From NCBI GenBank assembly GCA_963422735.1, contig OY730476.1:448001-512000 (forward strand): a stretch of DNA of 64,000 bases, in the 5' to 3' direction. Both the position numbers and the translations under genes were made by a program. This document shows, piece by piece, positions 1-64,000 of the stretch. Every line of letters begins with the position of its first letter. Within the stretch, counting starts at the first letter, position 1. Origin of the DNA: Candidatus Latescibacterota bacterium (lineage in GTDB: Bacteria > Latescibacterota > UBA2968 > UBA8231). The notes below the pieces were generated by a model. The model had not been told where the DNA came from, did not search any database, and worked only from the letters and a program-made list of their open reading frames with translations.

Positions 1-525
1 GGTGAAGAGCTTGGTCGCCTTAAACCCCAGTTCCATGTACCACGCCTGTTCAAATCCGGAAGCATAGCAGAAAATTTTGTCCTTTTGCGGGCCGCCGAGC
101 AATTCGTACACAGGTTTTTGCAGCAGCTTGCCCTTGAGGTCCCACAGCGCGGTATCCACGGCGCTGATGGCGTAGCTGGCCAGCCCCTGGCCGCCGTAGG
201 ACGCGGTGGAGCGCAGCATGACGTCCCACAGCTTTTCCGTGGCCATGCAGTTTTCGCCGGTGAGCAATGAGGCGAAGTGATCGTTGATGATGGGCAGCAC
301 GGGAGGCGAGTGAACGGTCAGCCCGAGGCCCCAAGTGCCGTCCTCGGCCGCGACCACGCAGGCGATGCGTTGCCATTCTGGGGAGCCGGTGCGGCCGGCG
401 CGGAAGCGGGCATAGCGGTCGAGCGGACGGTGCAGGGCGTGGCCGGGCCGTTGGCTGGGGCGTGGGGTCGTTTTCTGAGGGGGCGTAAGCGCGATTTGCG
501 CGGCGCGGATTTCCTTGATTTTCAT
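1..525 (-). CDS. Enolase-superfamily (mandelate racemase/MLE) acid-sugar dehydratase, L-rhamnonate dehydratase-like; 5' part, runs off window start
   Basis: Not in the ORF track. Manual translation from ATG at 525: [10 protein letters not shown]...EDGTWGLG...[10 protein letters not shown]...[27 protein letters not shown], the MR/MLE N-terminal signature. Confidence 0.85.
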
Positions 526-536
526 GGGAGCCTGCC

Positions 537-1811
537 TTAGTCGAGCTGGGAAAAGCGGTTGGGCGTGAAGAGAGTTTGTAGGGTTTGGGCGATGCCGGCG
601 CGGGTTACATGGCGGCCAGCGTCGTGCAGGTCTTGGTATTTTTCGCTTAGGACTTTGGCGAGGATTTCGCGGAAACGCTGCCACTTGGGGATGAGGTTTT
701 CCAGTACGCGGGCGTCCGAGTTGAAGGGGATGAAGCGGTCGCCAGTCATTTCGAGGCGCATCCGCAGGTCCTGTTCGACCAAGCCCGGATGGTAATTGAA
801 CCACCAGTGGCCAATGACCATGATGTTGTCGTTGTGGCAGGAGAGGACGCTGGCGTCGTACTGGTTGGCATTGTGGAGCGGAGTGATGAAGAAGGCGTTG
901 TCGGGATGGCGGCGCACCAACTGCTGATAGGGATACATGTCGGCCAGCCCCACGCCGTCGCCAGCGTCGCGCCAAGCGGGTTTGAGCTGGCGGATGGGGC
1001 CGGGCATCATAAAGAAAGGCAGCTTAAACTCGCGCAGGGCCGGCAGCACCGCGTGGTGTAGCACCGCACCCTCCAGCCCGCTGAGGTCGTGGACTTGGCA
1101 GTGGGGGGGGAACGAGCACGCGCCGTACGCGACGCCGTGTAGCTTGTCGTACCAGTCGGCGAGGAAGCGGCGGATCGCATGGGCTGTGGCGGGTTGGCTG
1201 GGGTCGCTGCCAACCTCGTAGCCCCAAGCGTTGAGCTGCACCGCCGCGCGTGGGTAGTGCAAGACGAGTTCGTCGAGGCGATAGCCGGACAAATAGCACT
1301 CGTCCCACTCGCCGCTTTTGTAGTACGCGCGTTCTCGATCGTTGAATACGTCTTGGGTGCCGACGATGCGGCGCACGCCGGCCAGCTCCATGCAGCGGTG
1401 CTGGATTTCTGCTGGGTCCGTGTCGGCGTAGAATTGGCGCGCCTCGCCGAGGGTAGCGGCATTGGGATCGAGGCCGAGGGCTTCTAGCGCTACGACCACG
1501 CCGCGACAGCCTTCGTCGAATGAATCGGAGGCAGCGTCGGCAAAAAGTTTTTGCCAAGTGAAGTCGCCTTGTTTTTCTAGGCTCCAAGAGTAGAAAGTGG
1601 CCGGGTCAATGTGGCTTGCGGCAAAGAGCTTGCGGCGGACATAGTGATAGGTAAGCTGCTGGTCAATGCCGTACAGGCAGAGCTGAGGGCCGGCTTGGGG
1701 GCCGAGGAGATGGGTGTGCCAGTCGTCGACGATCAGCCGTTGGGCTGAGGTTTCTTCGGCGACTACGGCGGAAATTTGGTCGCGGGATAGGGGTAAGGTA
1801 GAGCTGCTCAT
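537..1811 (-). CDS. Uronate (glucuronate) isomerase, divergent Bh0493-type amidohydrolase-superfamily
   Basis: DxHTHL metal motif, LTYHY, GHWWF and [13 protein letters not shown] motifs; AGGAG SD precedes ATG at 1811. Confidence 0.8.
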
Positions 1812-1934
1812 GGCGGAGGCTCCTGCCAGGGTAAGGGGCATAACAGTAGGCTAAGAGCAACGGGGCGTCAAAGGGCAAAGGCCCCTCCGAATCTCGGGCC
1901 ATGCGGTAGAGCTGCTTGAGCAAGGCATCGCTGA

Positions 1935-1964
1935 GTTAGTGGTTAGTGGTTAGTGGTTAGTGGT
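1935..1964. repeat. Heptamer tandem repeat (GTTAGTG)x4
   Basis: Read directly from sequence; same unit recurs at 13726 and 47625-47765. Confidence 0.9.
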
Positions 1965-2252
1965 CCGTCCCATCCGCCCCCTTGGCGACGGGCCCCGGAA
2001 CATTGACGCGGGGGACCGCGCTGGTCCGGACGAGGGCTACGGGCCAGCCGAGTGATACCGCCTACATGAAACCTGAATCCCCAACCGTACACTAGGAAAT
2101 TCCGACCTGCTTAAATTGCTCAATGGAATTGGCCCGCGCCTGTTCGACGAGACGGGCGTTTTGTGCCATATCGCCCGATGTTTGGTCGAACAGTAGTTTA
2201 TCTTTTTCCGTCCAATTGGTGCCAAGGTGCTCGTTGATGACGTCGATTCTTC

Positions 2253-2474
2253 TTACTTGAGCAAGTTAAGCACTTTTGTCTGTGCAGATTCCGCAACCGA
2301 ATCCCGAATGAAGTCACTAGCTCTGAGGATTTCAATGCCAATGAATTCGCCCTTATCATTGTATTCTGCTGTTATATTGGGACTAAGTTCAATACTGCCG
2401 TTTTCTGGATCGTCAGAGATCTCCAAGTATAAGATGTCTTCTTGTTCAAAGTATCTCATTTTTGCCCTATCCAT
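2253..2474 (-). CDS. DUF2283-family small protein (putative antitoxin)
   Basis: MDRAKMRYFEQEDILYLEIS...IELSPNITAEYNDKGEFIGIEILRAS matches the DUF2283 pattern (Y..E.D.LY...G..IGIEIL). Confidence 0.8.
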   Translation of the reverse strand: MDRAKMRYFEQEDILYLEISDDPENGSIELSPNITAEYNDKGEFIGIEILRASDFIRDSVAESAQTKVLNLLK

Positions 2475-2725
2475 GGATGAATCTCCCCGTTTTAATCCGA
2501 ACATTGATTTACTGTCGTGTTGTGACATGGGTAGTCATAGGTGTTATAACGTCCTCGTCCGATTCGTAGGGAATTAAGACCAACTTGCTAGCGCAGAGTC
2601 CAACAGCAATACCACGGCCAGTGACCACATCGCGATATCGCTCGGAAGTATGTCTTACTTATGTTCTCAATGCTGGACAGGTCAAATCCGCGTAAAGAGG
2701 CTTTGCCCGTCCAAGCAACTCTCAT
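2467..2725 (-). pseudogene. DUF4258-like putative toxin partner of DUF2283, frameshifted with a premature stop
   Basis: MRVAWT..SLRGFDLSSIENI / frameshift / VRHTSERYRDVVTGRGIAVG...LVLIPYESDEDVITPMTTHVTTRQ*INVRIKTGRFIHG*; its end overlaps the DUF2283 ATG. Confidence 0.65.
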
Positions 2726-2822
2726 TGATACCTTTAGGCATCCTTTCCAAGCGTATTGAATGCTGCGGTTTGGCTTTGGATAGGTTAGCTACGGTACTCC
2801 TCAAATGTTTGTTTTCATTTTG

Positions 2823-5546
2823 TCAGATATAGCTTTCGGCCAGTGCCTCGACGCGCACCGGGCAAACCTTGAGCTCGGCGGTATCGGTGACAGGATCATA
2901 CCCGGAGCCGGTGAGGATGTTGATCGGTACGTCGTTGAAGCTGAAGCTGGCAAAGACCGTACCGCGCGGCGAGCGGGGAGTGGCTTGGAGGCGGATTTCG
3001 ATGGCACCGCGCGCGCTGGACAAGCGACACAAGCCCCCGTCTTCAAGGCCCCAAGCGACGATGTCTTCGGGGTGGACTTCGAGACGCTCTTCGGCGAGCA
3101 GGTAGTCGATGCCTTGGGAGCGGCCGGTCTGGGTGCGAGTGTGGTACGATTGAAGGCGGCGGCCGGTCGTCAGCCACACCGGGAACTCGGTCGAAAGGGT
3201 CTCGGCAGGGTCGCGGTAGCGGATGACTTTGAAAAGGCCGCGGCCGTTTCTGAATGCGCCTTGGTGCAAAATGGGCGTACCCGGATGCCCCTTTTCCGGG
3301 ACGGGCCAGTGGTACTCGCCGCCGTCGATCCGCTTCCAGTCGAGGCCAGCGTAGATGGGCGAGAGGCCGCATAGTTCGTTGAAAACTTCTGCTGCTGAAT
3401 GGTAGTCGAAGCCGCTAAAGCCGAGCCGCTGAGCGAGCTGACTTATGATCCACCAGTCGGGTTTGGCCTCGCCGGGCGGGGGCACAGCGCGGCGCAGGCG
3501 TTGGACCCGACGCTCGGTGTTGGTGCAGGTCCCGTCAGTCTCGGCAAACGCGCTGGCCGGGAAGACCACGTCGGCTAGCGCAGCGGTCTCTGTGAGGAAG
3601 ATGTCGATGACCACGAGGTGGCCGAGGCTCTTGAGCGCGTGCTCACAGTGCTGGCGATCCGGATCCGAGACGACGGTGTTTTCGCCGTCGATAATCATGG
3701 CAAAAATTTCGCTGCCGCAGCGGTTGAGGGCTTGGACTTTGGTGATGCCTTTGTCTGGGTCCATCTCTCGCCCGTAGAGCGCGGTGAATTTCTCTTGGTA
3801 TTCGGGCTGATCTACGGGTTGGAAACCCGGGTAGTTGGAAGGGGTGGCCCCAGAGTCGCCTGCGCCTTGGATGTTGTTCTGCCCGCGCATGGGATTGATA
3901 CCGGTGCCCTCGCGGCCGACATTGCCGGTCAGTAGGGCGAGATTGCACAGGCTCTGGACGTTGTCAACGCCGCAGATGTGCTCGGTGATGCCGAGGGTGT
4001 AGTAGATGGCGGCCTTGTCGGCAGAACCGTACCAACGGGCGGCTTGCTCAATGTCGGCCGCGGGTACCTCGGTGATGGTCGAAGCCCACTCGGGCGTGAA
4101 TCCGACGATGTGCTCTAGGAACTGCTCAAAGTCGGCTGTGCGCTCTTCCATAAAGGCGCGATCTAGCAGGTCGTCGCGGACGATCACGTGCGCCATAGCC
4201 AACAGCAAGGCCACATCCGAGCCGACTCGGATGGGCAGATACAGGTCGGCCATCTCCGCGAGGTCGATCTTGCGCGGGTCGGCGACGATCATCTTGGCTC
4301 CCCGCTTGAGGGCCTTTTTGATCCGCGTCGCCGCCACTGGATGGCACTCGGTCATGTTGGTCCCGATGCAGAAGATCAGGTCCGGTTTGTCCATGTCGGC
4401 CAAGGGGTTCGACATGGCACCGCGTCCGATGGTGGCTGCCAGACCGACAACCGTGGGTGCGTGTCAGGCACGGCTACAGTTGTCTATGTAGTGCGTGCCG
4501 TAGCCTCTGCGGATGAACTTCTGCATGCAGTAGTTGGCCTCTGAAGGCGTCCGGCCAGAGGCGATGCCGTAGATGGCGTGGCGACCGTGCTCGGCGAGTG
4601 CCTTGGCAAAACCTTGGGCGGCGCGGTCGAGCGCAGTGTCCCAGTCGGTGGGGTGGAGCTGGCCATCCTCGCCGCGGATTAGGGGCCTTGTGAGCCGGTC
4701 GCGGTGCTGGACGAAGTCAAAGGCAAACTGGCCCTTGACGCACAGGGCACCCTCGTTGGCCGGGCCGTCCATCGCCGGTTGGATACCGACGAGTTTATCC
4801 CTTTTAGACAGCAGATCTACCGAGCAGCCCACGCCGCAGTACGGGCAGACCGAGCGGGTCTTTTCGATCGCGCCGGGTAGGTCTGCAGCGCGCAGGGCCT
4901 TTTTGTCGGCTAGGGCACCGGTGGGGCAGGTCTGGACGCATTGGCCGCAAAAGGTGCAGGCCGAGTCCTTGAGCAAGCCGTCGAACTCCACGGTGATCTG
5001 CTTGTGAAAGCCGCGGCCCATGGCGGCAATGGCGTGGTCGCCTTCCTGCTCGGCGCAGACGCGGACGCAGCGGTTGCACGAGATGCACAAGTCGTAGTCG
5101 CGCAAGATGAAGGGATTGTCGTCGGTAGGATGCGCTTGGCCCGATTGTGCGCCCGCGAAGCGGCCGGAGCGGGCTTGGTAGCGATTGACGAGGTCGGTCA
5201 GCTCTTGGGAAGCGTACCCGCGCAGGGGATCCACCTCGACTTCGCGGTTTTCCGAGACGACCATTTCCAGCAGCGTCTTGCGATGCTTTTCGAGGGCAGC
5301 GGTTGCCGTTTTGACGACCATGCCGGGCGCAGCTTGGGCCGTGCAGGAGGCGACTGGATTGCGCGCTCCTTCGATTTCGACCACGCAAAGCCGACAGGCC
5401 CCAAAAGGTTCTAGACGCGGGTCGTAGCAGAGGGTGGGAATGTCGCGGCGATGGCGTTGGGCGACCTCGTAGAGAGTCTCGCCGGGAGCAAAGGATGCCT
5501 CTTCGCCGTCTAAGGTTAGGGTGTGCTGTTTTTCATTGGTATTCAC
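2823..5546 (-). CDS. fdhF: Selenocysteine-containing Mo/W-bisPGD formate dehydrogenase alpha subunit (N-terminal 2Fe-2S and 4Fe-4S domains), ~907 aa
   Basis: The two track ORFs (4464..5546 and 2823..4415) are in frame across TGA 4464-4466: YIDNCSRA-U-HAPTVVGL...GAMSN. Also CPYCGVGC...C and RGQNNIQG motifs. Confidence 0.93.
4434..4452 (-). promoter_or_regulatory. Bacterial SECIS stem-loop
   Basis: mRNA reads UGA + 11 nt + GGUUGUC-GGUCU-GGCAGCC, a 7-bp stem with the same spacing and loop as the E. coli fdhF SECIS (GGUUGCAGGUCUGCACC). Confidence 0.85.
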
Positions 5547-5559
5547 GATAAAGCCCTAT

Positions 5560-7227
5560 TCAGGCGCAGATGCGTTGTGCCACTTGGTCGGGAAAGTACT
5601 TGAGGAGGCTATCGGTGATAAAGGGGGCGGCCATGCCGAGGCCGCAGGCGCTAGTGGCCTTCATGACGTCGCCGATGTCTGTTACTTCAGTGCGCCAAGT
5701 TCCTAGATCCATCGACCCTTCCCCGGCGAGTCGCTCGGTCAGCCGCTTTGTGCCGATGCGGCACGGGAAGCACTTGCCGCAGGACTCCTCGGCAAAAAAG
5801 GTCATCGCTTGGCGGGCGATGGCCACCATGTCGCGGCGGTCGTCAAAGGCCATGATGCCGCCCGCGCCGAGCATAGAGCCACGGGCGCGGATCGCCGGTT
5901 CGTCGAGGGTGACGTCGAGGTCGTCACCAGCGAGAAAGCCGCCCGATAGGCCGGCCATGGTAACTGCTTGGATTTGACGGCCCGGTTCCGGCCCGCCGGC
6001 CCACTCGTGGAGCAAAGTGTCGAGGGGCAGGCCGAAAGGGACTTCGTAGTTGCCCGGCCGCTGCACATCGCCCGAGAGGCTGATGACCTTAGTGCCCGGG
6101 CGGCCGTCGAGGCCCAACGAGCGATACCACGCCGCACCGCGCCGCGCGATCTGGGGGACTGAGGCCAAGGTTTCGACGTTGTTGACGGCTGTGGGCAAGT
6201 CTTCAAAACCGTGCGTCACCGGGAAGGGCGGACGGTTGCGCGGATAGGGGTGTTTGCCTTCGAGGCTGTTGAGCAAAGAGCCTTCCTCGCCGCAGATGTA
6301 CGCGCCAGCACCGCGGCGGATGTGGAGCGCACAGGAGAAGTCGCGGCCGAGGATGCGCGGGCCGATTAGGTCGGCGGCGCGGGCCTCGTCCAGTGCGTTG
6401 GCGAGGATGGCATGGATTTCTGGGTATTCGTAGCGCAGATAGATAAAGGCGCGGGTAGCGCCGGTGGCGTACGCGGCTAGGAGCATGCCCTCGATGACCG
6501 CGTGTGGGTCCCATTCGAGGAGTGCACGATCCTTAAAGCAGCCCGGTTCGCCCTCGTCGGCGTTGCAAACGACGGTTTTGGGTGCGCCCGGGGCCTCGGC
6601 AACGGCCTGCCACTTCTGGCCGGTGGGAAAGCCCGCGCCGCCCCGGCCGGCGAGCTGGCTGTCGGCAATGAGGGCCACCAGTTCGGTTGGCTTCCCGGCG
6701 AGGGCTTGTTGCAGTGCTTGGTACCCGCCGCTTTGGCGATAGCCGGACAGACTGGCGCGGCCCGGAGCGCGGATATCGGCAAAGACGCACTCCTCGTACC
6801 CGCCGGGATTGGACGCGGGCAGGGGCGAAGGGTCAGGCGTAAGGGACTCCGCGTCGGCCCCGACCAGCACTTGATGGCCTTTGATGACCGGAATGGGATC
6901 GTCGCAGCGGCCAGCGCATGGCATAGGCGCGGCGTCGGCGAGGCTGGCGCAGAGCGCGTCGGCTCCGCGCAGTGCGCATATCGGGCCGGTGCAGACGCGC
7001 GGGGCATTTTGACCGGGAGCTTGGCGGGCAAAGTGGTGGTAAAAGGTGACGGTGGCGAAAAGCTCGGCGAGAGGGATTTTCAGGCCCGTTGATACAGCCT
7101 TGAGAGCTTCTTCCGACAAGTAGCCATCGCGGTCGTGGAAGGCGTGTAGAAGCGGCAATAGGGGCGCGGTTTTGCGCTGCCCGTGTTCGACGAGCGCGGC
7201 GTCTGTAGGGGAGATCAAGCTAGGCAC
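5560..7227 (-). CDS. NuoE-NuoF fused NAD(H)-binding flavoprotein subunit of NAD-dependent formate dehydrogenase (FdsG/FdsB-like)
   Basis: N-terminal CxxxxC...CxxxC 2Fe-2S site; GRGGAGFPTG, NADEGEPG, GAYICGEE, ESCGKCFPCR..C motifs; directly upstream of the alpha subunit. Confidence 0.9.
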   Translation of the reverse strand: MPSLISPTDAALVEHGQRKTAPLLPLLHAFHDRDGYLSEEALKAVSTGLKIPLAELFATVTFYHHFARQAPGQNAPRVCTGPICALRGADALCASLADAAPMPCAGRCDDPIPVIKGHQVLVGADAESLTPDPSPLPASNPGGYEECVFADIRAPGRASLSGYRQSGGYQALQQALAGKPTELVALIADSQLAGRGGAGFPTGQKWQAVAEAPGAPKTVVCNADEGEPGCFKDRALLEWDPHAVIEGMLLAAYATGATRAFIYLRYEYPEIHAILANALDEARAADLIGPRILGRDFSCALHIRRGAGAYICGEEGSLLNSLEGKHPYPRNRPPFPVTHGFEDLPTAVNNVETLASVPQIARRGAAWYRSLGLDGRPGTKVISLSGDVQRPGNYEVPFGLPLDTLLHEWAGGPEPGRQIQAVTMAGLSGGFLAGDDLDVTLDEPAIRARGSMLGAGGIMAFDDRRDMVAIARQAMTFFAEESCGKCFPCRIGTKRLTERLAGEGSMDLGTWRTEVTDIGDVMKATSACGLGMAAPFITDSLLKYFPDQVAQRICA

Positions 7228-7399
7228 CTTTTACATGGGTAGCCACCGGAAGGCGACTGAGTTGCATATATATTTAGTTAGATGAATAATTTAGGAGTCG
7301 CGCCAACAGAGGGCAACCGAGCACAGCAGCTGCGTTGAGGACCGTGCAAAGACTTGAGAATGTATGCCGGCCGCATCTTGCGGCTGGAGACATGTAGCG

Positions 7400-7730
7400 A
7401 CCCTACTCTTCTCACGGCAATACGAATCGCGTTCTTTGCGAAATGGGTGCGACTCGCAAAGTTCTTAGCCAAGCGGCTAGGCCGTGCATCCGCCCTGAAT
7501 GCCTTGAAAGGTCCGACGCGGTTCTATCGCAATCCTACATCATTCATAAGATAACCAGCAGACAGACGCAGAATAGTCTTCACCAGATGATCCGAATCTT
7601 GAATCGTTCAAGTCATTCAGGGTTGCTATGTGAGACAAAATGCAGAAACTGATTGCGCGATTAGCATGGGTACTAAAATCATTCCCGTCGAAGTCAAGGC
7701 GGGCAAGGCCGGTACGCTCAAGTCGTTTCG
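7400..7730 (+). pseudogene. Remnant of an AAA+/DUF4143-family ATP-binding protein C-terminus
   Basis: CYVRQNAETDCAISMGTKIIPVEVKAGKAGTLKS resembles the DUF4143 end (EVD...IIPIEVKSG..G.LKS); upstream frames are degenerate. Confidence 0.45.
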
Positions 7731-10700
7731 CTTCCTTTCGCTCGACTTGGAAGTCAGCAAGCAGGACCGTCGCATCCGTGCCTTCGCCGCGGTGCGCCCG
7801 GATGTTGAGCAACCACTGGTCTTCCACGGCGGCGACTTGGTGGCAGCGTTGGCCGAGCTCGACGAATTCGCTGCTGGCGCAGATTTCCTGCTCGGTCACA
7901 ACCTGATCGCTTTCGATCTGCCCCATCTAAAGGCGGCCAACCCCGATCTGCGGCTGTTGAAGCTGCCGGCGGTGGATACGTTGGGGCTCAACCCCCTCGC
8001 TTTTCCCCGCCATCCCTATCACCACCTCGTCAAACACTACCAGGACGGACAGCTCAAACGCGGGCGATTGAACGACCCGGAACTCGACGCTCGGCTCGCG
8101 CTAGATGTCTTCTACGATCAGCAAACCGCGTTACGCGATGCGCCGCTTGACTTGCTCGAAGCGTGGCATTGGCTGACCGGAACAGAACCCGACGGCGCGG
8201 GATTCGCCGCTGTTTTTGCCGCCATAAGGTGCGCGCCCCGGCCAACCGACGCGGCTGCGAACGCGGCGATTCGCGAGCGGCTTGTGGGCCTGGCCTGTCA
8301 GAATCGCGGTCAGAATGTTCTCAAGAATGCCGCCCAAAGTGGCTGGCCGCTAGCGTACGCGCTGGCTTGGCTGTCGGTTTCCGGCGGCAATTCCGTGATG
8401 CCGCCGTGGGTACGACATCAGTTCCCAGAAGCCGGTAAGCTAGTTCGCCGACTACGAGATATCCCCTGTGGCGAGGCGATCTGCGATTGGTGCCGGGAGC
8501 GACACGACTCGCGCAAGGAGCTTAAACGTTGGTTCGGCTTTGACGATTTTCGCCCGGAGCCGTTGAGTACCGATGGACGCCCCATGCAGCAGGTGATCGT
8601 GGAGGCGGCAATGGTCGGAGAGCACGTTTTGGGGATTCTGCCCACCGGCACTGGCAAGTCGCTCTGCTACCAGATCCCGGCCCTGTCTCGCTACGACAAG
8701 ACTGGCACTCTCACGATAGTGATTTCGCCCTTGGTTGCGCTCATGACGGATCAGGTGATGGGCCTTCGCCAACAGGGCATCGGCTGCTGCGTGACTATCA
8801 ATGGACTGCTGTCGATGCCGGAGCGGGCCGCAGTGCTTGAGCAGGTACGTCTGGGCGACGCCGGCATTCTCATCATCTCGCCGGAGCAACTGCGCAGCAC
8901 CACTATACGCCGTGCGCTCGATCAACGCGAGATCGGTGCTTGGGTGCTAGACGAAGCCCACTGCCTGTCAAAGTGGGGGCACGACTTTCGGCCGGATTAC
9001 CGATACGTGGGACGCTTCATCCGCGAAAAGGCGAGACAGGAGCCGATCCCACCGGTGCTGTGCCTGACTGCAACCGCCAAGCCCGACGTGGTGGCGGACA
9101 TTAGGCAGTATTTCCAAGACGAACTCGGTGCAGAACTGAAGGTCTTTGACGGAGGTGCCAGTCGCACCAATTTGGAGTTCACGGTGGTGCCCACGACCGG
9201 GGGAGAGAAGTTCTGGCACATCTACCAGATTCTGATGGCCCATCTGCCGCCGGATACGACCGGCGGTGCCATCGTCTATTGTGCGACGCGCCAGAGGACG
9301 GAAGAGGTGGCGGAGTTCCTGCAGGACAAGGAAATCTCAGCAGACTACTTCCACTCCAAGCTGCCGCCGGAGACCAAGAAGAGCGTGCAGCAGGGCTTCA
9401 TCAGGGGCGAACTGCGCGTGATCGCGGCTACCAATGCCTTCGGCATGGGCATTGACAAGCCGGACGTGCGGCTGGTGATCCACGCCGACATCCCAAGCTC
9501 GCTGGAGAACTACCTACAGGAGGCGGGCCGGGCCGGACGCGACCGGCAGATGGCGCACTGCATACTGCTCTATGTGACGGACGACGCAGAGAGGCAGTTC
9601 AACCTGTCGGCACGTTCGCGGCTCACGCGTCGAGAAATTCACGGCATCCTGAGATCTCTGCGCAATCTCGACCGGAAAAAACGTCTGGCTGGCAAGGTCG
9701 TGGCTACTACTGGCGAGATCCTCAGCGAGGACGAGGAAAAGGTCTTTGAGAGAGACTCAGCCACCGACGATACCCGCATGCGAACCGCCATCGCTTGGCT
9801 GGAGGAGGCGGTGCTGCTAACCCGGGAGGAGAACCAAGTGCAGGTGTTTCCTTCGTCTCTCCGGGTGGATTCGGTGCAGGAAGTACGCAGGCGGTTGGCG
9901 AAGGCGTCCGTGACCGCCGACTACCAGCGGCAGCTATTCAGAATCGCCGAGACGCTGATTGATGCCGATCCCGACAAGGGCATCTCTACTGACGAGTTGA
10001 TGGGCGTATCCGGCCTGAGTGCCGAAGGTGTACGCGGTGCTCTGTACGACTTGGAGCGGCTAGGCGTCGCTAGCAATGATACAGCACTGACCGCCTTCGT
10101 CCACTCAGGGGTGGAGCGCAACTCGCGGAAGCGTTTTGCTGAGGCGATGGAGCTAGAGAAAGCCTTGGTCGCGCAGATGCAAGAGGCGGCACCGGATATG
10201 GCCAAGGGAGACACATGGCCACTACATTTGCGCGCTGCCGCGCAAACCCTGCGAGATGCAGGGGTGGCCGATCCGCGGCCGGAACGGCTACGGAGCATTC
10301 TCAGCAGCATTGCCCGCGACGGGCGCGGCGAAGCGGGGGGCACCGGTAGTCTCGGAATGCAACAGTGGGGTGCGGAGACTGTACAGGTGACGCTACTGCG
10401 CGAATGGCCGGTGTTGGAGGAAATCGCGTCGCTGCGACGCGAGGGGGCCAAGCTCTTGCTAGAGCGTTTGCTCGCTTGCCTGCCGCTTGGAAGCCAGGGC
10501 ACGGACCTGCTGGCCGAAACTACCCTCGGCGAGCTGTTGGAGGCGATCAGGGCCGATCTGATTCTGAATAGCAGAATTAGGAATCACGAGAAACTGCTGG
10601 ACCGCGCCCTTCTATGGCTGCACGAGCAGGAGGTCATTCGCCTCCACAAGGGCTTGGCAGTATTCCGGCCAGCCATGACCATCAAGCTGGCTGAGGGGAG

Positions 10701-12885
10701 GCGCGGCTTTGCCAAAGCCGATTTTACACCGCTCAATCTCCACTACAAGGAACAGGTGCTGCAAATCCATGTGATGGTGGAATTTGCGCAGCGGGGCCTC
10801 GAAGACATGGCCGACGCTCTGCATCTGGCGGTTGACTACTTCAGCCTAAAGCAGGAGGAGTTCCTTCGCCGATGGCTGCCGGATAGGGACAAGGAAATTG
10901 GGCGGGAGACTACCCCCGAATCGTGGCGAGCTATCGTCGAAAGCCTGAAGAATCCCATCCAGCAACGCATCGTCGCGGATGACCGGGAGCAGACGAACGT
11001 GCTGGTGCTGGCCGGTCCCGGCTCCGGCAAGACGCGAGTGCTAGTCCATCGCATTGCCTATTTGGTGCGCGTAAGGCGCGAAAATCCCCGCAGCATCTTA
11101 GCCTTGGCCTACAACCGGCACGCGGCGGTCGAGATTCGGCGTCGTCTCGGTGAACTGATCGGCGACGATGCCCGCGGGGTGACTGTGTTCACTTGTCACT
11201 CGCTAGCTATGCGGCTGGTCGGTATCAGCTTCCAAGAGCGAGAAAGGCGGCTACTTGACGAGGCTACATTCCGCGAGGTGTTGCGCCAGGCAGTGGCACT
11301 CCTGCGCGGTGAGGGGCTGGAGCCTGAGGAAGCGGACGATCAGCGGGAACGTCTCCTCGCGGGTTTCCGCTGGATCCTAGTGGACGAATACCAGGACATT
11401 GGCACCGATCAATACGAGTTGATAGCGGCCTTGGCCGGCCGGACCCTAAAGGATGAGGATCGCAAACTCACGCTCTTCGCAGTAGGCGACGACGATCAAA
11501 ACATCTACGCCTTCAATGGTGCTTCGGTGGAGTTCATCCGTCGTTTTGAGGAGGATTACGGGCCAAAGCCCATCTTCCTGACCGATAACTATCGTTCCTC
11601 CAGCCACATCATCGCAGTGGCCAATGCGTTGATCGGGCCAGCCCGGCAACGAATGAAGACCGGACATCCCATCCGCATAGATCGAGCGCGTGCGAAGAAT
11701 CCGCCGGGCGGTGACTGGTGTACGCTAGATTCGGTTGCTCAAGGCCGGGTGCAGGTTCTGTCGGCACAGCGCGATCCGATCGCGCAAGCGCGAGTTGCAA
11801 TGAACGAATTGCAACGCCTCGCCGCCCTTTTACCGAAATGGGACTGGTCCACATGCGCGGTGATCGCCCGCGAGTGGAAATATCTGGACCCGGTACGCGC
11901 GTTCTGCGAAGTCCACCGTATCCCAGTGCAGATGGGGAACGAAGAAATCCCAAGCTTCTGGCACCTGCGTGAGACTCGGACATTTGTTGAATGGCTGCGT
12001 GGACGAGATACCCGCTTGGTGGACAGTGAGGAGCTAAGCAATTGGGTGGATGTATGTCCCCCAAGTCCTTGGATTGAGTTACTGCGGCAAGCTTTAGACG
12101 AGTACGCCTTGGAAACCGACGGCGTGGAAGTGCCGGTGGACCACTTCATTGAGTGGCTGGCTGAGTGGGGGCGAGATATACGCCGTCGCCAGCGCGGGCT
12201 CTTGCTGTTGACCGCGCACCGTGCCAAGGGATTGGAGTTCGACCACGTGGCCGTGCTCGACGGAGGCTGGGACAAAGTCGATAAGGGCGAGGACCCGGAC
12301 GCGCCGCGCAGGATCTACTACGTAGCCATGACGCGTGCCCAGCAGACCCTTGCGCTCGTGCGTTTTCAAGGATCGCGCGCCGAGCGGCCGAATTTTGTAA
12401 GGGAGCCTGAACCCCCGGTGTACTCGGGACGCTTACACCCGCTGCCGCGTACCTTTCCGAACAATGGCTCAGTTTTGTACCGCACATCCGACGGCTTACA
12501 GCCGGAAATCTTGGAACTCTCGCGTCAATATCGGCGGCTCAGTCTGCGCGAGGTCAATCTGGGTTTCGCCGGGTTTCGCCACGCCAACCATCCAGTACAT
12601 CGTGCGATTGCCGCTTTGTCGCCCGGCGATCCGCTAGAAACGCGAATCGCCAAAGCTGGACCTTGGGAATTGCTGGATCGGTCGGGGACGGTGGTGGGGC
12701 GTCTTGCCCAAAGGTTTGGACCTCCACCGGGGATGCAGTGCAGGTCCGCCACCGTCTTTGCCGTCGTGGCTTGGAGCCGCGAAGTGTCGGAGCCGCCGTA
12801 CCGCGACCACGCAAAATGCGATGCTTGGGAGGTTGTGGTGCCAGAGCTGGTGTTTGAGCCGGAGCGCGAATATAGTGTCCAGTAG
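7630..12885 (+). CDS. Large multidomain helicase: DEDD-like exonuclease + RecQ-family SF2 helicase + UvrD/Rep SF1 helicase (start uncertain; ATG at 7666 possible)
   Basis: Exonuclease-like: LDLE, GHNLIAFD, VDTL, NDPELD. RecQ: PTGTGKSLCYQ, DEAHC, ATNAFGMGIDK, QEAGRAGRD. UvrD: AGPGSGKT, DEYQD, GDDDQNIY, NYRS, TAHRAKGLEF, YVAMTRA. Confidence 0.9.
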   Translation: MRQNAETDCAISMGTKIIPVEVKAGKAGTLKSFRFLSLDLEVSKQDRRIRAFAAVRPDVEQPLVFHGGDLVAALAELDEFAAGADFLLGHNLIAFDLPHLKAANPDLRLLKLPAVDTLGLNPLAFPRHPYHHLVKHYQDGQLKRGRLNDPELDARLALDVFYDQQTALRDAPLDLLEAWHWLTGTEPDGAGFAAVFAAIRCAPRPTDAAANAAIRERLVGLACQNRGQNVLKNAAQSGWPLAYALAWLSVSGGNSVMPPWVRHQFPEAGKLVRRLRDIPCGEAICDWCRERHDSRKELKRWFGFDDFRPEPLSTDGRPMQQVIVEAAMVGEHVLGILPTGTGKSLCYQIPALSRYDKTGTLTIVISPLVALMTDQVMGLRQQGIGCCVTINGLLSMPERAAVLEQVRLGDAGILIISPEQLRSTTIRRALDQREIGAWVLDEAHCLSKWGHDFRPDYRYVGRFIREKARQEPIPPVLCLTATAKPDVVADIRQYFQDELGAELKVFDGGASRTNLEFTVVPTTGGEKFWHIYQILMAHLPPDTTGGAIVYCATRQRTEEVAEFLQDKEISADYFHSKLPPETKKSVQQGFIRGELRVIAATNAFGMGIDKPDVRLVIHADIPSSLENYLQEAGRAGRDRQMAHCILLYVTDDAERQFNLSARSRLTRREIHGILRSLRNLDRKKRLAGKVVATTGEILSEDEEKVFERDSATDDTRMRTAIAWLEEAVLLTREENQVQVFPSSLRVDSVQEVRRRLAKASVTADYQRQLFRIAETLIDADPDKGISTDELMGVSGLSAEGVRGALYDLERLGVASNDTALTAFVHSGVERNSRKRFAEAMELEKALVAQMQEAAPDMAKGDTWPLHLRAAAQTLRDAGVADPRPERLRSILSSIARDGRGEAGGTGSLGMQQWGAETVQVTLLREWPVLEEIASLRREGAKLLLERLLACLPLGSQGTDLLAETTLGELLEAIRADLILNSRIRNHEKLLDRALLWLHEQEVIRLHKGLAVFRPAMTIKLAEGRRGFAKADFTPLNLHYKEQVLQIHVMVEFAQRGLEDMADALHLAVDYFSLKQEEFLRRWLPDRDKEIGRETTPESWRAIVESLKNPIQQRIVADDREQTNVLVLAGPGSGKTRVLVHRIAYLVRVRRENPRSILALAYNRHAAVEIRRRLGELIGDDARGVTVFTCHSLAMRLVGISFQERERRLLDEATFREVLRQAVALLRGEGLEPEEADDQRERLLAGFRWILVDEYQDIGTDQYELIAALAGRTLKDEDRKLTLFAVGDDDQNIYAFNGASVEFIRRFEEDYGPKPIFLTDNYRSSSHIIAVANALIGPARQRMKTGHPIRIDRARAKNPPGGDWCTLDSVAQGRVQVLSAQRDPIAQARVAMNELQRLAALLPKWDWSTCAVIAREWKYLDPVRAFCEVHRIPVQMGNEEIPSFWHLRETRTFVEWLRGRDTRLVDSEELSNWVDVCPPSPWIELLRQALDEYALETDGVEVPVDHFIEWLAEWGRDIRRRQRGLLLLTAHRAKGLEFDHVAVLDGGWDKVDKGEDPDAPRRIYYVAMTRAQQTLALVRFQGSRAERPNFVREPEPPVYSGRLHPLPRTFPNNGSVLYRTSDGLQPEILELSRQYRRLSLREVNLGFAGFRHANHPVHRAIAALSPGDPLETRIAKAGPWELLDRSGTVVGRLAQRFGPPPGMQCRSATVFAVVAWSREVSEPPYRDHAKCDAWEVVVPELVFEPEREYSVQ

Positions 12886-13017
12886 CTAGTAGCCTGTGGC
12901 CTGTCCCTACCCCAACCCCGCCATCGGGCGGTGCGGGGTAACAGTCCACAGTCCACAGTCCACAGTCCACAGTCCACAGTCCACAGTCCACAGTCCACAG
13001 TCCACAGTCCACAGTCC
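12883..13017. repeat. Heptamer element: degenerate TAGCCTG/TGGCCTG arm, GC hairpin, then (ACAGTCC)x11 at 12941-13017
   Basis: Eleven perfect copies read directly; ACCCCGC...GCGGGGT stem precedes them. Confidence 0.92.
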
Positions 13018-13164
13018 ACGGATTATCCGATGGCGACCAGCCCCTTGCTACTCAGATCGCGTCCAATCGCATCGCGCCGCGTGGTATTCGTCGGGCAAGT
13101 TGACAGCCTGCGCGGGAACGGTCTTATTTGCGCGCTCGAACCAACAGCCAAAGGAGTCTGAGAA

Positions 13165-13716
13165 ATGCCGGATGTTATCGTCGTCGGCGATGGGCCGGGC
13201 GGATTGAGCGCCGCGCTCTTCCTCGCCAAAAACGACATGAGCGTCACCGTCTTTGGCCAAGACAAGACCCTGATGCACAAGGCCATGCTATACAATTATT
13301 TGGGCATTCCCAAGATCGCCGGACCCGAGTTCCAGCAGATCGGCCGCGAGCAGGTGCGCGGCTTTGGCGGGGAAATTCAGGACGTCGAAGTCAGCCGCGT
13401 CGAAAAGGGCGAGGGGGGCTTTGTCGTCGAGACCGCCGATGACCAAAGCCATCAAGCCCAATACCTGATCTTGGCTACCGGGCCGAGCAACCCGCTGGCC
13501 GACCGCTTGGGTGTGGCCAAAGAAGCCGACGGGTTGGCAGCCGACCGCCATGGTCGCACCTCGGTCGAAGGGCTATACGTGATTGGCTGGAGCACTCGCC
13601 TGAAGAAAATCCAAGCCATTATCTCGGCCGGCGACGGGGCCTGCGCCGCGCTGGACATCCTCTCGGCCAAGGCCGGCGAGGACATCCACGACTTCGACCT
13701 GATCGAAGACGAGTAG
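13165..13716 (+). CDS. Short FAD-dependent oxidoreductase (thioredoxin-reductase-like, FAD domain only)
   Basis: VIVVGDGPGGLSAA, LILATG, TSVEGLYVIG, QAIISAGDG; no CxxC; AAGGAG SD. Confidence 0.8.
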   Translation: MPDVIVVGDGPGGLSAALFLAKNDMSVTVFGQDKTLMHKAMLYNYLGIPKIAGPEFQQIGREQVRGFGGEIQDVEVSRVEKGEGGFVVETADDQSHQAQYLILATGPSNPLADRLGVAKEADGLAADRHGRTSVEGLYVIGWSTRLKKIQAIISAGDGACAALDILSAKAGEDIHDFDLIEDE

Positions 13717-13725
13717 GCTAAAAAG

Positions 13726-13790
13726 TCAGTGGTTAGTGGTCAGTGGTCAGTCCCAACCCCCTCGACCCGGCGGTGGCGACTGGCCACTAA
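13726..13790. repeat. Inverted heptamer element (T(C/T)AGTGG x3 ... ACTGGCCACTAA) between convergent genes
   Basis: Arms are reverse complements of each other; located between the stops at 13716 and 13791. Confidence 0.75.
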
Positions 13791-14753
13791 TTAAAGCGAG
13801 AGGACGCGCCCTTCTATAGCGGATTGGGTCGCCGCGAGGGTCACGGCTAAGGTTTTGACCGCCTCTGAGTAAGGGCAGCGGATGTCGGTGGCATCGCCAG
13901 TTTGTACGGCTTGGAGAAAGGCGCGATCCTCAGCTTGCGTGGGGTTGTTGCCCAGTTCGACGACTTCCCGGCCGCTGGGGCGGTCGATGGTGAGCGCGCC
14001 AGATGCGATGCGCAGGACTTGGTTTTTCTGGTAGAGGTCCAAGCCCACGTGCCCGCCGGTGGCGAGCATACAGGCCGAGGTGATGCTGGCCACTGCGCCG
14101 CTTTGGAAGCGGAGATTGGTGACAGAGGCGTCGTGGACATCGTAGTTTGGGACATCTTCCATTAGGCCGGTGCGCGCCATGGCGTGGACGCTTGCCACTT
14201 CTCCGAGCAGGTAGCGGGCCAAGTCGAAGATATGCGTGGTTTGTTCGACGATCTGGCCGCCGCTTTCAGCCAACACCCGCCACCAAGGCACCCCGGGCAT
14301 GCCGCCGGTCCAAGCACCGAGGGCAAAACCCACCGGCTCGTCGCCGAGGTGTTCGATTGCTCTGGCGGCCGTATCCATGTAGCGCCAGTGATAGCCTACG
14401 GCGCTGATCAGGTTTTGGCGGCGGATGGCCGCTTCAACGGCGCGGGCTTGTTCCAAGGAAGTCGCTATGGGTTTTTCTACGAAAATGGGCAAGCCGCGCT
14501 CAATGGCCGCTAGCTCGGGCTGCGCGTGGGCAAAAGGCGGCAGGCAGATATAGACCGCGTCCAGTGCCTCGCTGTCGTACAGAGCCTTGTAGTGGCCGTA
14601 GGCCCTGCCGCCGTACTCGCCGGCCGCAGCGAGGGCCTTCTCCTCGACTACGTCGCAAAAGGCAACAAGCTTGGCCTCGTCGAGTTGGGCGAGGGTGCGT
14701 AGGTGGTGGTTGGCGATACCGCCCGTGCCGACAAAGCCAATTCTGACCGTCAT
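13791..14753 (-). CDS. Gfo/Idh/MocA-family oxidoreductase
   Basis: RIGFVGTGGIA, FVEKP, GGQIVEQTTHIFD motifs; AAGGAGG SD. Confidence 0.9.
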   Translation of the reverse strand: MTVRIGFVGTGGIANHHLRTLAQLDEAKLVAFCDVVEEKALAAAGEYGGRAYGHYKALYDSEALDAVYICLPPFAHAQPELAAIERGLPIFVEKPIATSLEQARAVEAAIRRQNLISAVGYHWRYMDTAARAIEHLGDEPVGFALGAWTGGMPGVPWWRVLAESGGQIVEQTTHIFDLARYLLGEVASVHAMARTGLMEDVPNYDVHDASVTNLRFQSGAVASITSACMLATGGHVGLDLYQKNQVLRIASGALTIDRPSGREVVELGNNPTQAEDRAFLQAVQTGDATDIRCPYSEAVKTLAVTLAATQSAIEGRVLSL

Positions 14754-14829
14754 AGCGACCTCCTTTTACCAGAAAAATTCAATGGTGGGCAAGGTGTTGC
14801 GCGGCACAGCCGCTGTCAAGCTGAGTACC

Positions 14830-16335
14830 ATGGACGGACAGGATAGACCGGGTGGACGAGGTTGGCTGACTCGCAAGATCGGCATCGTAGCCGCTGGGCG
14901 CGCGGCCAATACCCTCAGCATCATTGCAGTCAATGTGTTGGCCGCCCGCGCTTGGACCCCAGAAGAATGCGGGCTGTTCGGGGCCGTCTGGGTACTGGGC
15001 AATGCGTTGATCCCGGTGTTTTTGTTCGGGCTGCCCCAAAGCCTGCTCTACTTCTTTCCCCACCTCAAAGAACCCCGGCTGCTGGCTGGCCAAGTGTTGG
15101 GCTGCCTGTCGTTGTCTGGCGTGGGGTTGACCGGCTGCCTGCTCTTGTGGGGGCCGCTCTTGGCCGATGTGTTAGTGCAAGATATCGGCGATAGCGAGCA
15201 GGTCGCCGCGTACCTGTTGCCGTTTTTGCCCTATCTCTTTGCGGTGATCGCCGCCGGTGGGGCCGAAGCGGCCCTAGTGGCCGCCGACCGCGAGCACTAC
15301 TTGGCGTGGCTGCAACTGGTGACTAGCGGTGGCTTGCTTGCCGGCGCGTGGCTGGGCCTGAGCTGGGGCTGGACGCCCGCGCAGGTGCTGCTGCTGTTTT
15401 CCGGGGTGGGTGCGGCGCGTTTGCTGGCCGCGTGTGGGTTGGTGCGGCAGGCACTAGGGGGCGGAAGCTGGTGGCGTTGGGAAGGGCTTGGTGAATTGAT
15501 GCGCTATGCCCGGCCCGTTGGGCTGAACGATGCGATGGGGACGCTCTCGCGCTATGTGGACCGCTTTGTGGTCCTGCACTTTTTCGCGGCCGGCACCTTT
15601 GCCGAATACCATTTCGGGGCCATTGAGGTGCCGATCAGCCTTCTGCTATCGGCGGTGACAGCCGTGTTGATCCCGGAGGTCAGTCGGCTCTTTCAGGCCG
15701 GCCGGCTCGACGAGATACAGGTGCTGTGGCAGCGCGCGGTCTCGCGTTTGGCCCTGTTGGTGTTGCCGCTGTCGGCCTTCCTACTCGCTTTCGCCGGGCC
15801 GCTGATCGGCTGGCTGTTCCCGGAATACGACCACTCGGCTTGGGTTTTCCGCATCTATCTATTGGTGCTGCCGCTGCGCTGCGCCGCGTACAATCCGCTG
15901 CTGGTGGGCATGGGCAAGGCCCGCTGGGCGCTGTGGGGTAGCGTGGGGGATCTGTGCTGCAATATCGGCTTGAGCTTGGCACTCGTTGGATATTTGCAGG
16001 TGGCGCATCCTGAGTGGGCCTTCCTCGGCCCGGCTATGGCTACCACACTGGTGACGTATTTGCAGGTGGCCTTCTTTTTGGCGGCTATTGGCTGGCACTT
16101 GCGCTGTGGCTGGTATCGGCTCCTGCCTTGGGGCCGCTTACTGAGGATCGGCACGGGAGCCGGGGTGGCCGCGCCGATCAGCCGCTGGGTTAGCGCTGGC
16201 TTGGGCGGCGACTTTTTGCAGGTATTTGTAGGGGGGATGTGCTTTGTGGTGCTGATGGCCGTCGTGACTTGGGCCCACCCGCAAGACCGGGCGGAACTGA
16301 CGCACACTTGGCGGGCGTTGGCGCGGATGCGTTAG
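14830..16335 (+). CDS. Polysaccharide/oligosaccharide flippase (Wzx/MOP superfamily)
   Basis: Many hydrophobic helices; YVDRFVV..F and AVTAVLIPEVSRL patterns typical of the MOP family; start chosen at MDGQD. Confidence 0.75.
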   Translation: MDGQDRPGGRGWLTRKIGIVAAGRAANTLSIIAVNVLAARAWTPEECGLFGAVWVLGNALIPVFLFGLPQSLLYFFPHLKEPRLLAGQVLGCLSLSGVGLTGCLLLWGPLLADVLVQDIGDSEQVAAYLLPFLPYLFAVIAAGGAEAALVAADREHYLAWLQLVTSGGLLAGAWLGLSWGWTPAQVLLLFSGVGAARLLAACGLVRQALGGGSWWRWEGLGELMRYARPVGLNDAMGTLSRYVDRFVVLHFFAAGTFAEYHFGAIEVPISLLLSAVTAVLIPEVSRLFQAGRLDEIQVLWQRAVSRLALLVLPLSAFLLAFAGPLIGWLFPEYDHSAWVFRIYLLVLPLRCAAYNPLLVGMGKARWALWGSVGDLCCNIGLSLALVGYLQVAHPEWAFLGPAMATTLVTYLQVAFFLAAIGWHLRCGWYRLLPWGRLLRIGTGAGVAAPISRWVSAGLGGDFLQVFVGGMCFVVLMAVVTWAHPQDRAELTHTWRALARMR

Positions 16336-16461
16336 AAGCTATCTGGAAATTCCGGGTGCCCCCGACCGCTGTGCTTGCAGCCGTGCGCTTCACCGCGCCT
16401 GTCCTGCCTAAAGGCAGAGTGAAGCAGGCGGACAAGTCTCGAGGGGTTTACAGACAGCTTC
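16335..16461. mobile_element. 127-bp MITE with IS5-family (IS1031-type) terminal inverted repeats and TTA target-site duplication
   Basis: TTA|GAAGCTATCTGGAAA ... TTTACAGACAGCTTC|TTA; the TIRs match the IS end at 21430 (GAAGCTGTCTGAAAA). Confidence 0.85.
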
Positions 16462-16749
16462 TTAGTCGCTGAGGAGGGCGCTGGCGATTTCCTCCCATTC
16501 TTCGGGTAGCGACGCTTCGCTGTGGGGCTTGCTCGCCCGTCGGTACCAATAGCCGGCGTTGCTTTCGTCGCCCTCGACCCGGTGTAAGTAAGCGTGGACC
16601 CAAGCTCCGGTGGGGTCGGGTGCTTGCTGGGCTAGCTCGTGGGCTTTGTCCCATTGGCCCTTGCCCTCGTACCAGAGTGCTTGCAGGGCTTGGGAGGTCG
16701 CCGGTGGGGTCTGCTCTTGCAGGCTCAGTTTGAAGGTTTTAAGGTCCAT
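16462..16749 (-). CDS. Conserved hypothetical protein (95 aa, helical)
   Basis: WDKAHELAQ...AWVHAYLHRVEGDESNAGYWY, a recognisable conserved small-protein motif; GGAG SD. Confidence 0.8.
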   Translation of the reverse strand: MDLKTFKLSLQEQTPPATSQALQALWYEGKGQWDKAHELAQQAPDPTGAWVHAYLHRVEGDESNAGYWYRRASKPHSEASLPEEWEEIASALLSD

Positions 16750-16824
16750 AATGGCAGGCTCCAGTCGTCGTGTGTCCCCTTAATATAGGGCGTATCGGTG
16801 CGGTTATCCACCGGGGCGCATGCC

Positions 16825-16854
16825 TTGCCAAAAAAGCGCGGCACTCTCTATATT
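16825..16854 (+). promoter_or_regulatory. Putative sigma70 promoter of the hom operon
   Basis: TTGCCA-N18-TATATT about 45 bp upstream of the ATG. Confidence 0.45.
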
Positions 16855-16897
16855 TAGAGCTTTTAACTTGCTATGCAACAAGGAATTGGGCAAAGAC

Positions 16898-18190
16898 ATG
16901 CCAATAGGAGTGGGCTTGATCGGTTTGGGCACGGTCGGCAGCGGCGTGGTCGAGCTGTTGCAGGACGCGCCCGCGTCGCTGCGGCGGCGCAAGCACGTGG
17001 ATTTTGCATTGCGGCGCGTGGCCGTGCGCGACTTGGACAAGCCGCGCAGCCCCTCGCTTGTACCAGGGCTTTTGACCACAGACGCCGCCGCAGTCGTAGC
17101 CGACCCGGATGTGCAACTGGTGGTGGAACTGACCGGCGCGCCTCCGGCCTTTGAGTGGGTGAGTGAGGCTCTGCGGCAGGGCAAGGATGTAGTGACGGCC
17201 AACAAGGCCCTGCTCGCCGAGCGGGGTGAGGAGCTTTTTGAACTCGCGTTGGCCAATGGGGCGGATTTGATGTTTGAAGCCAGCGTCGCAGCCGGCATCC
17301 CCATCATCCGCTCGTTGCGCAACGGCTTGGTGGCCAATCGCGTCGAGTCCCTGTACGGCATCCTCAACGGCACCACCAATTACATGCTCACGCGCATGAG
17401 CCGCGGTGCGGGCGACTACGCCGTCGTCCTCAAGCAAGCCCAAGACCAAGGCTACGCCGAACCGGACCCGACCATGGACGTGAGCGGCATGGACGCGGCG
17501 CAAAAGTTGGCCATCCTCTGCCGCATTGCCTTTCACTGCACGGGCACGGGCCGCGACGTATTTTGCGAGGGCATTGAGCAGATCGAGAGTCGGGACATTG
17601 AATATGCCCGCGAGTTGGGGTATGCGATCAAGTTGTTGGCCATTGCCAAGCAGCAAGACGGGCGGGTTGAGGCCCGAGTGCATCCGGCCATGGTGCCGGA
17701 GAACGCGCTGTTGGCCAACATCCACGACGAATTCAACGCCATTCAGGTGCAGGGGTCTGCGGCGGGGCCGCAAGTGTTTTCCGGTCGCGGTGCCGGGCGG
17801 TTGCCCACAGCCAGCGCGGTGGTGGCGGATATGGTCGAACTAGTCGAGCGCAAGGCCGCCGGGGCCAGCACGTCCATCGGCGATATGATCTTGGGTGAGG
17901 ATGCCGTTGCGGTCGTGTCCATTGAGGATGTGCAGATGCGCTACTTCATGCGCGTCTTAGTCCGCGATCAGCCCGGAGTGCTCGCGGGGATCGCACGCAT
18001 CTTGGCCGAGGAGCGCATCAGCATTGCCTCGGTCATCCAAAAGGAGCGCGACTTTGAGGGTGGCTCAGTGCCGCTGGTCATCGTCACCCACGAGGCGCGC
18101 GAAGCCGCGATGCAGCGGGCGCAGCAGGCCGTGGCTGCACTCGATGCCGTGCAAGGGGCGGTCAAACTCATCCGCATGGAGGATCTCTAG
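16898..18190 (+). CDS. hom: Homoserine dehydrogenase with C-terminal ACT domain
   Basis: GLGTVGSG, VVTANK, FEASVAAGIP, GILNGTTNY, GYAEPDP, GRGAG..PTASAV; ACT domain DQPGVLA. Confidence 0.95.
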   Translation: MPIGVGLIGLGTVGSGVVELLQDAPASLRRRKHVDFALRRVAVRDLDKPRSPSLVPGLLTTDAAAVVADPDVQLVVELTGAPPAFEWVSEALRQGKDVVTANKALLAERGEELFELALANGADLMFEASVAAGIPIIRSLRNGLVANRVESLYGILNGTTNYMLTRMSRGAGDYAVVLKQAQDQGYAEPDPTMDVSGMDAAQKLAILCRIAFHCTGTGRDVFCEGIEQIESRDIEYARELGYAIKLLAIAKQQDGRVEARVHPAMVPENALLANIHDEFNAIQVQGSAAGPQVFSGRGAGRLPTASAVVADMVELVERKAAGASTSIGDMILGEDAVAVVSIEDVQMRYFMRVLVRDQPGVLAGIARILAEERISIASVIQKERDFEGGSVPLVIVTHEAREAAMQRAQQAVAALDAVQGAVKLIRMEDL

Positions 18191-18191
18191 C

Positions 18192-19382
18192 GTGCGCTAC
18201 GTCGTGTTGGTGCCCGATGGGGCGGCGGACTATCCGCTCGATGAACTGGGCGGGCAGACGCCGTTGGAAGCGGCTGCTACGCCCTGCATGGATCGCTTGG
18301 CCCGCGAAGGATCTGGAGGATTGGTGCAGATGATCCCGGCGCAGCGGCATCCGGGCAGCGACATCGGCAACCTCGAAATTTTCGGCTACGACAGCCGGGT
18401 ACACTATACTGGCCGCGCGCCGTTGGAAGCAGCGAGCATGGGCGTCGATTTGGGCGACGACGGGGTGGCCTTTCGCCTGAACCTGATCTACGGAGAGGGC
18501 GACGTACTGGTCGATTACAGTGCCGGCCACATCGCCAGCGAAGAGGCGGCCGAACTAGTAGATGCCTTGGCGGCCGAGCTGGGGGGACCGTCGTTGCACT
18601 TCTATCCCGGGGTGGGCTATCGCCACTTGTTGGTGTGGGAGCACGGCCCGGAAGAAGTGGTAACCTACCCGCCGCACGACATCATGGGCGAGTCTATGAC
18701 CGCGCATGGGCCTACGGGTGCAGGAGCCGAAAAAATCCGCGCCCTCATGGCTGCGGCGGTCCCCATTCTCGCGGCCTCTCCGGTCAATGCAGCCCGCTCC
18801 GCCCGTGGGGAGCGGCCGGCTAATGCAATATGGCTTTGGGGCTCCGGGCGCGGACTGCGGCTGATGTCCTTGGCATCGCGCTACGGGTTGCAGGGCGGCG
18901 TTATCTCGGCCGTTGACTTGGTGCGCGGCATCGGCAAGAGCGCGGGCTTGGAGGTCATCGATGTGCCCGGTATTACTGGGTACCTCGACACCAACTACGA
19001 GGGCAAGGCCGAATACGCGCTGGCGACCTTGCAGCGCGCTGATTTGGTCTATGTCCACGTCGAGGCCCCGGACGAAGCCGGGCACAACGGCGACCCACAG
19101 GCCAAGGTGCAGGCCATCGAGGATTTCGACGCCCGCATCGTTGGCCCGATCTTGGCGGGGCTAGAGTCGATGGGGCCGCACCGAGTGCTGCTCACCCCCG
19201 ATCACTGCACGCCCATTGTGCGGCGCACCCACAGCCGCGAGCCGGTACCCTTTGTGCTGTGGGGGACAGGGATTGCGGCCGACCCAATGCAAGCCTATGG
19301 AGAGCGGGCGGCTGAGCAGGGTGGTATGCAGGTAAAGCACGGACATGTATTGATGGATTATCTCACGAGGGAATATAGGTGA
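18192..19382 (+). CDS. apgM: Cofactor-independent phosphoglycerate mutase family (ApgM); proposed homoserine kinase type
   Basis: PDGAAD, TPLEAA, PGSD, GRAPLEAAS, HVEAPDEAGH, TPDH.TP...H; GTG start 1 nt after the hom stop. Confidence 0.88.
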   Translation: MRYVVLVPDGAADYPLDELGGQTPLEAAATPCMDRLAREGSGGLVQMIPAQRHPGSDIGNLEIFGYDSRVHYTGRAPLEAASMGVDLGDDGVAFRLNLIYGEGDVLVDYSAGHIASEEAAELVDALAAELGGPSLHFYPGVGYRHLLVWEHGPEEVVTYPPHDIMGESMTAHGPTGAGAEKIRALMAAAVPILAASPVNAARSARGERPANAIWLWGSGRGLRLMSLASRYGLQGGVISAVDLVRGIGKSAGLEVIDVPGITGYLDTNYEGKAEYALATLQRADLVYVHVEAPDEAGHNGDPQAKVQAIEDFDARIVGPILAGLESMGPHRVLLTPDHCTPIVRRTHSREPVPFVLWGTGIAADPMQAYGERAAEQGGMQVKHGHVLMDYLTREYR

Positions 19383-20401
19383 CCGACACGTATAGCGTAG
19401 CTATTATGGGCGCGACCGGTGCCGTAGGGCAGGTGCTGTTAGAAATCCTCGCCGAACGCGACTTTCCAATCGGTGAGCTGCGGCTGTTGGCCTCGGCCCG
19501 TTCGGCTGGGCGCGCCATTTCCTTTAACGGCGACTCGATTCAGGTGCAGGAGTTAGGGGAGGATTCGTTCGAGGGCGTGGATATCGTCTTGGCCTCGGCC
19601 GGGGGCAGTTTGAGCAAGCAGTTTAACCCGTACGCAGTGGCCGCAGGCGCGGTGGTCGTCGATAACACATCGGCCTATCGCATGGACCCGGACGTGCCGC
19701 TGGTAGTGCCCGAAATTAACCCCGAGGATTTGGCGGCGCACCGCGGGATCATCGCCAATCCAAATTGTTCGACGATCATCATGGATGTGGTGGTCTGGCC
19801 GCTCTATCAGCGGCGTCGGGTCAAGCGCATCGTGGTTTCGACCTATCAAGCCGTCAGTGGCGCGGGGGCGCGGGCCATGCAGGAGTTGGAGGCGCAGACG
19901 CGGCAGGTGCTCGCCGGGCAGGAGGCCGAGCCGGCCGAATTCCCGCACCCGATTGCCTTTAATTTGTTTTCGCACGACTCATCTGTGGGGCCGGAAGGGT
20001 ATTGCGAAGAAGAGCTGAAAATGGTGCGCGAGACCCGCAAAATGTTCCACGACGACGCGCTGCATATCTCGGCCACGACCATTCGCGTGCCCGTACTGCG
20101 GGCGCATTCTGAGGCGATCAACGTGGAGTTTTCCGCGCCCTTTTCGGCCGCCGAGGCAGAGGCTACCTTGGCGCAGGCTGCGGGTGTGCGGATTGTGGAT
20201 GATCCTGTGCAGAACCATTTCCCCATGCCGATTGAGGCCTCCGGCTGCGACGAGGTGTTGGTCGGGCGCATTCGCCAAGATATTTCGCGGCCCGACGGGA
20301 CCGGGTTGGACTTGTGGGTCAGCGGCGATCAGTTGCGCAAAGGTGCGGCCCTAAATGCCGTGCAAATCGCCGAGGAGCTCATCGTGCGCAAACTGCTATA
20401 A
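19379..20401 (+). CDS. asd: Aspartate-semialdehyde dehydrogenase
   Basis: GATGAVG, DNTSAYRM, ANPNCST, STYQAVSGAG, RVPV..AHSE, DQLRKGAALNAVQI. Confidence 0.96.
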   Translation: MTDTYSVAIMGATGAVGQVLLEILAERDFPIGELRLLASARSAGRAISFNGDSIQVQELGEDSFEGVDIVLASAGGSLSKQFNPYAVAAGAVVVDNTSAYRMDPDVPLVVPEINPEDLAAHRGIIANPNCSTIIMDVVVWPLYQRRRVKRIVVSTYQAVSGAGARAMQELEAQTRQVLAGQEAEPAEFPHPIAFNLFSHDSSVGPEGYCEEELKMVRETRKMFHDDALHISATTIRVPVLRAHSEAINVEFSAPFSAAEAEATLAQAAGVRIVDDPVQNHFPMPIEASGCDEVLVGRIRQDISRPDGTGLDLWVSGDQLRKGAALNAVQIAEELIVRKLL

Positions 20402-20416
20402 CGAGGGAGAACCACC

Positions 20417-21226
20417 ATGGATGTCCTGAACAGGGAAGAACTCGATTTCTTTGCCGAAGAAGGGTACGTCGTCGCGCGTCAGGTGATCGACCGAGATCAA
20501 GCCGAGCGCACTGGCCGGGCGGTGTGGGCGTTTGCCGGCATGGACCCGGACGATCCTGGGACTTGGTATCCAGAGGATCGGCGCGGCATCATGGTCGAGA
20601 TGTACCACCACCAGACTCTATGGGACAACCGCACGGCCCCTCGGGTCCACCGGGCCTTCAGCCAGATTTGGGGGACGGAAAAGCTGTGGGTCAGCCACGA
20701 CCGGGCCAGCATCAGTCCGCCGGTCTTAGACAAAGATGCACCCGAGCACAATCTGCACTGGGACGCAGCCTTGGATAAGCGTCCTTTGCCTTTTGGCGTG
20801 CAGGGCGTGCTCTATCTGAACGACACGCCGGCCGCGCAGGGGGCCTTTATCTGCGTACCGAGGTTCCACCAGCGTCTAGAGATGTGGCTCGACGCGCTGC
20901 CGGAGGGGGCCAACCCCCGCGAGCAAGACTTGCTGGCCTTGGGAACGCGGCGCATTGGTGCGGAAGCGGGCGACTTGGTTATCTGGCGCACTGCTCTGCC
21001 GCACACGGCGAGCGTCAATCGCGGCGACAGCCCGCGCGTGGCGCAGTACATCACCATGAATATAGCTGGCGCGGGCGAACAGGCGCGGCGGTTGCGCACA
21101 GACTTTTGGCAGCAGCGGCTGTCCGGGCTAGGGCGCTACGCCGAGGAACGCGAGCACTACGAAGAAAAGACGGCTGAGTTGACGAGCTTGGGGCGGAAGC
21201 TGGCTGGGGTGGAGCCTTGGGATTGA
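20417..21226 (+). CDS. Phytanoyl-CoA dioxygenase (PhyH)-family Fe(II)/2OG enzyme
   Basis: LHWD (HxD) ... QGVLYL.D ... GDLVIW...LPH ... R facial-triad pattern. Confidence 0.85.
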   Translation: MDVLNREELDFFAEEGYVVARQVIDRDQAERTGRAVWAFAGMDPDDPGTWYPEDRRGIMVEMYHHQTLWDNRTAPRVHRAFSQIWGTEKLWVSHDRASISPPVLDKDAPEHNLHWDAALDKRPLPFGVQGVLYLNDTPAAQGAFICVPRFHQRLEMWLDALPEGANPREQDLLALGTRRIGAEAGDLVIWRTALPHTASVNRGDSPRVAQYITMNIAGAGEQARRLRTDFWQQRLSGLGRYAEEREHYEEKTAELTSLGRKLAGVEPWD

Positions 21227-21429
21227 GAAGAGAGAAACGATGAGGATATTTAGAATTATCAAATAGCGAGAGGCGTGCTACATAGACCTCGGCACCTATC
21301 ACTATGTGTGGCGTCTTTAGGTGGTTCGTCAGCGTACTTAAAAGCAGTGCCAGACTCAATACTTTCTCTATGTAGTAGATGATGGAATTTGTCGAAGATA
21401 CACTCTACTTCTTGCGTCAAAATATCTCA

Positions 21430-21740
21430 GAAGCTGTCTGAAAACTATATTTTTCTATGCGAGGCGTTTGAGTAGCAAGTGGATCATAGCGGTGTGAATC
21501 AACGCCTCGCTATGGCGTGGCAAGACTTCATAATCTCGGGTATGCCGGCGAAAATTGCTCAACCACCCAACGACGTTTGAGCGGTGTAAATCTTTTCTCT
21601 TGTTTGGCGACGACTTCCAAGTCGATCTTATGCGTCTTTTTTAAGCTGGCTACCCACGCTTTGAGGTCGGCCCCCGAATAGCCGCCATCGACCCACAGCT
21701 TGTGCAGCCTGGGCACGCCGGGGGCCACGTAGCCGGTCAA
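21430..21740 (-). mobile_element. IS5-family (IS1031-like) transposase 3' remnant with right terminal inverted repeat
   Basis: PRLHKLWVDGGYSG...KRRWVVE and, in a shifted frame, RDYEVLPRHSEALIHTAMIHLLLKRLA*; TIR GAAGCTGTCTGAAAA at 21430-21444 next to TCA. Confidence 0.85.
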
Positions 21741-21769
21741 CGTCAGAATGGCTACGTTGGTGATCGCGG

Positions 21770-21930
21770 AGTTGGTTTTGGTGATTTTCTAAAATTGCTT
21801 CTTGGGGCCTTGGCCTCATGGGATATTCTGGTATTACCTCTTGGTGATTGAAAATATCCCAACCAAGCGAAGACAAAATTCGCAGGATAATTGCCAGTTT
21901 AGCTTGCTCAGGTATGAAGCGTCCTCCCAA
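21770..21930 (-). pseudogene. Remnant of an HsdR-N-like (type I restriction-type PD-(D/E)XK) protein N-terminus
   Basis: EQAKLAIILRILSSLGWDIFNHQEVIPEY...LENHQNQL resembles HSDR_N proteins; truncated next to the IS5 fragment. Confidence 0.5.
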
Positions 21931-21956
21931 CCCCCGACATTAGCTCTTTTCGTTCT

Positions 21957-23087
21957 CTAAACGCATATACGCTCGATGAAGCGAGCGTAGAGATCGACGC
22001 TTGCGCGCAATTGGTCGATTTTGATCCATTCGTTGGCAGTGTGAGCTTGGGCAATATCGCCTGGACCGAGGACGATCATTTGTTTCATCTTCTCGACAAA
22101 AGCCATGCCGTCGGTGCCGTAGGCCACCGTGGTAGGTTTGCGGCGACCCGTTAGCTTGAGTGCCGTTCGGACCAGCGGAGCGTCCACCGCCGTGTAGAGC
22201 GGCTCGCCGCGATGCTTGAGCGCGAAGTCGAGGCCGTGCTTTTGTGCGCTTTTGCGGGTTTTGTCGAGCAAATCATCGACATCGATGCCGGGCATGGGGC
22301 GGTAGTTGAGGGTGCAGAAGCTCTGGGCGGGAGAGATGTTGGTGGCGCGATTGTGATCGTTGATGCCGATGCACCACTCGGAATGCGGCGGTGAGAATTC
22401 CTCGTTGCGGTAGCGGCGCGCGCTGAGCACTCGCTCGTTGAATTTCTTCATCTCCGCGAGAAAGGGGATCATCTTGAGGTTTGCGTTGATGCCCTTCAAG
22501 GTGCTGGTGTGCGCGGGGCGTCCTTTGGCAGTGACTTGGATGGCGAGCGAGCCTTTGTGGGCGTGGACGACGCGGAGGCTGGTGGGTTCGCAGATGATGC
22601 CGCAGCCGGTGCTGGCCTCGGCAAAGAGCTTGGAATGGGCCGTGACCTTTTGCGCGCCGACGCCGTGGACCTCCTCGTCGGCCGTGACGACGATGTAGAG
22701 TGGGGCAGTCAGATCGGCGGCCTTGAAACGGGTGGCCGCGCAAATCGAAGCAGCAAGGGGGCCTTTCATATCGCAGGAACCGCGGCCGTAGAGCTTGCCG
22801 TTGGCCTCGTAGGGGTCGTAGGGGTCGCGGTGCCAGCCATCGGCGGGATTAGCCGGCACGACGTCGTCGTGGCTCATCAGGGTCAGCCCGCCCTCTCCAG
22901 CGCCCAACTTGCCGACGATGGAGAGCTTGGCTACGCCCGCCGCATCCGCGTAGGGCACCTCTTCTATGTGGAAACCAAGCTGATCTAAGACTCCAGCTAT
23001 ATGTTGGGTAACTTCGACGTTGCTGGTTTGGCTTTCCGAGGGATAGGCGACTATTGCCTTGGTCAGTTTGACGACATCAAGTTTCAT
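21957..23087 (-). CDS. M20 metallopeptidase / acetylornithine deacetylase (ArgE-like)
   Basis: SHDDVVP, YGRGSCDMKG, ADEE, CEPT, GTDG, GPGDIAQAH. The CAT at 23085-23087 shows it is on the minus strand; the track label '+' is wrong. Confidence 0.9.
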   Translation of the reverse strand: MKLDVVKLTKAIVAYPSESQTSNVEVTQHIAGVLDQLGFHIEEVPYADAAGVAKLSIVGKLGAGEGGLTLMSHDDVVPANPADGWHRDPYDPYEANGKLYGRGSCDMKGPLAASICAATRFKAADLTAPLYIVVTADEEVHGVGAQKVTAHSKLFAEASTGCGIICEPTSLRVVHAHKGSLAIQVTAKGRPAHTSTLKGINANLKMIPFLAEMKKFNERVLSARRYRNEEFSPPHSEWCIGINDHNRATNISPAQSFCTLNYRPMPGIDVDDLLDKTRKSAQKHGLDFALKHRGEPLYTAVDAPLVRTALKLTGRRKPTTVAYGTDGMAFVEKMKQMIVLGPGDIAQAHTANEWIKIDQLRASVDLYARFIERICV

Positions 23088-23200
23088 CGCAGATTCGCTT
23101 TCGCCAAGGGATAAGTTGGCACAAAGTACAAATTCAGTAGGGTGCTATCAAGGGCGTTGACAGCTCAGCCAAAAGGAAGTATGAATAGGCGAGCAAGAAG

Positions 23201-23239
23201 CAACAAAACGGCCCGCCTCAAAAAAGAGGAAGCGGGCCG
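23201..23239 (-). terminator. Intrinsic terminator after the DUF5069-like gene
   Basis: CGGCCCGC/GCGGGCCG stem followed on the minus strand by TTTTGTTG. Confidence 0.7.
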
Positions 23240-23259
23240 GCAGACGAGTGGGACATCCT

Positions 23260-23694
23260 TTAGCTCAGGGCGTTGTGCAGTTCAGTCCAGTCGTCGAGGT
23301 TGTTGAGGTTGACGGCGTCGAGGATGCTGCCATCGTCGCTGAGGCCAGCGGCGTCGAGGATGCTACCGCGGGTTTCGTCGTCGTGGTTGTAGCCGCGGAT
23401 GGCGGCGTTGGAGGCGTCGATCTCGCTCTGGGGAATAGAGCCGCCGCGCTGGGCCTTGGCCCAGTTTTCAAATTCGATATAGCTGGCCTTGTTGTCCTTG
23501 ACATAGGCTATGGCCGCGTCTCGGTCAATGCCGAGGCCGTCGAGAACCATCTGGTCGAAACCCGCGCCGCATTCTGGATAGTCCGCGGGCAGTTCGCCAG
23601 CCGCGCTCAGGCGCAGCTTGGACCACAGGCGGGGCAGGTGAATCGCGCCGAGCGGCCCGGCGATGTCCGAACTGATGTTGGGTATAATGGCCAT
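23260..23694 (-). CDS. DUF5069-like protein
   Basis: GPLGAIHLPRLWSKLRL...GELPADY...GFDQMVL..LGI; AGGAGG SD; strongly biased codons. Confidence 0.75.
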   Translation of the reverse strand: MAIIPNISSDIAGPLGAIHLPRLWSKLRLSAAGELPADYPECGAGFDQMVLDGLGIDRDAAIAYVKDNKASYIEFENWAKAQRGGSIPQSEIDASNAAIRGYNHDDETRGSILDAAGLSDDGSILDAVNLNNLDDWTELHNALS

Positions 23695-23777
23695 GAGGTT
23701 CCTCCTATTGATAGAATGGGTTGGGTAAACGGCCTACAACAGTACGGTCGCTCAAGCCGGTTGTCAAACGGATAGCA

Positions 23778-24881
23778 ATGGACAAAATACGTTTTGGCGT
23801 CATTGGGGCCGCCGGCCGCGGAAGCGGTTTTATCCCCACCCTGATAGCCCATCCAGCCACGGAAATTACCGCGCTGTGCGACATCCGCCGGGAAGAAGTC
23901 GAGTGCCACGCGGCTGAACTGGGCGTTGAACAGGTCTTCGCGGACGCTGGCGAAATGCTCGACGCCGGGGGAGTGGACGCGGTCGTCGTGGGTACGCCCA
24001 TGCCGTGGCACGTGCCCCAGGCCATCGCGGCCTTGGAGCGCGACATCCACGTGCTCAGCGAGGTGACGGCTGGAGTGTCGGTTGAGGAATGCCGCGATTT
24101 GACGTGCGCGGCGCGGCGCAGCCGAGCCGTCTATATGATGGCTGAGAATTACGTGTACACCAAGTCCAACACACTGATAAACGCGCTGGTTGAGCGCGGC
24201 TTTTTCGGCGAGCTGTACTACGCCGAAGGGGCCTATATCCACGAACTGAAACAGCTCAACGAGAGCACACCTTGGCGGCGGCGCTGGCAGACGGGCGTCA
24301 ATGGCTGCACTTATGCCACGCACAGCTTGGGGCCGGTGCTGACGTGGTTTGCCGGGCAGCGAGTGGTGGCTGTCTGCGCCGTGGGCACCGGGCACCACCA
24401 CCGAGATCCGTGCGGTGCTTTGTACGAAATGGAGGACTCGGTGACCATGATGTGCCGGCTCTCGGGCGGCGGGCTGGCGCATATCCGGGTCGATATGCTC
24501 TCGGACCGACCACACCAGATGGTGCATTATGCTTTGCAGGGGACCAATGGCGCGTACGAGTCGGGCGATGGCTTTGCGGCTGCGGCCAAAATCTGGCTGC
24601 GCAGCCGCAGCGCGCAGCCGCGCTGGGAGCCTTTGGAGGCGCTAGAGAAATTTTTGCCTGAACATTGGCTGCATCCGCCCGCAGAAGCCCTCGCCGCCGG
24701 ACACAGCGGCGGCGACTATTGGGAAGTACAGGATTTTGTCGCAGCCATCCGCGAGGAAAAGGCACCGGCTATTGGCATCGACTTGGCGATGGACATGACC
24801 TTGCCCGGCCTTGTCAGCCAACAGTCGATCGCCCAAGGGTCGGCTTGGGTGGCCGTGCCCGATTCGCGCAACTGGACTTAA
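23778..24881 (+). CDS. Gfo/Idh/MocA-family oxidoreductase
   Basis: RFGVIGAAGRG, HVLSEV, YMMAENY, YATHSLGP, GHSGGD. Confidence 0.88.
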   Translation: MDKIRFGVIGAAGRGSGFIPTLIAHPATEITALCDIRREEVECHAAELGVEQVFADAGEMLDAGGVDAVVVGTPMPWHVPQAIAALERDIHVLSEVTAGVSVEECRDLTCAARRSRAVYMMAENYVYTKSNTLINALVERGFFGELYYAEGAYIHELKQLNESTPWRRRWQTGVNGCTYATHSLGPVLTWFAGQRVVAVCAVGTGHHHRDPCGALYEMEDSVTMMCRLSGGGLAHIRVDMLSDRPHQMVHYALQGTNGAYESGDGFAAAAKIWLRSRSAQPRWEPLEALEKFLPEHWLHPPAEALAAGHSGGDYWEVQDFVAAIREEKAPAIGIDLAMDMTLPGLVSQQSIAQGSAWVAVPDSRNWT

Positions 24882-24893
24882 AGGAGCCAGACC

Positions 24894-26477
24894 ATGCCTA
24901 AGCCCAAGATTATGTTCTACCACGACGGCCGGCACCCGCTGATCTACATGTACGAACCGCCGATACAAAAAGAGGAATATGAACAGGGGGTGGACGAACT
25001 GTTGGGCACGCCGGTCGAGGCGATCATGTTTTGCCTCGGCGACGGTCGCACTGTGCTGCACGACACGGAGGTAGGAGAACTGTGGGGCCACAATGTGAAG
25101 CGGTGGCCCCATTTGATTTTCCGCCGCGCCCACCAAAATGCCCGCGATCTAATCCGCAAGGGACAAGACCCCTTGCGCCTGATTTGCGACCGCGCCCACC
25201 AGTACGGCAAGCAGGTCTATCCGACGCTGTTGGTGCAGCAGGGGCGGGGGCCGCGGGAAGAGGACGTGCGCTGCTCGGATTTCCGCTTTGACAACGCCCA
25301 TCTCGAAATCGGTGCGCAAGACGATGTGCCCGCCGACTATCCCGGCCGCACCTGCCTAGATTTCAAGCACCAAGCCGTGCGCGACGAGCGCTTTGCCCTG
25401 ATTGCCGAGACCCTAGAAAAATATCCGGTGGATGGCTTTGAACTGCAGATGAACTACCAGCCTTACTACTTCCACCCAGACGAGGTCGCCGCTGGCCGCG
25501 AGGTTATGACCGAGTGGGTGCGCAAGGTGCATTGCGCCGTCAAGCAGAGCGGGAAGCAACGCGAGTTGGCGATCCGCATCCCCTACAACCTCGAGGGGTG
25601 CTATGCCGTCGGCATGGACATTGAAGCGTGGCTGCGCGAAGGGCTGGTCGATGTGCTGATCGGTCAGGCGTTTTCCGGCCCGGAGCTTTTGGACTCGACC
25701 CTTGATTTCCGGCCCTTGGTTGCGGCCGCCCAAGGCATAGGCTGTCGAGTGTACGCGGCCTTGCAAAGCCACGTGGACTCGGACCGTGTGGGGGAGGCGA
25801 CCATTGAGATGGTGCGCGGGGCCGCTTGCAACTTTTGGGCGCAGGGCGTCGATGGCCTGTACCTGGCGCACTGGTTTGGCAACTGGCCGTACCAGGCATC
25901 CTTCTACGAGAAGCTGCGGGAATTGCCCTATCCAGAGGTCATGGCCGCGCGCGATAAAATTTACTATGTACCGACCGCGACGGGTCGCTACCCCAATCCC
26001 ACCACCGAGCCGGGGACGACCATGCAGCTGCCGGCCTATTTGCAAAAGGGCCACAAGGCTTCCATCACCCTGTCGGTCAGCGACGATCTGCGGCGCTGGG
26101 CCAGGGTCGGCCGGGTCCACGAAGTGTTGCTGCGGGTGCGGGTGATGGGCCACACCGAGCGCGACCGGCTGAAATTCTACCTCAATGGTCGAGAGTTGCC
26201 CGCCAGTCTGCTGCGCAGGATCAACGAATTATACCGGATGTCGGCTCCGCGCTATCGCACGGGATCAGGGTATTGGTATGCGTTTAAGCTGGACGCCAAA
26301 CACTGGCCGAAAAAGGGAAACAACACACTCGCAGTCGAATTAGTGCGGCGCGATGCTCAGGTGCTGCCAGAAATTTTTGTACGCGATATAGAGCTAGATA
26401 TTAAATACCTAATGGGGCGCAATTTCCATCGCGGCCAAGATGTGGATCTGGGGCCGAGCGAACCGTCAGGAGTATGA
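24894..26477 (+). CDS. Glycoside-hydrolase-like TIM-barrel protein (GHL10-like), no signal peptide
   Basis: LDFKHQAVR...YPVDGFEL, DIEAWLREGLVDVLI, GVDGLYL; homologous to 34858..36408. Confidence 0.65.
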   Translation: MPKPKIMFYHDGRHPLIYMYEPPIQKEEYEQGVDELLGTPVEAIMFCLGDGRTVLHDTEVGELWGHNVKRWPHLIFRRAHQNARDLIRKGQDPLRLICDRAHQYGKQVYPTLLVQQGRGPREEDVRCSDFRFDNAHLEIGAQDDVPADYPGRTCLDFKHQAVRDERFALIAETLEKYPVDGFELQMNYQPYYFHPDEVAAGREVMTEWVRKVHCAVKQSGKQRELAIRIPYNLEGCYAVGMDIEAWLREGLVDVLIGQAFSGPELLDSTLDFRPLVAAAQGIGCRVYAALQSHVDSDRVGEATIEMVRGAACNFWAQGVDGLYLAHWFGNWPYQASFYEKLRELPYPEVMAARDKIYYVPTATGRYPNPTTEPGTTMQLPAYLQKGHKASITLSVSDDLRRWARVGRVHEVLLRVRVMGHTERDRLKFYLNGRELPASLLRRINELYRMSAPRYRTGSGYWYAFKLDAKHWPKKGNNTLAVELVRRDAQVLPEIFVRDIELDIKYLMGRNFHRGQDVDLGPSEPSGV

Positions 26478-26518
26478 GCTGAGAAACGAACTCAATCCAT
26501 CAAACCGAAAGGAACCTA

Positions 26519-28237
26519 ATGCCCAGAGGTATTCGCAACTTCGCCATTTTTGTCATCGCTCTGCTCTCGTCTTGGATCATAGGTGTCAATGTGTCGCCGA
26601 CGTGGACGGTCGAACGGATCGAATTGGACGTGAAAACGGACAGCGATGGCAAGCTATACTACATCTACCGCGAAAAACCCGCTTATTTCGAGGCTGTGCC
26701 CATGGCGCAAGCCCAACTCGATCCGGCTAACATTCACGGGTCGAGAACGGCACCGCCGATCACTGAAGAATTTGTCTCCGTGGCGGAGACTGGCCGCTAC
26801 TACAAACTGGTGGCCAAGCGCCACTGGAGCTATTGGTCGCTGCTGCCGGCGGTGGTGGCCGTGCTGTTGTGCTGGCTGACCAAAGAACCGATCACCTCGC
26901 TGTTGGGCGGCATCATCTCCGGTGCTCTCCTGATGGGCCGCTACGACTTCACCGGCGATGTGCTAATCCCCTCATTGGCGACCAAAAACGCGGCCGGAAT
27001 TCTGCTGCTCTACTTGTGGTTGTTGGGTGGGCTGATGGGGATCTGGTCCCGCACGGGTGCGGCCCAGGCTTTTGCTGAGTTTATGACCGTGCGCTTTGTG
27101 CGCGGCCCCAGAAGCGCCAAGCTGGTCGCTTGGTCGCTCGGGGTCATCTTTTTCCAAGGCGGGACCGTCAGCACGGTGCTGGTCGGCACCACGGTCAAAC
27201 CCATTGCCGATAACGAAAAAATCAGCCACGAAGAGCTGGCGTACGTGGTTGACTCAACGGCCTCGCCGATTGCTTCCCAGCTCGCGTTCAACGCTTGGCC
27301 CGGCTATGTGCAGGCGTTTATCTTCGTCTCCGGCGTCAGCTTCCTAGCCACCGAAGCCGATCGCCTCTCTTTCTTTTTTCAAAGCGTACCCTTTTGTTTT
27401 TACGCCATTTTTGCCGTCTTGGGCACGTTCCTCCTCAGCATTGAAAAACCGCTCTTTTTGGGGAGCCAACTCAAGGCGGCGATTCAGCGTGCGCGCACGA
27501 CCGGCCAGCTCGATGCATCAGATGCCGACCCGCTGAGTGCCAAGGAATTGCAAGGGAGCAACGTACCCGAAGGCTACACTCCGCATGTCCTCGAATTCTT
27601 CTTGCCACTGGGTGCGCTCATCGCCGTTGCCGTCGGTACCTTTATCGCCAGTGGATCGCCCAATGTGCAGTGGGCCTTTGGTATTGCACTGCTGTTGGCC
27701 GCGGGCATGGCCTTGGCCAAGGGCATGGCACTCAAAGACCTCATCGCCGGCTTCCACGATGGCATTAAGGGAGTGGTGCTCGGCTCGGTCATTTTGCTGC
27801 TGGCCATCACGATAGGCGGCATCAGCAAGGAGACGGGCGGTAGCATCTTTTTGGTCGAACAGCTCGGCGAGAGCATTCCGTACTTCCTCCTGCCGGTCCT
27901 GCTCCAGCTTCTCACGATGGCCATTGCCTTTTCCACCGGCACGAGTTGGGGCACCTATGCGGTGGCGTTTCCGCTGGCCATGCCGCTCGCTTGGGCGGTG
28001 GCCGGCGCCAATGGCCTAGCGCATCCAGAGCTTTTTATGACCTTGTGTTTTGCCGCGGTCATGGACGGCAGCGTGTACGGCGACCAGTGCTCGCCGATTT
28101 CGGATACTACCGTCCTTAGCTCCATGTGTACGGGCTGCGACCTGATGGATCACGTCAAGACGCAAATCCCGCAGGCGACGCTTGCGGCGGGCTTGGCGGC
28201 TTTGTGCTGGACCCTCGTGGCGTTCTTCACCGCCTAG
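26519..28237 (+). CDS. NhaC-family Na+/H+ antiporter / amino-acid transporter
   Basis: [44 protein letters not shown]. Confidence 0.88.
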
Positions 28238-28267
28238 GTCTTCTAATTAAGAAAAGGGATTACTCCA

Positions 28268-28500
28268 TGATAATAGGCGTCTCTATCCGCCAGAGGTTTG
28301 CCGATCTTTCCGAACAGGAAATCCTCGCGCTCGCCATTTCGTCGGAGGAGGAGGAGAGTCGCATCTACGCTACGCGGAAAATCCGCGCACGGCCGAGATG
28401 TTCGAGACCATGGCCGCGGAAGAAGACGAGCATCGACGCCCCTTGATTGAAGAGCACCGCCGTCGCTTTGGCGATGTAGTCCAGCCCGGTCAAAAGACCG
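28268..28500 (+). pseudogene. Rubrerythrin-domain iron exporter MbfA N-terminal remnant
   Basis: RFADLSEQEILALAISSEEEESRIY / frameshift / MFETMAAEEDEHRRPLIEEHRRRFGD; truncated. Confidence 0.7.
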
Positions 28501-28587
28501 ACGACACCTTTTGGTCTCTGGCAAAACTCCTATCGTTAAAAGATACGCATTGAGTTAGCATTTTTATTTATTTTGGGAGCCTGCGTT

Positions 28588-29595
28588 ATGCCTACCTTTC
28601 TCGACTCAACCCCTCTCTGCGATGACCCGCCCGCGCTCCGCACCCGCATGCAGCGCGACGGCTATCTCTTTGTCCCCGGCCTGCTGCCCGCCGACGAACT
28701 CGAAGCGCTCAGGCTGGGCTTTTTGGCTATTGCCCGCGACGCCGGCTGGGTTAAGGCCGACGCACCGCTTGAGGACGCTATCGCCGACCAAGATGGCTTC
28801 TGCGTCGAGCCGACGCCCGAGTATATGGACGTCTATTGCCTGATGTACGCCCTGCCGCAATTCCACGCTTTGCAGCACCACCCCGCGCTCGTCGGCCTAC
28901 TCGAAAAGCTTCTCGACGGCCCGGTGCTGCCCCACCCCCGCCTCATCGGCCGCACCATCTTTCCCAAGCGCGAGTCCTTTACCACGCCGCCGCATCAGGA
29001 CTTCATCCCCATTCAGGGCACGGCGGAGACCTATACCGCTTGGTTCCCGCTCCACGATCTGCTGCCGACTATGGGGGGGCTGGAGGTAGCCGCTGGTGTG
29101 CATCGGGGGGGCATTTATAAGTTCCAGCCGGCCTTGGGTGCCGGGGGATTGGCGATCACCGACTCCTTTGAAGGCAGATGGACCGGTGGTCTTTTCGCGC
29201 AAGGGGACGTGCTCTTCTTCCACAGCATGACGCCCCATCGAGGCGCCCCCAACACCAGCGAACAACTACGCCTGTCTATCGACGCCCGTTACCAGCGCAT
29301 TGCCGACCCCATCGCCCGAGGCAGTCTGCTGCCTCACAGCCAGCCCAACACCTGGGAGGCCATCTACGCTGAGTGGCCCGACGATCACTTGCAATACTAC
29401 TGGCGCGAGTACGAGCTGGACGTGGTTGACTACGACGACAGCTATCACGAAGAGCGCGACCGCCAGGCTTTGGAACTGGGCGAGCAAGGCGATCCGCTAG
29501 CCGTCTCGGCTCTCCAGCGCATCGTCGCCCGCGACGGCGATCCCGACAAGCGCCAGCAGGCCGCCGAACTGCTCGCGGTCATTGAGGAAAAATAG
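28588..29595 (+). CDS. PhyH-family Fe(II)/2OG dioxygenase
   Basis: RDGYLF, TPPHQD, TAWFPL, GDVLFFHSMTPH, LRLSID. Confidence 0.88.
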   Translation: MPTFLDSTPLCDDPPALRTRMQRDGYLFVPGLLPADELEALRLGFLAIARDAGWVKADAPLEDAIADQDGFCVEPTPEYMDVYCLMYALPQFHALQHHPALVGLLEKLLDGPVLPHPRLIGRTIFPKRESFTTPPHQDFIPIQGTAETYTAWFPLHDLLPTMGGLEVAAGVHRGGIYKFQPALGAGGLAITDSFEGRWTGGLFAQGDVLFFHSMTPHRGAPNTSEQLRLSIDARYQRIADPIARGSLLPHSQPNTWEAIYAEWPDDHLQYYWREYELDVVDYDDSYHEERDRQALELGEQGDPLAVSALQRIVARDGDPDKRQQAAELLAVIEEK

Positions 29596-29629
29596 CGTTT
29601 GATCTGGGGAGATTCTTTAAGAAGAATCG

Positions 29630-29666
29630 CAAGAGCCGGCGGCTGGACCGTCGGCTCTTGTTGTTT
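29630..29666 (+). terminator. Intrinsic terminator
   Basis: 13-bp stem CAAGAGCCGGCGG/CCGTCGGCTCTTG with a 5-nt loop, then TTGTTT. Confidence 0.8.
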
Positions 29667-29722
29667 GGTGCCGCCTGTAAGAAGCATCTTGTAAATTGAG
29701 AAATTAGGCACCTAATTTTTTG

Positions 29723-29789
29723 TCACAGCAGAAGTAACACCCCGCGCCGTTATAGGTGTTTGAGTAGTACACCGCCAGGGAATACATGG
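29723..29789 (+). promoter_or_regulatory. Putative ECF-dependent (autoregulatory) promoter, copy 1: GTAACA...GGTGTTT
   Basis: 52/67 ungapped identity (hand-aligned) to 33892-33958; a -35 'AAC' core is typical of ECF promoters. Confidence 0.6.
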
Positions 29790-30259
29790 ACGTAGATACG
29801 CTGTACCGTCGCTACGGGCCGATGGTCATGCGTCGTTGTCGGCAGCTTTTGCGCGACGAAGACCAAGCGCTCGACGCCACTCAGGATGTGTTTGTGCGGC
29901 TATTGACGCGGCGCGACCGCCTGCGGGATGACGCGCCCTCCAGCCTGCTCTATCGCATGGCCACCAACCTCTGCCTCAATCGCATCCGCGACACCCGGCG
30001 GCGGAAGACTACGGCCGACTCGACGCTGTTGGAGCAAATAGCCTGCTGGGAGGACGCCGAGGGCCGGATAGAGGCGCGCGCCGTGCTCGCCAAGCTCTTT
30101 GGCCAACAGCGCGAGTCAACGCGCACAATGGCCGTCTTGTACTACGTTGACGGCATGACCTTGGAGGAGGTGGCCAGAGAAGTGGGCATGTCCGTATCCG
30201 GCGTGCGCAAGCGGTTGCTCGGCCTGCGAGCATCGCTGCAAGAGATGGAGAAGCCATGA
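29786..30259 (+). CDS. ECF RNA polymerase sigma factor
   Basis: Region 2 LYRRYGPMV...DATQDVF...LYRMATNLCLN; region 4 DGMTLEEVA.EVGMSVSGVRKRL. Confidence 0.92.
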   Translation: MDVDTLYRRYGPMVMRRCRQLLRDEDQALDATQDVFVRLLTRRDRLRDDAPSSLLYRMATNLCLNRIRDTRRRKTTADSTLLEQIACWEDAEGRIEARAVLAKLFGQQRESTRTMAVLYYVDGMTLEEVAREVGMSVSGVRKRLLGLRASLQEMEKP

Positions 30260-31017
30260 ACCAGCAAGACGAGCGCCCCATAAGTGATTACCAACTAGAG
30301 CGCTACCTGCTGCGCGAGGGTACCGACGACGAGTTGGCGGCTTTGGACCGCCGGTTGGCGGCCGATTTAGAGCTCGCGCAGCGGCTAGCGGCCCTAGAGC
30401 GCTCCAACGAGGAAGTGCATCGGCACTACCCACCCGAATGGATGCGCGGCCAGATCGAGCTAAAACTCAAGCGGACGCAGGGTCGGCGCGTCCAACGAAC
30501 GTGGAGTGGGTATCGCCTTTGGGCCGTGCCGGCTGTGGCCCTGATCCTGGCGGTGGTGGCGGTGCCCACTCTCCTCGACCAAGAAACGCCGGAAGCACCC
30601 GCGCTGCGGGTCAAAGGCAGCGAACAGGAGCCGCGTTTGCTGGTCTTCCGCAAGCTGGCCAGCGGTGCAGAGCGTCTGCAAGACGAAGCCTTGGCCCAAA
30701 GCGGGGACTTGGTGCAGCTCGCCTACCGCTCCGGTGGCTTGCAGTACGGGGCGATTCTGTCCGTCGATGGTCGCGACATCCTAACTCAGCACCTGCCCGC
30801 GACTGGAGCAGAGGCCGTGCCGCTGGCGGAGCAAGATACCCTCGACGTTGCCTACGAACTGGACGACGCGCCGCTGTGGGAGCGGTTTTACTTGGTGGCG
30901 GCCGATCGCCGCTTTGGCTTGGCAGCGATCAAGGCCAAGCTGGCCGCCGGCGATGTGGCGTTGGGTGATGATGTCCGCCTTTTTACCTTCATCCTACGCA
31001 AATCGGAGGCCCCTTAG
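30256..31017 (+). CDS. Membrane anti-sigma factor-like protein (ActD-like / DUF4384-like extracytoplasmic domain)
   Basis: ATGA overlap with the sigma gene; N-terminal LERYLL.E helix, one TM (LWAVPAVALILAVVAV), LRVKG motif, then GD.VQLAY...ILSVDG beta domain. Confidence 0.75.
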   Translation: MNQQDERPISDYQLERYLLREGTDDELAALDRRLAADLELAQRLAALERSNEEVHRHYPPEWMRGQIELKLKRTQGRRVQRTWSGYRLWAVPAVALILAVVAVPTLLDQETPEAPALRVKGSEQEPRLLVFRKLASGAERLQDEALAQSGDLVQLAYRSGGLQYGAILSVDGRDILTQHLPATGAEAVPLAEQDTLDVAYELDDAPLWERFYLVAADRRFGLAAIKAKLAAGDVALGDDVRLFTFILRKSEAP

Positions 31018-31040
31018 CTTATAACCAGCGAGGTATAACT

Positions 31041-31613
31041 ATGGAAGCCGTACTGAACTTTCAGCCCGTTATCGATCTGACCGAAGATCAATTTTTTGAA
31101 TTTTGTCAGCTCAATCGCGATGTGCGTATTGAGCGCAATTCAAAAGGAGAAGTACTAGTTATGCCACCAACGGGAGGAGCAACGGGTGTGCGGAATGCAG
31201 AAGTCACCATGCAGTTGCGCTTATGGGCAAAACAAGATGGCACCGGCGTGGCCTTTGATTCTTCGACCGGATTTGTGCTACCCGACCGCTCTGTCCGCTC
31301 GCCGGATGGCGCGTGGGTTGCGCGGTGGCGGTACGATGCCCTGACCGAGGCGCAAAAGAACAGCTTTCTGCCCCTTTGTCCAGAGTTCGTCATTGAACTC
31401 AAGTCTCCCTCGGATTACTTGCCCTCGTTGCGAACAAAAATGGAAGCATACATTGAAAATGGCACCCAATTGGGCTGGCTCATTGTCCCAGAGCAAAAAA
31501 CCGTAGCGATCTACCGTCCGCAAGTCCCGGTCGCAGCGCAGGAAAACCTCAATGACCTAGCGGCCGGCCCCACCTTGCCGGGATTCGCATTGAAGCTCAG
31601 CGAAATCTGGTAA
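31041..31613 (+). CDS. Uma2-family (DUF820) PD-(D/E)XK endonuclease
   Basis: FDSSTGF.LP...RSPDGAWV, CPEFVIELKSPSD, KMEAYIENG..LGWLI. Confidence 0.92.
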   Translation: MEAVLNFQPVIDLTEDQFFEFCQLNRDVRIERNSKGEVLVMPPTGGATGVRNAEVTMQLRLWAKQDGTGVAFDSSTGFVLPDRSVRSPDGAWVARWRYDALTEAQKNSFLPLCPEFVIELKSPSDYLPSLRTKMEAYIENGTQLGWLIVPEQKTVAIYRPQVPVAAQENLNDLAAGPTLPGFALKLSEIW

Positions 31614-31653
31614 TCGCCCCCCTTAGCCGACAAATCTACAATCTAAAATCTCT

Positions 31654-33717
31654 ATGTTGTCGAGGCTGAGTGGGTTAATCGCGCTTGTAGTTGCGGCGGG
31701 TCTGTTCCAGCCGTCAGCAGCCGAGGTGCGCCGGTTGATCCTCGCTGCGGGAGCCAACAACGGCGGGGTGGATCGCGAACTGTTGCGCTACGCGGCCTCG
31801 GACGCGGAACAATTCGTCGAGGTGTTGCAGGAGATGGGGGGCCTGGACCCGGCCGATGTATTGCTGCTGCGCGATCCCGACCTAGCCGCCTTCGAGAAGG
31901 GGCTGGCCGATCTGGGTCGGCGGGTGCAGGCGGCCAGCCGGCGGGGGGACCGGCTGGAAGTATTGCTTTACTACTCGGGCCACGCCGACGAAGAGGGCTT
32001 GCTGTTGGCCGGCGATCATCTCGGCTATCAGCAGTTACTCGACTCGCTGAAGACGGCCGACGTCGCCGTCCGCATCGCCGTCCTCGACGCCTGCAACTCC
32101 GGGAGCATAACCCGCATCAAGGGAGGCAAGCCACAGCCGCCCTTTTTAGTCGATGAGTCCTTTGACATGCGGGGCTACGCCTTTCTCACGTCGAGTTCAG
32201 CCGATGAGGCGGCGCAGGAATCGGACCTGATCGAAGCGTCTTTTTTTACTCACTATCTAATTTCCGGAATGCGCGGCGCGGCGGACGTTACTGGCGATGG
32301 TCGGGTGACTCTCCACGAGGCGTACCAGTTCGCATTCGACGAGACGCGGGCGCGAACTATTGGGACTGCGGGAGGCACTCAGCACCCAGCCTATGAGGGC
32401 CAGATGCGCGGCACCGGCGGCGTGGTGATGACTCAGGTGCGTCGCAATGCAGCGGGCCTGTTACTAGACGAGGCCCTCGCCGGCCGGATATCTATCCGCA
32501 ATGAGCAGCAGCGCCTAGTCGCCGAACTGAACAAATCCCCGGGTCGGGTGGTCGAGCTGGGATTGATGCCGGGGGCCTATACGCTGTTTTTGGAAACGTG
32601 GGACGCGGACTGGCACTTGGCCGAATTGGTTCTGGCCGAAGGGGGGTTCACCAACGTGAGTACCGGCGACTTTCGCGTCCTGACCCCAGAGGACACTAAG
32701 CTGCGCGGCGGCTCGGGGAGGAGGATTACCTTGGCCTTGGGGCGCCAAATCGAGGTCGCCACCAGCGAGGGCTACACCTTGTCGCTGGGGCTGTTGACCA
32801 ATACGCAGGGCGAGGCGTTCCGCGGCGTCCAGTTCGCTTGGCTGGTCAACCAAGCGCGCGGTCGGACGGGTAGTCAGATCGGCGGGTTGGGCAACTTGGC
32901 ACTCAAAGAGGTTGATGGCTGGCAGGCGGCTGTCGTGGGCCCCAACTGGGCAATGGGGCCTTTGCAAGGTGGACAGGTGGGCTTGATCAACATCGCCTCT
33001 CAGGTGCGTGGCTGGCAAGTGGCGCAAACGACCAACGTTGTCGGCAAAATTCGCGGTTGGCAACTGGCCGGGGTTACCAATTTCGTCGGCGAGGTCAAGG
33101 GCGGTCAGATCGGATTATTGAACGTGGCGAGCGAGGTCAAAGGCTGGCAGGTGGGCTTGGTCAACCTTTCCGGCCACATCGAGGGCGGCCTGCCCATCGG
33201 GTTGATCAACTACTCGCACAGTGGGCTTTTCAGCCTCAGCACTTGGCGCGACGAAGTCGGCTTTACCATGTTCACCCTCGCCTCGGGCAGCCGCTCGTTT
33301 TACACTGCTTTTACTACTGGCTTTGCCGTCCAAGACGGCCAGCGGCGCTGGGCGCTGGGCGTGGGAGGTGGAGTGCAAAAGCGCGGGCGGCGGTTTTGCC
33401 TCGGCCTCGACGTACATAGCTATCGGATCAGTCGCGCCCTCGATGACGATTACAAAGCGGGCATTGGGTTTTGGCCACCCTCAGTGGACTTTGGCCTAGA
33501 CCGATTGGCCCGAGACAACTACTTGGCGCGGATCAAACTTGAGACGGGGGTCTTTTTGCACAGCCGGCTGTCGCTGTTTGGCGGCGTCTCCCTGAACCAA
33601 TTGTGGACCGATGGCCATCTGCGGCTGATCGAGTCGGGTAGCCGCTACGAGAAGGAGTGGAAAGATGGGCTTTTCGCGTGGCCGGGTTTTTTCTTTGGCC
33701 TGCGCTACGGGCGTTAG
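31654..33717 (+). CDS. Exported caspase-family (C14) protease with GxQ..N repeats and a C-terminal beta-strand (outer-membrane-like) domain
   Basis: Signal peptide; YYSGH110 / VLDAC147 dyad; SSSADEAAQESD, FTHYL..G.RGAAD; about seven GWQ/GGQ..N repeats; ends WPGFFFGLRYGR. Confidence 0.85.
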   Translation: MLSRLSGLIALVVAAGLFQPSAAEVRRLILAAGANNGGVDRELLRYAASDAEQFVEVLQEMGGLDPADVLLLRDPDLAAFEKGLADLGRRVQAASRRGDRLEVLLYYSGHADEEGLLLAGDHLGYQQLLDSLKTADVAVRIAVLDACNSGSITRIKGGKPQPPFLVDESFDMRGYAFLTSSSADEAAQESDLIEASFFTHYLISGMRGAADVTGDGRVTLHEAYQFAFDETRARTIGTAGGTQHPAYEGQMRGTGGVVMTQVRRNAAGLLLDEALAGRISIRNEQQRLVAELNKSPGRVVELGLMPGAYTLFLETWDADWHLAELVLAEGGFTNVSTGDFRVLTPEDTKLRGGSGRRITLALGRQIEVATSEGYTLSLGLLTNTQGEAFRGVQFAWLVNQARGRTGSQIGGLGNLALKEVDGWQAAVVGPNWAMGPLQGGQVGLINIASQVRGWQVAQTTNVVGKIRGWQLAGVTNFVGEVKGGQIGLLNVASEVKGWQVGLVNLSGHIEGGLPIGLINYSHSGLFSLSTWRDEVGFTMFTLASGSRSFYTAFTTGFAVQDGQRRWALGVGGGVQKRGRRFCLGLDVHSYRISRALDDDYKAGIGFWPPSVDFGLDRLARDNYLARIKLETGVFLHSRLSLFGGVSLNQLWTDGHLRLIESGSRYEKEWKDGLFAWPGFFFGLRYGR

Positions 33718-33891
33718 ACGGGCCTAAGTGTACTGATTTTCGCAATCGCCAGTTCAGGTCCGCAACGTGGCCATCTCCCCTGAGGCAAGCTTCCAAGCCT
33801 CGCTCAATCATACGACGCATCCGACATAGCCTACCGATAACAAGCTGTATTCGACTGGTTACTTCTTGTAACCTTTTGTCGCAGCAAAAAA

Positions 33892-33958
33892 TCACTGCAC
33901 AGGTAACATCACGTCCCGCCGCAGGTGTTTAAGTAGTACACCGCCAAGCAATACTTGG
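33892..33958 (+). promoter_or_regulatory. Second copy of the ECF-type promoter region
   Basis: Conserved GTAACA, AGGTGTTT and AGTAGTACACCGCCA with identical spacing to copy 1. Confidence 0.6.
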
Positions 33959-33996
33959 TTGCACTTATAGTAGTATTCCGGTGAGGAGGTGAGAAA

Positions 33997-34134
33997 ATGG
34001 CGAAATCAAGTGGTAGTCGCGGTGGCGGTAGAGGCGGAAGCCGTGGAAGTGCCGTCTGGCCCGAAAACAAGCCCAGCACAACGGGCAACCCCTCTGGTAA
34101 AGGCCGAACTAGTGCCCCTCAAAGAAGCAAATGA
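33997..34134 (+). CDS. Unannotated 45-aa Gly/Ser/Arg-rich microprotein (PSTTGNPSGKGR motif)
   Basis: MAKSSGSRGGGRGGSRGSAVWPENKPSTTGNPSGKGRTSAPQRSK*; very strong SD GAGGAGGTGA; below the ORF-track length cutoff. Confidence 0.7.
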   Translation: MAKSSGSRGGGRGGSRGSAVWPENKPSTTGNPSGKGRTSAPQRSK

Positions 34135-34199
34135 TTGGTAGGTGCTGATTGCGGTATTTTTTTGCGGTCAGCACCTACCCCAACAAATGGCTTCATTTG

Positions 34200-34406
34200 T
34201 TACGACGTCACCGAGTCTAACGTCTGACGCTCGTCAAATTCAGACACGGCCTCGACCCATCGGAGCGCGTCGGCTTCCTGAGATCGGTTTAAGCGGGCGA
34301 CTGAGTCGGCTACCCGCCTCCGCACTTTTTCCGACCGAGGATTTGGCAAGGTCATGCGAACCTGACGCTTGCCGGGGATAGCTGCTTTCGCTTGCGATAC
34401 TGGCAT
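34200..34406 (-). CDS. Orphan antitoxin-like small protein (DUF3018 / MazE-like)
   Basis: GKRQVRMTLPNPRSEKVRRRVADSVARL...EADALRWVEAVSE resembles DUF3018; no toxin gene follows. Confidence 0.5.
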   Translation of the reverse strand: MPVSQAKAAIPGKRQVRMTLPNPRSEKVRRRVADSVARLNRSQEADALRWVEAVSEFDERQTLDSVTS

Positions 34407-34420
34407 GGTGGTTCCGACAT

Positions 34421-34690
34421 TCAGCCCGGTAAGCGGGACAAGATGAGCGTACCGAGCGCGATGAGGCTGGCGATTTGGATGCCGATAAGCCAGCGGGTGA
34501 GCGCGTCGATGCGGGCGTTGGTCGCGTCAATGCGGGCGTTGGTCGCGTCAATGCGGCGGCCCATATCGGCAAAGCCGGTCGATTGGCCTTGTTTTATGTC
34601 GTCCAATTGGCGGTCTAACTGCTCGGCGATGCCTTCCAAGCGACCTAGGCGGCGGTCATGGTCTTGGGCTTGCGTAATCGGTTCGCTCAT
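34421..34690 (-). CDS. Small coiled-coil protein with RIDATNA repeats and a C-terminal TM anchor
   Basis: AGGAG SD; RLGRLEG heptads; 21-bp DNA repeats; hydrophobic tail WLIGIQIASLIALGTLIL. Confidence 0.7.
   Translation of the reverse strand: MSEPITQAQDHDRRLGRLEGIAEQLDRQLDDIKQGQSTGFADMGRRIDATNARIDATNARIDALTRWLIGIQIASLIALGTLILSRLPG
34502..34556. repeat. 21-bp tandem repeat x2.6 (coding RIDATNA)
   Basis: CGCGTC(G/A)ATGCGGGCGTTGGT units read directly. Confidence 0.9.
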
Positions 34691-34857
34691 GTCTGCGTCT
34701 CCTAGTATGCGCCGCGGCGTCGTGGGCTATTCGGCGTTGCGCAAAACACGCTCTCGCCCCTCGCGTTCCAAGCATCAGTGCTTCCTACAGCTTCTTTAGG
34801 TAATACAACAGATAGACAAAATTTTTACAAGGGACAGCGACTTCCTCCTCCGCGTCG

Positions 34858-36408
34858 TCAGTTCTTATAGAGGATGACCAACTCGACGTCAGTCAGCAGC
34901 AAGTCGCAGGCAAGTTGGGGATGGCGTTGCAAGAGAACGACGTCTAAGCGATGGAGGCCACAGGCGGCTTGGTCGGCCGTGAGCGCAAAGCGGTGCCAGG
35001 CAGCGGCGCTGACATCGGCAATGGGTTGGGGGTCGCCGCCGTGGCAATAGCTAATATCCGGGTCGGACAAGACTTGGCCGTCCCAGCAGCAGCGGAACTG
35101 GTCGCCAGCGACCCAATCTCGCAGACGCAGACGCAAGGTAATGGTCGCCGGCGGATCCGCGCTCAAGTCGTCGGCAAGGTCGAGGTCGAAGTGGGGGCCG
35201 GTTTCCCGCATGGTCGGGTAGAGGGGGACGGGTAGGGTGCCGCGCAGCCGGTCGTGCTGGTACGCGCCGCGCCAAGCCCCTGTATGCTGGCGGAAGCGGT
35301 GGGTCGCGCTGTAGAGCTTGTCTTGGCGGCGCAGGGTCTGAACCGCGCCCACTTGGGTTAGCAACTCGCGCTTTGAATCGCGGTTGGCGTGCCAGTTGAA
35401 CGCGTATATACCGGTCGCGCCTTGGCGGTGATACTGCATGGCCGTGGCTTTGGTGCGCATGTTGTGGCGGACCGATTCGTCTTCGGGGCCGGCGGCCGGG
35501 CCGGGGACGCCGCCGTCGAACCCTGGATAGAGGGCGATGTCGCTGTCGGCGCACAGGGCGCGGAAGGCACTGACCTCAATGGCTGGATCGGTAGCGGCGG
35601 CACCGGCTGGGATCAGGATATCGACGAGGTTTTCCCCTACCCAAGTTTCCACGTCGTAGCCAATGCGGTGACAGCCCTCGATGGAGCCGGCGACGCGGGC
35701 CGCTAGGTAGAAAGGCCGGCCGCGCTGTTGGGCGAGTTCGTCGGTCAGTTGCCGCGCCGCCCGCATGAAATCGGTGAGGACGTAGCGCAGGCGATAGGCA
35801 TGGTCGGCGGGGAAGTGGAAGGGGTGGCGTTGCCAGTCGAGTTCGACGCCGTCCCAGGGGTAGTTTTGGCAGACTTCTCGCAAGTGCTGGAAGCGATTTT
35901 CGCGCACTTGGGGGATGGCCATATTCCACGACAGGGCGAACCACTCCTCGGTATCCGCGCCGAGCAGCCATTCGGGGTGGTCCTTGCGCAGTTGAGTCAG
36001 CTCGGTGTGGTGCAGGGTCTGGAGGTCGGCTAGCTGAGCGCCGTTGAAGTGATTGTCGTTCATGCGCAGCGAGGCATACACGTGCAGGCCGAGTTGGTGG
36101 CCGCGGTCGATGATGGCCTCTTGGGGGTCTTCGCCTCGCTCCAGCATGCGGCGAATGTTTTCGGTGTGCGCGTAGCTAGCAGCATTCTCGTAGCGGCGTT
36201 GGTGAGTGTCGCCGAGCAGTTCGAGCGCGTCGCTTGGCCAGCGCGTGGCGTGTTCGCCCACGCACCAAAATAGGGCACCGACCTGGGTGTCTTCGAGGGG
36301 GGCGTACGCCTTGTCGAGAAAGGCGTCCATGGACTGGGGAACGGGCGAGTAGCCGTGGGGTGCGCCGTCCCAGTTATAGATGATGCCGTAGTCAGCGGGA
36401 TGGGGCAT
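34858..36408 (-). CDS. Glycoside-hydrolase-like TIM-barrel protein (GHL10-like), no signal peptide
   Basis: IIYNWDG, SLRMND.H, HPEW, YPWDGVELDWQRH, DVETWV.ENLVDILI, GATGIYAFN; AAGGAG SD. Confidence 0.7.
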   Translation of the reverse strand: MPHPADYGIIYNWDGAPHGYSPVPQSMDAFLDKAYAPLEDTQVGALFWCVGEHATRWPSDALELLGDTHQRRYENAASYAHTENIRRMLERGEDPQEAIIDRGHQLGLHVYASLRMNDNHFNGAQLADLQTLHHTELTQLRKDHPEWLLGADTEEWFALSWNMAIPQVRENRFQHLREVCQNYPWDGVELDWQRHPFHFPADHAYRLRYVLTDFMRAARQLTDELAQQRGRPFYLAARVAGSIEGCHRIGYDVETWVGENLVDILIPAGAAATDPAIEVSAFRALCADSDIALYPGFDGGVPGPAAGPEDESVRHNMRTKATAMQYHRQGATGIYAFNWHANRDSKRELLTQVGAVQTLRRQDKLYSATHRFRQHTGAWRGAYQHDRLRGTLPVPLYPTMRETGPHFDLDLADDLSADPPATITLRLRLRDWVAGDQFRCCWDGQVLSDPDISYCHGGDPQPIADVSAAAWHRFALTADQAACGLHRLDVVLLQRHPQLACDLLLTDVELVILYKN

Positions 36409-36475
36409 AGGTCAACTCCTTTGCAGATTGGGGCCAAAGTACGGAGATTGTCAGAGGCGGGCAATGGAGGTAATT

Positions 36476-36691
36476 ATGGCGACAAAGTGGATGCTCTGCA
36501 TGGCGTTGGTCGGTTGCGGCCTGAGCGATCCCCAAGGCCCGGCCGATTTGCCCAAGGATCCGTGGGAGCGAACCGAGCAGCAGCGGCTGGAAGATATTGA
36601 GGAACAATGTAGCGGCCAGCCTTGGGAGCGCGGGCTGCTCTGTCCGCGCAGTGTGGCCGATGCCGATACAACTAAATCTCAAGGCAGATAA
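36476..36691 (+). CDS. Small putative lipoprotein (71 aa)
   Basis: GGAGG SD; MATKWMLCMALVG-C lipobox; two further Cys residues. Confidence 0.6.
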   Translation: MATKWMLCMALVGCGLSDPQGPADLPKDPWERTEQQRLEDIEEQCSGQPWERGLLCPRSVADADTTKSQGR

Positions 36692-36703
36692 AGGAGTCTT
36701 AGG

Positions 36704-37858
36704 ATGGAAGACAACCTACTAGAGGCCGTCGATCCGCAGCGCCTGATCGATACGGCCAAGGAGCTGATTGCGGTGCCCAGCCCAACGCTGGACGCCGGCG
36801 CAGCGGCGGATGCGTTGGCGTCGATATTGGCTGCGGAGGGGTTTGCTGTGGAGCGGCCCCAAGCCGATTGGCCGCAAGCACCAGCCGTGGTCGCTCGTCT
36901 CGACAGCGGCCGGCCCGGGCGAGTGTTGCAATTCGACGGGCACCTAGACACGGTGCATCTGCCCTTTGTGCCACCCAAGGTGGCCGATGGCCAGCTCTAT
37001 GGGTCGGGGGCGTCCGACATGAAGGGAGGAATCGCCGCCTTTGTCGAGGCACTCAGGGCGTTAAAGGATGCGGGCGCACTGACCAAGGGGGCGGTCTTAC
37101 TTACGGCCCACGATCACCACGAAGCGCCGTGGGGCGACCGCCGCCAGCTTTTGGCCTTGATCCGCGAAGACTTCGTCGGCGACGGGGTGCTGTTGCCGGA
37201 GTATCTAGGCGACATGCTGCCGGTCGCCGGTCGCGGGTTAGCCGTGTTTAGCGTGGAGATCAAGCGCGACGGCTCGCCGGTACACGAGGTGCTGCGGCCC
37301 GCCGGGCTACCGGACGTGGTCTCGGCGGGGGCCGAGGTCGTTTTGCGGCTGAACGCACTAAACGAGCATCTGCACACGCAAACCGCGCCCTATGTCGGTA
37401 GCGACACGCTGTTTATCGGCCGGATTGAAGGCGGCCAGCTCTACAACCAAGTGCCAGTCCAATGCCGGGTTGAAGGGACTCGCCGCTGGGTGGCGGCTGG
37501 CGCAGGGCCGGCGGCGCACCGCGAAATCGAGGACCTGCTCGCCGATGTGGCTACAGCCAGCGGTACCCGCATCCGGCTCGCGGATTGGAACATGCCTGGC
37601 GACGCCTTTGCGGTGGATCAAGGCAGCCCGCTGGTAGCTGCGTTCCAGTCCGCGCACGATCGGGTAACGGGGGCACCGCTACCCTTGGGTGGCAAGCCCT
37701 TTATCGATGACGGCAATGTCTTTATGGCTGCCGGGATTGAGGCCCTAACCCACGGTCCTTGCGCCGTGGGGGCGCATACGACCGACGAGGAGGTGTCGGT
37801 GGCCGAGTTGGTACGGGTGGCGAAGGTTTATGCGCTGACGGCGCAGGCGTTTTGCTAA
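36704..37858 (+). CDS. M20/M25/M40-family metallohydrolase (ArgE/DapE-like)
   Basis: FDGHLDTV, LYGSGASDMKGG, HDHHE, GAHTTDE. Confidence 0.85.
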   Translation: MEDNLLEAVDPQRLIDTAKELIAVPSPTLDAGAAADALASILAAEGFAVERPQADWPQAPAVVARLDSGRPGRVLQFDGHLDTVHLPFVPPKVADGQLYGSGASDMKGGIAAFVEALRALKDAGALTKGAVLLTAHDHHEAPWGDRRQLLALIREDFVGDGVLLPEYLGDMLPVAGRGLAVFSVEIKRDGSPVHEVLRPAGLPDVVSAGAEVVLRLNALNEHLHTQTAPYVGSDTLFIGRIEGGQLYNQVPVQCRVEGTRRWVAAGAGPAAHREIEDLLADVATASGTRIRLADWNMPGDAFAVDQGSPLVAAFQSAHDRVTGAPLPLGGKPFIDDGNVFMAAGIEALTHGPCAVGAHTTDEEVSVAELVRVAKVYALTAQAFC

Positions 37859-39135
37859 GCGGTCTCAATGGCGCGCGCCGCAGCCGTGCCTTGCTCCTCA
37901 TCGACGAAGTAGAGGCAGGCCCCGCCCGCGACGAAGAGGACGACGATCGACAAAATCCCCACGCGCGGGCTGCCGGTCAGTACGCCAATCCAGCCCACGA
38001 GTACTGGGCCGATGACCGCGGCGAACTTGCCCAGCATGTTGTAAAAGCCAAAAAACTCCGCCGACCGGTTGCGGGGAATGAGCCTTGAGTAGAGCGAGCG
38101 GCTCAGGGCTTGGACCCCGCCTTGGACTAGGCCGATGGCGACGGCCAAAGCGTAAAATTCCCAGACTGCATTCAGAAAGTAGCCCCAGACCGTTGCCGCA
38201 ATATAGACGGCTAGGCCGATGAAAATTCCCTTGCGGGTGCCGATCCGCTCGCCGAGCAAGCCAAAGGCAATCGCCGCGGGAAAGCCCACGAACTGGGTAA
38301 TGCCCAAGGCGAGTAGCAGATCGTCGGTGGCAAGGCCCAGCGACAGGCCGTAGTCAATGGCCATGCGGATGATGGTATCGACGCCGTCGATGTACAGCCA
38401 ATAGCCGATGAGGAAGACAAAGGTGGTGCGTAGCTGCCGAATGTCGCGGCCGGTGGAGATGAGCTGCCGATAGCCGGCTGAAATTGCGCTCCAGCCGCGA
38501 TGAGCGCGCCTAGGCGGCGATTCCTCGACCCACAAAAAGAGCGGTAGCGAAAAGCCGGCCCACCAGACGGCGACCAGCAAAAAGCACACGCGCACTGCCT
38601 CGCTGGCATCGGCCAACCCAAAGATCGCAGGATGGAGGACCATCGCCACATTGACCGCAAACAGCAAGCCGCCGCCCAGATAGCCGAGGCTGTATCCGAG
38701 TGCCGAGACCGAGTCCGACTTGTCGCGCCCGGCCACCTCCACGAGGAGCGCATCGTAAAAGGTATTGCCCCCGGAGAAGCCGATGGCGGCCAAGACATAG
38801 ACCACAACCGCCAGCTCCCACGCGCCTTCGGCGACTATGTAGAGGCAACCCGTGGCGAGGACGCCGAGGAAGGCGAAGGCAAAAAGGAACTTGCGCCGAG
38901 TGCCGCCTTGATCGGCAATAGCCCCCAAGAAGGGGGCTAGCAGCACGACGACTAGGCTGCTGAGCGAGTTGGCTAGCCCCAGTTGGAAGGTGCTCTCGGT
39001 GACGTCGCTGCCGGTGCTCCAGTAGGACTTAAAGAATACCGGGAAGAAGGCGGCGATGACCGTGGTGGCAAAGGCCGAATTGGCCCAGTCGTACAAGGCC
39101 CAAGCGATGATTGGTTTCTTGGCGTTAATAGACAT
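37855..39135 (-). CDS. MFS transporter (UMF1/Atg22-like family)
   Basis: AWALYDWANSAF, FYDALL, GYSLGYLGGG, QALSRSLYSRLIP...EFFGFY..GKFAAVIGP. Confidence 0.9.
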   Translation of the reverse strand: MSINAKKPIIAWALYDWANSAFATTVIAAFFPVFFKSYWSTGSDVTESTFQLGLANSLSSLVVVLLAPFLGAIADQGGTRRKFLFAFAFLGVLATGCLYIVAEGAWELAVVVYVLAAIGFSGGNTFYDALLVEVAGRDKSDSVSALGYSLGYLGGGLLFAVNVAMVLHPAIFGLADASEAVRVCFLLVAVWWAGFSLPLFLWVEESPPRRAHRGWSAISAGYRQLISTGRDIRQLRTTFVFLIGYWLYIDGVDTIIRMAIDYGLSLGLATDDLLLALGITQFVGFPAAIAFGLLGERIGTRKGIFIGLAVYIAATVWGYFLNAVWEFYALAVAIGLVQGGVQALSRSLYSRLIPRNRSAEFFGFYNMLGKFAAVIGPVLVGWIGVLTGSPRVGILSIVVLFVAGGACLYFVDEEQGTAAARAIETA

Positions 39136-39157
39136 AGAGGATTGAACATTGTGAAAC

Positions 39158-39183
39158 GTAGGGACACTCCTTGTGGGTGCCCT
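39158..39183. repeat. GTAG-type REP-like palindrome
   Basis: GTAGGGACACTCCTTGTGGGTGCCCT: a GTAG foot plus an imperfect AGGGACAC/GTGCCCT stem; single copy in the window. Confidence 0.5.
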
Positions 39184-39312
39184 CGGTTGGGGACCGGGTC
39201 CCGCATAGCAGTATAAGGCAAAATAAGGCAAAAGGAGATGTGGTTGCCGCTGATATCTTTATTAGATAGCGTAGAGACAACCGAGCGTCTGTGCTCCCCA
39301 AAAGAATTTCTT

Positions 39313-40362
39313 ATGAACGACGCAACGCTTCTCTCGCCGCCTTCAGGCGGTGCATGGCTGCGTTTTGACGCGGCGACTAATCCTTACGGGCCGTCGCCCA
39401 AGGTCCGGGAAGCGATGGCCGCCTTTGCCCGCACCGGCGACTTTAGTCGCTACAACGACGAGGAGCGCGCCGAGTCATTGCGCGGGGATCTGGCGGCGCA
39501 TTGGGGGCTTTCGCCCGATCACTTCATAGTGTACAACGGGTCTGGAGAAGCCGTGGTCTGGCTTTTTTTGGCGCGATTGCTGTTAGAGCGAGAGCGCCTG
39601 CTCATTCCGTTTCCGTCGTACGAGCGCTTTGTCGCGTTGGGGCAGCGATGTGCGGCCAAAGTGATCCCGGTGCCGCTGCACGAGGAGGACTTTGCACTGG
39701 TGCCGGAGCACTTTATCGAGGCGGGTCGGCGGTCGGGTGCGCGGGTATTGCTGCTGAGCAGCCCCAACAATCCTACGGGCAACCTCCTTTGCGGCGAGCG
39801 GGAGATGGCGCGTTTGCTCGACGAGTTGCCCGACTGCTTGTGCATCGTCGATGAGGCGTATGCAGAGTATGCCGGCCACAGCTACGTGCCTTGGGTGCAA
39901 GAGCGGAAAAACTTGGTAGTGCTGCGGACCTTTTCCAAAGCATACGGCATGGCCGGTTTGCGGATCGGCTACGCGGTTGGTGCTCCGCCGATGGTGGCCG
40001 CCCTGAGTCAGATGCAGGTTCCTTGGGCAGTTAATGCACTGTCGCTGGTAGCGGCGCGGGCCGCGCTGGCCGACCAAGGTTATTTGCACCAGATCGTCAC
40101 CCAGATCCGCGGCGATTGTCGGGCGCTCTACGAAGGGCTGAACGAGCGACCGTGGTTGCGGGCCTATCCGAGCGCGGCGAATTTCTTTTGGGTACACTGC
40201 GAGGGGATCGGCCCACAGCGGCTGCGGGTGGGTTTAGAAAAGCGGCGGATCCGCGCCCGCTGGCGCCAAGACGCGCCCGGCTTTGTGCGGCTTACGTCGC
40301 TGCGCCCCCAAGACAACGAGTATTTGTTAGCGGCACTCGATGAGATCGGGCACGCAGACTAA
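39313..40362 (+). CDS. hisC: Histidinol-phosphate aminotransferase-like PLP enzyme (class II)
   Basis: NPYGPSP, NGSGE, SPNNPTG, VDEAY.EY, LRTFSKAYGMAGLRIGY, SAANF. Exact substrate uncertain (HisC/CobD-like). Confidence 0.7.
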   Translation: MNDATLLSPPSGGAWLRFDAATNPYGPSPKVREAMAAFARTGDFSRYNDEERAESLRGDLAAHWGLSPDHFIVYNGSGEAVVWLFLARLLLERERLLIPFPSYERFVALGQRCAAKVIPVPLHEEDFALVPEHFIEAGRRSGARVLLLSSPNNPTGNLLCGEREMARLLDELPDCLCIVDEAYAEYAGHSYVPWVQERKNLVVLRTFSKAYGMAGLRIGYAVGAPPMVAALSQMQVPWAVNALSLVAARAALADQGYLHQIVTQIRGDCRALYEGLNERPWLRAYPSAANFFWVHCEGIGPQRLRVGLEKRRIRARWRQDAPGFVRLTSLRPQDNEYLLAALDEIGHAD

Positions 40363-40377
40363 CACAAGAGGAGCGTT

Positions 40378-41357
40378 ATGGAATATCGCAATTTGGGCAC
40401 GGCCGGCGTCAAGGTGTCCAAGGTGTGCTTGGGCACGGCTTTTCGCGGCCAAGAGGATGAGGGGGTTTGCATTGAGGTGGTGCGGCGGGCCTTGGACTTG
40501 GGCTGCAATTTCATCGATACGGCGCTATATGGTAGGGGACGTTCCGAACAGGTGGTGGGCAAGGCGATCAAGGGGCGGCGCGAGGAGGTGGTGCTGACGA
40601 CCAAAATTTTTGGCACCTTGGGCAATAGCCCCAATCACGTGGGGCTGTCGCGGGTCAATCTGCTGCGGGGCATTGAGGTGTCGCTACAGCGGCTACAGAC
40701 TGATTACGTCGATCTGTACTTGTTGCACAGTTTTGATCCGGTCACACCGCTGGAGGAGACCTTGAGTGCTCTCGACGACATTGTGCGGCAGGGCAAGGCG
40801 CGCTACGTGGGGTGCTCTAACTTCCCGCCGTGGAAGATCGTTGAGGCCCTGTGGATTTCGCAGCGCGAGCGCTTGGCATCCTTTGCCTGCATCCAGAATC
40901 AGTACAATCTGCTCAATCGCTGGGAGATGGAGCCGGAGCTGATGCCCATCTGCCGTCAGTTCGGTTTGGGCATTATGACCTACAGCCCGCTAGCTATCGG
41001 CCTGCTCTCCGGCCGTTTCCGCCGCGGGCAAGTGCCGCCGCCGGGGACGCCGTGGAGTACGGACGAGCTGCGTGGCATGAGTCCGGGTAAATACAATTTT
41101 GCCGAGGCCATGACCGAGCGGGTCGATACCATCGTCCAGACGCTAATCGATATTGGGGCGCGGCACGGCAAGACTCCAGCGCAGGTAGCCATTGCTTGGA
41201 TTTTAGACCACGACGAGATCAGCGCCCCATCTTGGGGGCCGACGAGCCGGCGCATGTCGAGGAAGTTTTCGCGGGCTTGGACTGGTGGTTGGCACCACAA
41301 GAGCGGGCTTTGTTGGACGAGGTATCCAAGGTGAAGGGGCGGCAGAAATACGCCTGA
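40378..41357 (+). CDS. Aldo/keto reductase with a probable 1-bp frameshift near 41225
   Basis: CLGT, FIDTA.YG, TK, SLQRLQTDYVDLY, GCSN, YSPLA.GLL; the canonical C-terminus (PILGADEPAHVEE...ERALLDEVS) lies in the shifted frame ending at TGA 41357. Confidence 0.85.
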
Positions 41358-41370
41358 AGGAGGTGTGCCT

Positions 41371-42918
41371 ATGAACAGACGCAGACTGCCCATTGGCATT
41401 CAGACCTTCCACAAAATTCGGGAGCAGAACTGCTACTACGTCGATAAGACGGCCTACATCCGGCGGCTGCTCGACGAGGGTACACACTACTTCCTGTCGC
41501 GTCCACGGCGCTTCGGCAAGAGCCTGTTTCTGGACACGCTCAAGGAAGTATTCGAGGGCAACGAGCCGCTGTTTGAGGGACTGTACATCCACGACCGCTG
41601 GGACTGGTCGGTTCGCCATCCCGTCCTGCGACTCAGCTTTGGCAGCGGCAACTTTAAGGAGCCCGGCTACGTGGAGGCCTCTCTCATGGAGCAACTCGCC
41701 GCGGCCGAACGCCGGTCAGAGGTCGTCTCCGAGTACGCCACGGCACCCGGACGTTTTTCCTCTCTGCTGGAGGCACTCCACGACCGAGCCGGGCAGCCGG
41801 TGGTGGTGCTGATCGACGAATACGACAAGCCGATGCTCGATGCGCTAGAGGTGCCGGAGATCGCCCGCGCCAACCGCGACTTTTTGCGCGGCCTCTACGC
41901 GGTCATCAAGGACAGCGACGCGCACGTCCGCTTCACGTTCATTACCGGGGTGAGCAAGTTTTCTAAGGTGAGGCTGTTTTCCGGCCTCAACAATCTCACC
42001 GACATCACCTTAGACCCGCGCTACTCGGCCCTCTGCGGCTACACCGATGCGGACTTGGATACCGTGTTCGCACCGGAGCTTCCCGGCTTGGACCGGAACC
42101 AGATCCGCGACTGGTACAACGGCTACCGTTGGCGGGGCGAAGAGAAGGTGTACAACCCCTTCGATATTCTGCTCCTGTTCGACAAGCGCACCTTCGGGGC
42201 CTACTGGTTTGAGACCGGTACGCCGACATTTCTGGTTGAAACGCTGTGCCAGCGTCGCGTCCGTTCCCTCGAACTCGACTCTATGATCGGCAGCGATGAG
42301 TTGCTCTCGACCTTTGACGTGGATGATATAGCGACCGAGGCGCTGCTGTTCCAGACAGGCTATCTGACGATAACAGCGGAAGAAGATCTCGGCGGTGCAC
42401 GGGTCTACCGCCTCGGCTATCCCAACCGGGAGGTGCGACAAAGCCTCAACGAGAGTTTGCTGCGCTACCTCGTGCGGGATTCGACGCGGCAGATGGCCAA
42501 CAGTGTGCGGCTGTATCGGCTGTTGGAGGCCAATGATTTCGCCGGGCTGGAGACGCTCTTCCACGCTTTCTTCGCCAGTATTCCCTACGAGTGGTACACC
42601 AACAACGACATCGCCGATTACGAGGGTTACTACGCGAGCGTGTTCTACTCCTATTTCGCCGGGCTGGGGCTGGACATCACAGTAGAGGATAGCAGCAGCC
42701 ACGGCCGGCTGGACATGGCGGTTCTGTTCGACGGCCGCGTCTATCTGTTCGAGTTCAAGGTGGTCGAGATGGCGTCTGCGGGTGCAGCTATGAAGCAGTT
42801 GCAGGAGCGGCGGTATGCAGATAAGTACCGCGCTTTGGACCAGCCGATATACCTAATTGGCGTGGAGTTCAGCAAGGGTGAGCGCAATGTCGCGGCGTTT
42901 GACGTGGAGCGCGCCTGA
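41371..42918 (+). CDS. AAA-ATPase-like + PD-(D/E)XK nuclease (DUF1703-type) protein
   Basis: LPIGIQTF, YYVDKT, SRPRRFGKS, LIDEYDKP, YNPF, YWFETGTP, GRLDM...FEFK...Q...Y; AGGAGG SD. Confidence 0.92.
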   Translation: MNRRRLPIGIQTFHKIREQNCYYVDKTAYIRRLLDEGTHYFLSRPRRFGKSLFLDTLKEVFEGNEPLFEGLYIHDRWDWSVRHPVLRLSFGSGNFKEPGYVEASLMEQLAAAERRSEVVSEYATAPGRFSSLLEALHDRAGQPVVVLIDEYDKPMLDALEVPEIARANRDFLRGLYAVIKDSDAHVRFTFITGVSKFSKVRLFSGLNNLTDITLDPRYSALCGYTDADLDTVFAPELPGLDRNQIRDWYNGYRWRGEEKVYNPFDILLLFDKRTFGAYWFETGTPTFLVETLCQRRVRSLELDSMIGSDELLSTFDVDDIATEALLFQTGYLTITAEEDLGGARVYRLGYPNREVRQSLNESLLRYLVRDSTRQMANSVRLYRLLEANDFAGLETLFHAFFASIPYEWYTNNDIADYEGYYASVFYSYFAGLGLDITVEDSSSHGRLDMAVLFDGRVYLFEFKVVEMASAGAAMKQLQERRYADKYRALDQPIYLIGVEFSKGERNVAAFDVERA

Positions 42919-42932
42919 CAGACGAGGTAGAT

Positions 42933-43058
42933 GTGCTAGACGAACTGTGCAAAGTACGCTATGCCCGCTTCCGCTTGGAGATGGCGGCGGTCGGCCGGCT
43001 GAAGCTACCTCCCTACAAGGGATCAACCTTTAGGGGAGCCTTTGGCCATACCTTCAAA
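42933..43058 (+). pseudogene. N-terminal fragment of a Cas6-family (RAMP) endoribonuclease
   Basis: YARFRLEMAAVGRLKLPPYKGSTFRGAFGHTFK matches the Cas6 LP.YKGS.LRGAFG motif; similarity stops abruptly. Confidence 0.65.
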
Positions 43059-43069
43059 CTCGCGAGGTG

Positions 43070-43510
43070 GCTTCGCCCAAGTGGAATCCGCCTGCCAAGC
43101 GGCAAATCCCGACTTGCTCTATGCCGACCTCCTAACAGCTACCCACCGCACGCTAGCCCGGAACTGGGACGTCGAACCCGACGATGCAGAGAGCGTCCGC
43201 TTCGGCCAGTAGGTCGGAGACTGGTCGGCCTTTGCCGACGCGACCGAAGTGCTCGCCTATCTGAAGCACCACTACCGGCTAATCACCCTCACCAATTGCG
43301 ACCGCGCTAGCTACCGGGGCAGTGCAGCCCACCTCGGCAATCCCTGGGACGCGATCCTTACCGCCGAGGAGATCGGCACGTACAAGCCGTCGCTGGCCAA
43401 CTTTGAATTCTTGGTCGCTCGGGTAGCCGCGGACTTCGGCGGTGATGCCTGACTTCCGTTTCAAAAACATGGCCGAACTAGTCGCCCAGCATCGCACCGA
43501 ACGGGCCTGA
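43070..43510 (+). pseudogene. Haloacid dehalogenase type II (HAD) pseudogene
   Basis: RFGQ*VGDWSAFADAT..LAYLKHHYRLITLTNCDR...TAEEIGTYKPS...PDFRFKNMAEL; TAG at 43210, 5' end missing, internal deletion. Confidence 0.75.
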
Positions 43511-43595
43511 ATCCGCCCCGTCGGCGTGTGGACGACAACGGAATGCGCCGCTAATTTCTAGGAATTGCACCCTTTTTGTCGGAGATCGAAATCCC

Positions 43596-44357
43596 ATGAG
43601 CACACCCCTCCACGGTCGCATCGCCTTAGTAACCGGCGCGGCTGGCGGTATCGGCCAAGCGATATGCCGCGCCTTGGCCGCTGAAGGTGCGATGGTCGCC
43701 TTGCATTACCTCACGCAGAAGGACGCTGCCCACGAGCTCGCCGCTGAGCTGGGCGGGGCTGCTTTTGAGGCCGATATAGCCCAAGCGGACGCCGCGCAGT
43801 TGCTGGTCGAGCGCGTGGTTGGGGAACTGGGCGGGTTGGATATTTTGGTCAACAACGCCGGCATCACCATCGGCGGGCAGTTCGTGGCCGATATGTCGCT
43901 GGCGGACTGGCATCAGGTACTCGATGTCAACCTCAATAGTGTCCTCTACATGTGCAAGGCCGCCCTGCCGCTGATGCGGGCGCGAGGCGGCGGCGCGGTC
44001 GTCAACATCGCCTCGAATGTGGTCAATACCCTGCCAGGCGGGGCCGCGGCGTATGCGACCACCAAGGCGGGGGTTGTGGCCTTGACGAAGGTACTGTCCA
44101 AAGAGGAAGCCGAGTACGGCATCCGCGTCAATGTGGTGTCGCCAGGGATCATCGACGCGGGGATGGGGCGCGGGGCGCTGGCGCGGCGGACGCCGGAGGT
44201 GCGGGCGCAGTTTCTCAGCACTATTCCCATGCGCCGGGCCGGTGGCCCCGAAGAGGTGGCTGCGGCCGTGGCCTTTCTGGTGTCTCCGGCGGCTAGCTAC
44301 GTGACCGGACAGCACCTAAGCGTCAACGGCGGCGACCGCACCGAGTCCTATCAGTAG
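43596..44357 (+). CDS. SDR-family oxidoreductase (FabG-like)
   Basis: TGAAGGIG, NNAG, YATTK, IRVNVVSPG. Confidence 0.92.
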   Translation: MSTPLHGRIALVTGAAGGIGQAICRALAAEGAMVALHYLTQKDAAHELAAELGGAAFEADIAQADAAQLLVERVVGELGGLDILVNNAGITIGGQFVADMSLADWHQVLDVNLNSVLYMCKAALPLMRARGGGAVVNIASNVVNTLPGGAAAYATTKAGVVALTKVLSKEEAEYGIRVNVVSPGIIDAGMGRGALARRTPEVRAQFLSTIPMRRAGGPEEVAAAVAFLVSPAASYVTGQHLSVNGGDRTESYQ

Positions 44358-44389
44358 GTTGCCCAAGCAAAGCCGCCCCTAGTTTGTGA

Positions 44390-44418
44390 TAGACACTTCA
44401 ACTAACAGTAACTATAAT
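44390..44418 (+). promoter_or_regulatory. Near-consensus sigma70 promoter for murG-mraY
   Basis: TAGACA-N17-TATAAT. Confidence 0.75.
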
Positions 44419-44500
44419 AGATTATTAATGTTTATGAACTCGCCCCTCGCTGCGAAGAAGGCGGCGAAGCGCGTCCAATTGCCGAGACGACCTTACAAAA

Positions 44501-46513
44501 ATGAAATATTTGCTCACCGGCGGCGGCACGGGTGGCCACGTGTACCCGGCCTTGGCCATTGCCAACGAAATTCGGCAGACGCGGGCAGACGCCGAATTCC
44601 TCTACGTGGGCCATCGAGACAAACTGGATGCTTGGGTCGTGCCCGAGCAGGGGTACCCCATCCGCTTTGTGCGCGCCCGTCCCTTCCCTCGCACGCGTTC
44701 CCTTATTTCCCTGTTGCTATTCGCCTGTGCGCTCGCGGTCGGGGTTGTCCAAGGGGTGCTCATCCTCTTGCGCTACCGGCCCCAAATTATCATCAGCACG
44801 GGCGGCTTCGTCAGTGCGCCGATCCTCTTCGCGCATGGTGCGCTGGCCAAGGTCGGCCTTTCTCGTGCTCGCGTCTTTATCTACGAGCCGAATGCCCACC
44901 CTGGGCTTTTAAACCAAATTACCGGGCGGCTGGCGCAGCGAATTGGCGTGGCGTTTGAGCAGGCGGGCCGCTGGTTCGACATGAAGCGGGTGGCTGTAGT
45001 CGGCTATCCGGTGCGTCGCTCTTTTTTAAACCTCGATCGGCCGACCGCGCGGGAAAAGTTGGGCATTGCCCCAGGCCGCAAGGTCGTTCTCGCCTTTGGC
45101 GGGTCGGGTGGTGCCAAGGCCATCAACGAGGCCGTGCTCGAAGCCTTGCCCCTCTGGTGTGCGGCCGGGCTGGTGATCATCCACGTCACCGGCCGCTACA
45201 AGGGGCCGGATTACGACGCCGTGGCTGAGGCTGAGGCCGCTCTGGCCGCGATGGGGATGGAGGACGAATCCGACTGGTACCGCCGCCTCGATTACGCGGA
45301 TCAGATCGCCGATCTGATCGCAGCAGCCGATCTGGTCATTTGCCGGGCGGGCGCAGGTACCCTGACCGAGATGGCGGTCAGCAGGACGCCTACGCTGATT
45401 GTGCCGCTGCCGACATCGGCTGAAGACCACCAGGTGCTGAACGCTCGGGAGATGGAGCAGATAGGGGCCGCTCAGGTGCTCTATCAGGAGGCGTTTTGGG
45501 ACAACGCCTGCATCTTTAGCGGACTGGACGGCAAAAAACTGGCTCAGCAGGTGCTCGCGTTGTGCGCCGACGAGGAGCGCTTGCAGGCCATGGGCGAGGC
45601 CGCCAAGACCATGCCCAAGGCCAACAGCCTCGAACTGATCACGGCTGAGCTGGACAGCCTCATCGCCGGGCAGCGCCCGCCGGCACTGCGCTTGGAGTTG
45701 CCTCCGGCCAAAAGCGGTCTGCCGACCGCCCCCAACGCCCTGTTGCGCTGGGTGCAAGCGCGGGTCGCAGAGTTGGGGGGCGTGGAGGCGATGGAGCGCG
45801 GCGAGTTAGCCTATCTGCGCTATCAAGCCGATCGCCTGCTCGTGTCCGAGGGTTGGTGCGAAATCCCGCTAGGGCGGCGCAATGTGGGCATCAAGCTCGT
45901 TGCGGTCTTAAACTACCAAGAGCGGCTGCCATTGCTGCTACACATCCTCACCGACCGCACCCCGACCGGGTGGGTACGCCGTTTTTGCGGCGGGGACTTC
46001 CACCACGGAGGCATTGTGCGTCGCAATGTGGTCGAATACGGCCTGCGCGGCTTGGGGGCGACCGACGCGCAAACCCGGGCCGCGCTGCTGAACGCGCTAG
46101 AAGCGGACCCCTACTTCGAGGTACGAGCATGGTCGGCGCAGGCCCTCGGCGAGATGTTTGCAGCCGATGGCGAGATCGAAAGTGCGCTCTGCGCGGCCCT
46201 CGACGATAGCGCGCCGGAAGTGGTCGTCCAAGCCCTGAGTGCCCTTGGGAAAATAAGCCACAATCCCGACCTGCTAGCGCGGCTACGTCGCTTCTACTTG
46301 CACCCGAACTGGCAGTTCCGCGAGCAGGTCGTGCTAGTGCTGATCGAATTTTTGCAGCGCGGCGTCTTGGAGCCGGCGCAATTGGAGCGCGATCTCGACC
46401 AAGTCTTGATCTCAATGCCTTATTTTAAGCCGGAGTTCACCCTCGGCGCGCACCTGCGCGAATTGGCCGAGCACGTGCGCGCCGGCTTGCCACTGGCGGC
46501 CTCGCAGCGATGA
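44501..46513 (+). CDS. murG: MurG-like GT28 glycosyltransferase fused to a C-terminal HEAT-repeat domain (670 aa)
   Basis: GGGTGGHVYP, TGGFVS.P, EPNAHPGLLN, FGGSGGA, RAGAGT..E, HQVLNA; tail with DPYFEVRAWSAQALG and DSAPEVVVQALSALG HEAT motifs. Confidence 0.85.
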   Translation: MKYLLTGGGTGGHVYPALAIANEIRQTRADAEFLYVGHRDKLDAWVVPEQGYPIRFVRARPFPRTRSLISLLLFACALAVGVVQGVLILLRYRPQIIISTGGFVSAPILFAHGALAKVGLSRARVFIYEPNAHPGLLNQITGRLAQRIGVAFEQAGRWFDMKRVAVVGYPVRRSFLNLDRPTAREKLGIAPGRKVVLAFGGSGGAKAINEAVLEALPLWCAAGLVIIHVTGRYKGPDYDAVAEAEAALAAMGMEDESDWYRRLDYADQIADLIAAADLVICRAGAGTLTEMAVSRTPTLIVPLPTSAEDHQVLNAREMEQIGAAQVLYQEAFWDNACIFSGLDGKKLAQQVLALCADEERLQAMGEAAKTMPKANSLELITAELDSLIAGQRPPALRLELPPAKSGLPTAPNALLRWVQARVAELGGVEAMERGELAYLRYQADRLLVSEGWCEIPLGRRNVGIKLVAVLNYQERLPLLLHILTDRTPTGWVRRFCGGDFHHGGIVRRNVVEYGLRGLGATDAQTRAALLNALEADPYFEVRAWSAQALGEMFAADGEIESALCAALDDSAPEVVVQALSALGKISHNPDLLARLRRFYLHPNWQFREQVVLVLIEFLQRGVLEPAQLERDLDQVLISMPYFKPEFTLGAHLRELAEHVRAGLPLAASQR

Positions 46514-47616
46514 TCTACTACCTCGGAATTTACCTGCAAGATGCGGTCGAGGCTCTGTCGTTTTTGCGCTTGGTTGATTCGATCAGCTTTCGCGCCATCT
46601 GCGGCGCGATCACTTCGTTGATCCTTACCATTCTCTGCGGCGGGCGGGTCATCCTCTATTTCTACGGTCGGGGCCACCGCGACATGCCCCGCGACTATCT
46701 CAGCTCCGAGGCCGTCAGCAACCAAGCCAAAACCTATGGCGGCGGCCTAGTAGTCGCTGCGATCTTGATCAGCATCGGCCTGTGGTGCAAGCTGCACAGC
46801 CTCTTCGTCCTATTCTGCGCGGGGGCGATTGTCTGGTTTGCCGCGCTCGGCTGGATCGACGACTTCCTCAAGGTGCGCTATCGCTCTAGCGATCGCGGGT
46901 TGTCCGAGACGGCCAAATTGGCACTGCAAATAGCCTTTGGAATGGGGTTTGGTGCTGCGTACGTCACCCAAGTGTTCCCGGCGGAGTCGGCTGGCTTGGC
47001 GACCCAGCTCTATCTGCCCTTTTTCAAAAATCCGGTTCTCGACCTTTCGTGGGGCTATGTGCCTTTTATAGCCTTTACCGTGACGGCCATCTCCAACTCG
47101 GTCAATTTCGCCGACGGGATCGACGGCTTGGCTATTGTGCCGACTTCTTTTGTCGTGGCCGTCTTCGGGGTGTTCGCCTATGTGTCCAGCCACGCCGAGA
47201 TCTCGGCGTTCCTCATTTTTCCCTTTATGCCGGGCGTGGGGGAGGTCGCCGTGATCTGCTCTATCGTCTTTGGGGCCTGCCTCGGCTTTTTGTGGTTCAA
47301 TTCCTATCCGGCCAACGTCATCATGGGCGATACCGGGTCCATGGCATTGGGCGGCTTGTTGGGCACGGTCGCCGTCTTGGTCAAACAGGAGTTCCTCTTC
47401 CTGATCGTCGGGGGGATCTTCGTCGGCGAGACCCTGTCGGTGGTGATCCAAGAAAAGATCGGCATCCGGTGGCTGGGGCGGCGTTTTTTCACCCGCTCGC
47501 CGATTCACCACCACTTCCAACAGCGCGGCTTGGCCGACACGAAGATCGTCATTCGCTTCTGGATCGTGGCTGGCATTTTGGCGTTGTGCGGCTTGGCGAC
47601 GCTCAAGATCCGCTAG
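46510..47616 (+). CDS. mraY: Phospho-N-acetylmuramoyl-pentapeptide transferase (divergent)
   Basis: GWIDDFLK, NSVNFADGIDGL, GFLWFNSYPA...MGDTGSMALGG, ETLSVVIQ, SPIHHHF, KIVIRFW, ATLKIR. Confidence 0.9.
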   Translation: MIYYLGIYLQDAVEALSFLRLVDSISFRAICGAITSLILTILCGGRVILYFYGRGHRDMPRDYLSSEAVSNQAKTYGGGLVVAAILISIGLWCKLHSLFVLFCAGAIVWFAALGWIDDFLKVRYRSSDRGLSETAKLALQIAFGMGFGAAYVTQVFPAESAGLATQLYLPFFKNPVLDLSWGYVPFIAFTVTAISNSVNFADGIDGLAIVPTSFVVAVFGVFAYVSSHAEISAFLIFPFMPGVGEVAVICSIVFGACLGFLWFNSYPANVIMGDTGSMALGGLLGTVAVLVKQEFLFLIVGGIFVGETLSVVIQEKIGIRWLGRRFFTRSPIHHHFQQRGLADTKIVIRFWIVAGILALCGLATLKIR

Positions 47617-47765
47617 TAGTGTAGTAGTGGTTAGTGGCCAGTGATTAGTGGTTAGCCCCCTAGAGGGCGTTGCGGGGCTGCACTAGCCACACTAGCCGCT
47701 GGCCACTGGCCACTGGCCACTAACCACTAACCACTAACCACTAACCACTAACCACTAACCACTAA
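47614..47765. repeat. Inverted heptamer element: TAGTGG(T/C) arm, GC core, CCACTGG/(CCACTAA)x7 arm, between convergent genes
   Basis: CCACTAA x7 at 47717-47765; the left arm TTAGTGG is its reverse complement. Confidence 0.9.
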
Positions 47766-48227
47766 GAGGCCATAGGCGCAGAGGAGGACGATGGCCGCGC
47801 CTAGCAGGAGGGCCGCGGATGCAGGAAGCGGCGCAGGCCAGCCGTTGACTTCCCGCTGATAGCGGCTGTACTCAGCCGCCAAGAGGCTGTAGCCGGAAAC
47901 AAGGGCGGCGATGAGGCCCGCGATGAAGCAGGTGATGACCGTGGCGTCGGCTGAGAAGGCGCGGGCGATGCTCGCAGTATATGCGCCGATGTTGATCAGC
48001 AGGCCGTACCTCTCCGTCAGCAGGCCGTAGAGGACGAGCCCCACGCAGAACGAGCCGACGACCAGCGCCGCAAAGATCGACAGCCAGTCGCGTGCAGCAG
48101 AGAGTGCTAAGAGGCACGTGCCAATGAACAAGTGGAGCCACATCGCGACATAAGCGTAGAAGAAGGGCGGGCGTTTAAACGGCGCGTGCCCCATTAGATA
48201 GTGGGAAAAAGTAGTGGACTTGGGCAT
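47748..48227 (-). CDS. Hypothetical integral membrane protein (159 aa)
   Basis: About five hydrophobic segments; its stop lies inside the heptamer array. Confidence 0.65.
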   Translation of the reverse strand: MPKSTTFSHYLMGHAPFKRPPFFYAYVAMWLHLFIGTCLLALSAARDWLSIFAALVVGSFCVGLVLYGLLTERYGLLINIGAYTASIARAFSADATVITCFIAGLIAALVSGYSLLAAEYSRYQREVNGWPAPLPASAALLLGAAIVLLCAYGLLVVSG

Positions 48228-48283
48228 GATAATATGCGGCCAAAGATAGGCTGCGGCCCGGGTGCGTCAACGCATGGCCAACC

Positions 48284-50287
48284 ATGGAAATCCTGTCCAT
48301 CCCCATTGAAAAAGTCAAAGGCGTAGGAGCCAAACGCTCGTCCGCGCTCAAAGATGTAGAGATTCTGACGCTGGGCGATTTGTTGTATTATCTGCCGCGC
48401 CGCTACCTCGATCGCACGCAGATTTTGCCCATGGCCCGGGCGCCAATCGGCCAAGAGGTGACTCTCATCGGCCAGGTGCGCCAGACGCGCTTCATGCCCG
48501 GGCCGCGTCCGCGCTTCGTGATGGTGGTCGCCGACGAGACCGACGATATCACCTGTACCTTTTTTCAGGGGGGGCGCTACTTGCAGCGCAACTTTGCCGT
48601 TGGCGACGAGCTGGCCATAAGCGGCAAGATCGATCTCTTCCAAGGACGGCGGCAGATGGTCCATCCCGAGTACGAATTCATCCACGGGGAGGAGCGGCTC
48701 CACACGGGCGTCGTCGTTCCACTTTATACGACTAGTGCCGATCTGAAGGAGCGCGGCCTGCGCAGCCGGGGATTCCGCCGCTTGGTAAGCGGAGCGCTGG
48801 ACGCCTTTGACGAGCGAATTGAAGACGACCTGCCCACGGCCTTGCGGCAGCGCTTGGGCCTTGAAAAGCTGGGCGCTAGTCTGCGCCAGGTGCATTTTCC
48901 CGTCAGCCTCGCCGAAGCGGCGCGCGCGCGTCAGCGCTTAGCTTTTGGCGAGCTTTTTGCCTTTCAACTGCGTTTGGCGCAGCGGCGCAAAAAAAACCGC
49001 GAGCAGGCCGACGGCATCGCCTTCGCGCCTAGCGAAAAACTGGTGCCGGCCCTATGGGATTCTCTGCCGTTTGCCCCGACGTACGCCCAGCGCCGGGTCG
49101 TCGCCGAGATCGCCGCGCAGATGCAGCGCCCCCAAGCTATGAATCGCCTCGTCCAAGGCGATGTCGGCTCGGGCAAGACCTTGGTGGGCCTGAGCGCGAT
49201 GCTGATGGCCGTGGAGAACGGTTACCAAGCGGCGATGATGGCCCCGACCGAGATCCTCGCCGAGCAGCACTTTTTCAACATCCAAGCACTCGTCGCTCCC
49301 CTCGGCCTGACTGCGGTCTTCCTCAGGGGTGCCCAGCGCAAGGCACTCCGGCAAGAGCTATTGACGGCCATTGAAAGCGGCGCGGCTCACATTGCGGTGG
49401 GCACCCACGCGCTGATTCAGGAGCAGGTGCAATTTGCCCGCTTGGGGCTAGCCGTCATCGACGAACAGCACCGCTTTGGAGTCGTGCAGCGCGGTGCGCT
49501 CTACAAAAAGGGCGCAAAGCCCGATTTGCTCGTGATGACAGCCACGCCCATCCCGCGCACCTTGGCCCTGACCCTGTACGGCGAGCTCGACGTGTCGGTT
49601 ATCGACGAGTTGCCCCCCGGGCGCAGGCCGATCCGCACGGCTCTGCGCGGCAGCGAGCGCCGCGAGGCGATCTTTGAGTTTGCCGGCGATCAGGTGCGCC
49701 AAGGGCGGCAAGTGTACGTGGTCTATCCGCTGATCGAAGAGTCGGAAAAGGCCGATTACAAATCCGCGGTCGAAGCCTACGACGAGTTGCGCCACGGCCC
49801 ATTGGCCGAATTCGCAGTGGCCTTGCTACACGGGCGCATGGCGGCCGAAGAAAAGGCCGCGGTCATGGAGGATTTTAAGCAAAACCGGATCCAAGTCTTA
49901 GTCTGTACCACGGTCGTCGAGGTCGGCGTGGATGTGCCCAACGCCACGGTGATGATCATCGAACACGCCGAGCGCTTCGGCTTGGCGCAATTGCACCAGT
50001 TGCGCGGTCGCGTGGGGCGCGGTGGGGAGCAGTCGTTTTGCATCCTCATCAGCTACGCACGCGCCGGGGCCGAGCTGGCGGATTCGCGCGAGAGGCTCCA
50101 GACCATGGAGCGCACTCAAGACGGATTTGAGATCGCGGAAAAGGATTTGCAACTGCGCGGTCCGGGCGAATTCTTCGGCGTGCGCCAAGCCGGGATGCCC
50201 GCATTTAAGGTGGCGAATTTGGTCACCGACGGGGACTTGCTGCAAAGCGCGCGCGAAGAAGCCATGCGGATTGTAACCAGCGAATAG
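48284..50287 (+). CDS. recG: ATP-dependent DNA helicase RecG
   Basis: QGDVGSGKT, MAPTEILAEQH, GTHAL, DEQHRFG, TATPIPRT, TTVVEVGVDVPNA, QLRGRVGRG, DLQLRGPGE. Confidence 0.97.
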   Translation: MEILSIPIEKVKGVGAKRSSALKDVEILTLGDLLYYLPRRYLDRTQILPMARAPIGQEVTLIGQVRQTRFMPGPRPRFVMVVADETDDITCTFFQGGRYLQRNFAVGDELAISGKIDLFQGRRQMVHPEYEFIHGEERLHTGVVVPLYTTSADLKERGLRSRGFRRLVSGALDAFDERIEDDLPTALRQRLGLEKLGASLRQVHFPVSLAEAARARQRLAFGELFAFQLRLAQRRKKNREQADGIAFAPSEKLVPALWDSLPFAPTYAQRRVVAEIAAQMQRPQAMNRLVQGDVGSGKTLVGLSAMLMAVENGYQAAMMAPTEILAEQHFFNIQALVAPLGLTAVFLRGAQRKALRQELLTAIESGAAHIAVGTHALIQEQVQFARLGLAVIDEQHRFGVVQRGALYKKGAKPDLLVMTATPIPRTLALTLYGELDVSVIDELPPGRRPIRTALRGSERREAIFEFAGDQVRQGRQVYVVYPLIEESEKADYKSAVEAYDELRHGPLAEFAVALLHGRMAAEEKAAVMEDFKQNRIQVLVCTTVVEVGVDVPNATVMIIEHAERFGLAQLHQLRGRVGRGGEQSFCILISYARAGAELADSRERLQTMERTQDGFEIAEKDLQLRGPGEFFGVRQAGMPAFKVANLVTDGDLLQSAREEAMRIVTSE

Positions 50288-50295
50288 GACGTGCC

Positions 50296-51426
50296 ATGAA
50301 AAACAAAAGCCTCATTCCGTCCGTGGATTTCGTCGGGCTCGACGCGGTAACCCATCTCTGCACCGGGGGCGAAGCTCCTTGGCTAAAAGGGCAGAGCACG
50401 GTGTACGCGGAATTCGCACAGTGCAAAAGCAGCGGCGACCGCGGTCGCCGTGCCATCTACGCTCGCGGCGCGCGCTGCCGCCAGCGCATGGGGCAGTTGT
50501 GGGGCGTTCCGGCCGAGCGGATCGCCTTTATGCCGTCGGCGGCCGAGGGCATGGCTTGGTTGGCGCGGGGTTTAGACTGGCGGCCGGGCGATAATGTGGT
50601 CACCACCAACTTGGAATTTCCCTCGGTGGCGTACAATTGGCGCAACGTGCGTCAGCAAGGGGTCGAGTTGCGGCTGGTGCCGCATCGCGACTGGTTGGTG
50701 CGGGAGGACGATCTGTTGGCGTCAGTCGATGAGCGCACTCGAGTCTTGGCCGTAAGCCAAGTCAGCTTCTACACCGGGCAAAACCTCGATGTCGAGCAGC
50801 TTGCGGTCGGGCTTGCCGGACGCGATGCGCTCTTGGCGGTTGATGCGACCCATGCCGCGGGCGCGGTCGCTGTGCCGGCGGCGTGTACCGACGTATGCGT
50901 CAGTTCGTGCTACAAGTGGCTTTTGGCGACCCACGGGGTTGCGCCGTGTTATCTGAGCGAGCGGGCCGAGGCGCAAGTGCGCTCTACGGCCTTTGGCTGG
51001 CGCAATTTGGCGGTGTGGCCGGCCCAAGGAGCTGAGCGCGCGCCGGATGCTGACGAAAAGCCGATGCCCGATAAAATGGAGCCGGGCAATCCGGCCATGG
51101 TGGCAGTGCTCTACCTCGACTACGCCTTGGGGCGGCTGTTGGACGTGGGAATAGAGCGGATAGCGGAGCACAATCGCGACTTGTCCGAACAAATCAGTGC
51201 CGGGCTAGAGCACCTTGGGCGGCAGGTCATTTCGCCGAGTGCGCGGCCGCAGCGCTCGGGCAATACCTGTTTTGCGGACGACGACGCGCACCGGCTGTGC
51301 GAGGCCCTCGCCGATCAGGGGGTGTTGGTGTGGGGGGAATACGGGCGGGTGCGGGTCTCGGGGCATTTGTACAACAATAGTGACGATGTCGAGCGTTTTT
51401 TGGCGATCTTGGGCGAGTTGGTGTAG
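50296..51426 (+). CDS. Class V PLP-dependent aminotransferase (cysteine desulfurase/kynureninase-like)
   Basis: EFPS, VSFYTG, VDATHAAG, SSCYKWLL, RVSGHLYN. Confidence 0.85.
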   Translation: MKNKSLIPSVDFVGLDAVTHLCTGGEAPWLKGQSTVYAEFAQCKSSGDRGRRAIYARGARCRQRMGQLWGVPAERIAFMPSAAEGMAWLARGLDWRPGDNVVTTNLEFPSVAYNWRNVRQQGVELRLVPHRDWLVREDDLLASVDERTRVLAVSQVSFYTGQNLDVEQLAVGLAGRDALLAVDATHAAGAVAVPAACTDVCVSSCYKWLLATHGVAPCYLSERAEAQVRSTAFGWRNLAVWPAQGAERAPDADEKPMPDKMEPGNPAMVAVLYLDYALGRLLDVGIERIAEHNRDLSEQISAGLEHLGRQVISPSARPQRSGNTCFADDDAHRLCEALADQGVLVWGEYGRVRVSGHLYNNSDDVERFLAILGELV

Positions 51427-51453
51427 GGAGGTGAGGCATAGGATGAGGAGAAC

Positions 51454-51531
51454 ATGATTTGCAAAGAACTCATTGAAGTCGCTCTGCTGCTCGGTATTAA
51501 CTCGGTGGTGTGGGCATCAAAAGCAAGGTAG
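51454..51531 (+). pseudogene. Possible DUF1156 (DNA methylase-associated) N-terminal remnant
   Basis: GAGGAG SD + MICKELIEVALLLGIN, resembling KKLIEVALPL..IN. Confidence 0.35.
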
Positions 51532-51545
51532 AGGAGTAAACCGAG

Positions 51546-52964
51546 ATGGATGGAGTGAGTATTGCACTGGTGATTGTCGCCTTCTTGGTGCTAATCGCGC
51601 TATTGATCGCCGTTAGCGCGTTGCGATCGAACGCGACAGCTAATCGAGAAAAGGTAGAACTTGCCGCAGTCAACGCTCGACTGGAGAGCGACCTGAAAAA
51701 CTTAGAGGCGCAAGCCGAAGCCGCACGGCAAGAAGCTGGCGAGGTTGACCAACTGCGAATCGCCAACGCGCAGTTGTCCCAGCGTCTGGAGACCGAGTCG
51801 GAATTGCTGACGAAGACGACGCGGGCCAAAGAAGCCGTTGATCAGCAGCTAACGGAATTGCAGGATCAGTTCCAATCGTTGAATGCTGAAAAGGCTGGGC
51901 TAGAAAGTGATCTGAAGAATGCACGCGCGAAGGCGGAGGAACAGGCCGAGTGGGTGAAACGCTCAACAGCCGAGTTTAAGGCAATGTCGTCAGAGGTCTT
52001 GGCCGAGCAGCGGAAGTCATTTATGGACACGGCGAAAGAGACGCTTGAAGAGCGTGAAAAGGCAGTAGAGCAAATGGTAAAGCCATTGGCGGAAAAGATC
52101 GACACTTTGGACAAGTCGCGAGTGGAAAGTATGGCTTCCCTGAAGGAACAGATCGAGTTGCTAGTACGGTCTAACGGCCAAGTGGCGAACGAGGCGCGTA
52201 GTCTATCGTCGGCACTATCGAAGCCACAGGTGCGTGGGGCATGGGGAGAAATGCAAGTCGAGCGCGTACTCGAACTCGCCGGGCTGCAGAAAGGCATCCA
52301 CTACACGACGCAGGATGGCGACCAAAAAGGTGGTCGTACGGACTTCATCGTACATCTGCCGCACGACCGGGACATCATCCTCGACTCAAAGGTCGTGCTG
52401 TCGGCATTGCAAGAAGCAGGTGAAGCGAACGCAGACGATGTGCATGAGGAGAAACTGAAGCGTCACGCCGTACAGATGCGGTCGTATGCGGAGAATCTGG
52501 GATCCAAGGAGTATTGGAGCAATCTGCCTAAGACGGCCGACTTCGTGGTAATGGTCGTGCCGGAGTTCGCACTGGCACCAGCAGTCGAGCGCGAACCGGC
52601 ACTGATCGAACGAGCCCTTGAGAGGAAGGTCGTGATAGCGACGTACTCGACATTGGTGGCGTTGCTGAAGTGCGTAGCGATGGGGTGGCAGGAGCGGAAT
52701 ATCACGGAAAAGGCGCATGAAATCGGATAGCTGGGTAAGGACCTACACAATCGTTTGGCGACATTTGCCAAGCACCTCGCATCAGTTGGACAGGCACTGG
52801 ACGCGGCAGTATCTCGTTACAATGACAGCGTAGGTTCGTTCGATGGGCGGCTGTTGCCTCAGGCGCGTCGGTTCTTGGAACTCGACGTCGGCACGACACG
52901 TGAGATTCCTACCTTGAATCAGATTGACCAGAACTCGCGGCGTTTGCAAAGTGCCGAAGCTTGA
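51546..52964 (+). pseudogene. rmuC: RmuC-family DNA recombination protein interrupted by an in-frame TAG at 52728-52730
   Basis: RGAWGEMQVERVLE.AG, D..V.LP, DSK, K.YW, DFVVM; the frame continues LGKDLHNRL...YNDSVGS...L.QARRF to TGA 52964. Confidence 0.88.
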
Positions 52965-53146
52965 TGAGCGGTAGCTGGCTAGCTAGCTATGGCCCATTAT
53001 CAATTAAAAGCGCGTATAGGGGCTTGGGCTCTTCATCCGGTGGAGGTGAGTACCGGTGATGACGAGGCCGCCCACTACGATGGTTATGGCCTAATCCGGC
53101 CCGCAATTACCCGTCAAGGTGTATTACCTAAGTAAGGTTTACCTTA

Positions 53147-53580
53147 ATGAGTACATTTTGGAATTGGCCCGGCTCCCGTTGGTGGCGTGCGGCAGTGGAA
53201 GCCAGCGAAAACAAATTCCGGAAAGTATCCTCCCAGCTTGTCGAAGAAGGCATTTCCGATCCGAACGAGTACGGAGACCTATTGGAACAAGCGGCTAAGC
53301 TCGAGCAAGAAATCGAAACTCTAAAAAAAGAGCAAGAGCGGACGAAGAAACTGGAAGACGAGGCCACCAAAACTCTCGCCGAATACCGCGAGCTACGCAG
53401 TGAGTTGAGTGACAAACGCCGAAGTTTCGCGGAGAAGGCGTCAGACGAGAGCATCCGCGTTGAAATAGACGAACACGCAAACTGCAAGAATCTCGCGGAA
53501 GATTTGACCGGGATTCTTGGCCTTGAGCGCTTTGAGGGTGACCGTCAGGAACTCGCCCGGAGAATTCAGCCTAAACAGGC
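53147..53580 (+). pseudogene. Internal coiled-coil fragment of an SMC-like / TrlF-type AAA ATPase
   Basis: LVEEGISDPNEYGDLL...coiled coil...ELSDKRRSF; no Walker motifs; splices into the AlbA gene. Confidence 0.45.
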
Positions 53581-54666
53581 TCACCGCACCTAAGCGCGAC
53601 GAATTTGCCGACGAGTTGGCCAGCATGGCTAATGGTCGGGGAGGGACGGTTTTGCTGGGGGTTGAAGGCGAGAGCCGCGAAATCCTGGGCATCCCAGTTG
53701 ATCGGTTAGACGCGGTCGGAGCGTGGGTGAGGGAAATCTGCAACGACTCTGTGGATCCTCCACTCGACGCGGAGATCCGAAAGATCGAACTTTCTAGCGC
53801 AGACGGCAGTCTCGTTGCCGTAATTTGCGTCGAAACCGTCCGCAGTCTGTTTGTCCACAAGAGTCCAAGCGGCTATTTCCGCAGGATCGGCAGTTCAAAG
53901 CGCGAGATGTCGCCTGAGTTGCTCGCCCGGCTGTTCCAAGAGCGCAGCCAGAGCCGCGTAATTCGGTTCGACGAGTCGCCGGTGCCTGGGACCTCACCGG
54001 AAAATCTGGATGATGGATTGACTCGCCGATTCTTACGGGAGGATGGTGTTTTGACCGAGGACGATCTGCGTAAACTTAGGATCGTCGCCAACGACGAAGA
54101 CGACATCGCACGGATCACAGTCGCCGGTATGCTGTTATGTACTCGCGATCCGGGACAGTGGATGCCACATGCACAGATTCAGGCGGTGAGCTATGTGGGC
54201 GAGCGACAGGACATCAATTATCAAAGCGATGCTCGCGACTTTGGTGGGCCGCTTGATGATCAGGTTATTGAGGCGTTGCACTTCGTGCGCAGGAATATGC
54301 GTGCGGTTTTTGAGGCACTCGTCAACGCGGTCGCCCACAGAGATTACTCAATGGTGGGGGCGAGGATACGTCTGCACATGTTCGGGAACCGTCTCGAATT
54401 CTATGTACCAGGAGCACTGGCGAATACGCTCACACCAGACAGTATGGATTTGCGGCAATACAGCCGAAACGAGTTGATCGTTTCGCTGCTGGCGCGTTGC
54501 CCTGTTTGGGAGAGCGAGGAATTGGGGCGGACGCGTATATATGGATCGAAGAGGGGATGGAGTGCCGATCATTCTAAACGAGAGCCGTGCATTCTCGGGC
54601 CGTCTCCCCGAGTACAGCCTGATTGGCGACAGCGAGTTGCGGTTGGTGATTTGGGCGGCGTCATAG
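53580..54666 (+). pseudogene. AlbA/Schlafen-domain + HATPase (RecG-like C-terminal) protein, 5'-truncated, internally deleted and frameshifted
   Basis: ADELASMANGRGGTVLLGV, YFRRIGSSKREM, AVFEALVNAVAHRDYS, SRNELI; the C-terminus MDRRGDGVPII...SELRLVIWAAS* is in a shifted frame ending at 54666. Confidence 0.8.
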
Positions 54667-54671
54667 CCCAA

Positions 54672-56024
54672 TCAATCGCCAAAAAACTCTCCGTAGAGCG
54701 AGCGCACGGCCGCGGGAATGTCTCCGGCCTTGATGCCGAACATCATGCTGACCTCGCTCGACCCCTGATTGATCATCTCTAGGTTGACGCGGGCGCGGGC
54801 AAAGGCACTGCAGGCGCGGCCTGCCAAGCCAATGGTGTGGTGCATGCCCTCGCCGACGATCATTGCCAAGGCGAGGCCGCGGGCGACCGACAGTTCATCT
54901 ACTTCTAGCTCGGTGCGAATCCGGCGTAGGACCCGCTCTTCGGCCGCGCGGTTGAAATACGACTCGCGCACGATCACCGACATGTTGTCAATGCCCGAAG
55001 GAGTGTGCTCAAAGGGGATTCCCTCGTCCTCAAAAATGGCCAGCAAGCGGCGGCCAAAGCCCACTTCTCGGTTCATCAGGTACTTACTGATGTACACGCT
55101 GCAAAACCCGTCGGTGGCGGCGATGCCGACGACTGGGTGATCGCCGACCGTGCGCTGGGGGACGATGCGGGTGCCGGGTGCCTGAGGGTTATTGGTGTTT
55201 TTGACGACGACCGGAATCCCAGCGTGGAACACGGGTTCGAGGGCTTCGTCGTGAAATACGGAAAACCCCGCGTAGGACAGCTCGCGCATCTCTCGGTAGG
55301 TAATCTCGGAGACAGCGACCGGGTCGGCCACGAGCGCGGGATTGGCCGCAAAGACCGAGTCCACGTCCGTGAAGTTTTCGTACACGGTCGCATCGACGGC
55401 CGCGGCGAGGATCGCGCCGGTTATGTCCGAGCCACCGCGCGAGAAGGTAACGACGCGGCCCGCGGACGAATAGCCGAAAAAACCGGGGAAAATGGTGAGG
55501 CCCGGGCGGTCCTTTAGCTGGCGCAGCTTGCCGTAGGACGCCTGCAAGACGCGGGCGTTGCCCGGCTCTTCCGAGAGGATGAGGCCGCCCGCGCCCGGGT
55601 CGAGATAGTGGGCTTCGGCTCCGCTATGGCGCAGGTATTCGGCAACTAGGCGGGCGCAGTTGTCCTCGCCGCCGGCCTTCATAGCGTCCGCGTAGAGCGC
55701 TTCGTCGCTCGTGCTCATGGCCAGCCGCCGCTCAAAGTCGGCGACAATGGGCGCGAGTGCGGTGTTCGGCAAACCAAGGTCGCCAACGATAGCGGCATAG
55801 CGATCGATGACGCGCGCGAGTGCGATGCACCCGTCTTGGTTGGTTAGCTGGGCGCGGACCACCTCGATGAGGAGATCGGTGACCTTGGTGTCCTCCCGGT
55901 TGCGCTTTCCCGGGGCCGAGACCACGACGAGCCGGCGTTCTGGATCGGCGGTGACAATGGCGCATATTTTCTCTATTTGCTCGGCTGACGCGAGGGACGA
56001 GCCGCCGAATTTAGCTACTTTCAT
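54672..56024 (-). CDS. lysC: Aspartate kinase (Bacillus AKIII/YclM-like, two ACT domains)
   Basis: KVAKFGGSSLA, VVSAPGKR, TFSRGGSDITGA, ENFTDVD, EMRELSYAGFSVFH, MINQGSSE. Confidence 0.93.
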   Translation of the reverse strand: MKVAKFGGSSLASAEQIEKICAIVTADPERRLVVVSAPGKRNREDTKVTDLLIEVVRAQLTNQDGCIALARVIDRYAAIVGDLGLPNTALAPIVADFERRLAMSTSDEALYADAMKAGGEDNCARLVAEYLRHSGAEAHYLDPGAGGLILSEEPGNARVLQASYGKLRQLKDRPGLTIFPGFFGYSSAGRVVTFSRGGSDITGAILAAAVDATVYENFTDVDSVFAANPALVADPVAVSEITYREMRELSYAGFSVFHDEALEPVFHAGIPVVVKNTNNPQAPGTRIVPQRTVGDHPVVGIAATDGFCSVYISKYLMNREVGFGRRLLAIFEDEGIPFEHTPSGIDNMSVIVRESYFNRAAEERVLRRIRTELEVDELSVARGLALAMIVGEGMHHTIGLAGRACSAFARARVNLEMINQGSSEVSMMFGIKAGDIPAAVRSLYGEFFGD

Positions 56025-56193
56025 TGCGTTCCTTTGCGAATACAGGTTCGCCTCACAAAAAATGCATGGATTGCCGTTTTTACAAATTTGTCTTGAGGGA
56101 GCTTTATGATTATCTTAATAAGTTTATCACGGGACTGAATGATTTTTAAGATTCCGCCGCGCCAGCGGCCCCTATCCCACGCGAAGGTCCACA

Positions 56194-57165
56194 ATGAAAG
56201 CAGTGCGTTTCCACCAGTGCGGAGGTCCTGAGGTCCTCACCTATGAGGACGTACCCGCGCCCACTCCTAAGCCGGGCGAGGCCGTAGTCGAAATTAAAGC
56301 TATCGGTTTAAATTATATCGACACCTATCACCGCGAAGGGCTGTACCCAGTCGAGCTGCCTTGCATCCCCGGCATGGAAGCCGCCGGAATCGTCGCTCGC
56401 GTCGGCGAGGGCGTGGAGGGTGTGCAAGTGGGCGATCGCGTGGCCTATGCCGGGTCGATGGGGTCGTATGCCGCAGAAGCTGCCGTGCCCGCCGATCGCT
56501 TGGTCCCTTTGCCTGCCGCAGCGTCCTATCAAGTGGGGGCCGCTGCTTTGCTACAAGGCATGACGGCGCATTACCTAGCCCATGGGTCTTATCGGCTGGG
56601 CCGCGAAGACACCGCTTTGATCCACGCCGGGGCCGGCGGCGTGGGCCTGCTCTTGATTCAGATGGCCAAGCGGTGCGGTGCGCGGGTGTTTTGCACGGTC
56701 TCGACCGATGAAAAGGAACAATTGGCGCGGGGGGCTGGGGCCGATGAGGTCATCCGCTATACCGAGCGAGACTTTGAACAAGACGTCATGGCACTCACCG
56801 AAGGGCGCGGGGTCAATGTAGTGTACGATTCCGTGGGTAAGGCGACCTTTGACAAGAGCTTAAACGCGCTCAGGCCCTTGGGCTACTTGGTGTTGTTTGG
56901 TCAGTCGAGCGGCCCGGTCCCGCCCTTTGACCCCGGCATCCTCAGCACCAGGGGTTCGCTCTTTTTAACTCGGCCGACCATGCTGCACTACATCCAGACC
57001 CGCGAGGACCTATTAGAACGCGCCGGTGCGGTGCTGGAATGGATCGCCAGCGGCGAGTTGGCGCTACGCATCAGTGCTCAGGTCGCCTTGTCGGACGCGG
57101 CTGAAGCCCACCGCGCCTTGCAGGGGCGCAAGACGACTGGCAAGGTCGTCCTCATACCGAATTGA
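56194..57165 (+). CDS. qor: NADPH:quinone oxidoreductase (zeta-crystallin/MDR)
   Basis: GLNYIDTY.R.G.Y, PGMEAAG, LQGMTAHYL, HAGAGGVG, YDSVG, GSLFLTRP, RKTTGKVVL. Confidence 0.92.
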   Translation: MKAVRFHQCGGPEVLTYEDVPAPTPKPGEAVVEIKAIGLNYIDTYHREGLYPVELPCIPGMEAAGIVARVGEGVEGVQVGDRVAYAGSMGSYAAEAAVPADRLVPLPAAASYQVGAAALLQGMTAHYLAHGSYRLGREDTALIHAGAGGVGLLLIQMAKRCGARVFCTVSTDEKEQLARGAGADEVIRYTERDFEQDVMALTEGRGVNVVYDSVGKATFDKSLNALRPLGYLVLFGQSSGPVPPFDPGILSTRGSLFLTRPTMLHYIQTREDLLERAGAVLEWIASGELALRISAQVALSDAAEAHRALQGRKTTGKVVLIPN

Positions 57166-57185
57166 AGTAGCCAAAGAGGTAGGCG

Positions 57186-58430
57186 ATGGCAGAGGCAGAT
57201 TCAAAGGACGAACTAACCCCGGCCCCCGACTCCGATGCACAAGGCGCGGATTTTGCCCAGATGCTCGACTCCAAAGGGGCACCACCGGCTCCGACCACCA
57301 ATGCGGTCGCAGTCGGCGACGAGGTCAGCGGCGTGATCGCCAAGGTCGAAGACGAGAACAGCTTTGTGGAGTACGGCAGTCGGGATGAGGCCATAATCCG
57401 CACCAGCGAGCTCAAAGGCCCCGATGGGGAAATGCGCTATAAGGTCGGCGACCCAATCGCGGCGTTTGTCGTGGCTGTTGGGGACGAGGTCCAGATCAGT
57501 CGCGGGTTGAGTCGCCAAGACACCCAAGCCGACTTGCTCTACCAAGCGTACAAGGCCGGGCTGCCGGTCGAGGGCCGGGTTGATGCGGTCAACAAGGGGG
57601 GATTGGGCGTGACCATCGAGGGCGATGTGCGCGGTTTTTGCCCGATTTCGCACGTTGATACCCAGTACGTGGAAAACGCCGAAGAGTACCGCGGCCAGAC
57701 CTTGACCTTTAAGATTATAGAGTTCCGCCACCAGGGCCGCGTTATCGTCCTGTCGCGCCGGGCCTTGCTCGAAGCTAAGCAAGACAAGGCCGCCGGCTTG
57801 GTGCGCAGCCAGCTAAAGAAGGGAGCACAACTAGCGGGTAAGGTGACGCGGCTGGAGTCTTTTGGGGCGTTCGTCGATTTAGGTTCCGGGGTGGAGGGCT
57901 TGGTCCACGTCTCGGAAATCAGCCATCGGCGCGTCGGCCATCCCAAGGAGGTCCTCGCGGCGGGACAGCAAGTCCAAGTCGAGGTCTTGCGCACCAAGGA
58001 CTTGGGCAAGCGGCGTAAGGAGCGGATATCGCTTTCGATCAAAGTGCTGGAAAAAGATCCTTGGGAAGAGATAAAAGAGCAGCTTGCAGTCGGCACGGTC
58101 GTCGCGGGTAAGGTCGATGGGCTGGAGGATTTTGGCGCATTCGTCGAGCTGGCCGGAGGCGTACGCGGGCTGGTGCATGTCTCTGAGATCGCCGACCGCC
58201 GCATCAGCCACCCGCGCGAGGTCCTCTCGCCCGGGGAAGAGGTTAAGGTGGTGGTGCTCGAAGTGGATGTCCGCCGTCAGCGCTTGCGCCTGTCGATCAA
58301 CCAAGTCGATACCCTCGAATCCAAGGCCCATCTCGCCGAGTTCCGCCAGCGGCAGCAGCAGGAGCAAGAAGCGGAGCAGGGCAGCAGCACCATGCTCGAT
58401 GCGCTCCGGCGCGCCAATCTTACCGATTGA
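57186..58430 (+). CDS. Ribosomal protein S1-like RNA-binding protein (4 S1 domains)
   Basis: Repeated FGAFV.L..GV.GLVHVSEI motifs; GFCPISHVD; shorter than six-domain RpsA. Confidence 0.85.
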   Translation: MAEADSKDELTPAPDSDAQGADFAQMLDSKGAPPAPTTNAVAVGDEVSGVIAKVEDENSFVEYGSRDEAIIRTSELKGPDGEMRYKVGDPIAAFVVAVGDEVQISRGLSRQDTQADLLYQAYKAGLPVEGRVDAVNKGGLGVTIEGDVRGFCPISHVDTQYVENAEEYRGQTLTFKIIEFRHQGRVIVLSRRALLEAKQDKAAGLVRSQLKKGAQLAGKVTRLESFGAFVDLGSGVEGLVHVSEISHRRVGHPKEVLAAGQQVQVEVLRTKDLGKRRKERISLSIKVLEKDPWEEIKEQLAVGTVVAGKVDGLEDFGAFVELAGGVRGLVHVSEIADRRISHPREVLSPGEEVKVVVLEVDVRRQRLRLSINQVDTLESKAHLAEFRQRQQQEQEAEQGSSTMLDALRRANLTD

Positions 58431-58431
58431 G

Positions 58432-59682
58432 ATGGGGCTGGCCGACGCCATTTTTAACCACCCGCGCACCGGGTACTACGGCGAGTACGGTGGGGCCTTT
58501 ATCCCCGAAATTCTGCGCACTACCCTCGACGAATTGACCCAAGTTTTTGAGGACGTGCGTCGCGACCCCTCCTTTTGGGCGGAGTTCGAGCAGGTGATGC
58601 GGACCTATTCCTGCCGGCCGACCCCGATTACCTTTCTCGAAAACCTCTCCCGCAAGGTCGGCGGGGCACAGCTTTTTCTCAAGCGCGAGGATCTCAACCA
58701 CACGGGTGCCCATAAGGTCAACAACGTCATGGGCCAAGGCTTGTTGGTGCGCCGCATGGGCAAAAGCCGAGTCATCGCCGAGACCGGTGCCGGCCAGCAC
58801 GGCGTGGCCACGGCGACGATGGCCGCCCGCTTGGGGTTGGAATGCACCATCTACATGGGGGCTGTCGATGTCGAGCGCCAGCGGCCCAACGTGTTCTGGA
58901 TGGAGCAATTAGGTGCCGAGGTGGTGCCCGTGACCGATGGCTCGGCCACGCTCAAGGACGCCATCAACGAGAGCTTGCGCGATTGGGCCTATTCTATGGC
59001 CGACACGCACTATGTGCTCGGCACGGCTTGCGGCCCGCATCCCTTCCCACAAATCGTCGCCTATTTCCAGCGGATCATCGGTGAGGAGAGCCGCCAGCAG
59101 ATGCTGGACTCAGTGGGGAGCCTACCCGATAGGGTGTACGCCTGCGTCGGCGGCGGTTCCAACGCCACAGGCCTGTTCTTGGGCTTCCTCGACGACGCAG
59201 CCGTCGAGTTGGTCGGGGTCGAGGCTGGAGGCCGGGGGCTGGAGACCGGCGCGCATGCGTCCCGCTTGGCCGGCCTCGTCGGCACGCCCGGGGTCGCCCA
59301 GGGTTACAAGACCTTCTTTTTCCAAGATGCCGAAGGCCAAATGCGGCACACTCACTCGGTGGCGGCGGGGTTAGACTACATCGGCGTCAGTCCGATTCTC
59401 GCCCACTTGGCCGAGGTGGGCCGGGTGCGCATTGAAGCAGCGACAGACCAAGAAGTGATCGAAGCTCTCAAGCGGATGATGCGCAGCGAGGGGATCATCG
59501 GTGCGCTCGAAAGTGTCCACGCCTTGGCCGGTGCCCTGCGCGAAGTGGGCGAGATGACACCCGACCAAGGTGTGCTGATTGGCCTGTCGGGCCGCGGCGA
59601 CAAGGATATTTTCACCATCGCCGACGCGCTTGAGGACAAAAACTGGCAGTGCTTCCTCGCGGACAAGGCCGCCCGGTCGTGA
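58432..59682 (+). CDS. trpB: Tryptophan synthase beta chain
   Basis: KREDLNHTGAHKVNN, AETGAGQHG, CVGGGSNA, SVAAGLDY, ALES.HA, LSGRGDKD. Confidence 0.95.
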   Translation: MGLADAIFNHPRTGYYGEYGGAFIPEILRTTLDELTQVFEDVRRDPSFWAEFEQVMRTYSCRPTPITFLENLSRKVGGAQLFLKREDLNHTGAHKVNNVMGQGLLVRRMGKSRVIAETGAGQHGVATATMAARLGLECTIYMGAVDVERQRPNVFWMEQLGAEVVPVTDGSATLKDAINESLRDWAYSMADTHYVLGTACGPHPFPQIVAYFQRIIGEESRQQMLDSVGSLPDRVYACVGGGSNATGLFLGFLDDAAVELVGVEAGGRGLETGAHASRLAGLVGTPGVAQGYKTFFFQDAEGQMRHTHSVAAGLDYIGVSPILAHLAEVGRVRIEAATDQEVIEALKRMMRSEGIIGALESVHALAGALREVGEMTPDQGVLIGLSGRGDKDIFTIADALEDKNWQCFLADKAARS

Positions 59683-60455
59683 ATCTGCAAGCCTATATCG
59701 AAGAGCGGCTCACCGAGCGCAAGGTTTTGCTGATGACGCATCTGATCGCTGGTTTCCCCTCGCTGGAGGCCAACTGGCGAATGCTGGAGGTCATGGCCGA
59801 GGTCGAGGTCGATTTGGTCGAATTGCAGATGCCCTTTAGCGAGCCCATCGCCGACGGGCCGACCTTTGCGCGAGCCAACCAGCAGGCCCTAGAAAGGGGC
59901 CTTACTCTCGATCAGTACTTTGACTTAATGCAGCGCGCGACCGCGGCTTTTTCCTTTCCGCATTTGATGATGGGCTACTACAACACGGCGTTTCGCTTAG
60001 GGCACGGCCCGTTCTGCCGCCGCTTGGCAGCAAGCGGGGCCTGCGGCTTCATTCTGCCGGACTTGCCCGTCGAAGAGTACGGCGACCTATGGGCAGCAAG
60101 CGCGGAGTGCGAGCAAACGCCAATTTTGCTGATGACCCCAACCAATACCGACCAGCGGCTGCATCAGATCGGTGCCCAAGCCAAAGGGTTTGTCTATGCA
60201 GTGGCGCGCAAGGGCGTAACCGGCCGCCAGACCAACTTAGACGATGGACTCTATCGGTTTATCACGCGCTGCCGCGCGACGACAGCCCTGCCACTGGGAG
60301 TCGGCTTTGGCCTGCGCAGCGGGGAAGATGTGCGCCAGCTACAGGGCCAAGCCGAAGTCGGCATCGTCGGATCGGTGCTTTTGGAGGTCTGGGAACGAGA
60401 AGGGGAGACGGGCTACGCCGCTGTACTGCGCGACTTGGCTGCTGGGCGCGACTGA
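59679..60455 (+). CDS. trpA: Tryptophan synthase alpha chain
   Basis: ELQMPFSEPIADGP, MGYYN, ILPDLP.EE, GVTG, VGFG, IVGS; GTGA overlap with trpB. Confidence 0.93.
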   Translation: MNLQAYIEERLTERKVLLMTHLIAGFPSLEANWRMLEVMAEVEVDLVELQMPFSEPIADGPTFARANQQALERGLTLDQYFDLMQRATAAFSFPHLMMGYYNTAFRLGHGPFCRRLAASGACGFILPDLPVEEYGDLWAASAECEQTPILLMTPTNTDQRLHQIGAQAKGFVYAVARKGVTGRQTNLDDGLYRFITRCRATTALPLGVGFGLRSGEDVRQLQGQAEVGIVGSVLLEVWEREGETGYAAVLRDLAAGRD

Positions 60456-60466
60456 GGCTGCTGGCC

Positions 60467-61198
60467 TCAATCCATGTACAACCCCCCGTTGACGTCGATG
60501 GTCTCGCCGGTGATGTGCCGCGCGTCGTCCGAAGCCAGAAAGAGTGCGCAACTGGCTACGTCTTCGGGCTGGCCGGAGCGGCCGAGGGGGATGGAGGCCT
60601 TGAGCTGATCGTGTTCGGGGGCGGAGGTCATGGTGGTGTCGATGACACCGGGAGCGATGGCGTTGACGCGGATTTGGTCGGGGGCTAGAGCGCGCGCTAG
60701 GCCAATGGTTAAGGTGAGGACTCCGGCTTTGGCCGCTGCGTAGGGAGGACCAGCGGCTAGCCCGCCGGTCTTGGCGGCGAGGGAGGTCATGTTGATGATG
60801 ACCCCTTGGCGGCGCGCCTTCATATGGGGGATGACCGCTTGGGCGCAGAGGAAGGGCCCCTTCATGTTGATATCGACCATGCGGTCCCAGTTCTCTTCGC
60901 TGCACGATTCAAAGGTCGTATAGACCAAATAGCCGGCGTTGTTGACAAGGATGTCGAGTTGGCCGAACTCGTCGAGAACGCGGCTCGTGCCGGCGAGGAC
61001 TGAGGCTTTGGACGACACGTCCATAGCTAAGCCTAGGGCACCTGACCCGATTGAGGCGGCCGTGGTGCTGGAGTCGGGGTCAATATCGGCAACGGCCACT
61101 CGTGCTCCCTCGCGGGCAAAGCACTCGGCGATGGCCCGACCGATGCCCCGGCCGGCACCGGTGATCAACGCAGTCTTATGCTGTAATTTTCCCGTCAT
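60467..61198 (-). CDS. SDR-family oxidoreductase
   Basis: TGAGRGIG, NNAG, YAAAK, RVNAIAPG, ITGETIDVNGG. Confidence 0.92.
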   Translation of the reverse strand: MTGKLQHKTALITGAGRGIGRAIAECFAREGARVAVADIDPDSSTTAASIGSGALGLAMDVSSKASVLAGTSRVLDEFGQLDILVNNAGYLVYTTFESCSEENWDRMVDINMKGPFLCAQAVIPHMKARRQGVIINMTSLAAKTGGLAAGPPYAAAKAGVLTLTIGLARALAPDQIRVNAIAPGVIDTTMTSAPEHDQLKASIPLGRSGQPEDVASCALFLASDDARHITGETIDVNGGLYMD

Positions 61199-61358
61199 TG
61201 CGCGTTTCCCCATTCGCTGTTGATCAGTAGGTTAGACCTGAACATATACTATTTTGCGCGGCGGTCCAATGTGCATCAGGAGGATCGTGCTTGCTAAGTG
61301 CTAAGTATAAGGCCGCTTAGAGGGATCTGACTAAAACATCAATGCGGAGGATGCTCGG

Positions 61359-62329
61359 ATGGAAGATAGCCTAACCTCGACCGAATTGGAATTCGAGCCG
61401 ATAAGGTCCGAAGACGAAGATCGCGAAAGCGTCCGTGCAGGCTACGAGGTCGCAACGTATCCAGCGGATTACACTTTGGAAGTGCTACATCAAAAGTGGA
61501 AGGCAGACGAGATCGTGATTCCCAAATTCCAGCGGCAATTCGTCTGGAAGCAGAGCCAAGCCAGTCGGCTGATAGAATCCTTTTTGGTAGGGCTACCGGT
61601 CCCCGCCGTATTCTTCTACAGCGAGCGCGAAAGCCAGAAGTATCTCGTAATCGACGGGCAGCAACGCTTAAAGAGCGTATTCTATTACTTTGAAGAGTAT
61701 TTCGGCCCTGAAGAACAGGGGAAGCGCAAGGTATTCGGTTTACGAGGTCTCCATCAGGAAAGCCCATTTTATAAAAAGAAATTTGAAGATCTGCGGGAAG
61801 AAGACCAACGGCGGCTGAAGAATGCCGTGTTACGTGCTTTTATCGTCCAGCAACTGGCCCCCGCTGACGATACAAGCATGTACCATATCTTTGAAAGGCT
61901 CAATACCGGGGGAACTTTACTGGCGAGTCAGGAAATCCGCAACTGCATCTATCACGGTCGCTTTATCGAATTCCTCGAAAAGATCAACAAATTGTCATGC
62001 TGGAGAAAAATACTCGGTAAAACAGAACCCGACAGCCGGCAAAGAGACATTGAGCTATTGGTGCGTTTTTTTACAATGCGGGATAAATCTGCATACAAGA
62101 AGCCAATGAAGGACTTCTTGTCGAGGTACACGCAAAAGAACAGGAATGCATCTGAAGAAACCCTACAAAACAGCCGGCAGGTGTTCGAGAAAACCTGCGA
62201 TGCCGTCATTAAATCGCTCGGGGCTGAATGCCGCCATATTGCAACCTAAATACTAGGCAGAGAACGACAGATGTCGAGAGGGTACACGAGCGTTTTCGCC
62301 AAGCTGAACAGGTGCTTTTCGGCAGGTAA
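61359..62329 (+). pseudogene. DUF262 (GmrSD/ParB-like) domain protein, C-terminally deleted/frameshifted
   Basis: IPKFQRQFVW, IESFLVGLPVP, VIDGQQRL, IFERLNTGG, QEIRN; the ORF stops at 62249 but a plausible family-type tail RTTDVERVHERFRQAEQVLFGR* ends at 62329. Confidence 0.8.
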
Positions 62330-62342
62330 ACCGACTGCCGAC

Positions 62343-62817
62343 ATGCGCATTCTGCGGATTGACGAAGCCTTGAAAAATGCAAAGCGCATTTGTCTTTAGG
62401 AGAAGCAGTTGAAGCTGAAGTACAGAGCTTGCTAGCCCAGTCCTTGCTGATTCTCATTTATGCGGAGTTTGAGCGAAAAGTTCGCGCATTGATTCGCCAG
62501 AGATGCCAATGCGCAGCGGATGACTCGGTAAGAGGATTTCTCGATTCTTGTGCGGAAAGCGTATTTCGCGGTTGAAAATTGGGGAAATTGCAGGGCTACT
62601 CAATCGCTTTGGTGCGTCTCACAAGGAAGTATTTAACCAGCATCTCAAGAAAAATCAAAGAGCCCGAAACATGTACGACAGCATCTTGAACAATCGACAT
62701 AAAATCGCGCACGGCGAAGGGAGTGCCGTTACCTTCGGCGATGTAAAACAGTACTACGAACACGGGCATTGCGTACTGGGCTACTTACGCGATGCGTTGT
62801 TTCAAGACGAGTCGTAG
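62343..62817 (+). pseudogene. HEPN-domain RNase (RiboL-PSP / MAE_18760-like), two frameshifts
   Basis: MRILRIDEA / LSLGE...LLILIYAEFE...SVFRG / LKIGEIAGLLNRFG...ILNNRHKIAHG (RxxxxH). Confidence 0.75.
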
Positions 62818-62830
62818 ATAGGAGATCTCT

Positions 62831-64000
62831 ATGAGGAACGTCATTGGAGTCATCCTTGGAGGCGGGCAGGGTACGCGGCTCTTCCCGCTGACTCAGCTGC
62901 GGTCCAAGCCGGCCGTGCCGATTGGCGGCAAATACCGCTTAATCGACATTCCCATCAGCAATTGTCTGCATTCTGGGATCAACCGCATCTTCGCCCTGAC
63001 CCAATTCAATTCCGCTTCGCTTCACCGCCACATCAGCACGACGTACCGCTTTGATTCTTTTTCCGATGGCTTCGTCGAGATCTTGGCTGCCGAGCAGACC
63101 CAAGACAGCGTCGCTTGGTACCAAGGCACGGCCGATGCAGTGCGCCAACAGCTCAGGCACTTGCTCTCGCGCCGGGCCGACCAAGTGCTAATCCTGTCGG
63201 GCGACCACCTCTATCGCATGGACTACCGGGCCTTTGTCGAGGAGCACCGAGCGCGGGGCGCAGATGTGTCGATTGCGGTCAAGCCGGTGACGCGTCAAGC
63301 CGCGCCCGCGTTGGGGATCGTGCAGGCAAATGATCGGGGGCGGATCGTGGATTTTCGCGAGAAGCCGCAAGACAAAGCCGAGCTAGAGGCCCTGCGGCTG
63401 CCGGCGGCTGCCGACCCAGAGGCGTGCTATCTGGCCTCCATGGGCATCTACGTGTTTGAACCCCAGGTCTTGGTCAGCCTATTGATGGGCAGCGACCAAG
63501 ACGACTTCGGCAAGCACATCATCCCGGGTGCGATTCACAAGGTCGGCGTTTTTGCCCATACCTTTGAAGGCTATTGGGAAGACATCGGGACCATTCGCTC
63601 TTTTTACGAGGCCAACTTGGCGCTGACAGATCAGGCACCGCCTTTTGACTTTTACCAGGCGGACGCACCGATCTACACCCACGCGCGCTTTCTTGCTGGC
63701 ACGCGGCTGGAGAATTGCCACATTGAGCGCGGGATCATCTGCGAAGGCTCTTCCATTCAGTCGGCCCGGATCGAGCACTCGGTGATTGGGATCCGCTCGG
63801 TGATTGGCGCGAATTGCCAGATTGTCAATACCATCGTCATGGGTGCGGACTCGGAAGAGTCGCCGACCGATCGAGCGCGCAATGCCGCCCAAGGCATTCC
63901 GAATATTGGGATTGGTGCGAACAGCACTATCACTGGGGCGATCATCGACAAAAACGCGCGCATCGGCGAGCGGGTTTGCATCATCAACAAGGACGGAGGC
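62831..64000 (+). CDS. glgC: Glucose-1-phosphate adenylyltransferase; runs off window end
   Basis: Not in the ORF track. Manual translation: MRNVIGVILGGGQGTRLFPLTQLRSKPAVPIGGKYRLIDIPISNC...LTQFNSASL...WYQGTADAV...LSGDHLYRMDY...YWEDIGT. Confidence 0.96.
   Translation, partial: MRNVIGVILGGGQGTRLFPLTQLRSKPAVPIGGKYRLIDIPISNCLHSGINRIFALTQFNSASLHRHISTTYRFDSFSDGFVEILAAEQTQDSVAWYQGTADAVRQQLRHLLSRRADQVLILSGDHLYRMDYRAFVEEHRARGADVSIAVKPVTRQAAPALGIVQANDRGRIVDFREKPQDKAELEALRLPAAADPEACYLASMGIYVFEPQVLVSLLMGSDQDDFGKHIIPGAIHKVGVFAHTFEGYWEDIGTIRSFYEANLALTDQAPPFDFYQADAPIYTHARFLAGTRLENCHIERGIICEGSSIQSARIEHSVIGIRSVIGANCQIVNTIVMGADSEESPTDRARNAAQGIPNIGIGANSTITGAIIDKNARIGERVCIINKDGG

Follow-up and report, generated by a model that had tools for sequence, protein, structure and literature searches.

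Why does an operon for an ECF sigma factor and its anti-sigma factor also encode an exported caspase-like protease? The question arises from a module in a 64,000-nt stretch of contig OY730476.1 from a Candidatus Latescibacterota bacterium (hereafter the window). We put at about even probability the reading that an outer-membrane-tethered, periplasm-facing caspase makes the site-1 cut in the anti-sigma factor of a self-regulated envelope signalling operon. An initial annotation had placed the caspase on the cell surface, where it would sense a ligand through its repeats and then cut the anti-sigma factor; conserved linkage and a conserved R-x-K-G motif lend support to the cleavage part of that interpretation, and the surface and ligand-sensing part is probably wrong.

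Operon organization

The module comprises four genes, all on the plus strand, flanked by terminator-like hairpins:

29629–29661, plus strand: terminator-like hairpin with a 14-bp stem, setting the module apart from the upstream gene
29786–30259, plus strand: sigma gene, an ECF (group IV) sigma factor of 157 aa (Pfam, NCBIfam)
30256–31017, plus strand: anti-sigma gene, a single-pass anti-sigma factor of 253 aa
31041–31613, plus strand: Uma2-family gene (putative restriction endonuclease fold) of 190 aa (PF05685, E 3.3e-37)
31654–33717, plus strand: caspase gene, an exported C14 caspase-like protease of 687 aa
33857–33873, plus strand: small terminator-like hairpin 3' of the caspase gene

The sigma factor matches Sigma70_r2 (E 2.5e-15) and, above cut-off, Sigma70_r4_2 in Pfam, and sigma70-ECF in NCBIfam (84.2 bits against a cut-off of 42.9). 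Its reading frame overlaps that of the anti-sigma factor through an ATGA, as originally described, and the partner does have a sole hydrophobic span, at aa 88–106 (nt 30517–30573). The predicted structure of the anti-sigma factor (pLDDT 82.5) has cytoplasmic helices at aa 11–76 and a periplasmic beta-sandwich at aa 127–249 (nt 30634–31002). Pfam matches DUF4384 (PF14326) in 11/66 anti-sigma orthologues and not in the window's own protein; it finds no TPR, CHAT or Cas domain in the four genes of the module.

The genes and motifs of the initial annotation are real, but the caspase gene does not stand right behind the anti-sigma gene: the Uma2 gene that intervenes was overlooked. Among the window and 79 further loci, a Uma2 gene occurs in the operon only in the window and in one other locus (L012), and it represents a lineage-specific insertion. 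Ancestrally, the operon consists of ECF sigma factor, single-pass anti-sigma factor and exported C14 caspase, translationally coupled. Besides the Uma2 gene, the initial annotation lacks the shared promoter and the T-R-x-K-G-G motif of the caspase.

Conservation of the trio

The 79 loci are drawn from the 80 best among at least 592 caspase matches, and their counts therefore hold for this caspase family only; about 10 near-identical Latescibacterota sequences are included, and kin are not independent. Seventy-four caspase-centred loci, from at least nine phyla, have at least 1500 nt upstream, and sigma and anti-sigma genes lie directly upstream on the same strand in 67 of them. Seen from the anti-sigma factor, the sigma gene is upstream in 30/30 loci and the caspase gene downstream in 28/30. 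The initial annotation had named loss of this neighbourhood as an outcome that would speak against it; the caspase is conserved beside sigma/anti-sigma homologues. Sigma and anti-sigma genes share an ATGA-type overlap in 51/66 pairs. Spacing from anti-sigma to caspase gene is -4 in 40/65 pairs and -1 in 10/65, and this coupling in 50/65 pairs suggests a fixed stoichiometry. In two Fibrobacterales genomes the caspase gene is apart from the sigma/anti-sigma pair, yet an ECF-type promoter lies directly upstream of it.

The anti-sigma family alone forms 7,927 clusters at 50% identity. The trio is a widespread bacterial gene switch that is as yet undescribed: a literature search found no paper describing a sigma/anti-sigma/exported-caspase trio, the closest system being DdvS/DdvA.

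The exported caspase

The caspase has a signal peptide (aa 1–23), a caspase domain (about aa 25–255) and a second conserved domain (to aa 345), followed by a linker, eight repeats and a C-terminal region:

31981–32094, plus strand: catalytic dyad, H110 (codon 31981–31983) and C147 (codon 32092–32094), with D145 two residues before the Cys
32284–32319, plus strand: EF-hand-like loop D-x-T-x-D-G-x-V-T-x-x-E, aa 211–222, a possible Ca2+ site
32824–33186, plus strand: eight GxQ..N repeats, aa 391–511, LA_2272-like
33187–33714, plus strand: C-terminal region, aa 512–687, a presumed outer-membrane anchor (direct reading)

The 687-aa reading frame (31654–33717) begins with a signal-peptide-like N-terminus, as first reported, and matches Peptidase_C14 in Pfam (30.9 bits against a cut-off of 21.4). 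The dyad is indeed intact, with H110, D145 and C147 each present in 74/74 orthologues. The loop at aa 211–222, which we liken to an EF-hand pattern, may be a Ca2+ site judging from its sequence; D211 and E222 are invariant (74/74 each), and D215 (67/74, E in 7), G216 (67/74), V218 (69/74) and T219 (73/74) are nearly so. Among solved structures, metacaspases match best, and the D-x-C aligns weakly with the D-S-C of metacaspase-4 (E 0.016). A basic P1 residue, assumed from the start, fits both the invariant D145-x-C147 and a C14 review, in whose account the non-caspase members characterised so far cut after Arg or Lys (PMC5756287). The same source describes caspases as cutting themselves between p20 and p10 (PMC5756287).

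The GxQ..N repeats have a period of 14–17 and number eight, where about seven had been counted; the NCBIfam model NF047436 scores 20.5 bits on the caspase, under its cut-off of 25. An aromatic-rich segment closes the C-terminus, as noted originally (direct reading), and Atlas leads for the C-terminal region are all below 0.9. Short-form orthologues (31/74) lack the repeats and carry PF13505 OMP_b-brl in place of the C-terminal region, with E-values of 1e-7 to 4e-3 and one match above the Pfam cut-off. Such a domain instead of repeats suggests that the protein is anchored in the outer membrane and holds its protease part in the periplasm, the compartment of the anti-sigma domain. On the evidence of these short forms, and not of the window's protein, we infer that the caspase is outer-membrane-tethered and periplasm-facing; a surface enzyme that senses a ligand through its repeats is probably not what the locus encodes.

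A motif shared by protease and anti-sigma factor

Three basic-Gly motifs connect the caspase with the anti-sigma factor:

30604–30618, plus strand: anti-sigma linker motif L-R-V-K-G, aa 117–121, candidate site-1 cleavage site after K120 (conservation and disorder)
32110–32127, plus strand: caspase motif T-R-I-K-G-G, aa 153–158, 6–11 residues past the catalytic Cys, candidate self-processing site
32689–32709, plus strand: caspase motif E-D-T-K-L-R-G, aa 346–352, closing the conserved N-terminal module, candidate tether-cleavage site after R351

The linker motif had been seen just outside the transmembrane helix and is present there, although it starts at 30604, as 30601 takes in the preceding Ala codon. 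It lies within a segment (aa 78–121) modelled at pLDDT below 50 between the transmembrane helix and the folded domain. Its Lys and Gly are invariant among orthologues (69/69 each) and its Arg is found in 61/69, so that the R-x-K-G is conserved and the loss of it that had been named as counter-evidence was not seen; Lys and Gly also occur in 150/150 of the top 150 of 7,927 independent cluster representatives. R[ILV]KG occurs 86 times in the genome's 1.97 million ORF residues, a chance expectation of 0.0017 per 40-aa linker and 0.03 per 687 aa.

The motif after the catalytic Cys, T-R-x-K-G-G, is strongly conserved (T 69/74, R 74/74, K 74/74, G 72/74, G 74/74), and it contains the same pentapeptide, (T)-R-x-K-G, as the anti-sigma linker, a match noticed post hoc. 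T-R-x-K-G follows the Cys in 10/10 caspases with an adjacent anti-sigma factor and in 0/10 parsed caspases without one. A copy of the motif next to the catalytic Cys lends added support to the reading that the caspase cuts the anti-sigma factor, although the post-Cys motif could be a structural active-site loop and not a cut site. The third motif, E-x-T-x-x-R-G, is likewise conserved (E 66/74, T 64/74, R 72/74, G 72/74) and marks the point at which homology between long and short forms stops. The KLRGG linker picked out earlier in the protease occupies aa 349–353 (nt 32698–32712).

Promoters

29723–29789, plus strand: copy 1 of a 67-nt direct repeat, with an ECF-type promoter and a conserved leader into the sigma ATG
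29734–29760, plus strand: copy-1 promoter, GTAACA (29734–29739), 16-nt spacer, GTGTT (29756–29760)
33892–33958, plus strand: copy 2 of the 67-nt repeat, a second ECF-type promoter (GTAACA-N16-GTGTT, 33903–33929) with the same leader
33997–34134, plus strand: 45-codon Gly/Arg-rich ORF with a GGAGG ribosome-binding site, candidate second sigma target (direct reading)
34137–34179: 12-bp inverted repeat after the 45-codon ORF

The two repeat copies are 78% identical, and the 4.95-Mb genome contains just two instances of the extended promoter motif, one before the sigma gene and one after the caspase gene. In 55/68 loci GT(A/G)ACA-N16-GTGTT precedes the sigma gene, compared with 0/68 when the sequences are reversed as a control, and one locus (L010) has a like copy downstream of the caspase gene. 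The 45-codon ORF has no Pfam match, no Rfam match and no relative among the loci.

Proposed mechanism and alternatives

The sigma factor would be held at the inner membrane by the single-pass anti-sigma factor, which is predicted to bind sigma through a cytoplasmic helical domain and to continue through a transmembrane helix and a flexible linker into a DUF4384-like beta-sandwich in the periplasm. The caspase would be Sec-exported, metacaspase-like in its Arg/Lys specificity and tethered to the outer membrane by its C-terminal part, and its T-R-x-K-G-G would sit where caspases cut themselves to mature. An envelope cue would render the caspase active, and the enzyme would cut the anti-sigma factor after the invariant Lys (K120 here) as the site-1 step. 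A site-2 protease would then clear the membrane stub, a capacity suggested by the two M50 site-2 proteases that the genome encodes. The freed sigma factor would transcribe from GT(A/G)ACA-N16-GTGTT promoters, namely the one driving its own operon, with positive feedback as the result, and, for this genome, the copy before the 45-codon ORF. Gene order, coupling, the recurrence of the trio across phyla, the invariance and specificity of the motifs and the promoter motif are all observed; which protein is cut by which, how the caspase is oriented and what triggers it are inferred. If the sigma factor induces the very protease that cuts its anti-sigma factor, runaway positive feedback would follow unless the enzyme is tightly gated.

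The common operon and promoter would be no less expected of a caspase that is a mere output of the sigma factor. The sigma factor might turn on an envelope protease with other substrates, in envelope remodelling, defence or cell death, while another signal or protease inactivates the anti-sigma factor. Direction cannot be read from operon linkage alone, the caspase gene stands behind an ECF-type promoter even when unlinked (L045, L046), and in relatives the same promoter type precedes further envelope genes, TonB-dependent receptor-like ones (L051, L062) and those for LA_2272-repeat proteins (L063, L070, L079). We nevertheless consider this alternative unlikely: it leaves unexplained both why the invariant linker K-G recurs in the caspase's post-Cys pentapeptide and why that motif is restricted to anti-sigma-linked caspases, and the coupling of anti-sigma and caspase genes speaks for fixed stoichiometry.

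The direction might instead be reversed, with the anti-sigma linker a tethered pseudo-substrate or docking peptide that keeps the caspase inactive at the inner membrane, caspase activity the regulated product and sigma release secondary. The linker does copy the enzyme's own loop motif, and DUF4384, matched by a minority of the anti-sigma orthologues, is otherwise found fused to caspases. A pseudo-substrate that resists cleavage should have no Lys-Gly scissile pair, yet the pair is invariant, and a complete cytoplasmic sigma-binding part with an autoregulated sigma factor fits ordinary sigma release; we consider the reversed arrangement less likely still.

It is quite improbable that a third, unlinked protease, such as a trypsin-like enzyme of the HtrA/DegS type, recognises all three basic-Gly motifs and processes caspase zymogen and anti-sigma factor in parallel. 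Their common basic P1 and Gly P1' would be acceptable to many serine proteases, but only sigma factor, anti-sigma factor and caspase recur in the loci, and the linked caspase already has the matching predicted specificity. Least credible, and very improbable, is a surface-exposed caspase that senses an external ligand through GxQ..N repeats before cutting the anti-sigma factor: the repeats resemble a family that NCBIfam names a 'surface repeat' (LA_2272), but the trio can do without them, as long and short forms have switched at least three times on the tree, and an enzyme on the surface could not reach a linker that lies in the periplasm, 14 residues away from the inner membrane.

Comparison with known systems

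Cleavage of the anti-sigma factor by the caspase would resemble RseA/DegS/RseP and RsiW/PrsW, which exemplify regulated intramembrane proteolysis of class I anti-sigma factors: an extracytoplasmic site-1 cut in a single-pass anti-sigma factor, a site-2 metalloprotease and an autoregulated ECF operon. In contrast to those systems, the candidate site-1 enzyme here is an operon-encoded, caspase-family cysteine protease that would be tethered to the opposite membrane and carries copies of its substrate's motif.

Orthocaspases and metacaspases (C14) share the His-Cys dyad, the Asp two residues before the Cys, the expected Arg/Lys P1 and likely self-processing, but the characterised enzymes, as reviewed, are cytoplasmic or eukaryotic and discussed around cell death (PMC5756287), whereas the proteases of this family are exported, probably anchored in the envelope and coupled to a sigma/anti-sigma pair. 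By its description, ECF25 of the Casas-Pastor classification, which includes SigG/SapG of Nostoc punctiforme, is similarly broad taxonomically (Deltaproteobacteria, Spirochaetes, Fibrobacteres, Gemmatimonadetes, Acidobacteria) and its single-pass anti-sigma factors may carry DUF4384; the supplement entries covered give it no caspase in the conserved neighbourhood (PMC7826278 supplement).

The Csx29/Csx30 analogy drawn in the initial annotation is sound in that here, too, a caspase-fold protease would act on a sigma factor through cleavage of the inhibitor, but it is remote. In the craspase of type III-E CRISPR, the TPR-CHAT protease Csx29 is described as cutting Csx30 and so freeing an ECF-like sigma factor (PMC11506125); that system is part of a cytoplasmic, RNA-guided CRISPR effector, its protease is of the CHAT type where the one here is C14, and a membrane anti-sigma factor is lacking. 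Closer is DdvA, an anti-sigma factor fused to a periplasmic TPR-CHAT domain (PMC11506125). As outlined in two accounts, DdvS/DdvA of Myxococcus xanthus likewise combines an ECF sigma factor, a single-pass anti-sigma factor and a periplasmic caspase-fold His-Cys protease module, with proteolysis proposed first in a juxtamembrane flexible linker and then by RseP-type intramembrane cleavage (PMC6061681; PMC11506125). Its protease is fused to the anti-sigma factor and acts in trans within a dimer (PMC6061681; PMC11506125), whereas the caspase here, a C14 enzyme, is made as an independent protein that bears a signal peptide and an outer-membrane-type C-terminus, and the anti-sigma factor lacks a zinc motif and carries a small beta-sandwich. 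DdvS is reported to control CBASS and CRISPR defence genes (PMC6061681; PMC11506125); the targets that can be recognised in the present case are the sigma factor's own operon and, as a candidate, the small ORF.

Gene order and conservation of the operon

A C14 caspase-like protease is encoded together with an ECF sigma factor and a single-pass anti-sigma factor, in a single copy of the trio in the genome (one 4.95-Mb contig). The arrangement is a variant of ECF anti-sigma control that is genuine, widely distributed and so far undescribed; its proteolytic mechanism, as read from sequence, is a specific and testable candidate that is unproven.

Features of the operon and its downstream flank
29629-29661, + strand, strong terminator-like hairpin upstream of the four co-directional genes
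29786-30259, + strand, ECF sigma factor, 157 aa
30256-31017, + strand, anti-sigma ORF, 253 aa, with an ATGA overlap with the sigma gene
31041-31613, + strand, Uma2-family gene, 190 aa (PF05685, E 3.3e-37)
31654-33717, + strand, C14 caspase-like ORF, 687 aa (Peptidase_C14)
33997-34134, + strand, 45-codon Gly/Arg-rich ORF with a GGAGG ribosome-binding site and a second promoter copy ahead

The initial annotation ordered the trio as sigma, anti-sigma and caspase, which stands, but let the caspase follow the anti-sigma, having overlooked the Uma2 gene between them. Among 79 related loci, from the best 80 of at least 592 matches, a Uma2 insertion recurs only at locus L012, and the gene is a local insertion into a three-gene operon. 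Six more distant Uma2 paralogues are present in the same genome. Assembled contigs from X20, a metatranscriptome library, match 29803-30980 at 90-95% and differ beyond that point, and a contig from run X7, which is only guessed to be RNA, spans 29896-31682; both sources contribute contigs only and are not evidence of transcription, start sites or levels. Between 29500 and 34500, an Rfam search gives no match and no sigma-70-type promoter is seen.

A caspase-profile search with one genome per species supplies the 79 loci. They are labelled Latescibacterota, Gemmatimonadota, Acidobacteriota, Fibrobacterota, Myxococcota, Spirochaetota, Fermentibacterota, Eiseniibacteriota, Aminicenantes and unclassified metagenome-assembled genomes. 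Cultured carriers among them include Corallococcus terminator CA054A (L078) and Citreicoccus inhibens M34 (L037). The neighbourhood survey suggested by the initial annotation bears out the association: sigma and anti-sigma homologues lie directly upstream on the same strand in 67 of the 74 caspase loci with at least 1500 nt of upstream sequence, again within the best 80 of at least 592 matches. Among the exceptions, L012 carries a Uma2 insertion as in the window and L053 a 2-kb insertion; the anti-sigma is not detectable in L016, where the sigma match is partial only, the sigma is not detectable in L037 and L068, and neither gene lies upstream of the caspase in L045 and L046. The last two are Fibrobacterales caspase genes with an ECF-type promoter motif directly upstream, and the genomes that encode them have a sigma/anti-sigma pair elsewhere (L117, L118) with no caspase adjoining.

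After refinement of start codons, sigma and anti-sigma overlap by 4 nt in 51 of 66 pairs; of 65 anti-sigma/caspase pairs, 40 overlap by 4 nt and 10 by 1 nt. Given these short overlaps and the upstream sigma/anti-sigma genes, the ancestral state is a translationally coupled three-gene operon. The anti-sigma is present in 69 of 168 genomes of the phylum; in the best 30 anti-sigma-centred loci, which are kin and not independent, the sigma is upstream in 30 and the caspase downstream in 28.

Sigma factor and promoter

The 157-aa sigma factor matches Sigma70_r2 (56.4 bits, cut-off 24), Sigma70_r4_2 (27.0, cut-off 25.7) and TIGR02937 (84.2, cut-off 42.9). It is an ECF (group IV) sigma-70 factor, with regions sigma2 and sigma4 only and a size within the range of about 150-200 aa.

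There are two copies of a 67-nt direct repeat, 78% identical to each other. The first (29723-29789) extends into the start codon of the sigma gene, and the second (33892-33958) lies beyond the caspase gene. At the core, GTAACA and GTGTT stand 16 nt apart, with a conserved leader behind them; in this extended form the motif is found at exactly two places in the genome. The motif GT(A/G)ACA-N15-17-GTGT(T/C) lies no more than 150 nt upstream of sigma in 55 of 68 loci across all phyla, against 0 of 68 in a reversed-sequence control. In most of the 13 misses it lies about 1 kb further upstream, before an extra first gene, which in L063, L070 and L079 encodes an LA_2272-repeat protein. The motif looks like an autoregulated ECF promoter. 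A looser form gives 5 matches genome-wide against 3 in the reversed control, and therefore no regulon can be claimed beyond the two window sites.

The second promoter and leader, the 45-codon ORF and a 12-bp inverted repeat behind it together span 33892-34179. The ORF has no Pfam match, no Rfam match and no credible tblastn relative in the 79 loci; L010 has a like second promoter ahead of a different ORF.

The anti-sigma factor

The predicted structure of the anti-sigma factor (66-sequence alignment, pLDDT 82.5) has four N-terminal helices (aa 11-18, 24-36, 38-57 and 60-76), a low-confidence stretch at aa 78-121 that holds the transmembrane segment and linker, and a confident beta-sandwich of 123 aa (aa 127-249). 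There is one hydrophobic span, aa 88-106, in agreement with the single-pass topology first proposed. Basic residues precede this span and acidic residues follow it, so the helices are cytoplasmic and the sandwich periplasmic. The protein thus has the layout of a class I membrane anti-sigma factor: its N-terminus is helical, a single transmembrane segment leads to a domain outside the cytoplasm, and its gene comes straight after that of sigma.

The sandwich has no PDB match at E ≤ 1e-3 in Foldseek, which returns generic Ig-like sandwiches only. The window protein has no Pfam match, and DUF4384 (PF14326) is not matched at E ≤ 0.1; 11 of 66 orthologues do match DUF4384 (best E 5.7e-6), and the search resource Atlas lists an anti-sigma/DUF4384 lead at 0.77, all Atlas leads falling below 0.9. 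Searched with a profile, 1.84 billion cluster representatives at 50% identity yield 7,927 relatives at E ≤ 1e-3, among them 2,325 at E ≤ 1e-30, a group of considerable scale for a protein to which no Pfam model is dedicated.

Apart from a single motif immediately ahead of the sandwich, the linker is variable in both length and sequence. In the window this motif is LRVKG (nt 30604-30618), which the initial annotation had singled out and expected to be conserved as R-x-K-G. K120 and G121 are each present in 69 of 69 sequences, R118 in 61 of 69, and position 119 is I, L or V in 61 of 69. In independent cluster representatives (the best 150 of 7,927), K and G are found in 150 of 150 and R in 138 of 150.

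The caspase-like protease

The protease matches Peptidase_C14 (PF00656) at 30.9 bits against a cut-off of 21.4. The His110/Cys147 dyad reported from the first reading is present in all 74 orthologues (from the best 80 of at least 592), where D145 is likewise invariant. With a p20-type domain and a His-Cys dyad, the ORF fits peptidase family C14 by sequence. The nearest solved structures are metacaspases, matched weakly (E 2e-4 and 0.016), and D145-x-C147 aligns with D-S-C of metacaspase-4 in the weaker of these matches (E 0.016). A loop at aa 211-222, conserved in the 74 sequences, has a pattern that we take to be EF-hand-like, a putative calcium site. Three NCBIfam models score below their cut-offs: caspase_w_EACC1 (NF047832; 57.5 bits, cut-off 140), LA_2272 surface repeat (NF047436; 20.5, cut-off 25) and VC2662 family (NF047437; 23.5, cut-off 140). 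According to one review, all characterized C14 members other than caspases cut after Arg or Lys owing to an acidic pocket, and caspases mature by self-cleavage between p20 and p10 (PMC5756287).

Homology among all orthologues stops at E-x-T-x-x-R-G (E in 66 of 74, T in 64, R and G in 72). The KLRGG noted earlier is found at nt 32698-32712. Past aa 352, a variable linker leads to a C-terminal part, of which there are at least two types. Long forms, the window type, have GxQ..N repeats and a beta-rich end. The repeats are indeed present, at aa 391-511, in eight units and not the "about seven" first counted, and the aromatic-rich C-terminus is seen as described. Short forms of 510-620 aa match OMP_b-brl in 3 of 5 scanned (best E 1e-7). 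A quick tree built from the N-terminal module requires six switches between long and short forms, at least three of them forced by well-supported branches. A C-terminal outer-membrane barrel, predicted from the OMP_b-brl matches of the short forms, would put the N-terminal protease in the periplasm.

A shared basic-glycine motif

The linker motif of the anti-sigma recurs in the caspase. T-R-I-K-G-G begins six residues past the catalytic Cys (T in 69 of 74, R in 74, K in 74, G in 72 and G in 74, counts that include about ten near-identical sequences), a stretch that is presumably where caspases carry the inter-subunit linker.

Candidate cut sites
T-R-x-K-G, caspase aa 153-157, just past the catalytic Cys
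E-x-T-x-x-R-G, caspase aa 346-352, at the end of the conserved module
(T/I/V)-R-(I/L/V)-K-G, anti-sigma aa 117-121, in the juxtamembrane linker, P6 acidic in 37 of 69

Comparison of the anti-sigma and caspase profiles with hhalign gives a probability of 1%, hence no homology, and aligns the anti-sigma motif with caspase aa 151-158. The match between the two proteins is a post hoc observation. R[ILV]KG occurs 86 times in the 1.97 million ORF residues of the genome, which predicts 0.03 occurrences in 687 aa and 0.0017 in a 40-aa linker. Across the genome [TIV]R[ILV]KG is present in 10 ORFs, one of them the caspase, and none of the others stands out as a further substrate. The phylum was sampled with 30 Peptidase_C14 loci: ITR(L/A)KGG follows the Cys in 10 of the 10 with an adjacent anti-sigma; T-R-x-K-G is found in 0 of the 10 parsed among the 20 loci without one, the active-site stretch of the other 10 not being parsed.

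Proposed mechanism and alternatives

The most economical reading, to which we give an even chance, is that the caspase recognizes the motif, matures itself, may free itself and cuts the anti-sigma after K120. It builds on the observed gene order, coupling, co-occurrence, motif invariance and specificity, and promoter motif; who cuts whom, in what orientation and on what trigger, we infer. The caspase would mature by cutting its own post-Cys loop (T-R-x-K-G), might detach from its anchor by a cut at R351, and would cleave the anti-sigma behind K120. This residue lies 14 residues from the membrane, so the cut would leave a short stub for a site-2 protease. The genome encodes two M50 site-2 proteases, and an enzyme of this type would take over the remaining membrane stub. 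Once released, the sigma factor would activate transcription of its own operon and from the second promoter. A difficulty for such a cleavage cascade is runaway positive feedback, for which no gate is identified.

The main rival, in which the caspase is a mere output of the sigma factor, accounts for the promoter data just as well but offers no reason for the invariant motif that the two proteins share, and we consider it rather unlikely. The reversed reading, with a pseudo-substrate in place of a substrate, is more doubtful still, and cutting by a third-party protease is quite improbable. The version in the initial annotation, a surface-anchored caspase that senses a ligand through its repeats and cuts the anti-sigma, is the least probable of all, and we give it very little credence.

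A more far-reaching reading, which we consider rather unlikely, takes the module for a trans-envelope proteolytic cascade through which the condition of the outer membrane is signalled. The C-terminal anchor would keep the caspase at the outer membrane, beyond the reach of the inner-membrane anti-sigma. Release would occur when anchor insertion fails, or by self-cutting of the tether between R and G of E-x-T-x-x-R-G after maturation between K and G of T-R-x-K-G; the free caspase would then cut the identical motif in the anti-sigma. If so, ECF pathways would gain their first site-1 protease from the caspase family, and bacteria of at least nine phyla would have an equivalent of the sequence in which a zymogen matures and then cleaves its substrate.

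To our knowledge, the functions of bacterial caspases are largely unknown and are usually discussed in terms of cell death. Should the preferred reading, cleavage after K120 by the caspase, hold, a large exported caspase family would gain a defined physiological job in gating a transcription switch. It would also constitute a third ECF signalling design, in which the operon itself encodes a site-1 protease dedicated to the pathway and located on the opposite membrane. The three candidate cut sites are short and invariant and can be mutated residue by residue, and such a sigma switch, being compact, gated by a protease and tied to a defined promoter, might serve as an orthogonal genetic part.

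Relation to described systems

Among described systems, the closest is DdvS/DdvA of Myxococcus xanthus. In two reports, the DdvA anti-sigma carries a periplasmic TPR-CHAT caspase-fold domain, and self-cleavage of its juxtamembrane linker in trans, before RseP action, is proposed (PMC11506125, PMC6061681). In contrast to DdvA as described there, the window protease is encoded apart from the anti-sigma, as a C14 protein that brings its own export signal and presumed anchor, and the window anti-sigma is small and has no zinc motif. The system would work like the regulated proteolysis of class I anti-sigma factors, and it is a member of neither the DdvA, the FecR nor the ZAS type. A DdvA-type anti-sigma is ruled out, the 253 aa having no TPR or CHAT domain and the protease being a separate gene. 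The same 253 aa contain no Cys and no Pfam zf-HC2 match, which rules out a ZAS (H-x3-C-x2-C) anti-sigma, and FecI/FecR/FecA-type cell-surface signalling is ruled out by the lack of FecR, STN or Plug domains in the four window proteins.

ECF25, compared by description only, has a similar taxonomic spread and DUF4384-bearing anti-sigmas, and the covered portion of the supplement names no caspase neighbour (Casas-Pastor et al. 2021, PMC7826278). A search of the full-text literature outside subscription journals found no paper on an operon of ECF sigma, anti-sigma and separate C14 caspase.

Accessory genes and flanking sequence

Several loci carry additional genes. TonB-dependent receptor-like genes (Plug and barrel) lie behind further ECF-type promoter copies downstream of the caspase at L051:3262-5679 and L062:9959-12376, the only two such cases among the 79 loci from the best 80 of at least 592. 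The LA_2272-repeat proteins, 387-397 aa and above the NF047436 cut-off, lie ahead of sigma and behind an ECF-type promoter (L063:3359-4549, L070:1217-2377 and L079:213-1403), in Spirochaetota and one "Proteobacteria" metagenome-assembled genome. In Vicinamibacterales, a 342-aa exported protein with its own ECF-type promoter directly follows a short-form caspase (L049:7722-8747, L073:7710-8735); it has no match in a Pfam search, and part of it resembles the caspase's second domain. One Latescibacterota family has a second caspase paralogue about 3.3 kb downstream of the trio's caspase (L018, L021, L022; G072, G074, G076, G081, G089).

In the window, a 21-nt tandem duplication (34502-34543, 95% identical) lies inside an 89-aa minus-strand ORF (34421-34690) and gives a repeated heptapeptide. 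The ORFs flanking the module, at 24894-26477 (+ strand, 527 aa) and 34858-36408 (- strand, 516 aa), have similar-looking N-termini.
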